64,000 nt of DNA from Eledone cirrhosa (Eukaryota): positions 46,376,001-46,440,000 of the forward strand of contig OZ024749.1 in assembly GCA_964016885.1 (NCBI GenBank). Reading direction: 5' to 3'. Below the pieces are notes generated by a model that ran no database searches, had not been told where the DNA came from, and was given only the letters and a program-made list of their open reading frames with translations. A program made the position numbers and the translations under genes. Shown piece after piece: positions 1 to 64,000 of this stretch. Positions within the stretch are counted from its first letter, which is position 1, and each line of letters opens with the position of its first letter.

Positions 1-675
1 TCATTATTATGAGAATAAAACTCGGATCGTGATATCAACGTGGCCGCTCAACAAGCTAGAAATAGCAGCCTAATCATCTTCAAATCAAACTCCACTCCCT
101 TAAACAAAAGAGATTGCAGTTGATAATGTCATTCCACGTATTCTGATAAAAATGTAAGATGTACAGCGAAGGCATGCTTTTCATCAAAGGAAAGGTTCTT
201 TTTTTTTTAAATATGCCGAACTTACATCTAAACACCAACAAAACATGCGCTACGTGTTAGCTGTTTCAGCTGTCATTAATTTCCAGCATTGACTATATGG
301 TTAACAAACAGTATGAGATGGTATGAGGGAGCCGGACTTTCTTTCGTGGTGTCAATACTTCTCCAAACCACCGGACAGAACGATAAAATTACAAGGTGCG
401 GCAATAGTTGCGATTCCTGTTACATGATATCTTCCATCAATTTTGTTGTTGTTGTTGATTTGTGGATAACTATTGTAGAATATATTAACGTTTCGGTGTG
501 TGTGTTTTAGTATGTGTGACGGTGGGTGTCTGTATGGATGCGAATATATGTTTACGTGGATTCATTAAGATAACAGATACGAATAAATAAAGAGGTATAG
601 CGAAAAATAAGAACAAAGAAAGAATACTGGTACCAAACAAAACATTGTAAAGTTAAGATGAATAACGTAACTTAC

Positions 676-772
676 CATTCATGAAATTATAGTGGACAAA
701 AAATTCGTCAAAGCATGGTTGTGGGCATATCAACTGGATCAAGTAAACAATCAACTGTACCGGGTCCGCCAT
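676..772 (-). CDS. MPDU1: First coding exon of mannose-P-dolichol utilization defect 1-like protein (gene continues beyond the left edge of the window)
   Basis: aaaATGGCG start, translating MADPVQLIVYLIQLICPQPCFDEFFVHYNFMN+G, then a GTAAGT donor (phase 1). Resembles the MPDU1 N-terminus (human ...[23 protein letters not shown]), recalled from memory. Confidence 0.75.
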
Positions 773-1358
773 TTTCATAAAATAATTTTATCATGTGTCA
801 ATAGAGTTACCTCTCTTGAATAACAATGACAAGGGAAATAATTCTGATAAGGGAAGTAACTTTAAATATAAGGGAGAGTAAAATGCCATTGCTTTCCATG
901 AGTGTACTCCCTCGGAATGTTATTTACACTTGGTTTGTGTATGTTTCGGAGGTTATATTTACTTCGAGATAAAATCTTATAGATGAACCGAGGTATTCTA
1001 ACCGAATCATGTGAGAGATTATGACACTAATCAACTCACTCAAAACGAATACAGCCCATCAGCTATCTACCTTACTCTGAACGCCTTGCTTACCTGGGTA
1101 CGGGTACATTAATGCTTCGATGTCTGGCACTTGCCTCGGTAGACATCCACAAAATTATTAACTATCTACCAAAAGACACATCGATTTGTATATGCGCTAC
1201 ACTTTATGTACATGTTGTTTATCGCATATCGAAGTTTTTTTTTAATATCTTCGTTTATATTTAGATAATAACAGTGTAATATATTATGCTAACCGTCATA
1301 GGTAGAAGCTCGATGCCATATAAACTTATATACAACCTATTGCTTTGTCGCTGAACAT

Positions 1359-1512
1359 TTAGGGTTGGAGATCTCCAGCGCTCTTGGTCCCCATACCACA
1401 TCTATATTTTCTGCTATCGAGGCAGATTTGACCTCCTGCGTGAGTGATAGCCACGAGATGGAATTAATATTTCAACATGTCACCCTCGCTATCCCCCAGG
1501 TAAATGCTTCAC
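1359..1512 (+). mobile_element. CRE-like non-LTR retrotransposon 3' (REL endonuclease) remnant
   Basis: Translates LGLEISSALGPHTTSIFSAIEADL...EMELIFQHVTLAIPQVNA; homologous to 9295-9500 and to the PLxxETxGxxGP...QRLSxAIQRGNA motif. Confidence 0.6.
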
Positions 1513-1679
1513 CACTCTATTCACTGGGATCATGAGGTGTTTTGCGCCTGTTGTTCTGCAAGCCAGAAAACATTCCCATACACATTCCAAGTAACAAGGT
1601 ATACTTCGCTGATATCTATGACATCCTTCGACAGAACCACATCTATAACTTTACATTTAATATTTTCTTAGCCTCCTGG

Positions 1680-1897
1680 TGCATTGAATTGGCAGTATCA
1701 ATGGAGCATCGGACAACATGGTTTATGGCATAGAGTTACGCCCTTTTTACGGTCTGAGTTCAAATCTTGCCGAGGTTAGCTTTGCCATTTAACGTTGCAG
1801 AGTCGCTAAAACAAAGTACCAGTAATGCACTGGGGTCGATTTAATCGACTTTCCCCTCCCTCAAATTGTTGGCCTTGTGCCTAAATCAGAAACCAAT
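1680..1897 (+). mobile_element. tRNA-derived SINE, major family (older subtype)
   Basis: tgaattggcagtatc head, tctgagttcaaatc B-box, gtaccagtaatgcactgg body, ggccttgtgcctaaa tail. Confidence 0.85.
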
Positions 1898-2090
1898 ATT
1901 TTCTTATCCCCCGAAAAGATACAAAATGTGCGACGAAAACTACAAGTGTTATGTACGCAAAGCTTGTAACTATAGAGCTGACTGTCACAAATGATTCTCT
2001 CTGAGTTGCTACCATATGTCATATCTGCTTGATTGTTTACAAGAAAAGTGAAACCTTCGAATCATGACGTACCATATTATATGTAGCGCC

Positions 2091-2272
2091 TGGATTGGCA
2101 GTATCGGTAGAGGGTCGGACACCATGCTTTCCAGCATAGTTACGTCCCTTTACGATCTGAGTTCAAATCCCGCCGAGGTTGACTTTGCCTTTCTTCCTTA
2201 CGGGGTCGATAAAAATAAAGTACCAGTAATGCACTGGTGAATTGCTGGCCTTGTGCCTAAAGTAGAAACAAT
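2091..2272 (+). mobile_element. tRNA-derived SINE, major family, with 18-bp TSD
   Basis: Nearly full consensus; attatatgtagcgcctgg is duplicated at 2076-2093 and 2271-2288. The central gcctttcatcc..ggggtcgataaaataaagtaccag resembles the Meta/Sauria-type SINE domain (from memory). Confidence 0.9.
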
Positions 2273-2695
2273 TATATGTAGCGCCTGGTTTAACAATAAA
2301 CCCACTAACAAACAAAGAAAAAGAAAAGAAAGAAGAATCAAGAAAACACATTGTAAGGTTCAAGGATATAATGTTTGGATTATAAATGTAATAATGGACG
2401 AGGACTGACCAGGGTCAATAATAAACAAAATACAACAACAAAAACAAAATAAATTTGGCGAAACAATTTGTTTTAATCACAATATAAGAAAATTGTAATT
2501 TAACATAAATTTCTCCTGGTAATATTTGATATTTGTTCCATTTTCATACGTAAGTTTTTCCTCCCTCCCATCAAAATCTGATTCAAAACACACACCACCC
2601 AATAATATATATATATAAATAATTACATCAGTGACATAAGTTTATATTGTCATGAGACAAATAAAAGTCATCTTTGTTTTTTTATTTTTCTCATG

Positions 2696-2745
2696 ACAGG
2701 CTGAAGAAATTGGGGCCCAGAACCTAACGAAACTTGAGTACCTGT
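2696..2745 (+). ncRNA. Type I hammerhead ribozyme motif
   Basis: acagg-CTGAAGA-aa ttggg..cctaa c-GAAA-C ttga G-TA-cctgt: 5-bp stem I, stem II, GUA cleavage triplet; followed by (TA)n. Confidence 0.75.
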
Positions 2746-2763
2746 TTAGCTCACTGTTGTAAT

Positions 2764-2888
<125 letters not shown>

Positions 2889-3024
2889 TGTGGTACTGAT
2901 ACCCAGGAGACCACTAATCATGGGAGTTCTCGATACACTGGGAGATGCAGAGTGAGTATAGAGATATGTAAATTTCTGACCATGGCACCAAGCCGAAACC
3001 TCTTGGCGCAGTGGTCGGGATTTA

Positions 3025-3068
<44 letters not shown>

Positions 3069-3197
3069 CTCACTCTCTCTCTCCCCCTCCTCCTCCTCCT
3101 CCTCCTCCCCGTACTACTACTACTGCAGCTGCTACTGTTAGTCTAATGTAAAAGTTGTTAAGGGAGAATTTCAGTGACATAAACACCAAGTGTTACA

Positions 3198-3428
3198 TCA
3201 AAACTTGCGCCAAAACGGTGCTGCTGGAAGATACGTTCCTTCACTGTAGATCGGACATTTCTTTAGATTACACGGAATCGATAGCCAGCAGTAACGTATA
3301 TCACATAGACGTTTTCCGTGACATGTCATGTTGTTGGGAAGAAAGATCGATGTGTGGTTTTCATTGCTTCTTGATTCAATACCCAACCATATTTTATTTT
3401 TACATCCATTCCGTTTAGCACAGGAGAT
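3198..3428 (-). CDS. SIAE: SIAE terminal coding exon 9
   Basis: acAG acceptor in phase 0; ISCAKRNGC...DIRYCWLSIPCNLKKCPIYSEGTYLPAAPFWRKF*. Matches the SIAE C-terminal RYxW..PC..CPxY..LPAxPF pattern. The nine exons sum to 1515 nt (504 aa + stop). Confidence 0.92.
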   Translation of the reverse strand: MSCAKRNGCKNKIWLGIESRSNENHTSIFLPNNMTCHGKRLCDIRYCWLSIPCNLKKCPIYSEGTYLPAAPFWRKF

Positions 3429-3714
3429 CTGTAATATATAGAAAAATAAACAAAGAAATTATACGATATTAATTATTTTCACTGGCCCCCGGGGGGTCAA
3501 CAAAAATGTCATTAATTATTTCAAGAGGTCTTTGAGTTTCTTATTCTAATTAATTATTTTATTTATCTTATTGTTTTTTTGTTTTTTTTTGTTTTTTTTG
3601 CAATCAACTGATTGCAGCTTCGAGCATTCTATCATATCTTATTGCCTCCGGGTGAAGGCAGGTGCTTCTAAGTGACGGGGACTGTTCAGAAAATCGTCGC
3701 ACACACGCACACAA

Positions 3715-3760
<46 letters not shown>

Positions 3761-3840
3761 GTATTTGGATGTATATATATACACATACAAATACATATAT
3801 ATATATATACATATACATATATAGCCATATAGATATAAAT

Positions 3841-3879
<39 letters not shown>

Positions 3880-4006
3880 TTATATAACTTATAATATATA
3901 TATATATATTCTGCTCCTTTACTGTCGAGCGCTTTATATTATATATATATATATATATTTATATATACATATATATACAAATACATATATGTATATATGT
4001 ATCTAC

Positions 4007-4080
<74 letters not shown>

Positions 4081-4226
4081 GCGTGTATACAAACACACAC
4101 ACACACATATATATCATATATATATATATATATATAAATATATATAATAAAGTAAAAAGGTAGAGTTAAATAGGCGCGTGATCGCTAAATAGGCGGGTGA
4201 TTGTCTATTCTTTCCTCGCATATATA

Positions 4227-4308
<82 letters not shown>

Positions 4309-4450
4309 GCACACACATGCACACACACTCACACACAACGAGTAGTAGTTTAATTAAATACACTGTGAAACTCTACGTTCCGATTTCTTTAAAAAAAAAT
4401 AATATGACAAAACACCAGGAACTGACTACCAAATATTTTCCTTCTTTATA

Positions 4451-4575
4451 CAGGGTCGCCCAAAGGTCGCGATACATAAAAAAATAATTATGTTTTATAA
4501 GAAACAATTTATTCAAAATAAATAAATATGGAAACTTAAACATTTCCTATATATTTCGACTTTTGGGCCACCCTG
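4451..4575. mobile_element. Tc1/mariner-type MITE
   Basis: TA|cagggtcgcccaaaggtcg ... cgacttttgggccaccctg|TA: terminal inverted repeats with a TA duplication. Confidence 0.8.
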
Positions 4576-5200
4576 TATATGACGCTGGTTTTTCATTTGA
4601 TGGAGATTTGCTAGCTACTTTAGCAATTGGAAAGACCACATAGAAGCTTCCTTGTTGAGGCGAAGCAGTGTTAATACAAGGTATATATGTAAATGAAAGA
4701 CACAGTATGTATGTAAATGAAAGACCACTGTACGATTATAGTGGACGTGGTGATTATTATTGGACGAAATCGTTTATAAGGGAAATATGCTAAACGAAGT
4801 TCAAGAATGTAGCTGTGAAAAATCAATGGTGAATATTCTTTTATTCATTCACTGGTTACAGTCATTGGATTGTGGGCTTGCTGGAGATCAGCCTTCAAAG
4901 GAATTAGTCGATCATATCGACCATATTTCTGTCTTATGTATTTCATCCCGCTCTAAGGCGGAGAAAGGTCAAAGTAGACCGGGCGTAAAGGGAGGCAATC
5001 GTGACAGATCGAAATGCCACAAGGCATGTTAAGTCAAGTCGATACAGCGATATTTTGGCATCATACGTTGATACACACACACACACACACACACACATCT
5101 ATATTTTCATATATATTGAATTTCACCCTTTTGCACAGCGTAACTCACACACACACACACATATGTATATATAGACTGATATATAGATATACATACATAT

Positions 5201-5237
<37 letters not shown>

Positions 5238-5266
5238 GACTGATAGATAGATATACATACAAACAT

Positions 5267-5326
<60 letters not shown>

Positions 5327-5694
5327 ACATACATATATACACGCATATGTGTGTGTGTGCGTACCGTATTGGATCTCCATCGTTTCTGACGATGAATGTT
5401 TCAGCTGTTTGAACAAAGGAACAGCCTGGTTGGAAAATTAACGTGCACATGGTTGACATTACACACACACTAGCAACCTTAACGTAGTTGGCAGGCAAGT
5501 CAGAGTAACGCAATGTATGGAAAAGTTTGCCCTTTGTGTTACGCATAAAACTAAAGTTTGCCAGTTGAATGGAAGAGATAAATGTGAAACAAAGTCTTCT
5601 GTTCCAGGATAAAACAAGTCACAGATATTCGATCTCATCACCATAAGACCGTGAACTGAACGCCCTAACCATGTTTCGTTAAACATACAAATAT

Positions 5695-5986
5695 ATTTAG
5701 TAGAAATAGAAGCTTTCGCGGTATTTTTTACTAAAGAAATCTTTGCCAGATAGTGGGGTTAAAAGTCCTTTAAAAAAGAGAAAAGGATGAGAATTGACGT
5801 ACATGGAAGTCGAACCCACATCTTTGATTAAGATGTGGGTTCGACTCCCGTGTACGTCAATTCTCATCCTTTTCCATTTTTTAGAGAATTTTCAACCCCA
5901 CTATCAGGCTAAGGTTTCATTAGTCAAAAAACGACGAAAGCTTCTATTTCTAATAAATTTCAAACCACTCGCTGTGGCAATACAAA

Positions 5987-5990
<4 letters not shown>
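5695..5990. repeat. Palindromic element with about 130-bp arms, a tRNA-like B-box at its centre and a 30-bp tail before (TA)n
   Basis: Arms at 5695-5824 and 5830-5958; GTGGGTTCGACTCCC at 5835-5849. Confidence 0.75.
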
Positions 5991-6082
<92 letters not shown>

Positions 6083-6220
6083 TATTTGTTTATGACAATA
6101 TATATATAATAATTTGTTTATGACAATGTATATATAATGGCCCTGTTATTTTTTTATCTAAGGACATTTTTCCAATTCCACCCCGCCCGTCCTCTCAATC
6201 TATCTAATTTCTCATTCTTT

Positions 6221-6254
6221 CTTCTGATGAAAGACAAGCGTCCGAAACGTTAAG
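6221..6254 (+). ncRNA. Minimal type I hammerhead motif (Penelope-like)
   Basis: ctt-CTGATGA-aa gac aagc gtc c-GAAACGTT-aag, with palindromic ACGT stem III. Related truncated or decayed copies at 25381-25490(-) and about 62273-62380(+). Confidence 0.7.
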
Positions 6255-6336
6255 TCCCTCTTCCTGTTATTTCAAGCGTTAACCTAATATAATCCCTCCA
6301 TATACTGTACCTATTGTGCTGTTATTTCCGTTTATC

Positions 6337-6388
<52 letters not shown>

Positions 6389-6715
6389 ACACACACTCGA
6401 ACACACACACACACTCGAACACACACAAACACACACACATACATATATATATAGTAGTTACATTTCCTACCTACCTATCTACATAACATTCGGCAATATA
6501 TCTCTAAAGTTCAGCTAGTATATTTGTTAACTGTTTTCCAGTAATTAACTTCTGTTTTTGTTCGAAACCAGCTCATGATTAACAGGAAATATTCATGTAA
6601 TTAAAAAAAAAAAAAATAATAAGTAAATTACCACACATATATGTACATCCACACGTGCCCACACTAATGTATATATCCAGGGAGTGTAACGCGGAGTTAC
6701 TATATATATACACAC

Positions 6716-6771
<56 letters not shown>

Positions 6772-7423
6772 AAACACGAGAAGAAAGAAGAATACTGCGT
6801 GGTTTGCACATGGGTTACATATGACAAAAATAGTCTTTCGTCAGTGATTTGCCAACCATCATTGATATTTCATCGCATTAAAAATCATATACCTCAGGTT
6901 GGTGCGAGCAATAACTAAAAAAAGCTATTGGGACAAGTAAATCGCGTAAAGCGTGTGAGACAAGTAAACAACATAGAAGGATGAAAGCAACGCAAAGATA
7001 GGAATAAACAAGCAACATGGTTATCCGGTCAGCATAAGCTGGGTGGATTTCATGAGCGATCGGGATACAGAACGTCCGACGTGAGTGAGATGTGAGCAAG
7101 AAGAGAACCCACTACAAGCCAAACGGGAGGAAGTGAGAAGGGGAGAAACAGAGAGTGAGTGAGTGGAAGTGCGAGGAAGAGGTCAGTCGAGAGAAAGTGT
7201 AACTGACAGTGGGGGCGAAAGAAGGTGAGAGCAACAGAGAGAACGGGGAAGCAGTAAGAGAGAAACAGACAAACGCAGCCGAGGTAAATATATATAAAAA
7301 AAACATGAGAAGAAAGAGGAACACTGCGTGGCTGCACATATTATATATATATACATATATATTTTTATACTTGGGTCGGGTCATATTTGTGTAATATTGC
7401 CAGAATTAATTTTAATATAGAAA

Positions 7424-7474
7424 AGCTTCTACAGGACTAGAACTGTTTCATTCATGAGAAATCATCAGGAAGCT
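7424..7474 (-). ncRNA. Type I hammerhead motif, family B
   Basis: agcttc-CTGATGA-t ttc tcat gaa t-GAAA-CAG ttctagtc CTG-TA-gaagct. Homologous to 55974-56026 with a compensatory change in stem I. Confidence 0.8.
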
Positions 7475-7577
7475 GACTGTCAAAGTGAATGTGGTGGTAT
7501 TTATACCTTTTCTGGCGGTAGGGGAGGGTGGAGATTGGGATAGGTGGAGGTCACTGGTTGATGGATTTAAAGAAAAG

Positions 7578-7633
<56 letters not shown>

Positions 7634-7775
7634 TATATACATATATATATACACACATATATATACATATATATATACACACATATATATACATATATAT
7701 ATATACACACATATATATACATATATATTTATATATATATATATATACATATATACACCCCCACACACACACACG

Positions 7776-7811
<36 letters not shown>

Positions 7812-8287
7812 CATTATCCATCTTCACAATTTAATTCAAAATGTTTGAACAAATAACGAACTACGACAACAACAGCTGCAACAACAACGACAGAAATATC
7901 AACACAATCACCAGCAACAACATTTAGGAGAAACCAAAACTAATAACTCACAAAGATTGTAAGATTACATTACCTTAGTCGTCAAATTGATCACAGCTTA
8001 TATAAACGTAGTTATGTCACATTTGGAGAAAAAAAAGCCAAATACACATACATTCACAATTAGGCAACAACAGAACCATTATGTAGTTTCGGTCTCTGTT
8101 AGAAATAACAACTAAATCGCTGTTTTAAATTCTCCCGTCAAATTGCAAAACGTAGTCCAAGGTATATTACGTCTAATTAAAAAAAAAACACAAAAAAAAA
8201 ACACATTGTCATGTCACGAAAATATATTTGAATATAATTCTGCACGATCAGGTCTGACTCTGACCTGAAGAAAAAGAACAACAACAA

Positions 8288-8444
8288 TAGCTACTACTAC
8301 TACTACTAATAATAATAATAATAATAATACTGCTGCTGCTGCTGCTGCTGCTACTACTACTACTACTAATGCTGCTGCTGCTACTACTACTACTACTACT
8401 ACTACTAGTGCTGCTGCTGCTGCTATTACTACTACTACTACGAC

Positions 8445-8479
<35 letters not shown>

Positions 8480-8542
8480 ACACTACCACTACCACCACTA
8501 CCGCCACCACCATTACGACCACCACCGCCTCCACCACCACTG

Positions 8543-8615
<73 letters not shown>

Positions 8616-8722
8616 TACTACTATTGCTACTACTACTACTGCTGCTGCTACTACTACTACTACTACCACTACTACTACTACTGCTGCTGCTGCTGCTACT
8701 ACTACTACTACTACTACTGCTG

Positions 8723-8767
<45 letters not shown>

Positions 8768-8800
8768 TTGCTACTACTACTACTACTACTACTACTACTA
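8288..8800. repeat. Compound trinucleotide repeat (CTA/CTG/CCA/AAT)n
   Basis: Directly visible; explains the poly-S, poly-V and poly-L ORFs. Confidence 0.95.
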
Positions 8801-9294
8801 AACAAAGTCTACATATAACTTATTTCCTAGCTGTGGAATATTACCTTGAATATTTAGTAAATCTGAACACGATGTTTGAAGTATTTATTTTTTTACCATA
8901 AATTAGGACTAATTATATATTCCTGGAGACAAGAACTTCAACTATGTAATAAGAAAAGAAAGTAAAATAAAATAAGAAACTTCCTCATTAGCAACAAATT
9001 ACTAGCTTACAAGATTGAATAAATACGCAAAAGAGCCAAAACGCTGTGTGAATTCAATTATACACCTGAACGTAGTCAACTTTACATTTTATTTTTACAG
9101 CGAAGAGAAGGTGATGACGGGCAGTATTTAGTATTATATGTTCTGAGTTCGAAATGAATATCAGTAAAGTATCTCAGAGGAAATTCGTTGAGCCTTTTTT
9201 TTTTTTTTTTAGAAAATGTATTACATATACTGGTTTTCTGCTAGCATGTGTAATGTGCATATTGATATTATACGCAAGTATATATGCATGTAGA

Positions 9295-9500
9295 TATGAG
9301 GCACCGGTCGTTCTCCGACAAGTTCGCGGTCGTGCCCTTGGCATGGAGACTTCTGGTGTCCTTGGCCCTAGGGCTACCTCCCTATTCACCTCCATAGGAG
9401 CTGAGCTGGACAGCCGGAGGTGTGAGCCTCGCGAGTTGGAATGGCTCTTCCAGCGCATCTTCCTTACCATCCTCCGCCGGGGCTGTGGGGAGGCCCGCAC
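9295..9500 (+). mobile_element. CRE-like non-LTR retrotransposon 3' remnant
   Basis: GC-rich island translating LGMETSGVLGPRATSLFTSIGAELDSRRCEPRELEWLFQRIFLTILRRG. Confidence 0.7.
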
Positions 9501-10039
9501 GTGGGACCCCATTTGCTCACTATACGGATTAATATGCAAAGTTATAAACTATTGTAAATAAATCATTATTGCGGCTTGCTTTTTCTGTAATCAGTAACGT
9601 AATCCATGATACATTTAAAAAAAGACGATATTATATATAAACTGCATTAGGAGAAAATTAGTGATGGAAATATATGAATGTTTATTTAAGCGATCGCTAA
9701 CCGGAAGTGTTGACATTTGAAACTTTTAAAGGAGTGAATCTTAAAATAAGCAACAATATTATTTATATTTAATCAAGAATAACCAAATTTAGTAGATAAA
9801 TTATGAAATTATGATAAAAATATATATTCTGGACGCAGTCCCACACTCCTTACTTTATTATTGTTTAGATTGTATGTATATATGTATGGTCTCATAACTC
9901 CTGATAGAGTCGTAGGTGCATCGTATTGACATACAGCGTCTCTTGGGCATTTTAAGCCTGGCGGAGCCCATCGCTCTCTAGGCCTGAGTAAGATAGAAAG
10001 CGAGAGAAAGGAAATGAGAAAGAGATATGGAGGAAAAAT

Positions 10040-10442
10040 CGAACCCAGTACTAAACTAGTACTTTTTTTTTATCAACCTCGAAAGGGTGAAAGGCACAGT
10101 TGACTTCGGTGGGATTTGAACTCAGAGAGCAGAAAGCCGGAACGAATACCATAAAGCATCTTGTCCGACATTCTAACGACTCTACCAATTCGCCGCCTGT
10201 TACATGTATTTGAAATCGCATAAATTTTTTTTTTAAATAGGCACAAGGCCAGCAATTTCTTTGATGGTGAGGTGGGAAAAGTCACTTTAATCAATATCAG
10301 TAGTGAAGTGGTTCTTTATTATATCGACCCCGGGAGGATGATAAGTAAAGTTGATATGGAGTATGTTTGAACTAAGAACGAAAGAAGTAACGAAACGCCA
10401 CAAAGCGATTTATATGACGTTCTAAAGTTACTAATCCACCAC
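10040..10442 (-). mobile_element. Two diverged SINE copies of the major superfamily
   Basis: gaaaggcacagttgacttcggtgggatttgaactcag, and a second decayed copy with ggcacaaggccagcaatt. Confidence 0.7.
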
Positions 10443-10559
10443 TCTTGGAAATCTTTTAATGATCACAAGGCACCATTCTTATCAGTATATCAACAGGAAC
10501 TTTCATTACCTTAGCTCAACGTCTTCCTCGCTCATTACTTTAATTAGATGTAATTTTTC

Positions 10560-10730
10560 TAGCGTTCTAGGAAATCCTCCAACTACCAACAATTCTTAGA
10601 TCATATCTTTTCCTTCATCGACGATATGTATCACACACCACTCCACTATTAAGGAATTATTCTCGGTGACTTTAACGCACACAGCAGTACTTGGCTCTTA
10701 TACTTAACTCCAAATGAGACCTCGTTCCCA
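10560..10730 (+). mobile_element. Decayed LINE AP-endonuclease fragment
   Basis: att att ctc ggt gac ttt aac gca cac agc agt act tgg = IILGDFNAHSSTW motif. Confidence 0.6.
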
Positions 10731-11161
10731 TGTTAAATAAATCATTATTATTAACACAGTTGTGCTACTGCAGATCGAGTTAATATTTACTCTATTTGTA
10801 TTCTTAGTAATATTGACTATACATTTTTCCAGAGGTCTTTTATTTATCAACTATTCAGCTTCGAATGAAGAAGACTGAGGCTAAATCCGATTTCATTTTT
10901 TAAATGCAGAATAGGAAATCAGAAATACACGGAGGATGTATGAATGATCACAAACGTCTATCAAAAATCATTCACGAACAAATGATTGGGAACATTTGTT
11001 CGATGTTGGCAATACTATCTACTTGGATATCTTGATCGATCTTAAATATAATTATGTAAGCTACACTGCTTATCGTTCTACGAGAAAACTTTGGAAAGTT
11101 TTCATTTCTTGGCTCGAAAATCACCGATTCCTCGGTTTACTCGTATATACATAGGCAACAA

Positions 11162-11445
11162 GTGGAGGCACGTGGCCTAGTGGTAAGAGTGTTGGACTTA
11201 CGATCATAATGTCGTGGGTTCGATTCCTGGGTTGCGTGTTGTGTTCTTGAGCAAAACACTTCATTTCACGTTGCTCCAGTAAACTCAGCTGAACATGAGT
11301 TCCAGCAATAGCTGGAGGTTTAACCCTACGATGGACTGGCGTCCTGTCCAGGGGGCAGTCTTGTACTCTCAGTCGCTTCACGCCATGAAACCGGGATAAG
11401 TACCGGCCAAATGAGCCTTCTGGCTTAAGAGAGACTTTAGACTTT
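11162..11445 (+). mobile_element. tRNA-derived CORE-type SINE, apparently full length
   Basis: A-box tggcctagtggtaa, B-box ggttcgattcc, CORE-like tgtgttcttgagcaaaacacttcattt, gatggactggcgtcctgtccagggg block, and an agacttt repeat tail. Confidence 0.85.
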
Positions 11446-11466
11446 ATTTTTAGACATAGGCAAAAT

Positions 11467-11559
<93 letters not shown>

Positions 11560-11574
11560 ACACACATATATATA

Positions 11575-11736
11575 TAACGAAGGAACTGTGGTAAGGAATC
11601 GCGTGGACCACAACGCCCCAGAGTACTCAATACTTTGGGTAGTAGAGTGGGTAATAGGAAAATGTTCAAGACCCCGACGGCAGAGCTCAAGCCGTTGAAC
11701 CGGCTTGAGCTCTGCCGTCGAGATCTTGAACATCTT

Positions 11737-11740
<4 letters not shown>
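11575..11740 (-). mobile_element. Family A hairpin+tail element
   Basis: taacgaagg...tail, then arms around gaccccgacggcagagctcaagccg; flanked by TA repeats. Confidence 0.8.
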
Positions 11741-11769
<29 letters not shown>

Positions 11770-11792
11770 CACATACGCACACACACACACAC

Positions 11793-11858
<66 letters not shown>

Positions 11859-11866
11859 AGACTTAC

Positions 11867-12050
11867 CCGGAAACCTTTCTTTGAACGGATATCTAAGACT
11901 CTGTTGTACTGTATCTCTATTTCATCACTTTTCACTAAGAATCTCTGTGGAAACGGACCCTGGTAATCATTATTTGTGGAATTATAATCTAAAGACTTCA
12001 ATCCTTTAATTAGCCTGTCTGCAATGTCTTCTTTGTACCTTGGGTGAACA
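11867..12050 (-). CDS. SIAE: SIAE coding exon 8 (contains catalytic His, VHP)
   Basis: ttAG acceptor; (S)[13 protein letters not shown]...YQGPFP...[10 protein letters not shown]; GTAAGT donor; phase 2 in, phase 0 out. Confidence 0.93.
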
Positions 12051-12143
12051 CTAAAGTTTAAAAAATAAGAAAATATGTTTTGGTACACGTGGTGAGTATA
12101 AGACAAACATACACTTATGTGCTCTGTCACACATATACATCCC

Positions 12144-12231
<88 letters not shown>

Positions 12232-12237
12232 AACATA

Positions 12238-12272
<35 letters not shown>

Positions 12273-12306
12273 GCGTGTGTATGTGTGTGTGTGTGTGTGT
12301 TTGTGT

Positions 12307-12370
<64 letters not shown>

Positions 12371-12373
<3 letters not shown>

Positions 12374-12551
12374 GAAAAGAGTCATGACCCCGACGGCTGA
12401 GATCCGAAGTGTTCGGATCTAGCTTTCGAAACGGCCAGAGCTCAGCCGTCGGGGTCCTGACTCTTTTCCTATTACCCACTCTACTACCACAAGTATCGAG
12501 TACTCTGGTGCGTAATGGTCCACCTGGTATCTTACCACACTTTCTTTGTTA
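12371..12551 (+). mobile_element. Family A hairpin+tail element
   Basis: taggaaaagagtca..gaccccgacggctgag / ctcagccgtcggggtcctgactcttttccta + tail; follows (TA)n. Confidence 0.8.
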
Positions 12552-13333
12552 TATTTATAAGTAAAATCCCGACCGCTGTGCCAACCGATTTTATGGTTTC
12601 AGACAACTTGTGTTCCGATTGTTTGCACAATGGAAGATCATGCATGTGAGAATAAGGTGGAAGTAGGTTAACATTCTACAGACAAGTTTAACCTTAACCT
12701 AATTGTTATTAAGTATCAGAGTATAGTGTGTGATATGGAAGAATACTTTTCTCCCATGAGTATTTACGTGAACATAAAGACAAATAGACATATATTTGAA
12801 AATTTATATCCTTACTTTATCAATACTGGAATGATGGAAGTCAAAATTGACCTTTGAATGATTTGAATTCAGTATGTAAATATTCATGACTAAATACTGC
12901 AAACAACTTTTCTTTTAACAATCTAATGGTTCTGCCAAACTAATGCCCAGAAAAGTCTCTAGAGTTGCTGATTATCTTAAGACTAAATCTCATCAATTTT
13001 GGAAGCTATTTTTAAAGCTACGTATAGAATATACAATAGGACTATGGTAGTCGTATGTTATTGTAAAACACCAATGAATCTATCAGACACTACCTATTAG
13101 CAGTACAGTAACTACAAGTATGTTTTCATAAAGATAATGGATTCAGCCACCTGTCTCAAGATATATATCAGTCGAAAATCTAATTAGAAGAAAAGACATT
13201 GACAGATCAATAAAAATGTAACAAAAATAAAAAGCTATGTAAAATAAAACAAGAACTATTAGCCAATCAAGCAAGCTATCAATCGAAGAATAATCAAACA
13301 TAACACTTTTATTAGAAACCCCCAATTACTTAC

Positions 13334-13476
13334 GATGAATATGGAGAAGTGGGGTCTGGTAAATCCATAGCAACTGCCATAAAAACATTCGGGAGTTTGT
13401 GGTTTGGTACATAACCTATATTAGCTGTTTGTGCCCAACGGAGGGCAGCGAATCCGGAATTATGGTAAGGAGCAAG
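13334..13476 (-). CDS. SIAE: SIAE coding exon 7
   Basis: gcAG acceptor; LAPYHNSGFAALRWAQTANIGYVPNHKLPNVFMAVAMDLPDPTSPYS; GTAAGT donor. Confidence 0.95.
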
Positions 13477-13586
13477 CTGCAAAAATAAAATAGTTAAATA
13501 GACAGCAGGAGCAATTAAGTTTTGTGCTGGCAAACACAACATTCTTCTTGTTCTGCTAACTATGCATCTATCTACGTATGTAAGTA

Positions 13587-13678
13587 TCTAGCAAGACGAA
13601 TTCGAACCATCGACTTAAGGATGACAACTTAATATAACATACTACAGTCCGCCGCTCTACCAACTGAGCTATCGCGGG
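13587..13678 (-). pseudogene. Intron-containing tRNA-Tyr(GTA), probably a pseudogene
   Basis: CCCGCGATAGCTCAGTTGGTAGAGCGGCGGACTGTAG + 19-nt intron (13641-13623) + ATCCTTAAGTCGATGGTTCGAATTCGTCTTGCTAGA. A and B boxes are recognisable, but the acceptor and anticodon stems have mismatches. Confidence 0.85.
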
Positions 13679-14236
13679 TCATACTACCTACCACCAGTGA
13701 TTATATGATTTCGGAAAGTGTGAATGAAATTGGAGTTCATTAGATCAGTTCAACCTTGATTAAGAATATATTTCTTAATTGATATTGCAGCCATCATGCC
13801 TAACATGTATATTTTTTACACAGGGATTATAGAAATTCATTATTCAATATGGGTTTCTCTATCAATGTAGTAATATATGGTTTTCTCATTTAAGTGTATA
13901 ATTAGTAATAGTAGGGTGATTTATAAGATATTTCCAGGAGAGTATTCGTCGTGGACTATAAAGCTATAAGCTTAAAGTTGGTTAAAGCATTGGAGAAAGA
14001 GTCTTATGGTAATATTTCTGCTGGTGTCTTCGCCCACATATTACTGAGAGAGTCATGGTGGCAGAGCCCTAAAACACTCCTTCAAGCGGGTCCTGTTTAG
14101 TTCCTTTTACTTATTAATAGCGTCGTATGAAATGAAGTTCACTTCAAGGTCAATGCTTAAAGTAGCAGCTGAGTAGAGTACTGGTGTAGATTTTTTCGCA
14201 TGTTTGTCTATCTGTCTGTCTACTCTATCTGTTTAA

Positions 14237-14456
14237 CCCTTTAGCATTTAAGCCGGCCGTATCCTGCTAGAATTTTCTCGCCTCTTTCCGTCAAACCGGC
14301 CGCAACTGGCCACTCATACTGATGTTAGGTTATTGTTCTCAAAATAAATAATATCAAAATTTCATTGATTCGATTTTATGTGAGATAATGATGTGAGATA
14401 AAGCCCTTACCACGAAAATATAATAGTATATATAAAGTAGTGTAAATGTTAATGGG
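14237..14456. mobile_element. piggyBac-like MITE (copy 1 of 3)
   Basis: TTAA|ccctttagcattta ... taaatgttaatggg|TTAA; homologous to 22145-22352 and 56837-57057. Confidence 0.8.
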
Positions 14457-14967
14457 TTAACTTTCTGGAGGAAATCACCATTATTCATACCTGGAGAGAG
14501 ATGGGGTCGATAATGTTTAATAATTCTCACGCTGGCACCTCTACGACTCCATCAAAAGATAAGAGCTAATAGCAAGGCTTAAAATGAAGGGCCAACAAGT
14601 TTGGTTGCAAGTGTTCATGTAGATGATGGAAGAAAACTTTTCACAGACGATAGTTGTAAAAATAAGACAACAATATATGTAATTATATTTATGGCCTTTG
14701 AATTCTCGAAAATGACAGACGATGATATATATATATACATATATTATTTTTATATCTCATCATGTTAAATAAAATATTCATTTATTTTTAATTGCCTCAT
14801 TACTCTTTGGTAGACAAATAACTCAAATTAAATCAACTAGATATATTTTAGTTTTTCAGATCGACTTTGGTTTTTCACTACTACCGAGTTTGATAAAGTA
14901 ATACAGATATTTCAAGCGGAAATTATTGCATTATACACGTACCTTTCATACCAAAGTACATTTAATA

Positions 14968-15100
14968 TAGTGGAACCTCGCTTCACGAACGCATCTTATC
15001 AGGAAGAAGTCGGTTCACGAACAATGCTTCCACGCATAAAACGCCTCGGGTGACGAACAATGTCTCGAGTAACGAACACGCAATCCGGCAACAACAGGCT
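14968..15100 (+). mobile_element. Tigger/pogo-like transposon end fragment
   Basis: tatagtggaacctcgcttcacgaac start with repeated cacgaac subterminal motifs; the other end was not found. Confidence 0.5.
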
Positions 15101-15257
15101 TGGAATATTGGCAGGAAAGTTTCATTTGATATGTTGTTAGTTACTATGATTGATATTTATCTGTCTCTCACACAAGTCTCTCTGTCGTTAAGATGTCTAA
15201 GTATTAAAGACAACTTTTTTATTGACACACACACACAATCTCTCTCTCTCTCACACA

Positions 15258-15306
<49 letters not shown>

Positions 15307-15420
15307 ACACATACATATATATATACATGCATATATATATATAATACAGGCATATATATGCAAATGTTATGTATTTCAATATATTTCAATTTAATATTAT
15401 TAATTTTATTTCATGTTTAC

Positions 15421-15551
15421 CTGAACGAATCCAAATGGGAATGTAGGAGACGTTTCATTATCGGAAGCTTCATGGAATCTTTTCCGCCAATCAGCAACCA
15501 TAAATGGAAATAGACAAGAATATTGTTTGGGATGCTGGGAATTTGATTCAC
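15421..15551 (-). CDS. SIAE: SIAE coding exon 6
   Basis: acAG acceptor; (G)ESNSQHPKQYSCLFPFMVADWRKRFHEASDNETSPTFPFGFVQ; GTAAAC donor. Completes WYQGESN and contains PFGFVQ. Confidence 0.95.
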
Positions 15552-15841
15552 CTGTGGTTAACAGAAAATTAAATTGCCAACGTTAGCATATATATTTACA
15601 ATAGAGTTCAGGTGTTTGTATACACTCTGTCAATCTCTTGATTTTAATAGGTTTAAACGAAATAAGAAATATGCAATTTATGACCTTTTACAAGGCTTCT
15701 CAAACTATTGGGAAGACATTACTGCGAAACAAGAGAGCAGGTCTTAAATCTATGCCAGGGACTAAGTCCATTAAACATGACTAAACATTCAGGGAGTAAT
15801 AAAATAACGATAACAACACAATTTTCTTTCGTTTAACTAAC

Positions 15842-15930
15842 CTTGATACCAGATGACTCCATGGATTGTCATATTCAAAAATGGATGGATCATAGCATTC
15901 CAGAAGCTCGACTTTGTATATGGAATTTCG
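15842..15930 (-). CDS. SIAE: SIAE coding exon 5
   Basis: gcAG acceptor; EIPYTKSSFWNAMIHPFLNMTIHGVIWYQ+G; GTTAGT donor. Contains the WNAMIHP and GVIWYQG motifs. Confidence 0.95.
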
Positions 15931-16270
15931 CTGCAAAATAAATATTTCATAATAAAAGATTATTAATTATTTGTTAAACTGATATCCAAGCAGCCTGATC
16001 ACCACAGCATCACATTTAATTTTATTACACCCTTCAAAGTCTTTCAAATTGGGCCCTGAAACATTATTAAACACACTGGACATAGATAGGCACAGGAATG
16101 ATTTGGATGTTTGGTTCGCAAATATAAAGTCACGAGTTTGCAGATATGTAGGTGTGACTGAATAACTGAATGTACATCGTTAAACCTGGCAGGTGATTTT
16201 TCATCATCATCATCATAAGTATTCTTAGATATAAACATTTCTAGATGTATGATTATATATATATATATAT

Positions 16271-16775
16271 ATATGGAGAAGTTTACGAAATGGAAATGCG
16301 CGTATATAGAATTTATTAGATAACAATTGTTTCTATAGTGTATGGGTTACCTATACCTCGCTATTTGAATAATATACAAATATTATCATAAACCGAAGGT
16401 ACACTGTAAGCACACACACCATGTCTTCAGAGCTTTGTATTAGAATGATATGAAAATATTTTATACACTAGATAATAGATAAAGAAGGAGGTAGGAAGAG
16501 GAGGGGAAGAGGGAAGTGAGTAAGGTGGAGGGAGTCTTAGGATTTAAGACTGTCAGACTAGTAGAGATTGTGAGGAGAGAATGTTTTGGCAGCAGTTATC
16601 ATTATTGAAACAATTGTTACCTAATAAATTCTATATACCCGCATTTCCATTTCGTAAACTTCTCCATATTTTCTCCGGATTTTAAAACACACTTTATTAT
16701 ACGTTGAGCAATCTCTGATGTCGTTTGACTCCATCCAATGCAACTACTTAGTTACATTGGAATACAAATTTACTA
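16271..16775. mobile_element. Penelope-like non-autonomous element (family D) with a long-stem-II hammerhead at 16318-16434(-)
   Basis: Inverted arms at 16271-16333 and 16607-16669 plus an unpaired tail of about 105 bp, flanked by (TA)n. The minus strand reads CTGAAGA-c atggtgt...acactat a-GAAACAATTGTT. Confidence 0.65.
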
Positions 16776-16797
16776 TATATATATATATATATATATA

Positions 16798-17078
16798 TAA
16801 CGAAGGAAATGTGGCAAGGAACCAGGTGGACCATAACGCACCAAAGTACTCAATACTTAGGGTAGTAGAGTGGGGTCCTACTCGTACCTACATATATATA
16901 TATATATAAAGATTCAGGATCCCGACGGGCTGAGCTCCGACCTTTTCGAAAGTTACATCCGTACATCCGACATGCGCTTTATTTCGGATCTAGCTGTCGA
17001 AACGGCCGGAGCTCAGCCGTCGGGTTTCTGAATCTTTTCATATCACCCACTCTACTACCCCACCTGGTATTTTACACA
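16798..17078. mobile_element. Two family A pieces (16798-16890 on -, 16908-17078 on +)
   Basis: Same tail and arm sequences as other family A copies, separated by (TA)n. Confidence 0.75.
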
Positions 17079-19678
17079 CACCCTATCTGATACTAGGATA
17101 GGATTTGGTAATATAAAATACCCAACAGTTTTCCTTTGATGTTTTCGTGTGTTATCAACTAACCTAACCTCCAAGTTGCTGGCAATGAAATTTTTTCCCG
17201 CTGACCGGTTGGGTAGGTTGACTCTCCCTCCTCGGAGTTTCCCCTACGATTTCTTTTCAGGCGTTATAATATCCTACGGCGAGTTTTCTGTTAACTCCCA
17301 GGCACAGCTTATTCACATACAAATATTCTCTCACACATACGTATAAACTAATATATTCTTACCCACGCGTGTACACACACATGTGAGTGTATATTTATAT
17401 ATATGTATATGTAAACTCGAGTGTATTTCTGTGAGTTTCTTAATTTTTGTGCCTTAATGTAAACATTATCTAATCGAACAATCGTTTATAGAGTCTCTGT
17501 ATTTTTTTTCAGAACGAAAGGGAAATACAAAATGCATCCTTTTAAAATTATTGATTTTTATTTGAACAGGTGCAAGCCCTCTTCCATTAAGAGGGATAGC
17601 GAAATGTGAAATTCTAATGTACATGCATTCTTGAAGACTATTAGCTGTGCACATTTAGAGAAGTAACTTCAAGTGAGAACGCCAAAATTGGCATATGTTT
17701 ATAACTATTTTCTTTTTACGACACATGCCAGGCTTTTAACATTATTGGTTTTATTCAATAAATATCTCAACCGGCAATACAACTTGCGTTGAAGATTTGT
17801 ATAGCCAAAAACCTTAACAGCTTTATACAGTGACGGACAATAAAGAAGCTCATAGCACCCCGGTTTCGCCAAACAGCCGTCCATATCCATTCTAACTACT
17901 AAGTGCTTAATGTAGATTATCGGAAAAAAGTGGGTATTTACAGCGTAATTTGCTCGATTAAATGAGAAAGCATTTGGAATGTCGCTTGATTTACTATAGA
18001 AAAAGCAGTCCAATCTCACTAGTTATTTCGAAAATGAAGTAATACAGCCGAATTTAATCTATAAATTAAATTAACTTAGCTTGACTAAAGAAATCATCCT
18101 CAAATCTGAAATTTGAAATATATTCCTCCCAATGCAAATAATCATAATAATCGTCCACTATAGATTATATTAGAGAAAATCGAGTAATGTACCCCCTGGA
18201 AACGGAAGGAAAATGGAAAGAGACGACTGCCATGAAGGCACCACTGCCCACAGTTTTCTGTGACGAGAGGAACTTTATGCCACATTTCTCAAATATTATT
18301 TGTAGTTATCAATTTTTATCGTGATTATTTGCGTAGGGACGAATATATTTCAAATATATAATAAATATTGGATGATCACAACTAAAATATTTTCATCATT
18401 GAACACTAAGACCAGCACTAATATGATCATCATCAGACCGAGTCATTACATTAGTAGATCTGCTAGAAACAGCAGCCACATCCTTCTCAAATCATACTCT
18501 AGCGTCATAAGCGAGGAAAAAAATGCATAGAATAATTTAGTTCAAATTACATCTAAATAAAAATGGTGATTAAGCCTGGAATGTCTTTGATTATATATCA
18601 GGGATGACCCTGAGATTAAAAACAAAATCAGCAAACATCTTGTATCCTGGTATCCATCTGTCTCGAGAGACAATGGACGTAACCAGAAATACTACAAATA
18701 GCAACCACATCGTTGAAACACAACCCCGAAAAGGAAGGATACATTGGATGCGTAGCCTTAGAAAAAGTATTCCTGTAAACAATAGAAATTGTGAGAAATG
18801 GAAGGCATTTTTTCGATACTCAGTCCGATTCCCAAAAATTCTTTAGAAATATAGACGTTGAGTATGTTCAATTTAATCCACACTATTCTACCAGGCACAG
18901 AACATACTTTATTTTGTAGAACTCAAACGAATAACATGCCTAAAGTTCCAAAATTTGCATTGAGGAAATGATTGGACATAATTCACTATTATGTTCGGTA
19001 AAATAAACCTAAAATGATATAGGACATACATTTAAGGCTTTTCATAGATAACTTAGGTTCTAATTGCTACTTGTACCATGTAACGTATTACAACCTGTAT
19101 TAGACCTGCCAATCTCTAAAAACCTAAACTAGGAGTACCACGAAAAAAAGTGCCCCATATCGGGCAGAAATGAGCCCAAAAGGGGAGATTTTACATAATA
19201 AAAATTGGGAGGAAGATCTTCTTATCCAACGGAGAGAGTTGACAGTTCTGCTATATCGTGGTTAGCAAATAAATCGGCCCCTGTCTAGCTAAAAAAGGTT
19301 AAAAAAAAACAAAATTTTGTAAGATTGTATGAGAATCTCATACACACTTAGACAGGTTTTATTTTTTGAAGTGAAGGGTTAATTATACATGGAGATAAAA
19401 TAGGTAATAACTGAACATCTGCCAATTGAAACACCAATAGCTGCGAGGATGCGACATCTGTAGACTAAAATAATCGATATATTGGGAACTGCTATCGTTC
19501 GCAGCGGAAAAAATAGAAGTGTTCAACCACGCACCAACAAACACACACGCTCACACACACATCCATGAGAGCGCACAAGCACATGCAAATAGATAAAGAA
19601 ACATAAATATGCTCACAGATAAACACACACACACTCGCACTCTCTCACACATATACATATATATATATATATACATAT

Positions 19679-19879
<201 letters not shown>

Positions 19880-20488
19880 TATCTATAGCGTTGCTCAGAT
19901 CTTCAGTATTCCTCTATGAAAGTTTAATAACCTTCATCGGATATTGTGTATTCCGTTCTTGCTAGCGGTAACCGTTTCATGTTTAGAGACTTAATTTCCA
20001 TAACAGTAACAAGCAAACACACAAATATAATGGGTTTTCGTTTACCAAACGCGGACAGTTACTTTTTGCTTTTTTCGTCTATTAAGTTCTACTCACAAGT
20101 CATTGGATAACCCTATACCATAATATAATACCAGCGTAGAACGCCAGGGTATTGAACCTAGAAATATGTGATTGTGATTCGATCTTCTGTCGTCACATTC
20201 TGGTTACCCTAAATAATTGAACATATCTCCTATATTTTCAACCTAAGTTTCAAGAATTATTATATGTTATTATCAACAATGTGAAATATTAAATTTGTTT
20301 ATTCAATCAAAATATTTAAATTTATTCTCTCGTGAATCTTATTTTAATTAATCAAATAACTGAATTTAATTTATCGAATTCTCGGGTTAATGAACTTATT
20401 TTCGTAAATTTAATGATAAAGTGGGTGACTAAGTAGATACACAACGGACTTATAAAAATTAGAACGCACTAATAAAAACTATATATGT

Positions 20489-21085
20489 ATGAAAAGAGTC
20501 AGTAACCCGACGGCTGAGCTCCGGACGTTCCGACAGCTTGATCCGAGCTAAGCTAGCAGTATTAGAGCGCTAGGAATCTAGATAAGCTTATCAAGTTGAA
20601 TTGTAGGTCACCGTCTCTATAAATGTAAGATAGTTGTAAATATTTATCTCTTAACGCCTGACTGGCTTGGCAACCACAGGTCAGATTGTTCTCTTACTCT
20701 ACCCCCCCCCCCCCCCTGTTCTACTGGCCAGTTCAGCCCCCCCCCCTCACCGCCGTAATGAAGGATTTTGATAACCATGTACATGACATCCCAGATCATT
20801 GACCACTCCCTGTGAAAGAGAAGAAAAACAAATTTTTAGGATTATTTGCTTTGATATTTCTGCTGTTTGTTTTATCTGAATGCCTATATAGGGACTGTGC
20901 CCCTTGATAAGTTCAGTTACATTCCAGCCGTTCTAATACTGTTGGTTTAGTTCGGATACAGCTGTCAAAACGTCCGGAGCTCAGCCGTCGGGGTCCTGAC
21001 TCTTTTCCTATTACCCACTCTACTACCCCAAGTATCGAGTACTATGGTGCGTTATGGTCCACGTGGTATCTTACCACACCTTCTT

Positions 21086-21089
<4 letters not shown>
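20489..21089 (+). mobile_element. Longest family A Penelope-like element; U3-A8 hammerhead remnant at about 20899-20995
   Basis: Inverted arms of about 105 bp plus an 80-bp tail ending in (TA)n. Reads gcccc-TTGATAA-long stem II-(G)AAAC..GTC-ggggt; the GAAA is mutated in this copy but intact in others. Confidence 0.7.
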
Positions 21090-21133
<44 letters not shown>

Positions 21134-21177
21134 ATATATATATATAGAAGTGGTTACACAACAGTTAGTTCACCATA

Positions 21178-21217
21178 CCGAGAACAATTGTTTCACCTTC
21201 GCGGATCTTCAGCTCGG
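21178..21217 (-). ncRNA. Minimal type I hammerhead motif
   Basis: ccgag-CTGAAGA-t cc gcgaa gg t-GAAAC AATT GTT-ctcgg: perfect 5-bp stem I and palindromic stem III; about 30 bp from a (TA)n tract. Confidence 0.8.
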
Positions 21218-22144
21218 GATGTGTATGGTTATATATATTCTGGCAGACTATTCAACAACTTCGTATTAAGAAGTCTCCCTCCAAGAATACCACCAGGGAC
21301 TCGTCTGTGGTTATTTATTTTGAAGAGGGGTGCATCTTCACCAAATGGAGAGAATATTATGCTGATCTCCTGAATTCGGAGATAACAACATATTCCAATG
21401 TATATGAAGTACATCTAAGGGCGAAGACTACCTTCTCGGAATCTTAGGTTACCAGAATAATTAAAGCTCTCAAATGTAGCTTGGCCTCGAGGAAGATGAA
21501 ATTTAGCCCGATATGATAAAGATTTCTGGCTGACTCATGTATGCCGCATAGCCTAGATTTCTGGAAAGCCAACAAGAATATGGCAAATGGGAGTTATAAA
21601 TGTTTAATGTTTTGTGCCAATGTTTCTTCAAAATTATTATATAAACACCTGATATTACGATTTTGCGAAATATCATTTTTGAAATTCAAATTATTTCATT
21701 TTTCGACACTTTCTGGATATGGAAATATGCTCGTTTTCCAATATTTCTTAAAATTAATTTTAACGGCAAAATTCACGTCATTTAAAATAGCATGCTTCTT
21801 GTTATTTTTGCAATAAAATTTACTGTCTATCAACACGACTTAAATAACAGCTAAATACACTAATGCCGCAATATATTGATGAAATAGCAGCCACATATTT
21901 TCTTGTCAAGGACGCTAGAAAAAGCAAGTATATATTGAACGAAAAACCCAGCTAATAATATATATATATATATTTTAATAAATATTTGCTCTACGGTTCT
22001 TATATATTTGATATATATTTATCCTTATCGAGCCCTCTTTGGATTTTAGTCTTCAAATTTATTATTATTACTATATTAAGTCATATATATATATATTAAG
22101 TCATATAGTATAGTATTCTAAATTGTATTAATTTTGCCCTTTAA

Positions 22145-22352
22145 CTCTTTAGCATTTACATTACTCTATATTTACTATTATATTTTCATGGTCAAGGCTT
22201 TATCTCACATAATATCGAATCTATGAGATTTTGATATTATTTAGGTTGAGAACAATACCTTAGCATCACTATGAATGGCCAGTTACAGCTGGTTAGAACA
22301 GAAAGAGGTGAGAGAATTCTGGCCGGATACGGTCGGTTTAAATGCTAAAGGG
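22145..22352. mobile_element. piggyBac-like MITE (copy 2, opposite orientation)
   Basis: TTAA|ctctttagcattta ... taaatgctaaaggg|TTAA. Confidence 0.8.
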
Positions 22353-22873
22353 TTAAATCTAAACAAAAAAAATATTGAAAAGCAAGTATTTCTGCCTGTT
22401 CGTGATTGTGTGTGTGTGGGTCGATGGGTGTGTGTGTCTGTGTGTATGTGTGAGGTGAACAGGATGATTTGAGAGGCAGACCTTAGGTGATATTTTCAAA
22501 TGTAAGCCGAAGTGCTAATGTGTAGGAATATTCTATACAATTCAAAATAAAAATTATTTTGGCAAAAATACTTATAGGCTTATTGAATATATTCATTTTC
22601 CCGCCACATAAAAATTGAATTCTTGATAATAGCAGTATTGATTTAGCATTGATTTAGAAATGAAACGTACGTAGATGAATATACTTCATTAACGAGATCA
22701 GAATAAGGCCGACCGAACACATAACCGGATATTTCTCCTTTACTTACCGGAAAAGGGAAAATAATCTTACTGTTTTTTTCTATCGTATCATACATATTTC
22801 GAATTAGGTTTTTCAAGTTACTATTTCATAGTATTCCCAAACATCCCTGTTATAATGTTAAATTATTACTCAC

Positions 22874-23042
22874 ACTTCAGGACACTTTTTCAAAACATCT
22901 GGGGATGACCAGGTCTCAATTGGAGTACCACCATAGGTAGAACTGATTAACCCAATAGGAATTCTATTTTCTTCATATAGACGTCGTCCATACATCCAGC
23001 AAACGGCTGAGAAATACATCCAAATTGATGATGCTACTGCCT
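22874..23042 (-). CDS. SIAE: SIAE coding exon 4
   Basis: acAG acceptor; AVASSIWMYFSAVCWMYGRRLYEENRIPIGLISSTYGGTPIETWSSPDVLKKCPE; GTGAGT donor. Contains the FSAVCW and PIGLI..GGTPIE motifs. Confidence 0.95.
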
Positions 23043-23173
23043 CTGTTGTTGAATAATACGTTATATAAGATGATAATATTCAATATATATCACTGTTTTT
23101 CTCATGTTTTCTAATCCCCGCCAGGTTTGTCTTTCCGTAATCATATAAATGTATGTGTTTGCGCATGTTTGCA

Positions 23174-23335
<162 letters not shown>

Positions 23336-23344
23336 TATATATAC

Positions 23345-23452
23345 AGGGCACGTAACATTCCCGAGATCTATGGACGAGGTCTCTCCAGCGCTCTCTGTCT
23401 TTCATCATCGCCGCCATGTCCTGCGTCTCCCAGAGTCCAGTGTCTGTCCTTA
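23345..23452 (-). mobile_element. RTE-type LINE extreme 3' fragment inside (TA)n
   Basis: Translates ...[18 protein letters not shown], a typical RTE C-terminal DRxxWR motif. Confidence 0.6.
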
Positions 23453-23455
23453 GGG

Positions 23456-23508
<53 letters not shown>

Positions 23509-23670
23509 AGAAGTTATATTTAATTTGTTGGGATACAACAAGCAAATAATTTTATAACTGATATAAAGCACTCAACAAATTATTGGAGTAAAAATACAGG
23601 AGCTTCCAACCGACATGGTCGCATTCTTTAAGGGTATGTCAATATTTGTTCATAAAACTGATCTATATTA

Positions 23671-23735
23671 TATTTTATCTGATGAAAGCGCACCATAATT
23701 TGCTTTGGTGTCCTTGAAATATGTATAATGAAATA
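23671..23735 (+). ncRNA. Type I hammerhead motif, family E
   Basis: tattttat-CTGATGA-aag c gcacca..tggtgt c ctt-GAAA ta tg ta TA-atgaaata: 8-bp stem I and 9-bp stem II. A decayed homologue lies in reverse orientation at about 46431-46575. Confidence 0.75.
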
Positions 23736-23769
23736 AATATGGTTTTATAAATATAGTTTCCATTTGTTA

Positions 23770-23852
<83 letters not shown>

Positions 23853-25150
23853 TTATTTATTTTTTCAACATAACAGTATGGAAGTAGGAATTCAATTTTG
23901 ATATTTTCTTATTATTTTTCTTTTTGAAAATATTATTGCTTAGCATCAAGCCATACCTGATCAAGCAGAAATGTTATCAACGCTGTACGGAATATGACAA
24001 TCTAACCACTTTATGTTATGACATACCGTATCTAGTAATCTAAAACAGTGTATCGGGAGAATTATTACAATTTCGGATAGAATGCTGTGTGGTAGTGGTT
24101 CCGTCTATTTTCTATCTCTGAGTTCAGACGTCAAATATACCTTTCATCATTTTGAGGTCGATAACAAGGTAACAATCTAATACGAGGTTTTGATTCTTTC
24201 CTTATATCTTTTTCAGATTTGCTCCCAGTCTGTCACTCTCTGTCTCACATTCTTTGGAAGAAATCAACTGTGCTCAGAGTGAATGGTTTCAAGGAACATT
24301 GTATGTGAATCAGTACTGCAATCATAAAATCTAGCTGGATTTACAGACCTATAATACATATATATACAAACATGATGGTTGCCCCCTCGTTATCTAGTAT
24401 GGCCATTGCACGATATAACATTATTAATAATTATGGAATAATGCCTGTGCGTGAAGATTTTTTTAAAGTGAGGAAAGACAGTGCACTGAGCCAATCCCAC
24501 TCTCTGAGCGACGGCAACTATAACCCGAAAAGAAGAACAGATCAAGACATCGGTAACTACTGAGCCGCATACACACATATATATACATAATACTGACAGT
24601 ATGGAACAGTAAAACTATGCAAAACATTCCAAACATTCTGCATCTTATAACTCCATGTACACATGTACAGATACAAACCATATACACACATATAACTCAA
24701 AACATGCACACATATAACTCAAAACATACACGTCCACACATACAATAGCATCCATATCTTCACACACATGCATGCATGCAGACATGCACACATATCTACC
24801 TAGTTGATGTTGTGTAAATTCCAATGAGAGAGTCTTGTATCTATGTTAGAAACGGACTCTCTATCTCTGTATCACCCCCCCTCTCTCTCTTTCTCTATTG
24901 GTAATAAATTATGAAATTATATAACCAGTAGAACAAACAAATAAATAAACATACATACATAGAGTATCAATTATTCTAGAGTCGTTTACGACAATATATA
25001 TTTGCTATTTCTAACATGCCAGGAAAACATATACATGCTTGCTCATGGTTTATTTTCTGATTCATTTAATGCAAACAATATTTAGTTACAAAGCTTGGCA
25101 CACGGCAGGTCACTGTAAGGCTTAAGAAAGAATTGATGGCAACTACTTAC

Positions 25151-25289
25151 TAGGTGACGCCACTGACCATTGCTCAAGAACACAATTGACGTCATATTCT
25201 GGTTGATTAGAAGCAATATAACCTGTAGTAAACAGTCGTATTTCTGGATAATGGCTGGAATACTCAACTTCTTGGCTACCATTGAAAGC
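25151..25289 (-). CDS. SIAE: SIAE coding exon 3
   Basis: gcAG acceptor; AFNGSQEVEYSSHYPEIRLFTTGYIASNQPEYDVNCVLEQWSVASP+A; GTAAGT donor; phase 0 in, phase 1 out. Contains the YPxIRLF motif. Confidence 0.93.
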
Positions 25290-25321
25290 CTGCGAATGAA
25301 ACAATTGTTCTATTGTATCAG

Positions 25322-25384
<63 letters not shown>

Positions 25385-25626
25385 AAAGGTAAACAGAAAT
25401 AACAACACAATCGGTACAGTATATGGAATGGATATATTAGGTTAACGCTTGATATAGCAGGAAGAGGGTCTTAACGTTTCCGACGCTAGATAGTATATAT
25501 ATATCTATATATCTATATATATGTGAGTGTGTGTGTGTATGTATGCATGTATTAAATTACCCTAAGTGTTTGACGAAGACGTATTTGATTTATTAAAGAA
25601 TTATGAATTATAAAATGAATACGTAC

Positions 25627-25958
25627 CATTATTGTCGTAAATTGCATGTTACTTTGACCTGAACACATCCATACATCACCAAATAAAACATTAACCAATT
25701 CAATAATTGTTGTAGATAACTTGACCTTGATAACATATGGTCCACCAGCTTCCATTACAGGTAATTTTACTTTCCATACTGAAGCATTAATAGCTGGAAG
25801 TAAATAACTAGTTGTTCTTGCAGAGTAGAGTTCATTTATTTTAAGGGTGATATTTGCACCACTGTATCTTGAATATCCCCAAATTATAGCACGCCGTGGT
25901 GCCCTCTGTAGCACCATGTTGTTGCTGTAGTAACTTGCAAATTGGATATCATGGCTCC
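25627..25958 (-). CDS. SIAE: SIAE coding exon 2 (contains catalytic-Ser motif GQSN)
   Basis: tttAG acceptor; SHDIQFASYYSNNMVLQR...VLFGDVWMCSGQSNMQFTTIM; GTACGT donor. The MVLQR and GDVWxCSGQSNM motifs are diagnostic of sialate O-acetylesterases. Confidence 0.97.
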
Positions 25959-25959
25959 C

Positions 25960-25994
<35 letters not shown>

Positions 25995-28279
25995 ATAGGT
26001 AAAATTGAAATGGTACGAAATCAGAATATTTGGGAATAGCAAAATCGACTTGGAGGTGGGGAAATTGCATTTTGTTAGGCCTCCAAATTTCACCCATGAT
26101 TCCTTAAAATCTCATTCAGGATTCATTAATTTGTGGTTAATAAGATGAGTACCAGTACATTACCTGTTGTCAACTAAATGAAGGTTTTTCTCCAAAATGT
26201 TTAGTTTCAGTCACTAACCTCTACGTTGCGCAAGTGCAGGCATCCGCATGCGTTTTGAAAACAGTGTATTAAAGTTTAGTTAACTAAAATAATGTAATAA
26301 TTGATCATATGTCTTATTGTAAATGACATCATAGGTAGATACTTCTGTTAACTAGTTAGCCGCTTTTATAACTAACAGATTTACATTTTATGATCAGTGT
26401 TTATATAGTAAATTTACGAGAAATGTTTCAAATTATGTAGATAGTGTACTGAGATTTTATTGGAAAATATATTGTATCACTATAATGATTTCAAAAGAAG
26501 CAAAGGGTGTGAAGCGAAAGAAAAAGAAAATAAAAAACTACGATTTTGAATGGTTTTACAAAATGGTAAAAATTTCAACACCAAAATGCTCGTGAGATCA
26601 TGAGCATTCGGAGAAATATTTATGTGTGATTCAGAAAATAAAGTTGTTTATCTGCATTGCTTTGTTACAAAAGTTGCATACGAATTTGCAAGTGTAATGA
26701 AGTAGAATAATACTTGTAGCTTATATCTTTAAAACGCCATTTGACAACTAAGGCATATTTGGATGATATACAAAGAAAAAAAACTTAAAACAACCCGTCA
26801 TCACCCATAACAGGAGTGCTGTGCATACTTTGTGAGTGTCGATGATAGAGAGTTAAATTTATTAAACCCAGAGGAATTCAAAGTTCTTATCACCAGTGTT
26901 GAGTGCTGTTAAATATGGATAGTTCTTTACATTCAGTACAGCGTTTTAACGAAGATATTGTCAGATATTTTCTACCCTCAGCCTGCTGCCAAAGTACAAA
27001 TTATATATATTTGAAAAAAAATGTGTCAGCATATTTTCACACTTTACCATTTGATAAATCTACATAGATACTATCAAAATTATCTTATTCCCTACTTCAT
27101 ATTCAGATCAAAAGATGATACTTTGTATAAAGCAATTTTGTTTTCTTTGTGGAATCGTTGAGTACCAGGTGAATAATAGCACTTCTATTTACAATGTTAT
27201 GTACATCCACAGAAATTACATCAGACCAGAAGGTTTTTCTCTTAAGCCTTCTGTTGGTTTGTCAGGAAAATTTGTAATTGAATGGGGTTTGGTTTAAATA
27301 TTTCTCGGAAATTTAACAATAATATCCAGTAAATTGTTAGGTGCTATTGCTATTAGTCTATTCCAATATTACATCACATAAAAATAAACATACGCCTTAT
27401 TTCTTTCTTTAATAGAACAGCAGAATGAAGCAAGTAATTCACAATATTGAATAAAATCATAACTCAATGCATTACTTCGTAGAATGCAATCATATTTATA
27501 TATTAAAACAGAGGATGTAACAGCCCGCCTACCTTGTATGTCTTCCATCGACACACACTAGCTTTCTTACGCAAAAGGATTTTGACTGGGAACATATCAA
27601 AATACGTTAAGGAATTTATAATATGAAAACATATTGAATTTAAAAAAAAAACATTAATTTTGACTTGTTTTAATAAAAGTTTCTAAAACTTCAATAAGAT
27701 TTTTTCAATAACATTTTAAAATAAGCCTAGAGTATTTTCAATAAAGTTATTTTATTAAAATTTCTAAAAATATATTTAATGTGTTTCCTTTAAAATTATT
27801 TTTGTATAAGATTGGATATTCTGTCAGCAAGTACCGGGTCCTAATTAAAACGACACGCAAATACAGTTTTATTAACCACGAGAGAATGTCCGTGCCAAAA
27901 TTATATTGAAACAATTTCACATTTACAATGCACAAAAGCGTTTACTGTGAAAACACATTAATCATTGGACAAAGAATTTACAATATAAGATCTTCGTGCA
28001 CACTGACTACAACATATATGAGGGAACATTGGTCATGTATCAAAATATAAAATCTTGTCCAATGTTTGAAAATTATATGTGTAAAAGGTAGTGTCGTTAA
28101 CAATAATGATTTGATCATAACGAATTTTGTTGCGGTGAAGTTGATAAAAGAAAGAAGGTATCGCATAAACAACATCAAATAAACCCATAGCAATACTAAA
28201 ATCATCTCTAGAATGTTGGTTGGATGTTATACATTTCCTATGAGTATTGGCCTAACATAAACAAAGAGAAACATGAGAT

Positions 28280-28463
28280 AATTGTTTCTACTTTTGGCAC
28301 AAGGCCAGCAATTACCCAGTGCATTACTGGTACTTTATTTTATCGACCCCGGAAGGATGAAAGGCAAAGTTAATCTCGGCGGGATTTGAACTCAGATCAT
28401 ACAGGGAGGTAACTCTATGCTTCAAAGCATGGCATCCGACCCTCTACCGATACTGCCAATCCA
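28280..28463 (-). mobile_element. Major-family SINE with 12-bp TSD
   Basis: Consensus match; acatgagataat is duplicated at 28271 and 28463. Confidence 0.9.
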
Positions 28464-29659
28464 CATGAGATAATGAAGCAGTGATAGTTTGATCACTCAA
28501 CCTTCTACAAATAGAACAAATTAAATTGCGCAATATAGTTCTAGATGTAAAATAATGCTGCGTGTTCATGGCTAAACCGTCTTTATTCTCGATCACGTCT
28601 GTTTACTTTAGGATCTAATTACGAGCTTTGGCACTGCAAAGTCTGTTTATGGATATTTTAAGATGGTATCATGTCACAGTTATCTCAGTAACAAAATCTT
28701 AAAAAATTTAAACTGGTGTTTTTCATAAGCATCAGGCAGCCATTTTACTGAGGATGATTTGACAGAAATTTGTGGTTATATGATAAGAAATATGACAAAA
28801 TGATTAAACTAATGTAATTGTTTTTGTCGTGCTGCATATAGTATAGTGTATATTTACAGTAATCTCATTTGCGAGAATTTACTTAAACAAACCATTAAAT
28901 CCTTTGCAATTCCTCGACAAGTAATCTTCGAAGTTAGTGATTCACTCTTCATTTTAAAAAGTGGTGCATCGTTCAATGAATAAAACGTTCAGATGGCATT
29001 GATAAAATTAAAATTGACGGTGACAAGATCGAGACCTTAGATAACAAGATTGAGTCTGACAATGACGAGTTAGAAAATGATGTTAATGAATTTGAGATTA
29101 ACGCTGATTAGGTTGAGTTTCATAGTGACGAATTTGCGAAGGAAATTTTGTATTTGCATACTCTAAAATGGCAAATGATTATTTTGTGCAACACTATCGC
29201 TCAATTGCATGATCACATTGAGATATATGAATGGATTTCGCATGACAACAGACGGTGTTCCTCCCAGATGTCACATAACAAATTATGGCCCAGGAATATG
29301 TGGTCCCCGCATGGAAATCTGAACAATACAGAATTGTTACCAGGAAACCGAGAAAATGACCGATAGAAGGCAAGTTTTATTTCCCTGATTTGTCAATCTA
29401 AAAATATTAATTGCATTCAATCAAGTTGATATCTCAAAAACAACTGTTAAAAATAAAAAAAAATAAAAAACTACGAAACTGATAACTATCACATAGAGTT
29501 TATTATCCAGATCTCTAACCAGACAATCATCTATTTTTCTAGCGAAAAATGTGTAAATTCCAATATGATTTATTAATAGAATTTATTTCATTAATAGAAT
29601 TCATCCAAAGACGAGATTGCTTTTCTCTAGATGGTTAATAATGTCTAATAAATTCGAAT

Positions 29660-30652
<993 letters not shown>

Positions 30653-31388
30653 AATATGCGTGTGTAAATGAAGTTTATGTGCATCTAGTTATACATTTTT
30701 CTATATTTCTGTATCGTGTTGAGCACTCTAATTTTGCTAGCATATGTAGATATATGGAACTAAATACATATATGGAAGTACATGCATATATACTCGTATA
30801 TACAAGGTAATCTGAAACAATATCATACAATAGTTCACATATGTACAGATACATTTATATGCATGTGTCTCTTTTACAGATACTAATAAAATGCACAACA
30901 AAACGAAATAATTATTTCATATAAACTTCTGCATTGAAATAAGTTAAAATAAAATAAAATATAACTACAAAAATATTCTAAAATAATTTTATAGCATGTT
31001 AACAGTGACAACAAATAAAATAACAAAGGTTAAAAGAAAGAAAAAATTGAAATTAAAATATGGAAAATGTGAAAAATTAGAAATAATAAAAATAAGTGGG
31101 GAACGAAATAAACGAAACAATAGAAAGTTACAACAATATAACTTGGAATAAATAAATGAATAAATAAATAATATGCACATAATAAAACCTGTACACTTGT
31201 TGACACGTTGGCATGGAGTATTAAAATCTGTAGAAAAATGAAAAATCTGAAAAGTCAACAAAGAAAAAAATGGCAGTGAACATTTGGAATTTCAACACGT
31301 TTGATAGAGTGCAGGAAAAAAATTATGTGATAATAAAATAGATGATTTAAGCTGCTAAAATTCCTGTTTAGAGTCATGTACATGAATG

Positions 31389-31435
<47 letters not shown>

Positions 31436-31446
31436 ATGTGTGTATG

Positions 31447-31556
<110 letters not shown>

Positions 31557-32252
31557 CACACACACATACATATATACATATATACATATATACGAAAATG
31601 CATTGCGCAACGTTAGTTTTCAGGCTCTGACAGTTGAACATAAGTGCAATCGGTATTTGCTTGGCATATCATCAGGCGGAATTCATAAAAATGGCTGAAT
31701 GGAATATGGCGCAATATTTCGCAATATAGAACATTATATAATTGGTGAAGTGTATCTAATTTCGTGTTTAATATGATAAACTAAATGTAGTGTATAATAA
31801 GTATATGTCTATGACATTGAATTTCATAGAGGCTATTGAGAATGAAATGCTGAGAGAAAAGGGGGTGATAATATTGAACTAGTTTATGAGTGAATGTGAG
31901 GATGTATGATATTTTAAGGATGCATTTACATCTAACCGAGCAGGCTGTATGCCTGTTTGTTGGTGATTCTATGAAAAGAGCAAGTATTTACTGAAACGCA
32001 ACCAGCTCCTGAAAATCCTATTTTTAGAGGTATACATTTGAAAGTTTTATGCCTTGGATTCTTCTTCTTTATTCAATGGTAAACAAACAAGACAGTACAT
32101 AACTTTGATCTATTGGTGTGAAATCTGGGCTTTTCTAATATTCTCCATTTCATTCTATGGTGTAGTCTGTCATTTAAATCCCATGCATATTTCGCTATAT
32201 ATATATGCATATCTGTCTGCCTGTCCCCCCCCCCCCCCACGCTCTCTCTCTC

Positions 32253-32298
<46 letters not shown>

Positions 32299-32376
32299 CA
32301 CATACACACATACACGCCTTTTGGGATTCTTTCTCACGTCGTGTAGACGCGTTCTTGAAGCTAGTAAAATGAGGTA

Positions 32377-32466
32377 TCCTCTTGATAAGTCGGCAGACCT
32401 CGTAAAGACTCTATATCTTTATGATGTATTGTTTTTGTTTATGCCACGAAACTACGTAGTCGAGGA
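32377..32466 (+). ncRNA. Type I hammerhead motif with U3-A8 core
   Basis: tcctc-TTGATAA-gt c ggca...tgcc ac-GAAAC TACGTA GTC-gagga: perfect stem I, palindromic stem III (ACTACGTAGT), GUC triplet. Confidence 0.8.
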
Positions 32467-32535
32467 ATCTAGGAGCAGTTTAGGTATGATACATTTTATT
32501 ACTAATTATATCTAAATGTTTCTTCTCTCTTCATA

Positions 32536-32592
<57 letters not shown>

Positions 32593-33497
32593 CACATATA
32601 CGCACATATATATATAAATTATTTTAATTAAAAAGAAAAAATATATATATATATGTCTGTGTGTGTAAAATTGCTCAGATACACCCATACAAATGTAGAC
32701 ATATATAAGATTTCATACGTTTTATTTCTCACCATTAGATAGATTTAGACACCAAAATTGGAAACTATTATTAAGTACATAGCGTAAATTAGCTAAAGCT
32801 AGACATATTGCTTTGCGGCTGACATGACCATACCCGGCCTTCCTATGTTTTCAGATAAATGGCTAGGCAAGGTGCCGAATAAGCTTATTCAAGCGAATGG
32901 GTCTGAGCAGATTTAGCAAATCACAGTCAACGGAAATGTAAGTAAATTTCTCTCTTTCTCTCATTATATATATATATATATATATTATACATAAACAATA
33001 AGAGTGGGTTGAAAGAATTTCAATAGCTTCATTAATTATTTGTCGACTTTCATAACATGATTTAATTTGAACAATATACAGTACAGTCTTAAGATTTTAC
33101 AAGAAAACTTATCTGATAATCCTGTGAGAAACAGGCGAAACTCCATTGTAACAATATTCATAGAGTAGTCTTGATAAAAATGAATATATGTGTAAACTCG
33201 CATACCTCAGGACATGTCGATTAAGAGTCGGGATCCGATCACTTGATCAAACCCGAGATGATCTATTCATATATATATATCTGCATATTACAGCCGCCTT
33301 AAACCAGGATCACAATCCAACGAGAGACAGGCCTCGTAACATCGTCGAGTGCTTCGAACATGTCGCCGCTAGTAACCACAAGTTACTCATATAGCAACAC
33401 ACACACGCGCACACACACACGCACACACACACACACACACGCTCGCACACACACACACACACAAACAAACACGCACACACATATATCTATATATATG

Positions 33498-33766
33498 TGT
33501 GCAGGAGAGAAGACTGAGATGGTATGGACATGTGATGCGCATGGCGGATAACCGCTGGCTAAAGAAGTACCAAGAAATCCAAGTAGAAGGAAGACGCAGT
33601 AGAGGAAGACCACGAAAAACATGGGCGGAGGTGGTGAGAGCTGACCCCAGATCGCTGAAACTCACGGAGGACCGAGACAAGTGGAGAGATGCTGTGCTGA
33701 ATAGGACCCGTTCTACCCTTGCAAGCAGGAAAAAGCGGACGTAAAATGATGATGATGATGATGATA
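33498..33766 (+). mobile_element. RTE-clade LINE 3' end
   Basis: QERRLRWYGHVMRM...VEGRRSRGRPRKTWAEVV...DRDKWR followed by a (GAT)n tail. Confidence 0.92.
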
Positions 33767-33984
33767 TATATATGTAAGAGAATCAGAAATTAAGTGAACA
33801 TAGTAATAACAACATGAATAGTACACCGGTCACTACCACGAGTACCACCGTCAACATGACGTCTGCTCTAAATCCTTGAATGATAACAGCAAGATATCAT
33901 TACACTAACAGCAACTGGATGGACGGTAAGAAAGTCGATGTGGGCGCAAGAAGAAAGAAAAACAACAACACAATAATAAAAACA

Positions 33985-34730
33985 ATGGTTTCTGATTTAG
34001 CTAATAGGTCAACAATTTTGGGTGAAGGGGGAAGTGCGTTATAGGTACTTTACCTTATCAACCTGCTAAGCATGCAAGGCAAATATAACCTCGGTGGGAT
34101 TTGAACTCAGAACGTAAAGGGCCGTAACACAATGCCATGAAGCATGATGTCCGATTCTCTACTATTACTGCCAATAACCGTTTCTACTTTTGGCACAAGG
34201 CCATCAATTAACCAGTGCATTACTGGTACTTTATTTTATCGACCCCCGTAAAGATGAAAGGTAAAGTTAATCACGGCTGGAAATAATGATTGCCAATTAA
34301 TAAGATTTCTTGCCTACAAAAATTAGCTCTTCTTGCCTCATGCCATATATCCTGCGAAATGTACTAGCCATCTGAGTTCTCCAGAGTTGATTGTCAGTTT
34401 GTTTACATCACTCTGGTGAAAACCATGATAGAAAAATGAAATAATAATAATAATAATAACAATAATAATAATAATAATGCTTTCTTTATTAACCACAAGG
34501 GTTTACACAAAGTAGACATTAAGGACAGTACAGGACAATACAGGATGGTACAAATGGGAATTTCTGCGTGTAAAAAAAAAAAAAAATACAGGATGTAATT
34601 ACCCAGTACATTACTGGTACTTTATTTTATCGACCCCGTAAGGATGATAGGCAAAGTTAACTTCGGCGGGATTTGAACTCAGAATGGCAAGGGCCGGAAC
34701 TCTATGCGTCAAAGCATGGCGTCCGACCCT
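33985..34730 (-). mobile_element. Cluster of three major-family SINE copies or fragments
   Basis: Consensus segments at about 33985-34173, 34178-34280 and 34595-34730. Confidence 0.8.
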
Positions 34731-35072
34731 AAAATTTCCATTTGACACGAGAGTGCAAGAAAAGGGAGAAGGAGAAAATTAACCGATACCAGTATTTAAA
34801 GTGAGAGTTAAAAAGGATTTGGAACTGCCATGAAATCAAGGTCGTCCCAATTGTCATAGGTGCACTAGGTACTATCTGAAAGAGTTTCCAAGGATGGTTA
34901 AAGAAATTAGTCCAGCCCCGCTTTTTGGAACACTTCAAAAAGCATGCTTGCTGGCAACAGCAAGAACCCTCCGATACGTCCTGAATGTCTAAGGCTGCAG
35001 ATAGTGGCTTGATATTCAATTCAACAAACCTTCCAGTTAAATAACATCAATGACTGAAACTCAAAGAACAAC

Positions 35073-35135
<63 letters not shown>
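34730..35135 (+). mobile_element. R4/Dong-clade LINE 3' end with (AAT)n
   Basis: EKEKINRYQYLK*ELKRIWNCHEIKVVPIVIGALGTI REL-endonuclease motif with stops; ends in an (AAT)n tract. Confidence 0.85.
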
Positions 35136-35468
35136 TGGAAAAATGAGGAAATTGAGAACTAAAACAATGCCAGTGGTTGTAGGCGCTCTGGGAATGATAC
35201 CTAAGGGGTCTAATGATTACTTATCGCAAATCCCAAGAAACGTATAGGAGAAATACAAAAGATAGTACTAATGGGAACTGCCCATATACTAAGGAAGATT
35301 CTGTCAATATAAGTACATCACAAGTCTAAACACTAAAGATGCATGTGTGAGTATGTATGTTCCTTCTTGAACATGGCGGACCTTGTTGTCTCTTGAGGTG
35401 ATTGGTTGTGACTTGGTGATAACTCGTATGAACATAAAGCAAGATAATAATAATAATAATAATAATAA
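35136..35468 (+). mobile_element. Second R4/Dong-clade LINE 3' end inserted in the (AAT)n tract
   Basis: KTMPVVVGALGMIPK...EIQKIVLMGTAHILRKILS; (AAT)n on both sides. Confidence 0.85.
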
Positions 35469-35679
35469 AAATATTGATGATGATGGTGATGTTGATGATG
35501 ATGATGATGATGACTTATTACGTTGGCCACAAGGCCGTATGATTTTGCGTACAATACAATGACAAATAAACTGAACAAACATAAACAACATGAGGAGTTT
35601 ACGTCGAGGAAGTAAGATTGGTGATAACAAAACAAACATATGAAAATGATAATGATGATGATGATGATGATGATAATAA

Positions 35680-35722
<43 letters not shown>

Positions 35723-37039
35723 TCATCATCATCATCATCACCATCAATATCATCGATAAGATCAATAACTAAATATAAACAACAACATCCACCACCTCAA
35801 TCTATACCACTACCAACACTCATCAACACAACAATAACATCAACAACATGAAAAATAATAACATTGATGAAGGCAAATAAACTGAAATAGAGAGCAAGTT
35901 TAATCTTTGCTACAGACAACAAAGTTGTTTTAATTGAGTTACCGGTATTTGATAACGAATTCGGGAACATTTAGCCGCAAGAGACTTGTTATATTTTCTT
36001 CTATATCTTAGAGACTTCAAGACTAGTTAGCAATGATATCACTGTGGTCAGTATTATCATTATATTATTTTTTCAAACACACTATCATTTCTTTTGAAAA
36101 ACCCACTATCACCTCTCATGTTTTTTTTCTCCATTACTCTTTACTTGTTTCTCTTATCGTTCTCTCAGGCTTTCATATCTTATAGTTTTTTTAGTATTTA
36201 TCAAGTGAAGTTCCATTGCTCTTAAACCCTATCTTATATACGAAACAACCGAATTTTTCACAGTACGCTATATAGTAGTAGTAGAATAATCATTTTTAAC
36301 GCAGGTGCCAGGTTACAGATTTGAGTAAACGCATTAGTCTACTAAAAATACCAAAGTACTTAACTATTACTATATTTTCTCGAACCCCGAAGAAGGAAAG
36401 GAATAGTTGAACTTGGTGAGATACAAACTCAGAAAGGATAGAGGTGGAACAAATGCTCATTTACCAGCTTAATTCATAATAATTGAACTATGTTTGTGAT
36501 CGCCTGTGTTGGAAAAAGCAAAGAAACAAATCACGTGTTTGCAGTTTCGATGCTATAGTGCAGCATGTTAGGTAGGTATCTTCTACTATAGAATTCTTTT
36601 TCTTTTGCCTTGGCCAAAGCCCTGTGAGTGAAATTCAGTAAACGTGGTACTGTGCATATTGTTCAATGCTAGAATTCAAAATCTTAACCAAGAATTATAT
36701 CCTGTAGTAGATTTAATTCAGCACCAAACACTTTAAACCATTAAAATATAATATAAAAACGCGACAACCCCCCTCCCCTCAACACACACACACACACACA
36801 CAAAAAACAAAACAAAAGAACCCCCCCCCCCAAAAAAAAAAAAACAGAATTATAATTATTATGGTTTGGAACAATCATTTGAGTGTCGAAGAAATTTCCA
36901 CAAGTTATTTAGTTATGTCTTTTTTAATACTGAATTCAAAAAGTCAATTTCGTCTCTTATCATAATTAACAAATCTCTCTTAACAATTCGGTAGCTTTTG
37001 GCTATGCCTAAGTAATAATAATAGTTATTTCTAGCGCCG

Positions 37040-37908
37040 AGGGCGATGGATTAGTTGTGTTGGTAGAGTGTAAGAGAAAATAATTTGCGGCATTTACTTA
37101 AAATATTCTACGTTTTGAGTTCCAATTTCACTTATGTAGACTTTGTCTTTCGTCTTCCCAGGATCAATAAAATAAGTAACAGTCAATTATCAGAGGAAAC
37201 TTAAAACGACATTCTTCTTTCCCCAAACTGCTGGCCTGATGCTTAAATTAGAAACAATTAGATTCCCGGATTGGGGCATGTGTTGTGTCCTTGAACAAGA
37301 CATTTTATTTCATGCTGCTCTTTCTGCCAGGAGTTGCGATCGGTAAATATTAGTAGAAATTGGAAAGACAAATAGAAACATTGTTTCCTTGGTTCGATCT
37401 GAGTAGTCCCACTCCGCTCGGTAAGAGAAACATTTCAGGGATCTTGTTGATTTGGATTTCTATATCATTAAAGGTATTACTATAGAGTTTCATTTGCATG
37501 TCATTATATTTTTATACATAGTTACGTCCCTTTACGATCTGAGTTCAAATCCCGCCGAGGTTGATTTTGCCTGTCATCCTTACGGGGTCGATAAAATAAA
37601 GTACTAGTAATGCACTGGGTAATTGCTGGCATTGAGCCTAAAGTAGAAACAATTATATTTTTAAACATAGTATCACTAAAGTGTTGTAGTGCCGTGGTCA
37701 TTACCGTGTCTCATTACGTTGCAGTATTATTGTGTTATATTGGCAGTATCGCTAGAGGGTCGGACACCATGCTTTGCAGCCCTTGCCATTCTGAGTTCAA
37801 ATCCCGCTGAAGTTAACTTTGCCTTTCATCCTTACGTGGTCGATAAAATAAAGTACCAGTTATGCACTGGGTAATTGCTGGCCTTGTGCCAAAAGTAGAA
37901 ACAATTAT
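37040..37908 (+). mobile_element. SINE cluster (old copy 37040-37260, CORE-type fragment about 37262-37325, young copies 37518-37655 and 37739-37906)
   Basis: Consensus motifs; 16-bp TSD attattgtgttatatt at 37726 and 37904. Confidence 0.8.
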
Positions 37909-37971
37909 TGTGTTATATTTCCGTGTGAGAGTTGCCATAAATCCTGATTAAAAGACAGCAGGATCACTTAC

Positions 37972-38068
37972 CTGGAATATTCCATTGAGGATCTGGAGTA
38001 GTGCAACAGGAGAATGTGTTGTGTGAAATCAACAAAACCCAAAGAAACAACAATATCTTGATCGTCAT
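37972..38068 (-). CDS. SIAE: SIAE coding exon 1 (signal peptide)
   Basis: MTIKILLFLWVLLISHNTFSCCTTPDPQWNIP+G then GTAAGT. Hydrophobic signal-peptide-like stretch; phase 1 matches the next exon (G+GG=Gly). An alternative in-frame ATG lies at 38083. Confidence 0.75.
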
Positions 38069-38474
38069 TCTTTCATATATCATAATCTATAACAGAAAAA
38101 TATCAAAGCATTAAATAAGATCATATGATATGGTTTGTATGTATACGTGTATGTGTGTGCGTGTGTATATTTGCGTGTGCATACTTTGATGTGTATGGGT
38201 TTGAATGTGTATTTGTGTATGTGTGTAAGGAAAAAGCACGATTAGATATGCCGTGATTCTTGTCAGATACATATATGATCAACACTTTTATTTGCATTCC
38301 ATATTGCACAGCACGTTGTTCCGTCTTGGGTTCTTGTAGCTAACTAGTTTCTTCAATGATCAATGGGTCCTAAAGCCCCGCTCCATTCTTCTACATTTCA
38401 AGAAAAAAAGGAAGATATATATATATATGTCTCCCAAAATGCACAAAAGCACTTCTCATCGCGCTACATAGCAG

Positions 38475-38508
<34 letters not shown>

Positions 38509-38538
38509 GGAGATTGAGAGGAAGAGAGAGGGATTGCA

Positions 38539-38625
<87 letters not shown>

Positions 38626-39296
38626 CGTCACAAAGAGAAACAACGATCAACGATGGACCGCAGTTTTTCACTGGTAGCTTATGCATAAAAATCAAATTCG
38701 ATATCTCCGTGATGTGATCTTGAACTCACACCACCTGACCAGTGGAATTCTATCCGAGGCTTTGAAGTTTATTTTGACATCACATTGATGAATGCAAGAT
38801 CGATATTTTGTGGGATTTGAATACAAAAAATTGATGGGAAATTTAACATAAAATAAATTTTAACACAGTGGCTCAATACCGAAACACTGTAAATCAATTT
38901 ATCGATTCTGTAAATATAAACCTCTTTATAATAATAATTAAAGGATGAAAGGCAAAATTGACCTCGACGGTATTGGAAGGTGGACCATAAAGAGCCGTAA
39001 ATAAAGTGCGCATGTTATTTACTTCGATACTCTTGTGGTTCTTGAAATTATCGCCCTTCTTATTATAAGGATAATGGGTTCTAACATACGCATAGAAGAA
39101 GCAATAGTGGGCAGTAACCGATTATATCGATAACAGTACTTCACTGGTATTTAATTTTATGGACAAAAAGAAGATGAAAGGTGAATTTGATGCCGCCAGG
39201 GCATCAAAAAAAACATGTAACATCCTGTAATAAATGTAGCTAAACATTTTCTCCAATACCCAAACGATTCTCTCAATCCAACAAATTTGTAAATAT

Positions 39297-39786
39297 AATA
39301 ATTGTTTCTACTTTGGCACAAGGCCAGCAATTACCCTGTGCATTACTGATACTTTATTTTATCGACCCTGTAAGGATGAAAGGCAAAGTTAACTTCGGCG
39401 GCGGGATTTGAACTCAGATCATAAAGGGGCGTAACTCTATGCTGCAAAGCATGGCGTCTGACGATACCGCTAATCCACCACCCTTTTGTAAATATTTTGT
39501 AAATATAATAATTGTTTCTACTTTTGGCACAAGGCCAGCAAATTACCCAGTGCATTACTGGTACTTTATTTTATCGACCCCGTAAGGATGAAAGGCAAAG
39601 TTAACCTCAGCGGGATTTGAACTCAGATCGTTAAGGGACGTAACTATGCTGGAAAGCATGGCATCCGACCCTCTACCGATACTGCCAATCCACCACCCTA
39701 GCATGGCATCCGACCCTCTACCGATACTGCCAATCCACCACCCTAGCATGGCGTCCGACCCTCTACCGATACTGCCAATCCACCGC
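39297..39786 (-). mobile_element. Tandem major-family SINEs, the second with a triplicated 45-bp head
   Basis: Two full copies; agcatggc.tccgaccctctaccgatactgccaatccacc occurs three times; tttgtaaatatataataatt flanks each unit. Confidence 0.9.
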
Positions 39787-39855
39787 ATTTTGTAAATATA
39801 ATAATAATTCTAAAGTAGAGGATGTCTGGAAATGCATAACTGTTAATTCTATGTT

Positions 39856-40031
39856 TACGACGGTCGACTGAGAAGTACATAGGCAGACAAAGGTACTCTC
39901 ATGTAATGACCAAATGAGGTTTATTTTTCAACATACTCCCTGGAAAGAAACAATGCGGTTATGAATAATACATGCAAGATTTCACATATCTAGCATCCCT
40001 CTTTCATCGTGTGAATTTTCAGCCGACTGTA

Positions 40032-40063
<32 letters not shown>

Positions 40064-40093
40064 TTACTTGCATACATAAATACATATACATAA

Positions 40094-40143
<50 letters not shown>

Positions 40144-40318
40144 TAGGGTCGACTGAAAAGTTTATAGGTTGATGGAATGAGCGAATCAGGTTTTATTTTT
40201 CAACATCCTTCCCGAAAAGAAACTCTACAGTTATGAAACAATGGAGTAATTGGAAATTAATGCATGCAACATTTCACAGTTCTAACATCACTCTGTGAAA
40301 TGTTCAGCCAGCCCCGTA
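39856..40318. mobile_element. Two tandem mariner-like MITE copies (39856-40034, 40141-40318)
   Basis: tac..gggtcgactga.aagt ... ttcagcc..c..gta ends and a shared interior; separated by (TA)n. Confidence 0.65.
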
Positions 40319-40908
40319 ATTCAGAAGACAGTTAATATCAGAAATAGTTATATAATGTATTGCGTTACACCTTTTAGACATCTGAGTTCAAACCCCGCTA
40401 CAGTGGATTGTGTCATTTAAATTACACCATTGTCGATATTTCGTTTAAGCTCTCAGATATTAATAAAACCAGTACTATTAAATATATTAGAAATTGATTC
40501 AACTGACTTCCTCCTTCACTGTAAATTCACATTACACTGTCGATAGAATTAATCAATATTACTAAAATTATACACTCGATGTTATCTCCAGCATAGTTTA
40601 ACTAACACTGGATTGGAACTAGTAAAAGGGTAAAACAAAACTATAACATACATTATTGAGACAGATTATATCATCAACCTACCTTTTAAGTAAACCGGAA
40701 TACAGTTACAGCAAGGTGTCTGAATGGTGTGAAAATATTAATCAACCTTTAGCGGATAATGATACAATGACACGTTGTTTCCTTTGTTTACTTAACTCTG
40801 GAAAACTTAAGCTATCAATATGCACACAGGAAAATATCTATTAGTTGTTTTCAATATATTTAACGGGTAAGGAGCATGGTTAATGTAAGTTATTACGTAA
40901 TATTACAC

Positions 40909-40990
<82 letters not shown>

Positions 40991-41048
40991 GTGTGTGTGT
41001 GTATATATATCATCCCGTGATGAAACACCAAACTTCAATATATATATA

Positions 41049-41126
<78 letters not shown>

Positions 41127-41149
41127 TATAGATATGTATGTATATATGT

Positions 41150-41629
41150 ATTTATGAATGTATGTATATATATATGTATGTATATATATGTCTAAGGGTG
41201 GGTGGGTCTATAAATGTATATTGTTCAAATGTATTTATGAATGTATGTATATATATATGTATGTATATGTCTAAGGGTGGGTGGGTCTATAAATGTATAT
41301 TGTTCAAATGTATTTATGAATGTATGTATATATATATGTATATATATGTCTAAGGGTGGGTGGGTCTATAAATGTATATTGTTCAAATGTATTTATGAAT
41401 GTATGTATATATATATGTATGTATATGTCTAAGGGTGGGTGGGTCTATACATGTATATTGTTCAAATGTATTTATGAATGTATGTATATATATATGTATG
41501 TATATGTCTAAGGGTGGGTGGGTCTATAAATGTATATTGTTCAAATGTATTTATGAATGTATGTATATATATATATGTATGTATATGTCTAAGGGTGGGT
41601 GGGTCTATAAATGTATATTGTTCAAATGT
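41150..41629. repeat. Minisatellite, about 79-bp unit x6
   Basis: gtctaagggtgggtgggtctataaatgtatattgttcaaatgt recurs six times. Confidence 0.95.
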
Positions 41630-42492
41630 CAATAGCTAGGCAAGAAAAGCTAGATATATAATTGCTTGCATGCAGAAATGTAGTTACTATGTAAAAAAGA
41701 GGAAAAAACTATCCTTCGAGATTGTCCAAGCTATCAATTGTTTTCCATTTGTATTCTTCTCATAAAAGTGTTGCAGTTGAGGCATGAGGAGTTACGATTT
41801 AACGCGTTTTAAAATGTAGACTGTTTTTTGGCTTAACTACGAAAGTGAAAGATTACACTTGAAATTGTTTTTTGTCTCCGTTAAAAAAATAGTTTAGCTG
41901 GAAATGTCAGAACTCCCATCTGTACACGATATACGAGCTTATCCAAAAATTGTTGGTATTCACTGTAATATTATATATCTAAATGTTTCCAAATTCCTCC
42001 TTTTGCTTTTGTTCTCCTCTTGATTAAAACCATGCTGAAACCAACTCCAATCTTTCGTTGTCTTCGAGGTAGATGAAATAATATATATACCAGTCATATA
42101 CCAGTCATATACAATAGAGGGTTTCACGGATTATAACGACCCTCACAAACTGTGTCCTTATGACAAGTTGATTATATTCGAGTGGTCTAGTAACACTGCA
42201 CACCGCAAAAAAGTGTACTGTAGGTCTAGCGCCTGTGTTAGAAACATAAGTATTAGTAAAACTTTTGCAGACGATAGCTAAAACGGTATGTCTACTCTCC
42301 ACGTTTATTTTTTTTTATACTTAAGAGAATATACTAGAAAAAAACAAACAAACAAACTAACAAACAAGTACAAACATTAAAAATCACTGACGCATTAACA
42401 AAAGCACACATAGATATTCACTAACACACACGAACATGTACACGCGTATATAAACGCATAGCAACATAGTCACATACAGGAACGCACGTAAC

Positions 42493-42604
<112 letters not shown>

Positions 42605-42722
42605 GTATATATATACTTAAATTTATATATATATATATATATATATACGTATATATATACTTAAATTTATATATATATATATATTGAATATATATATATA
42701 TACGTATATATATATATATTGA

Positions 42723-42778
<56 letters not shown>

Positions 42779-43169
42779 TATATAGTATGTACAGATATAG
42801 ATATATATATATATGTACGTATATATATATATATAAATGATAAGTACGTATATATAAATATATATATATATATGTAATAAGTACGTATATATAAATATAT
42901 ATATATATATAATAAGTACGTATATATATATATGTGCACATACATACAGACGTACAGAAGAGCTATTTATTTGCAATTATTTATTTAGTTGGTTGTTTAT
43001 TTTTATGGATTCATTCGTTTATTTGTCTGCAAGTGGGTTAGTTCAATCGAAATGATAGCTTCAGAATACCATTATAATGTTTTTTACTTCAGGTTTTAGA
43101 AAAAATAAAATCTTACTTTTCTTTGTTGCATTATCTTTGTTAATTTTCTCTTCTATTTAGACTTAGTTG

Positions 43170-44249
43170 TCTGAATCTCTCTCTCTGTCTGTCTCTCTCC
43201 CACTCTCTCTCACTCTCTCTCTCTCTGTCTCTCTCTCTCTCTCTTCTAGTCTCTTTCATTGTCCGTCTCACGTTTACAGTATATTTCTTTCCGCCATTTT
43301 TGTTATACTTCTCATTTTCATTCTCTTTCTTTTTTCTCTTTTTATTTTACTTTCTGTATCCCTCCCTCACTTATTTTTTTCTCCTACTTTTTATCTTTCT
43401 GTCTCACTCTCTCTCCCTTTCTGTCGTTTTGTATGTCTTTATGTCTATTTTTTTTACTCCAATTCTCTGTCTTTCTCCTTGGTTGTCTCGTATGGTCGCC
43501 GTCTCACACTCTCTTTTTTACTTATATTATTCTCCCCTTTTTTTTCCACTCTCCTCATTTCTTCTTTGACACTGTTAGTCTTATTCTGTTTCACTATCGT
43601 TACCTCTTCCTCTCTTGTTCTCTCTATCTCCCCACTATCTCTCTATCTCCCCACTATCTCTCTATCTCTCTATCTCTCGCACTCCACTCTCGCTCTCTCT
43701 CTTCCTTCTCTCCTCCCTTTCTTTTCTCCTCCTTTTCTTCTCTCCTCCCTCTCTCTCTGTTCTCTCTCTCTCTCTCTCTTCTATCGCTCCTCCATCTCTT
43801 CCTTCTCTCTCTTCTCTCTCTCTCTCTCTATTCTCTTCCATCTCTCCCCCATCACTTCCTTCTCTCTCTCTTCTCTCTCTCCTCCCTCTCTTCCTTCTCT
43901 CTCTTACAGTCAATTTATTCATCGTCCTCCACATTTTTCTTTACCCCAATTTAAGTCCCCTTCACTCTCTCTTTCTCTCTTTCACCCCTCTCCCGCTCTC
44001 TCTCTCAAGTCCCCTTCACTCGATTTTCCTTTTCTGTTTCATTCCCTGTCTCTGTTACTTTCTACTATCTCTGTCAACCTTTAAATAAGTTATTTTCTAT
44101 TATCTCTTTATGTCTCCTTTTCTCTCTCCCACACATCACCTCTTTCTCTCACATTTTCCATAATCTCTCTATTTCATCACTCTCTTTCTTGCTTCATTTT
44201 CTCTCTTTCTCTCTCACTCCTTTCATCTCTCTTTATTTCACTCTCTATT

Positions 44250-44285
<36 letters not shown>

Positions 44286-44504
44286 ATCTCTTTTTTGTCT
44301 TTCCATCTCCTCTCTCTTTTTGTCTCTCATTCTCTCTCTTTTTTTCTCTCTTTCTCTCTCCCTTACTTTGTCTCTCTATCTCTCTCTCTTCTGTCTCTCT
44401 TTTTTTTTCTCTCTCTCTTCATTTTTCTTTCACATTCTCTCTTCAATCACGCTCTCTTTTTTAACTCTCTCTCGCGTTCTCTCTCTTACTTAGTTTCACT
44501 CCCT

Positions 44505-44558
<54 letters not shown>

Positions 44559-44650
44559 TCTCTTTCTCTGTCTTACTTTTTCTCACTCATTCTTTCATGT
44601 TTTTTTCTCTCTTTCAGCATCCATTATCTTTTATTTCAACTTTGGTATTA
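43170..44650. repeat. About 1.5-kb CT-rich low-complexity tract
   Basis: Degenerate (CT)n/polypyrimidine; explains the 305-aa S/L/F-rich ORF. Confidence 0.9.
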
Positions 44651-44769
44651 ACTTCTCATTAATTTGTATCTACTTTTTACCCACTTTTAGCCAGAAGCTT
44701 CAATTGGTTCTGATAAATAAAGTACAAAAAAATTCATGAATAAATACTTTAATAAACAAACAGAATAAT

Positions 44770-44831
<62 letters not shown>

Positions 44832-44853
44832 CATATATTTACATATGTATATA

Positions 44854-44914
<61 letters not shown>

Positions 44915-44927
44915 TTACATATGTATA

Positions 44928-44958
<31 letters not shown>

Positions 44959-45002
44959 TTACATATGTATATATTTATATATATACATATATATATACTT
45001 AC

Positions 45003-45082
<80 letters not shown>

Positions 45083-46091
45083 ATGTAAATATATATATAT
45101 ATATGTATATATATAAAATAAAGCAATAAATATATTGAACATTTAAATACAATATTAAAAAAATGAATATAAAATAAAGAAATAAACCGTAGGAAGAGAC
45201 GTTCACCTTTTTCGTTCATTTGTTTAAATGAAACCAATGTGTATACCCTGATACACACACGCATACACACGCAAACACACATACACACACGTACACACAC
45301 ACACACACTTCACACTCACTGACATACATACTCACACACACACATACACACACTCACGCATACAGAAACAGGCACATAGACACAGTAACAACATAGAAAC
45401 ACACACATACAGTAACATCACACACCCACACCCACATACACACACACATACACACACACCCTAACAACACATATACGTATACATATGAAAGGTATACCCA
45501 GTCAGACATACAAACATACTCACATAATGTCGCAATCGAACCACTTATAATACATACACACATGTATAGGTATACTCAGAAATGATCACATACACATATA
45601 GATTTGTATAAATACACACACACACACACACGCGCACCACCCCACACACAATCTTATAATGAATACCACTTCAGAAACACGAATACATTATATATAAAAA
45701 AAAACGTAACCATAGATAAGCACGCATGCTTACACATACATACGCAAACACAAGCATATACCATATCACACATATAGACACAGATATATACTAAAAAATG
45801 TAATTAAATACACATAATTACTCATAGAAACACACAGAAAATTATACACTTGCGCACGCACCACAACCGTTAGTAGGAATAACTAACTCAATACATTCTC
45901 TTTCTCACAGACACACATTTCTTTACGTAACCTCTTATTAAAAACTCAGTGAATTATACATCAAGTTATACATGCTCGTACATATATACAAGATGGGCAG
46001 AAGATTGAAACCACACAGAAATAAACCGACATATTATATATACACATATGTATGTGCGTGTGTGTGGGCATGCGTGTGCTTACACACACAC

Positions 46092-46156
<65 letters not shown>

Positions 46157-46160
<4 letters not shown>

Positions 46161-46348
46161 AACGAGTAAGACCCCGACGTCTGAGCTCAAGCCGTTTCGA
46201 CGGCTAGTTCTGGACAGAACTAGCCGTCGAGACGGCTTGAGCTCAGCCGTCGAGGTCCTACTCGTTCCTATTACCCACTCTACTATCCTAAGTATTGAGT
46301 ATTTTGGTGCATTATGGTCCACCTGGTTCCTTACCACATTTCCTTCGT

Positions 46349-46350
<2 letters not shown>
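46157..46350 (+). mobile_element. Family A hairpin+tail element
   Basis: Near-perfect arms of about 56 bp plus a tail ending ccacatttccttcgtta; (TA)n on both sides. Confidence 0.85.
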
Positions 46351-46400
<50 letters not shown>

Positions 46401-46636
46401 GAAAGCTATAGAAAATATATATATATATACAATGATATTAAATAAATGGAAACTATTTTTATAAAACCATATTTATTCTATTATATATATTTCATGAGTA
46501 TCAAAAAGTTCTGTACGCTATCATCACACAAAATACAAAATGTTTTATAAATATTTGACATGACCAAATATAATATACCTTAACGGTTCAAGTTATCCAT
46601 GGAAAGTATATATCTCTTCTATATATATATATATAT

Positions 46637-46879
46637 ATATTGTTATACTTTGGGAGGGTTATGTTGCCACACACAATACACAAAAATAAAAACTTAGTCA
46701 CAGTATGTGACAAAAAGGTTTTGACAATATATAAACAACCTTCCGTTTATCGAAATAACAAATCAACCAGCCAACAGGTGCATGTGTTTTTATTGGCAAC
46801 ATGATTCTCCCAAAGTATAACAATATGTTTCAACACACGTTTTCAGATAAGAAGTGTCGCAAAACCAATAAATAAAAAG

Positions 46880-46885
<6 letters not shown>
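46637..46885 (+). mobile_element. Second, internally deleted family C element
   Basis: Shares atattgttat.ctttgggaggg.tatgttgcca arms and the caacacacgttttcagataa tail with 54530-55057; flanked by (TA)n. Confidence 0.7.
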
Positions 46886-46946
<61 letters not shown>

Positions 46947-47429
46947 GTAACGTACACATACATACAGACTCTTGGACTTTAACTTGTGTTTGTCTTATGA
47001 CAAGAATGTAGACAACAAACTGTGATGCTTTTTCTTATGGCATACTGAAGACAAATGCTTTATAATAATTTTCTTATGTGATACTGGAAAGGAAAGTGTT
47101 GCCGCTTTTCTCAAGACATACTAAAAATAAATACGAAACGATTTTAAGCAACTCAAAAACAAATGCTGCGTTTGATTTGTGTTGAGGTAATGAATCAATG
47201 TAAGTGCCACTACTTCTTCATCCACCTCCATAACTGAAAGAAATTTTAACTTTTACTGACGTAGAGGTCAATAACTTCAGAGCTAAGATTAACTTTTATT
47301 ATAACACAAGTTTTGTTTTTCTTCCGGAAAAGAATCTGACATTAAAGTGAAAACAATTCTAAAATAAATGGTGTGTATAACGACAGATTAACGGTAGCTT
47401 GTTACAGCAATTAATATTCAAATTTAGAA

Positions 47430-47939
47430 TATCGTATTTCCCGGCGCCTAAGACGCTTTGTCCTGGAGGACGCACCCTAATTTTAACAACCAAACATTTG
47501 AAAAAAATAAAAATAAATAAAATAATTGTTTCTACTTTTGGCACAAGGCCAGCAATTATCCCAGTGTATTACTGGTACTTTATTTTATCGACCCCCGGAA
47601 GGATGAAAGGCAAAGTTAACCTCGACAGGATTTGAACTCAGACCATAAAGGGCCGTAACTCTTTGCTGCAAACATGACGTCCTACCCTCTACCGATACTG
47701 CCAACCTACCGCCCTAAATAAAATAATAATAATTGTTTCTACTTTACGCACAAGGCCAGCAATTACTCAGTGCATTACTTGTACTTTATTTTATCGCCCC
47801 GTAAGGATGAAAGGCAAAGTCAACCTCGGCGGGATTTGAACTCAGATCGTAAACAACCTTCGGCCTCCAGGATGCATGGTAGTTCTTTGACTCTTATTTT
47901 AGGAAAAATTTAGCGTCTTCGACAGCGGGAACTATGGTA
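47430..47939. mobile_element. pogo/Tigger-like MITE interrupted by SINEs; uninterrupted partial copy at 62410-62535
   Basis: tatcgtatttcccggcgcctaagacgc ... gcgtcttcgacagcgggaactatggta terminal inverted repeats. Confidence 0.75.
47522..47850 (-). mobile_element. Two major-family SINEs nested in a DNA-transposon MITE
   Basis: Full copy at 47522-47715 and a 5'-truncated copy at 47728-47850. Confidence 0.88.
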
Positions 47940-48498
47940 ACTTGAGAATACAGAACTAAGAGTTACTGAAATAAGCGAGAGTAGGATGAACAGTTTATAG
48001 CTAGAGCTATGAAATCTTGCATGGATCAATTTGACTATGTGTTAATTGATATTTTGGATAATTCCAATATACGGTAAAGGTTCGCTTTCGCAACACCAGA
48101 GATATCAGACCTCTAGCCAGAGTTTATGTGGAGATTTGGTGTCACTGAACTTCATCCTCATGTAGGCTATAGTGTACAAACGTAGGTTGTAAACAAGTTC
48201 AAAGCTGTCATAGAGTCACAGGTATTAATATGATGTAATATGTGATCAGCTTAAAATTTCATGACAAATGATTCTGCTCGCTAAGTATAAGCTAAACAAA
48301 TTTTAATCATTACAAATGATTTATTTACCTTTGATTCTTGGCTGTCTAAAAACTGCAAGCAATACTACAAGACATCCTTTTGAATATTTTTACATAGAAA
48401 ATAGAATTGACATAATTAAGAATCTAAACTAGCAAACATATATATGTTATAGGAATTATTTTGAAAATCCAAAATGGGGATGATGCTTGGATCTATAA

Positions 48499-48538
<40 letters not shown>

Positions 48539-50999
48539 GATAAATCTCGTTTTCCCTATGCTCAGATAATTCTATTATTGTATTGAACTGCTTGTCTACT
48601 CTCAAAAGATGGTGAAAGAATGAAAGAAATTTTATTTGTTAGTTTGGTGGAGGATGCTATATATATCGGTGAAGTATATTTGCCAGGAATTCCGCAGGGA
48701 TAACGACTCTTAGAATTAGTAATGTTCTATCGTCTTAACAAAGAAAGGTAATTAGCTAATAATATCTGAGGAAAAAGATACGATATGATCATCAAGGGAG
48801 CTTCTTTGATGATAGGTCTGTTCGTTCTTGGCTAGCCGGAACGATGAGAAAATAAACAGCAAAGGTAGCAACAAGACAACAACAAAAGCCACGATCGCAG
48901 CAATACAACGACTGTATAAAGAAATCAGGAGGACCACAATATCATAAACGTGATCAAATCAAATCGACGTATACCAACGTGTGAGACCAACGTGATCATC
49001 TTCAAATATAAAACTACAAAAAACGGTAGCTGTATCTCTTTTAAAACCTAGCAAAGCGACTAATTAAAATAAAACCACATTTTGTCTATATTAAATTACA
49101 ACAGCAATACTAACAGGAAACCAACGACAACATTTATCATAAAAGGAACAGCAATAACAACAACAATATTTTCAACAAACACAATAACAGTCATCACATC
49201 GATATGATGAGAAAGTACAACTGTATGATTATAACCGCACCCCACAAAATACATCAAAATTAACTCTTTCTTTACTTTCGATAGAAGTAAATAAAACTGT
49301 ACTTTTCTTCTACACCTCTTCTACCTTCCTCTTCCATCATCATCATCGTCATCGTTAACTTATCATCATCACCATAATCATTTTATCATAATCAACAACA
49401 GAAATAGCAAGAGAAAGAAGAATAACATTGCCTTTTACATCAACGTAAAAGGCAATGTCTAGTTGAACCACATGCTAGAAATTGTATCCACATTTCCCTT
49501 AAACCGTATGCTATTCTCATTGAAAAACGATGGGCACTCTGATTAACAGAGTTGTAGTCACCTTTTTTCGGAAAAATAAAAATAAAAATGATTGGATGGT
49601 TATGGCTGCGAAACCTATACGTATAAGTTTGCTCTATTATGGTTGGATTGTGGCTGATTAAGAAGATTAAGAAACCAAGCAACATTATTAGTATTATAAA
49701 ACATATTACCAATAGTAACAGAACAATGCCTCAATATCATTACTTCGTTGAAAAAGATCACCGGTAGTATCAATTGATAGATAAAGCAATACGAGCCGCA
49801 GGCATCTGCTGGAAATTTAACAGGAATTCAATAACAATATCAGCAGTATCAAAACCATTGACAATAATATGAACGTTGGCAGTGACACCAACAACAAAAC
49901 GAAGATCAATGCTATCAACAAATAAAAAAAAGAAGAAAAAAAAAAGAAAAAAAAAGAAAAAAAAAAGAAAAAAAAGAGAAAAGAAATCCTCGTTTTACTT
50001 TCACTTTTGGACAAGCTGCCATGAAAGAAAAATTTCTTTGATGAAAGACGTTAAGAGAAACGGCCAATTAAGCAATATAAAATGGTGCTATTGCTGACAA
50101 TCCTGTGCTAATTACAGCTTACATTGCCTGATTCAAGATGGTAAACGTTTCTTCAGAAGAATCGCTAATTCCGATATTGATTCCATTTAATGTACAATCA
50201 AATTCTCATCTTATCTGAGACACACCAATAACTCTACGTTGCAATTCCTGTCGTGACCAAACAAATACTGAATGTTATATAGAAATGAAAAGAAAAGAAA
50301 AATGATTGAAAACATCTACTACCCGGAAGGTGTTGTTTAAGACCTGCCAGTGCTTAGCCAAGATTCGGTTTATCGAAATTGACAGTTCAAGAGAAATGAA
50401 TCTACTTTCAGTTTCCAGATTAGTCGTCGATCTATCCTTTTATTTTTATTATTTGTTCATGATAAAAAGCTATTCGTAACAGCTAAATATATTAGACCAC
50501 CTACAATAAGATTTATGTCCCAAATATTCCACGAAAATCTACACTAGATTTTAACCCTAGCAGTCTTATGTCATGCATACTCACCTATTTGTATTTTACA
50601 GAAAAAACAACAACATTGCAATATGTAGTAATTATATAAGACCAGACAGAATGAACAAGAACAGAAAACGACAGCAAACACTTAAAAGTAATGGGAAATA
50701 TTCGGTGATAGTATTAACAGTTTTAATACTTTAATTCTTAATATTTTCTAATGATTATCTATGAACGATCTCGGAGTGGTATTGCAACCGGCGGAATTCT
50801 GATGACAGAAACATTTAAGCCATCCAAATAGGAATTGGGAGTTCAAAATTATTTATTCAGAGGCACTAGCATAATTGAATTAAACACAAGAACGAAAACG
50901 AATCAGAAATATTCCACAGAAGAGAGAATAAAAGTCAGACACATTTAAAGATGAGGAATACATTTTTTCAGGAAAGATATTTAGCCAAAATATAAATAA

Positions 51000-51043
<44 letters not shown>

Positions 51044-51047
51044 GTAT

Positions 51048-51112
<65 letters not shown>

Positions 51113-51115
<3 letters not shown>

Positions 51116-51309
51116 CGAAGGAAATGTGGTAAGGAACCAGGTGGACCATAACGCACCAAAGTACTCAATACTTGAGGTAGTAGAGTGGGTAATAGGAACC
51201 AGTAAGACCCCGACAGCTGAGCTCAAGCCGTTTCGACGGCTAATTCTGGACTCAGTCCAGAATTAGCCGTCGAAACGGCTTGAGCTCAGCTGTCGGGGTC
51301 TTACTGGTT

Positions 51310-51313
<4 letters not shown>
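51113..51313 (-). mobile_element. Family A hairpin+tail element (young, perfect arms)
   Basis: Perfect arms of about 60 bp centred on tggact-c-agtcca; (TA)n on both sides. Confidence 0.85.
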
Positions 51314-51396
<83 letters not shown>

Positions 51397-51439
51397 ATAT
51401 TATATATATATATGATATATATAATATAATATTATATAT

Positions 51440-51510
<71 letters not shown>

Positions 51511-53249
51511 CTATGTGTATGTGTGTGTGTTTGTGTGTGTGTGTTTTCAAATTTGAGGCCTATTGGCAACAATTAGATTGCGAATTACTTCCCATACTAT
51601 GGGATATACATACAGATAAAATATAATTTATGACATACCATCCTTCTATTACAACTTGATACCTACTTTATACCTCACCCCTAACTCTGAGTAGAAATTT
51701 CTTATTATTAATGTTCACCATCTCACTGTAGGGAACGTAGACATGTTCTTGTGTTTCTCATGTTATTATTCTTGGCTCTGGTTGAGATTATATTCTGAAT
51801 CTGAAAAGTACGTGGCCATTACATGTCCACTCGTCAGTAACCGCGAAGACCATATAAAACAAATCAACACGTTGGAACAGTAAAGGCATCATTTACTAAT
51901 TATTCTTTCCTCACTGGATTCTTGAAGCAATTATTTTAGTTGATCGCTTCCTCTATGTTGTGTATTGCATAGTTTTCATTATCCTGTTAAAACGTTTGCT
52001 TCCTGAGATAGGCATATATGCCAGCCATAAAGCGTATACATAATTGCTCGATCTACTGAAAGGAGTAGAACATTTCCCCATCAAATCATATTTATGCGTA
52101 TGACACCTTAGATAATGTACACCTAGATACCGTCATATATAGAACCGATTGCCGTTCTTTCGAGATTAATTCTTTCGAGTTTAAGTTTAGGTCAATCAAC
52201 AACAACAACAACAACAGCATGACAACCCCCCCCCCAAAAAAAAACAACAATAAAATCCGCAGCAACAATAAATAACAGCAATTGCACTACCAATATCAAC
52301 AACGCAGATAGTATTGTTCCAAGATGGCTGCCAATAAGAATGTTACACATATTTACAAGTATGTCATATATTACAGCACCACCCATTATCCCGCGCTGAA
52401 CATTGTTTTGCGAGTGATTATCTAAAGCTAATCAAGTAATGTTAAATACCAACGTTGATAACTGAACTCCTATGGTTACAGTATTGGGAGGAAGATTGTG
52501 AAACATAGGGAAGTTTAGTACAGATTAATGTCAATTTCCACACGTGTTTCCTGCTTAACATCCGCTAACTTCAGTATGGTGGAAGCTGTATGTATGTAAG
52601 TTTCTCTTTATACATGTTGATATAACATGCACAACTATAAATAAATTCATACGGCCTTCATATATATATGTATATATATATATGTATATATATATGTATA
52701 TATATATATATATATACATATATATGGATGTGTAAGTATGTGTATGTGTGTACACATGGACTAGAGTATGTATGTATATATGTGTGTGTCTATACGTGTG
52801 TATATAAAGATAAGTTGAGTATGAAAACGTATACACATGAGCGCGTATGTATGTACATGAATACATGCATGTGTATATATATGTAAGTATGAATATGTGA
52901 ATTGTGAGTATATGTATTTTGTAGAGGTGTGCAAATATATTTGTGTGTGAATGCGTGGGTGAAAGGATACGTACACTTGAAAGAAAAATTTAAGTCTGAA
53001 TGTTAATTAAGTGCAAACACAAAACCAACCACGCATATCTTTACTATCTCTAATCCTTCTATAGATTTAGAAAAATAACCAATAATATATTCTATAAAAA
53101 ATGTCAAAACAACAGATGGGAATCTAATTACTCACTGCCACCAATAATTCTCACTGCTATCGAAAAACCACTCCTTCAACTATTCTTCTAACAACTTCAC
53201 CCCTCCCTCCTAATATTCTCTATAAAAACTAAACAGGTCCTCAGTAATA

Positions 53250-53366
53250 TTATTCTGATGAAATGACAGTAAATAATAACATTGAAATATTGAATGTCTG
53301 CATAACTAAAAGTTTGTAGATAGCTGTTTTAGGTTATGTAACTGTTATAGAAACACGTGTCAATAA
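53250..53366 (+). ncRNA. Type I hammerhead motif with about 88-nt stem II domain (family D-related)
   Basis: ttatt-CTGATGA-a atgacagt...actgttat a-GAAAC ACGT GTC-aataa. The downstream tail shares ttttctccggat with the 16271 element and ends in (TA)n at about 53517. Confidence 0.75.
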
Positions 53367-53513
53367 ATTCCTTTCAACTAAACTGTATCCATTCAAATCT
53401 TTCTATTTTTCTCCGGATTACTTTTGGAACTACAACTGGAACCGTCGAGCAAACTCTACGTGAGCTGATAATCTACTGTGTGTAATATTTATATTACAAC
53501 ACAACGGAAAATA

Positions 53514-53615
<102 letters not shown>

Positions 53616-54490
53616 ATATGCACATACACATGCACATGCACACACTCACACACACAAATCCACTACACAACCTCCCGAACATCTCCCATATGTAGTCATA
53701 TACATGTGCAAGTACAAATGATCAAAAATATCAAAGAACATATAATATGAAATCTTGTATTAACAGTTAAATGTATTCGAGTATTATCAAGGCTTTCTTT
53801 GACTTTTTGACTGTTTCTCTGTAAAGAATACAGGAATGAGGAATATGTGGTCTTATATAAGTTTATGAATGATTCAAATAATCTGGTGGTGTTGATTGCT
53901 CAGTTATAGCTGTTTCCCACATTGAAACTGCTACCAGCAAATTATGGAATGAAGTGTAAAAGTATTTGCTTGAATTCTCTATCCAATTCCATGCCTCCAC
54001 AAATATAATTTGAAACCTCCTGCCTCTAATTAGATGACAGTTCCTTAGAAACACAGATACCATAAAGTCTTCAACCGTAATAACGTTAAACTAAGTTACT
54101 CTACCGTAGATTATATCACTTCCACAATAACAACGTTTTCATCAAAACCACCTGTGATATGTATATGTAAATGTAGTAGTAAAAATGTTCTTTCACTCAA
54201 ATATAATTGTAGAAGAAAGACAAAGGTTTGCAAAGCCGAGGTTCATTACATTAAACTAGATTGGAACGACTTTGACAAACAGTGACATACTTATTATTCA
54301 AGCGGGATTGATATTCAAACCACACTACATCCAACAGTTTCAAAGATATAGGGTCAGCAACGATCATTTCTAACTATATTTGGCGACTAAGAGAAAACAT
54401 TGGTTATAGCAAAGTGAAATGCCCGAAAACTAGGCGAGCAGTTTATCACTGACACAGATTATCTTTAGTTGAGCGTAGTGGAAATGTGAC

Positions 54491-54529
<39 letters not shown>

Positions 54530-54532
<3 letters not shown>

Positions 54533-55057
54533 CGTTTCTGAATTTGTTTAGCAAGATTCTTTATCTGAAAACGTGTGTTGATACCGATATTGTTATGCTT
54601 TGGGAGGGTCATGTTGCCAATAAGAAACACAAGCACCAGTTGCTTTCACTCCAATTTATTATAAATTAAATTTATAAATTTAAGAATTTATAAATTTCCG
54701 GTTGGTTGGTTCGTTCCACAACCGGACGGTTGTTCATATATTGTCAAAGTTCTATCGTCACACATTATGTGACCTCTTCAGTGACTGGGAATTCTTTTCT
54801 TTATTCTGTCCTACGCCACAAAAACAAGATGGCGTAGGACAGAACAAAGAAAAGAATCTCCTGTCACTGAAGAGGTCACAAACTGTGCGACGAAAGAACT
54901 TTGACAATATATGAACAACCGTCCGGTTGTGGAACCAACCAATCGGAAATTTATAAATTCTTAAATTTATGAATTTAATTTATAATAAATTGGAGTGAAA
55001 GCACATGGTGCGTGTGTTTCTTATTGGCAACATGACCCTACCAAAGCATAACAATAT
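54530..55057. mobile_element. Family C palindromic Penelope-like element with hammerhead motifs (54862-54906 on +, decayed mirror on -)
   Basis: Inverted arms of about 230 bp (54587-54818 / 54830-55057) plus a 57-bp unpaired tail, between (TA)n tracts. Reads tgtca-CTGAAGA-g gtcaca..gac-GAAA g aa c TT-tgaca. Confidence 0.75.
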
Positions 55058-55670
55058 ATATATATACATATGCCCACTCGCACATTTGTATAGTCTACTA
55101 CAGTGATTTGGAATCTTCACAATCTCAGTATCACAATCATTCACCCCCCCCCCGCACACACACATATATATATGTATATATATATGTATATATATGTATA
55201 TAAATATATATATATATCCATATATATGTATATATATATATATATATATACGAACTGGCAGGAGACCAAGGGGTAGATCCCGAGCAAGTGGGTTGGATAA
55301 CATCCATGAGCTTGGCAGGTATTGCTTGTCGGCTGCTGTCTTTTTAACAAACCACACTTCACTGATTGACCTCGATGTCACGTGACTGATTCTTTTGAAT
55401 TTGCCACCGACGCAGAAGGCAGTGATTTTTTCAATGGCTTGGAATTTAGTCCACGCTTTGCTTTTTTCCATCCACTGAATTATTTTTGTATAAGTTCCCT
55501 GTGTCCACGTATTGCCTGGAAACTTAGCTGAGAATAGACTTCCCTGATGACGAAAGGCTTCTCCGTACGTTTCTTCGGAAACTATGTTTATTCCCTTTCA
55601 GAAACTAATTAGTTGGAGTGAAATTTTAGTAAGTAAGTTAATTTTATAATTTTCTTATTTTACGTCTCTC

Positions 55671-55786
<116 letters not shown>

Positions 55787-55837
55787 ATGTATTTGTATAT
55801 ATAAGTATTTGTATATATATATATATATATATATATA

Positions 55838-56037
55838 CGTTATTCCGGGTTGAATCGGAGGTAACCACAGTAAGTAAGGTACTCAATACATAGCAGAGTA
55901 TAAAAGTTTTAATATAGATGAGATTCTACAGGACTAGAACTGTTTCATTCTTTAGAAATCATCAGGAATCTCAGAGATTCCTGATGATTTCTAAAGAATG
56001 AAACAGTTCTAGTCCTGTAGAATCTCATCTATATTAA

Positions 56038-56041
<4 letters not shown>
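55838..56041 (-). mobile_element. Family B palindromic Penelope-like element with a hammerhead on each strand
   Basis: Perfect 68-bp inverted arms (55905-55972 / 55974-56041) plus a 67-bp tail, in (TA)n. Reads gagattc-CTGATGA-tttctaaagaat-GAAA-CAG ttctagtc CTG-TA-gaatctc. Confidence 0.8.
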
Positions 56042-56108
<67 letters not shown>

Positions 56109-56169
56109 TGTATTTATATATATGTATTGATATATACATATATATATATATCACATATATATATTACAA

Positions 56170-56360
56170 GGGTGGTGGATTGGCAGTATCGGTAGAAGGT
56201 CGGACGTCATGCTTTGACGCATAGAGTTACGGTCCTTTCCATTCTGAGTTCAAATCCTGCCGAGGTCAACTTTGCCTTTCATCCTTACGGGGTCGATAAA
56301 ATAAAGTACCAGTAATGTACTGGGTAATTGCTGGCCTTGTGCCAAAAGTAGAAACAATTA
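56170..56360 (+). mobile_element. Major-family SINE, full length
   Basis: gggtggtggattggcagtatcggtaga...ggccttgtgccaaaagtagaaacaatta. Confidence 0.9.
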
Positions 56361-56389
56361 TACATACATAAATGCATATAAATGTTGTT

Positions 56390-56420
<31 letters not shown>

Positions 56421-56514
56421 TAAATAACAGATTAAAGTTTAAGCAAAGAATCGCTGCTTTCACCCTTACTTTATATATTACTATATATATATATATATAT
56501 GTGTATCTATTTGT

Positions 56515-56589
<75 letters not shown>

Positions 56590-56602
56590 TGTATCTATTT
56601 GT

Positions 56603-56647
<45 letters not shown>

Positions 56648-56836
56648 CAGAGAGAAAGCGGAGGGGAGAGAGGAATCAGCAATTAAACTAATTTATTTAC
56701 ATTATAATTAACAATTGTTTTCTTTGTTAACAATTTGTACAATTAGTGTAGATGTATAAGTCAAAAACTTGTTTAACCCATTAACTGGTTACATTGATGA
56801 CCATATATAATTGAAGCCTCGCCGTTCAATCTTTAA

Positions 56837-57057
56837 CCTTTTATCATTTAAACCGGCCATATCTGGCCAGAATTCTTTCACTTTTTCCTGTTTAAACCGG
56901 CTGTAACCGGCCACTCATACCAATGTTAAGGTATTGTTATCAAAATAAATAACATCAAAATCTCATAGATTCGAAATTATATGAGATAAATACGTGAGGG
57001 GAAGCCTTTACTATGAAAATAACATAGTAAATGTAGAGTAATGTAAATGCTAAAGTG
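56837..57057. mobile_element. piggyBac-like MITE (copy 3)
   Basis: TTAA|ccttttatcattta ... taaatgctaaagtg|TTAA; internal sequence matches copy 1. Confidence 0.8.
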
Positions 57058-58059
57058 TTAAAGAGATATAAAAAAAAACTATTATCCTGTATCTGTTCTA
57101 CGTTTTAATTTTTTACAAAATATGAGTGAGATAAGTATTAGATTTAGCTGATATTTCTATTTGCCAAATACTACATAGAGGCGTACTTCCAGATCTGCCA
57201 CCCTCTAAACAACCAAATGTGAAGTACCATGAAAAAAAGTTGTCCCCAATCGAGGAAAAATGAAGCAAAATGGGATGATTTTGCATAGTGAAATTTATTC
57301 CCATTTTCACAAGAGAAGACATCTCCCACCCTCCCCAAAGTGGGAGTGAGATATACTCGTTAGACCGGGAGCGTTGGCACGTCTGCACTTGTGACCTTTG
57401 GCTTCTCAGTATTGAAGAACCAGGTTCAGAATATCGTAGCAAGCCGATACTGCGTTCCACTTTTTCATGTCCTACCTAAAGAAATGTACGCTTTTACGAC
57501 AGTTACTCGTGTGTGACATCAATACGATTTGACTGCTATTTCTTGAAGTCTGTGTATCACATAGTGACGTGTTTATTAATTTCACCTTACCTTCTAGTAG
57601 TATGAATGAACCATCTTTTAAATGAAGCAGCGACGCGACATTGTACTCCAAGTCGACATTCTACCTAATTATACCTTCATAATATCGTTATAAGTAAGAT
57701 AATTAAAGGAATTCTCCACCCAAAAAACAAAAAAACAAAAATCACAAGACAATAATAAATATATAAATAAAAATATAAATGAATAAATAAATAATTAAAC
57801 CAACGAAAACTCAAACAAAACAAACACTACGCTAATGACATAGAAAACATACACAACAAACAAAAATAATCTAATATAATAAGATAGACGAAAATAAAAG
57901 AAGAAATAGAAAGAAAAAAAACTAATTATAGGTAAGTCAAGGAAAAATAGTCAAAGAAAAACAAGAAAATAGCACGTATAATTGAGCAAATTGGAGTCAG
58001 TTAAATGTCGCTTTCTTAAAATTTACTTAGCTGTGTCTGCTTATATATCAGTCTCAATA

Positions 58060-58786
58060 CTGATGTGTTTCGTTATATTATTGTGGGTTTGTGTGTTACT
58101 GTATGTGTTGGGCTGTGTGTTGGTGTATGTGTGTGTTTGTGTGTGTGTGTGTTTCGTTATATTATTGTGGGTTTGTGTGTTACAGTATGTATTGGGCTGT
58201 GTGTTGGTGTGTGTGTGTGTTTGTGTGTGTGTGTCACATTCTATTATTCTGGGTTCTGTGTGTTAGTATGTGTTGGTCTGTGTGTTTGTATGTGTGCGTG
58301 TGTGTGTACGTGTGTGTGTGAGTGTATGTGTGTGAGGTTGTGATTCACAGTTTTAATATAGGATAGTGTTTGAGTATGTGTTCGTTTGTGTGTGTGTGTG
58401 TTCGTTTGTGTGTGCGTGCGTGTGTGTGTGTTCGTTTGTGTGTGTGTGTTTTTTCGTTTATGTGTGTGCGTGTGTATGTGTGTGTGTTTCAAAATGTGTG
58501 ATTCACAGTTTTAGTGTAGGATTGTGTTTGAGTACGTCTTCATTTGTGTGTTTGTGTATTTGTGTGTTTGTGTGTTGGTTTGTCTGTGTGTCTTTGTATG
58601 TGTGTGCGTTCGTTTGAGTGTGTATTTCACTGTTTTAATGTAGGTCTTTGTCTGAACATGTGTTCGTATGTGTTGTCTGTGTGTTTGTGTGTGTAGCTGT
58701 TTGTGTGCGTGCGTGTATGTTTATTTGACTGCATTATTGAAGTTTTGTGTTTTGAGTATATGTTGGTTAGTGAGAGTGAGTATTTT

Positions 58787-58817
<31 letters not shown>

Positions 58818-58965
58818 TGAGTGAGTGAGATAGTGTTTATGAGAGATTGTTTAAGAGTTAGTATGTGTGTGCGTATGTCTAGCGTCTTTGTGTGTGTGTG
58901 TGTGTGTGCGTGTGTTTGTGTGTGTGTGTCTGTGTGTGAGTGTGTGAGTGTGTGTGTCTGTATGC
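58060..58965. repeat. Degenerate (GT)n-rich tract with internal duplications of about 90 bp
   Basis: gtgtttcgttatattattgtgggtttgtgtgttac repeated; GT-rich throughout. Confidence 0.9.
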
Positions 58966-59221
58966 ATCTCTATGGATGTGTTTCGGTGTCGATTTTTTGT
59001 TATTTTTGGTTGATGTACTAATTATCTCCCTTGAGTATTATTCACATTCCGAATCTCTTAAAGAGATTACAATGCGACTAATACAAAGAATGTGTGCGCA
59101 TATAGGCAAGCTAAGACAAAAACCATACATACACACCTACACACGCACACACACACACACACACATTTATAACCCACATATATACATACATAAATACACA
59201 TATATGCATATATATATATTA

Positions 59222-59411
59222 AGGAACGATCGACTTTCGTCAAATCGGACCGAGGGAACAATGTTTCCGTTGGTCTTTCCAATTGCTAATACTATCTATC
59301 GGTCGCAACTCCAGGTAGAAGGAGCAACGTGAAATAAAGTGTCTTGCTCAAGGACATAACGCATCGCCTGGTCCAGAATCCAATTCTCTAACCAGTCAGC
59401 CACACGCCTTC

Positions 59412-59413
<2 letters not shown>
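59222..59413 (-). mobile_element. CORE-type SINE, internally deleted
   Basis: Reverse complement reads gtgaaggcgtgtggct...tgtccttgagcaagacactttatttcacgttgctcc, matching 11162-11280. Confidence 0.75.
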
Positions 59414-59478
<65 letters not shown>

Positions 59479-59479
59479 A

Positions 59480-59556
<77 letters not shown>

Positions 59557-59565
59557 TATACATAT

Positions 59566-59644
<79 letters not shown>

Positions 59645-59649
59645 CACAT

Positions 59650-59730
<81 letters not shown>

Positions 59731-60043
59731 AAAGGGTGATAAATTATGTTGCAAACTCTTAACTCACAACACAAAGACACAAAGTCTGAAATAATACAGC
59801 AACTCATCCCCGCCATCTCTTATTCAATCACCCCAGTCTATACATTAAAAAAAGACCCTTAGACTGGCACTTTATTTTATTTACACAAGAAGGACGAATG
59901 AAACAGTTAGCTTCGGCTGTATTGGAACTCAGAGACCAAATACCACAAGGCAGCGAATACTCCGCTCTATCGTGTCTGCCCATTCGAAAAATGTAATATT
60001 TCTTTATTGTTTACCGTTACCACAGATCCATCTTTGCTGTATG

Positions 60044-60079
60044 TAACCCTAACCCTAACCCTAACCCTAACCCTAACCC
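60044..60079 (-). repeat. Interstitial telomeric repeat (TTAGGG)6
   Basis: Six perfect taaccc units. Confidence 0.9.
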
Positions 60080-60154
60080 TTATTAGTTTTTTGCAAATCT
60101 CTCTTACATCACATACTAATCATTTACATATTACAGGAAACATTATTTAAAGTA

Positions 60155-61155
60155 GAGGCGGTGGATTGGCAGTATCGGTAGAGGGTCGGACGCCATGCTT
60201 TCCAGCATAGTTATGTCCCTTTACGGTCTGAGTTCAAATCCCGCCGAGGTTAACTTTGCCTTTCATCCTTAAGGGGTCGATAAAATAAAGTACCAATAAT
60301 GTACTAGGTTATTGATGGCCTTGTGCCAAAAGTAGAAACAATTATTTAAAGTAGAGACGGGGTTGGATTGACAGTTTCAGTAGAGCCTCATACACCATGC
60401 TTTGCAGCTTAGTGTTATGGCAATTTACGTTCTGAGTTCACATCGAGGATAGCTTTGCCTTTGATTCTGACGGGGTCGATGAAATAAAGCACCAGTAATG
60501 CACTGAGGTCGATTTAATCGACTTTCTCCTCCACTCAAATTTCTGTCCTTGTGCCTATAGTAGAATTCATTAATTTAAGTAGTTTCAGGATGGTGAATTG
60601 GCAGAATTAGTAGAGCGTCGAATAACATGATTTGCGGCTCTCTGGTGAATACTTTGGTTTTACCTTCGTTGGTACAGATATACTAACAAGTGCAGCAACG
60701 CATTATTACAGCGACAAAGTGTTAAGGCTCTTTCCTTTCTGAGTTCAAATGCCGCCTGCCATCCTTACGTACCAGTAATGCACTGGTTAAAAAATGCCTT
60801 ATGAATGATATTGGTTAGACAGAAACAGTTTGGAGTCCCATCTGATGGACGGGACCAACGTCAAAACATCGTGCAGAATCTTCTCCAGGATTATGTAAAT
60901 GTTACATATTACCATAGAACACTCAGCCAGTTACTATAAGTAGATTGGCAGTATCGGTAGAGCGTCGGACAACATACTTTGTGGCATGGAGTTACGGCCC
61001 TTTACTTTCTGAAGTCAAATACCGCCGAAGTTAGATTTGCCTTTCACCTTTAAGAGGTTCATAAAATAAAGCACCAGTAATGCACTGGGATCGATTTAAT
61101 TGACATTCCCTATCAAATAATTCTTGGCCTTGTGCATAAATCAGGAGACATTATT
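60155..61155 (+). mobile_element. Cluster of four co-oriented major-family SINEs of different ages
   Basis: Copies at about 60155-60343 (TSD attatttaaagtagag), 60357-60570, 60590-60787 (decayed) and 60943-61155. Confidence 0.85.
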
Positions 61156-61387
61156 AGCTTATTTCATTTTATAAACTGGCTGTTTAGTTGATCGACAAAC
61201 TGGAATGCTCTTCATTGAAATCGACGTAGGTCCATTCCCATTTCTTTCAATTACATATATAGACAGAACGAAATAAGCACACAGTTTGTTGCAATGTAAG
61301 GCTGAATGGCGTATAAGACAGACATTCGTTGCCGGATATCTGTCAGTATCTCCGTTGTTATTTTCCAATATCGGATTGATTTTCTGT

Positions 61388-61441
<54 letters not shown>

Positions 61442-61544
61442 CTAAAAATATATATATTTATAAATATAATTTATACTTAAGTCTAAGCGTTAGTTCTTTA
61501 GTAGAGGAGTTTGTGATAAACATTAAATAATAAGAATAATAATA

Positions 61545-61583
<39 letters not shown>

Positions 61584-61782
61584 TTGTGTGTGTGTGTGTA
61601 TAGATTTTTTGAGTTTTCATATTATACATATATAATGTATACATCAGCACACACACAAACATGTGTGTTTGTGTGCGTGTGTGTATGGCAGTATAACATT
61701 TTGTATTTATAAATACAACCTATAAGCTGATAATTGTTTCAACTCTTATTATACACACACCCACACATAAATAAATAAATAA

Positions 61783-61827
<45 letters not shown>

Positions 61828-61831
<4 letters not shown>

Positions 61832-61998
61832 AAAATGTATGACCCCGACGGCAGAGCTCAAGCCGTTTCGACGGCTATTTCTGGACGCTAGTATTGAATA
61901 CTCTGGTGCGGTCGGGTCCATCTGGTTCCTTACTACAACTCCTTTGTTATATATATATATATATATATATATAACGAAGGAGTTGTGGTAAGGAACCA
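61828..61998 (+). mobile_element. Deleted family A element plus inverted tail fragment
   Basis: Arm and tail sequence at 61828-61949; mirrored tail piece at 61972-61998. Confidence 0.7.
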
Positions 61999-62001
61999 TA
62001 T

Positions 62002-62036
<35 letters not shown>

Positions 62037-62554
62037 TTATTTATTTATTTATTTATTTATGTGTGGGTGTGTGTATAATAAGAGTTAAAACAATTATCAG
62101 CTTATAGGTTGTATTTATAAATACAAAATGTTATACTGCCAAACACACACACAAACACACACACACCTGTTTGTCTCTATTACTCTCTTTATTTTCTTTT
62201 TCTTTTGTATTTTACCTGGACTACCTTTTATCTTCTGTATCTATCCTTGGTGATCCTGTCTTTACTTTGGTATTCCCGAAGAAGGGCTAAATCCCAACAC
62301 GTCGAACTTTCTTTCCTCTTTTCATTGTAAAGCGTGAAACTAATACTTTTGTACCTCTGTTGGTTGGTTGTTTCCTTGAACTACAAACAAACACATATAT
62401 ATGTCTGTAAACCGTATTTCCCGGCGCTAAAGACGCACCCTAATTTTGAGAACCCAAAATTTGAAAAAAATAATAAACAACCTTCGGCCTAAAGGACGCA
62501 TGGTAGAATTTTGAGAGTTATTTTAGGAAGAAAAAAAAAAAAAAAAAATATATA

Positions 62555-62648
<94 letters not shown>

Positions 62649-62656
62649 GGGAGAGA

Positions 62657-62778
62657 GGAAAAGAGTTAGGACCCCGACGGCTGAGCTCCGGCCGTTTCGA
62701 CAGCTATATCTGAACTAAATATCGAGCAATCTGGTGTGCTATGGTCCACCTTGTTCCTTACCACACTTCCTTCGTTAT
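62657..62778 (+). mobile_element. Internally deleted family A element
   Basis: ggaaaagagttaggaccccgacggctgagctccggccgtttcgac...ccacacttccttcgtta. Confidence 0.75.
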
Positions 62779-62815
62779 ATATATATATAGGGGAGAGAGA
62801 GAGAGAGAGCGAGAG

Positions 62816-62857
<42 letters not shown>

Positions 62858-63202
62858 CACTTGTGATTTGACTTTATAGGAAATGATAACAAAACGTGTG
62901 ATAAATTCTGTAGATGTAAGGGAGGTTACTGCTATTGCTTTAACAACGTTAAAGAAAATTCTGTAATTAATAGTATAGTGTGTTATGATACCTTTAATAA
63001 GGAATGAAAACAAAAATATATATCTTCGTCACCATGGATACCTAAGTAAATAGACCAATAAGAAATTGAATCAAAATAAAGAAAGTAATAAGTAAATAAA
63101 GAAATACATTAAATGAAATAAAGAAAGAATCAAATAAACAGGGAAAATGTTTCTAATTTTGTTCATAGGCTTTATATAAAAGTGTGTGTATATAAATACA
63201 TA

Positions 63203-63308
<106 letters not shown>

Positions 63309-63444
63309 CATACACACATATATATACATACTACTATATATTGTATCTATGTAGATATAACTATATATATATATATATGTATATATGTAGATGTAGATGT
63401 ATATATATATATATACAGCAATATATACACATATATACATGCAG

Positions 63445-63492
<48 letters not shown>

Positions 63493-63530
63493 ATAAATAA
63501 CAACATAATACATTTCATGATCTTATTGAT

Positions 63531-63633
63531 AGAAGAAGAAGAAGAAGAAGAAGAAGAAGAAGAAGAAGAAGAAGAAGAAGAAGAAAACATTGATGCTGTT
63601 GATGACGATGTTGATGATGATGAAGGGGATGCT

Positions 63634-63664
<31 letters not shown>

Positions 63665-63812
63665 ATTGTGATGGAGTTGTTGATAAGGATATTGATGATG
63701 GTCGTGATGAGAACGATGACGATAACGATGACGATGACGCTGAGGATGACGACGATAATGATGATGAAGATGGTGATGTTGATGATAGTGATTGTAATGA
63801 TTGTGGTAAGCA
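63531..63812. repeat. (GAA)n followed by degenerate (GAT)n
   Basis: Directly visible; explains the poly-E/D ORF. Confidence 0.9.
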
Positions 63813-64000
63813 TTATAATGATTAGCACAAATATCATCCTGCGGACATTTTCATCACTCCATTAACACCACATTCATCTGGACCGTCACCAATATCTTGT
63901 CTTTCGTTGTCACTAAGCCACATTACCAACATTTGTCTCTATAGCCCTACCCCGCCTCCACCAACAACACCACTGTCAACCCACGATTCGACACTGCCAC

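What the first reader, a model, noticed from the sequence alone, without database searches (positions are those of the whole stretch)
32377..32466. Natural U3-A8 catalytic-core hammerhead variant, apparently intact
Seen: the core reads TTGATAA instead of CTGATGA, with a perfect 5-bp stem I, a closed stem II and a palindromic ACTACGTAGT stem III ending in GUC. Known: positions 3 and 8 form a tertiary Watson-Crick pair, so C3-G8 to U3-A8 is a compensatory change that retains activity and is uncommon in nature. Searches requiring CUGANGA would miss it. The unrelated family A shows the same TTGATAA core in both arms.
Basis: partly seen in the sequence, partly recalled or inferred. Interest (0 to 1): 0.75.

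Follow-up and report, generated by a model that had tools for sequence, protein, structure and literature searches.

The report
Variant-hammerhead retrozyme with Penelope footprints
This is one cut-short copy of a young, protein-free jumping repeat present about 7,000 times in this animal genome, in which every full unit carries a predicted self-cutting RNA with an already known base-pair swap, and whose insertion ends suggest that a Penelope-type retrotransposon likely copies it from two fixed start points.

Summary
The hammerhead fold at 32377-32466 is real, and U3-A8 is the fixed state of its family, not decay: 7,269 genome matches carry TTGANAA with this stem III, none carries CTGANGA. The variant is not new (Perreault 2011; about 1,300 copies in Schistosoma Penelope elements, Cervera 2014) and not rare here: it is the core of an autonomous Neptune-type Penelope family and of 96 of the first 100 listed of 24,058 related motifs. 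The motif lies in a 5'-truncated copy (32315-32541) of a roughly 593-bp non-coding tandem unit, a non-LTR retrozyme. In 57 unselected loci, 85 of 90 arms end at one of two fixed sites, nearly always in (AT)n; of 25 independent back-to-back pairs with both ends at fixed sites, 24 use one of each, as the autonomous family does. Units and arms of one insertion are near-identical (0.2% against 2.4% between loci), and the unit folds strongly only on the ribozyme strand: a circular RNA template is likely. Cleavage and expression are untested. The scan found this before, on this family and in other genomes.

The parts
32315..32541 (+). 5'-truncated single copy (unit positions 367-593) of the ~593-bp non-coding tandem retroelement
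   Evidence: blastn to the natural unit L029:1120-1712, 99.1% over 227 bp; 40 of 40 scored genome matches at 99-100%
32377..32466 (+). Type I hammerhead fold, from the 5' to the 3' strand of the 5-bp stem I (TCCTC/GAGGA)
32372..32376 (+). 5' strand of the stem I extension (AGGU plus bulged A), pairing with 32467-32470
   Evidence: fold; pair counts (only frequent variant is G-C to G-U)
32382..32388 (+). Catalytic core strand UUGAUAA: U3 at 32382, A8 at 32387
   Evidence: fixed in the family
32389..32447 (+). Long stem II: G10.1-C11.1, U-A, bulged C, 4 bp, internal loop, two further helices
   Evidence: 6 of 7 frequent variant states in distal stem II and the stem I extension keep the pair
32448..32451 (+). 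GAAA core strand (G12 to A15.1)
32451..32460 (+). Palindromic stem III, 3 bp plus tetraloop as monomer, 10-bp duplex as dimer
   Evidence: self-duplex -12.9 kcal/mol, hairpin alone 0.0
32461..32462 (+). Predicted cleavage site, GUC|G (unit 513|514)
   Evidence: hammerhead numbering on the sequence; not assayed
32510..32541 (+). Fixed 3' end 'site A' (pyrimidine tract, then TAATGTAT), 80 nt after the cut site; inferred start of reverse transcription
   Evidence: 46 of 90 arms end here
32539..32589 (.). (TA)n target microsatellite at the 3' junction
   Evidence: 84 of 90 arms run into (AT)n
32257..32296 (.). (TA)n tract 18 nt before the 5' junction, probably the other half of the target
   Evidence: assignment inferred

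Best explanation
The motif is the hammerhead of a young, protein-free, ~593-bp tandem retroelement (a non-LTR retrozyme) whose whole family has the U3-A8 core and which is likely mobilised by a Neptune-type Penelope-like element (PLE). Shown: the fold, the fixed U3-A8 pair, about 7,000 copies, head-to-tail arrays, two fixed 3' ends (site A, unit 593; site B, unit 158-169) joined to (AT)n, back-to-back pairs that use one end of each kind, near-identity of all units inside one insertion, and the same end rule in an autonomous RT + GIY-YIG element of this genome that has its own U3-A8 hammerhead. Inferred: arrays are transcribed; neighbouring hammerheads pair through the palindromic stem III and cut at GUC|G; the monomers are closed into a self-paired circle in which the ribozyme is folded away; a PLE protein nicks both strands of (AT)n and primes cDNA at site A on one strand and at site B on the other; reverse transcriptase runs round the template, giving 5'-truncated, more-than-unit and back-to-back insertions. 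The window copy is a 227-bp single-arm product of site A with no partner ribozyme beside it, so it is probably inert itself.
For: Core fixed: 5,985 exact U3-A8 22-mers, 12 with another base at 3, 13 with another base at 8, 0 with C3-G8; 7,269 against 0 with a looser pattern. Selection on the RNA: 3' half of the ribozyme (unit 494-518, outside the 22-mer used to pick loci) has 0.56% minor alleles, and only 3.6% of 498 other 25-nt windows are as low; 6 of 7 variant states seen in 5 or more segments keep the pair, 4 of them only on the ribozyme strand; the circular unit folds at z = -5.2 and -5.8 on the ribozyme strand, -0.1 on the other, 12 control stretches +0.7 to -2.9. No ORF over 85 codons, no tblastn match to the PLE protein. 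PLE footprint: 85 of 90 arms end at A or B, 84 of 90 run into (AT)n, 29 inverted pairs = 25 A+B, 1 A+A, 0 B+B, 3 A+other; solo arms 16 A, 14 B, 2 other; dropping one duplicated pair and the 3 with an 'other' end, 24 of 25, p = 7e-7. Autonomous family L072: RT and GIY-YIG, CX4CxxC linker (Neptune/Nematis trait per PMC8557442), U3-A8 hammerhead, ends 82 and 150 nt after its cut site, A+B in 5 of 5 loci with opposite arms, end B reads TTTCTAATATAT against TTTCTAAATATAT in the unit. One template per insertion: median difference 0.17% between tandem units (65 comparisons), 0.18% between the two arms (83), 2.4% between loci (10,184); 27 locus-private alleles shared by all overlapping segments, in 15 of 43 loci; 39 of 90 arms longer than one unit.
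Against: No cleavage or expression data. No pile-up of 5' ends at the cut site: 0 of 90 arms begin at unit 512-515 and 8 at 514-540 against 4.1 expected; genome-wide, (AT)n-joined 5' ends were 61 around the cut site against 35 in one control window (p = 0.01, but many sit at TA microhomologies). No sequence homology between the unit and any of 50 GIY-YIG loci apart from an inserted copy, so the partner is inferred from shared footprint, not descent. The nearest-neighbour model puts only about 3% of lone monomers in the active fold. 73 private alleles were in one segment only. PLE hammerheads cleave weakly in vitro (PMC4209133), 8 of 9 tested frog retrozyme dimers did not cleave (bioRxiv 2026.07.22.740005), and in the anole PLE, hammerhead mutants did not affect insertion and start sites did not differ between strands (PMC11167929). 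Homogeneous arrays could also come from uncut multimeric transcripts.
Confidence: 0.72

Rival explanations
1. Same element and same PLE carrier, but the template is an uncut linear multimeric transcript (or template jumping on one RNA); the hammerhead is kept but slow or protein-dependent, and no circle is needed.
For: No 5'-end pile-up at the cut site; arrays of up to about 5 units per arm exist as sources; in the anole PLE unprocessed RNA was the main substrate (PMC11167929).
Against: 27 locus-private alleles shared by all units of an insertion need a step that multiplies one monomer; 5' truncation would shorten arrays each generation, yet 39 of 90 arms exceed one unit; strand-specific strong fold of the closed unit and conserved ribozyme.
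Confidence: 0.2
2. The unit is the detached pseudo-LTR of a coding PLE family that I did not sample; the arrays are truncated products of that element.
For: Frog retrozymes are homologous to PLE pseudo-LTRs (bioRxiv 2026.07.22.740005); only 50 of 150 scored (10,597 candidate) GIY-YIG places were examined.
Against: In 100 family loci no PLE protein match flanks the unit; the unit joins only to itself or to (AT)n; the head-to-tail joint is in all four sequencing runs laid.
Confidence: 0.06
3. Decayed or chance motif: U3-A8 arose by mutation of a CTGATGA ribozyme in this copy, or the pattern is accidental.
For: None found.
Against: 0 C3-G8 among 6,010 and among 7,269 matches; 0 descriptor hits in 30 shuffles; copies only 84% like the reference keep the 3' half of the ribozyme.
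Confidence: 0.01

Closest known systems
U3-A8 minimal hammerheads of Schistosoma mansoni Cercyon PLEs (Cervera and de la Pena 2014, PMC4209133; parts 1-2 of 4 read) and natural U3-A8 cores (Perreault et al. 2011, PMC3088659; passages read)
   Same: Same compensatory swap at positions 3 and 8, type I topology, short stem I, G10.1-C11.1, palindromic stem III, link to PLEs.
   Different: Here stem II is 59 nt with further helices, stem III can form 3 bp, the motif sits in a non-coding tandem unit, and it is almost invariant over about 7,000 copies, whereas the Schistosoma motifs were heterogeneous and mostly single.
Animal non-LTR retrozymes (Cervera and de la Pena 2020, PMC7229834, parts 2-3 of 6 read; Li et al. 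2026, bioRxiv 10.64898/2026.07.22.740005, parts 1-3 of 5 read)
   Same: Non-coding head-to-tail repeats with one type I hammerhead per unit, thousands of copies, highly self-paired predicted circle, co-existence with PLEs and proposed mobilisation by them.
   Different: Unit of 591-595 bp is above the 150-450 bp of the 2020 paper (inside the 51-972 bp of the preprint); core is U3-A8; insertions are dispersed, short, target (AT)n and show PLE-type inverted arms and two fixed ends, which the parts I read do not report for retrozymes; circRNA not shown here.
Penelope-like elements, Neptune type (Craig et al. 2021, PMC8557442, passages read; Frangieh et al. 2024, PMC11167929, parts 1-2 of 4 read)
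   Same: 5' truncation, partial tandems, inverted 5' copy, a 'tail' at only one end, microsatellite targets, two start sites of reverse transcription, hammerhead near the end.
   Different: No RT or endonuclease; the tail is 162 nt (68 nt in the autonomous family here) against 30-40 bp in print; the one-site-per-arm rule is near-absolute here, while the anole enzyme in vitro showed no difference in start site between strands.

Membership tests
Type I hammerhead ribozyme | Core CUGANGA...GAAA...NUH with a 3-8 base pair | tested here: met
   UUGAUAA, GAAA, GUC; U3-A8 keeps the pair; across families C3 goes with G8 and U3 with A8 (96 U-A, 3 C-G, 1 U-G of the first 100 rows, counted by eye)
Type I hammerhead ribozyme | Three helices round the core, open end in stem I | tested here: met
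   active fold is 1.1 kcal/mol above the lowest-energy fold
Type I hammerhead ribozyme | Tertiary contact between stems I and II | not tested
   a bulge in stem I and an internal loop in stem II exist; no model was built
Type I hammerhead ribozyme | Site-specific self-cleavage | not testable with these tools
   no assay; the indirect genomic test (5' ends at the cut site) was inconclusive
Animal non-LTR retrozyme | Head-to-tail repeats with a type I hammerhead in each unit | tested here: met
   arrays of 591-595 bp spacing, up to about 5 units per arm
Animal non-LTR retrozyme | No protein coding | tested here: met
   longest stop-free frame 85 codons; no PLE protein match
Animal non-LTR retrozyme | Highly self-paired predicted circle | tested here: met
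   63% paired, z = -5.3 on 40 shuffles; reverse strand -0.1
Animal non-LTR retrozyme | Expressed as linear and circular RNA | not testable with these tools
   no RNA run was listed
Animal non-LTR retrozyme | Target-site duplication longer than 4 bp when present | tested here: inconclusive
   junctions lie in (AT)n, where a duplication cannot be read
Non-autonomous Penelope-like element | 5' truncation, partial tandems, inverted 5' copy, tail at one end | tested here: met
Non-autonomous Penelope-like element | Microsatellite target shared with an autonomous PLE of the same genome | tested here: met
   84 of 90 arms at (AT)n; the L072 family ends at (AT)n too
Non-autonomous Penelope-like element | Sequence homology to the pseudo-LTR of an autonomous PLE | tested here: inconclusive
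   none against 50 GIY-YIG loci, a small part of 10,597 candidates; only a 12-nt end motif and the 80-82 nt spacing are shared
Autonomous Penelope-like element | RT plus GIY-YIG ORF | tested here: not met
   absent from the unit, from the window and from 100 family loci

The most novel reading that the evidence does not exclude
Each insertion is made on one circular retrozyme RNA by a two-headed Penelope complex that assigns a different fixed start site to each DNA strand (site A for one, site B for the other). This would explain the one-sided PLE 'tail' and the inverted arms by a single rule, give direct genomic proof that PLEs retrotranspose ribozyme-made circles, and make this genome a case where a whole PLE lineage and its parasites (tens of thousands of copies) run on the U3-A8 core.
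Probability: 0.45. Interest if true: 0.65.

Novelty: new member of a known kind. Interest (0 to 1): 0.36.

Why it matters
The base swap itself is old news, but its abundance is a practical warning: a CUGANGA-only search would miss some 7,000 copies of this family and most of about 24,000 related motifs in one genome. The element matters more: how animal retrozymes are moved, and why Penelope insertions have a tail at one end and an inverted arm, are open questions, and thousands of young, 593-bp copies with two fixed ends give a large natural data set and a short RNA substrate for an in vitro test.

Tried and rejected
Rfam: no hammerhead among the 150 of 182 listed window matches and 0 matches on the locus. 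The repeat finder was swamped by microsatellites. RNA evidence: no RNA holder listed, no conclusion drawn. Laying four runs of unrecorded kind showed no listed change in the core and the head-to-tail joint in all four, but organisms B and C have depth 3-8 only, so I do not claim presence in other species or horizontal transfer. 5'-end pile-up at the cut site looked strong in the first 30 loci, which were picked by similarity; it did not hold in 57 unselected loci and was weak genome-wide. The zero variation of the 5' core is an artefact of picking loci by that 22-mer and is not used. Classical L1 twin priming on one linear RNA was rejected because the two arms overlap in unit coordinates and both end at fixed sites. 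Search for a homologous autonomous element in 50 GIY-YIG loci found none. The first folding constraint was off by one and was redone. Przybilski and Hammann 2007 and Lunse et al. 2017 were not held; activity of U3-A8 rests on the citation in PMC3088659. PMC2920678 passages added nothing. The organism was not identified.

Full report
Observation. The window reads TCCTC TTGATAA, a 59-nt stem II region, GAAA CTACGTAG TC GAGGA at 32377-32466. A three-stem descriptor found only this site in the 64 kb and nothing in 30 of 30 shuffled windows. Stem I extends to 9 bp past a bulge. In the lowest-energy fold GAAA is tied up in a rival hairpin; the active fold lies 1.1 kcal/mol higher and holds about 3% of the ensemble, while two stem III palindromes pair at -12.9 kcal/mol. 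That is the profile of a hammerhead that works better as a dimer (PMC4209133). Rfam does not detect it.

Is U3-A8 decay? No. The genome (G000, 3.0 Gb) has 5,985 exact copies of the 22-mer round the core, 12 with another base at position 3 and 13 with another base at position 8; none of the 6,010 has C3-G8. A looser pattern anchored on stem III gives 7,269 U3-A8 matches (reversed control 1) and 0 C3-G8. The rare exceptions are single changes at about 0.2% per site, as expected after insertion.

Is it rare or new? No. Perreault et al. 2011 report natural U3-A8 cores and cite earlier proof of activity in vitro (PMC3088659, passages); Cervera and de la Pena 2014 found about 1,300 in Schistosoma Penelope-like elements (PMC4209133). 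In this genome 14 of 20 descriptor hits in 50 GIY-YIG loci are U3-A8 (9 from one autonomous family, 2 from this family, 3 others), 5 are C3-G8 and 1 is A-U. A pattern for hammerheads with an ACCGGT stem III gives 24,058 matches against 298 for the reversed control; of the first 100 rows, all from the start of contig C1 and dominated by one family, I counted 96 U3-A8, 3 C3-G8, 1 U3-G8.

The carrier. The motif lies in a 227-bp copy (32315-32541) of a unit of about 593 bp that occurs head to tail, has no frame over 85 codons and no match to the PLE protein. I fetched 57 loci in order of position along C1, chosen only for holding the 22-mer (three further loci, L148-L150, were picked for their 5' ends and left out of all counts). 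Their 90 arms end at unit 593 (site A, 46), at 158-169 (site B, 39) or elsewhere (5); 84 run into (AT)n. 29 back-to-back pairs are 25 A+B, 1 A+A, 0 B+B and 3 A+other, while solo arms are 16 A, 14 B and 2 other. Without one duplicated pair and the 3 with an 'other' end, 24 of 25 are A+B (p = 7e-7 against independent choice). Tandem units differ by a median 0.17%, the two arms of a locus by 0.18%, different loci by 2.4%. 27 alleles private to a locus are shared by all its overlapping segments (15 of 43 loci), 73 are in one segment, 7 in some. So each insertion was copied from one template, often more than once round: 39 of 90 arms exceed one unit.

Selection on the RNA. The 3' half of the ribozyme, which was not used to pick loci, has 0.56% minor alleles against a median 2.2% for 498 other windows, 3.6% of which are as low. 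Of 7 variant states seen five or more times in distal stem II and the stem I extension, 6 keep the pair through G-U, 4 of them only on this strand; the pairs come from the fold of one member, so the count leans that way. A subfamily changes the bulged C of stem II to T (rows). The closed unit folds at z = -5.2 to -5.8 on the ribozyme strand, -0.1 on the other, with 12 control stretches between +0.7 and -2.9, and the ribozyme is not formed in the lowest-energy circle.

The likely mover. A GIY-YIG search gave 150 scored places. L072 is a 5.0-kb pLTR-ORF-pLTR element with RT and GIY-YIG and a CX4CxxC linker, a Neptune/Nematis trait (PMC8557442). It has its own U3-A8 minimal hammerhead, two ends at (AT)n 82 and 150 nt after the cut site, and A+B in 5 of 5 loci with opposite arms. 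The unit's site A is 80 nt after its cut site, and the two site B motifs differ by one letter. There is no other sequence similarity, so the partnership is inferred from the footprint. A tail at one end only, and two start sites of reverse transcription, are known PLE traits (PMC8557442; PMC11167929), and the 2026 preprint argues that animal retrozymes are non-autonomous PLE derivatives.

Mechanism, shown and inferred. Shown: fold, fixed core, copy number, arrays, ends, targets, single-template identity. Inferred: transcription, dimer cleavage, circularisation, two-site priming by a PLE protein. Against: no pile-up of 5' ends at the cut site (0 of 90 at unit 512-515; 61 against 35 genome-wide with microhomology confounds); weak or absent cleavage of many related motifs in print; hammerhead mutants did not stop insertion by the anole enzyme in vitro. 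The window copy is alone and truncated. The nearest gene piece I found, a sialic acid acetylesterase exon at about 25620-25950, is on the opposite strand, so the ribozyme would not cut that transcript even if the copy lies in an intron.

Literature limits. Five searches found no paper on this family or on a one-site-per-arm count, but subscription papers are not searched, two key papers were not held, and I opened no supplements; the supplementary figures of PMC4209133 and PMC7229834 may list more U3-A8 or mollusc motifs. An octopus repeat annotation (PMC13282606, passages) has no mention of hammerheads or retrozymes; the window's organism was not identified. Earlier notes of this scan, looked up after the analysis, reach the same reading for what appears to be this family and for retrozymes of other genomes; they are not independent support.

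Verdict. Real and family-wide, a new member of a known kind with a known core variant. Interest 0.36; the strict A+B rule on a single template is the part worth testing.

Noticed in passing
window 20488-20595 (-) and 20903-21089 (+); fragments at 11654-11741, 12388-12559, 17025, 46172-46255, 51192-51314, 61843, 62672: Family A: an older (about 88% alike) repeat with a U3-A8 type I hammerhead, 4-bp stem I, 56-nt stem II and a long stem III with a GAGCTC palindromic loop; also ends in (AT)n and forms inverted pairs; 1,838 candidates in the genome.
   Followed up: partly
L072 (G000:C1:145867500-145877400) and L073, L076, L079, L080, L082, L090: Young autonomous Neptune-type Penelope family (copies 95-98% alike, ~5.0 kb, RT + GIY-YIG) with a U3-A8 minimal hammerhead and the same two-end rule; its hammerhead dominates the 24,058 matches.
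   Followed up: partly
window 54587-55057, 55905-56041, 7468 (-): Inverted pairs of short repeats with canonical cores: CTGAAGA hammerhead at 54867 (stem I TGTCA/TGACA) and a CTGATGA...GAAA motif at 55965/55981 and 7468 whose stem I was not found by my descriptor.
   Followed up: no
L081:8168-9653: Four tandem copies, about 490-510 bp apart, of a canonical C3-G8 hammerhead with a 7-bp stem I, downstream of a PLE frame; possibly another retrozyme family.
   Followed up: no
window 25620-25950 (-): Exon of a sialic acid acetylesterase-like gene (E = 1.6e-18 to PDB 8f9q); other exons not mapped.
   Followed up: partly
window 5695-5958, 61686-62141, 16275-16665: Further inverted-repeat insertions next to (AT)n, of unexamined families.
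   Followed up: no
window 13587-13678 (-): Rfam tRNA match above the gathering score (35 bits), probably a tRNA-derived SINE head.
   Followed up: no
window 32297-32314 and 32590-32610: An imperfect CCCACATA..CACATA stretch follows the (TA)n on both sides of the copy; may be a decayed target-site duplication.
   Followed up: no
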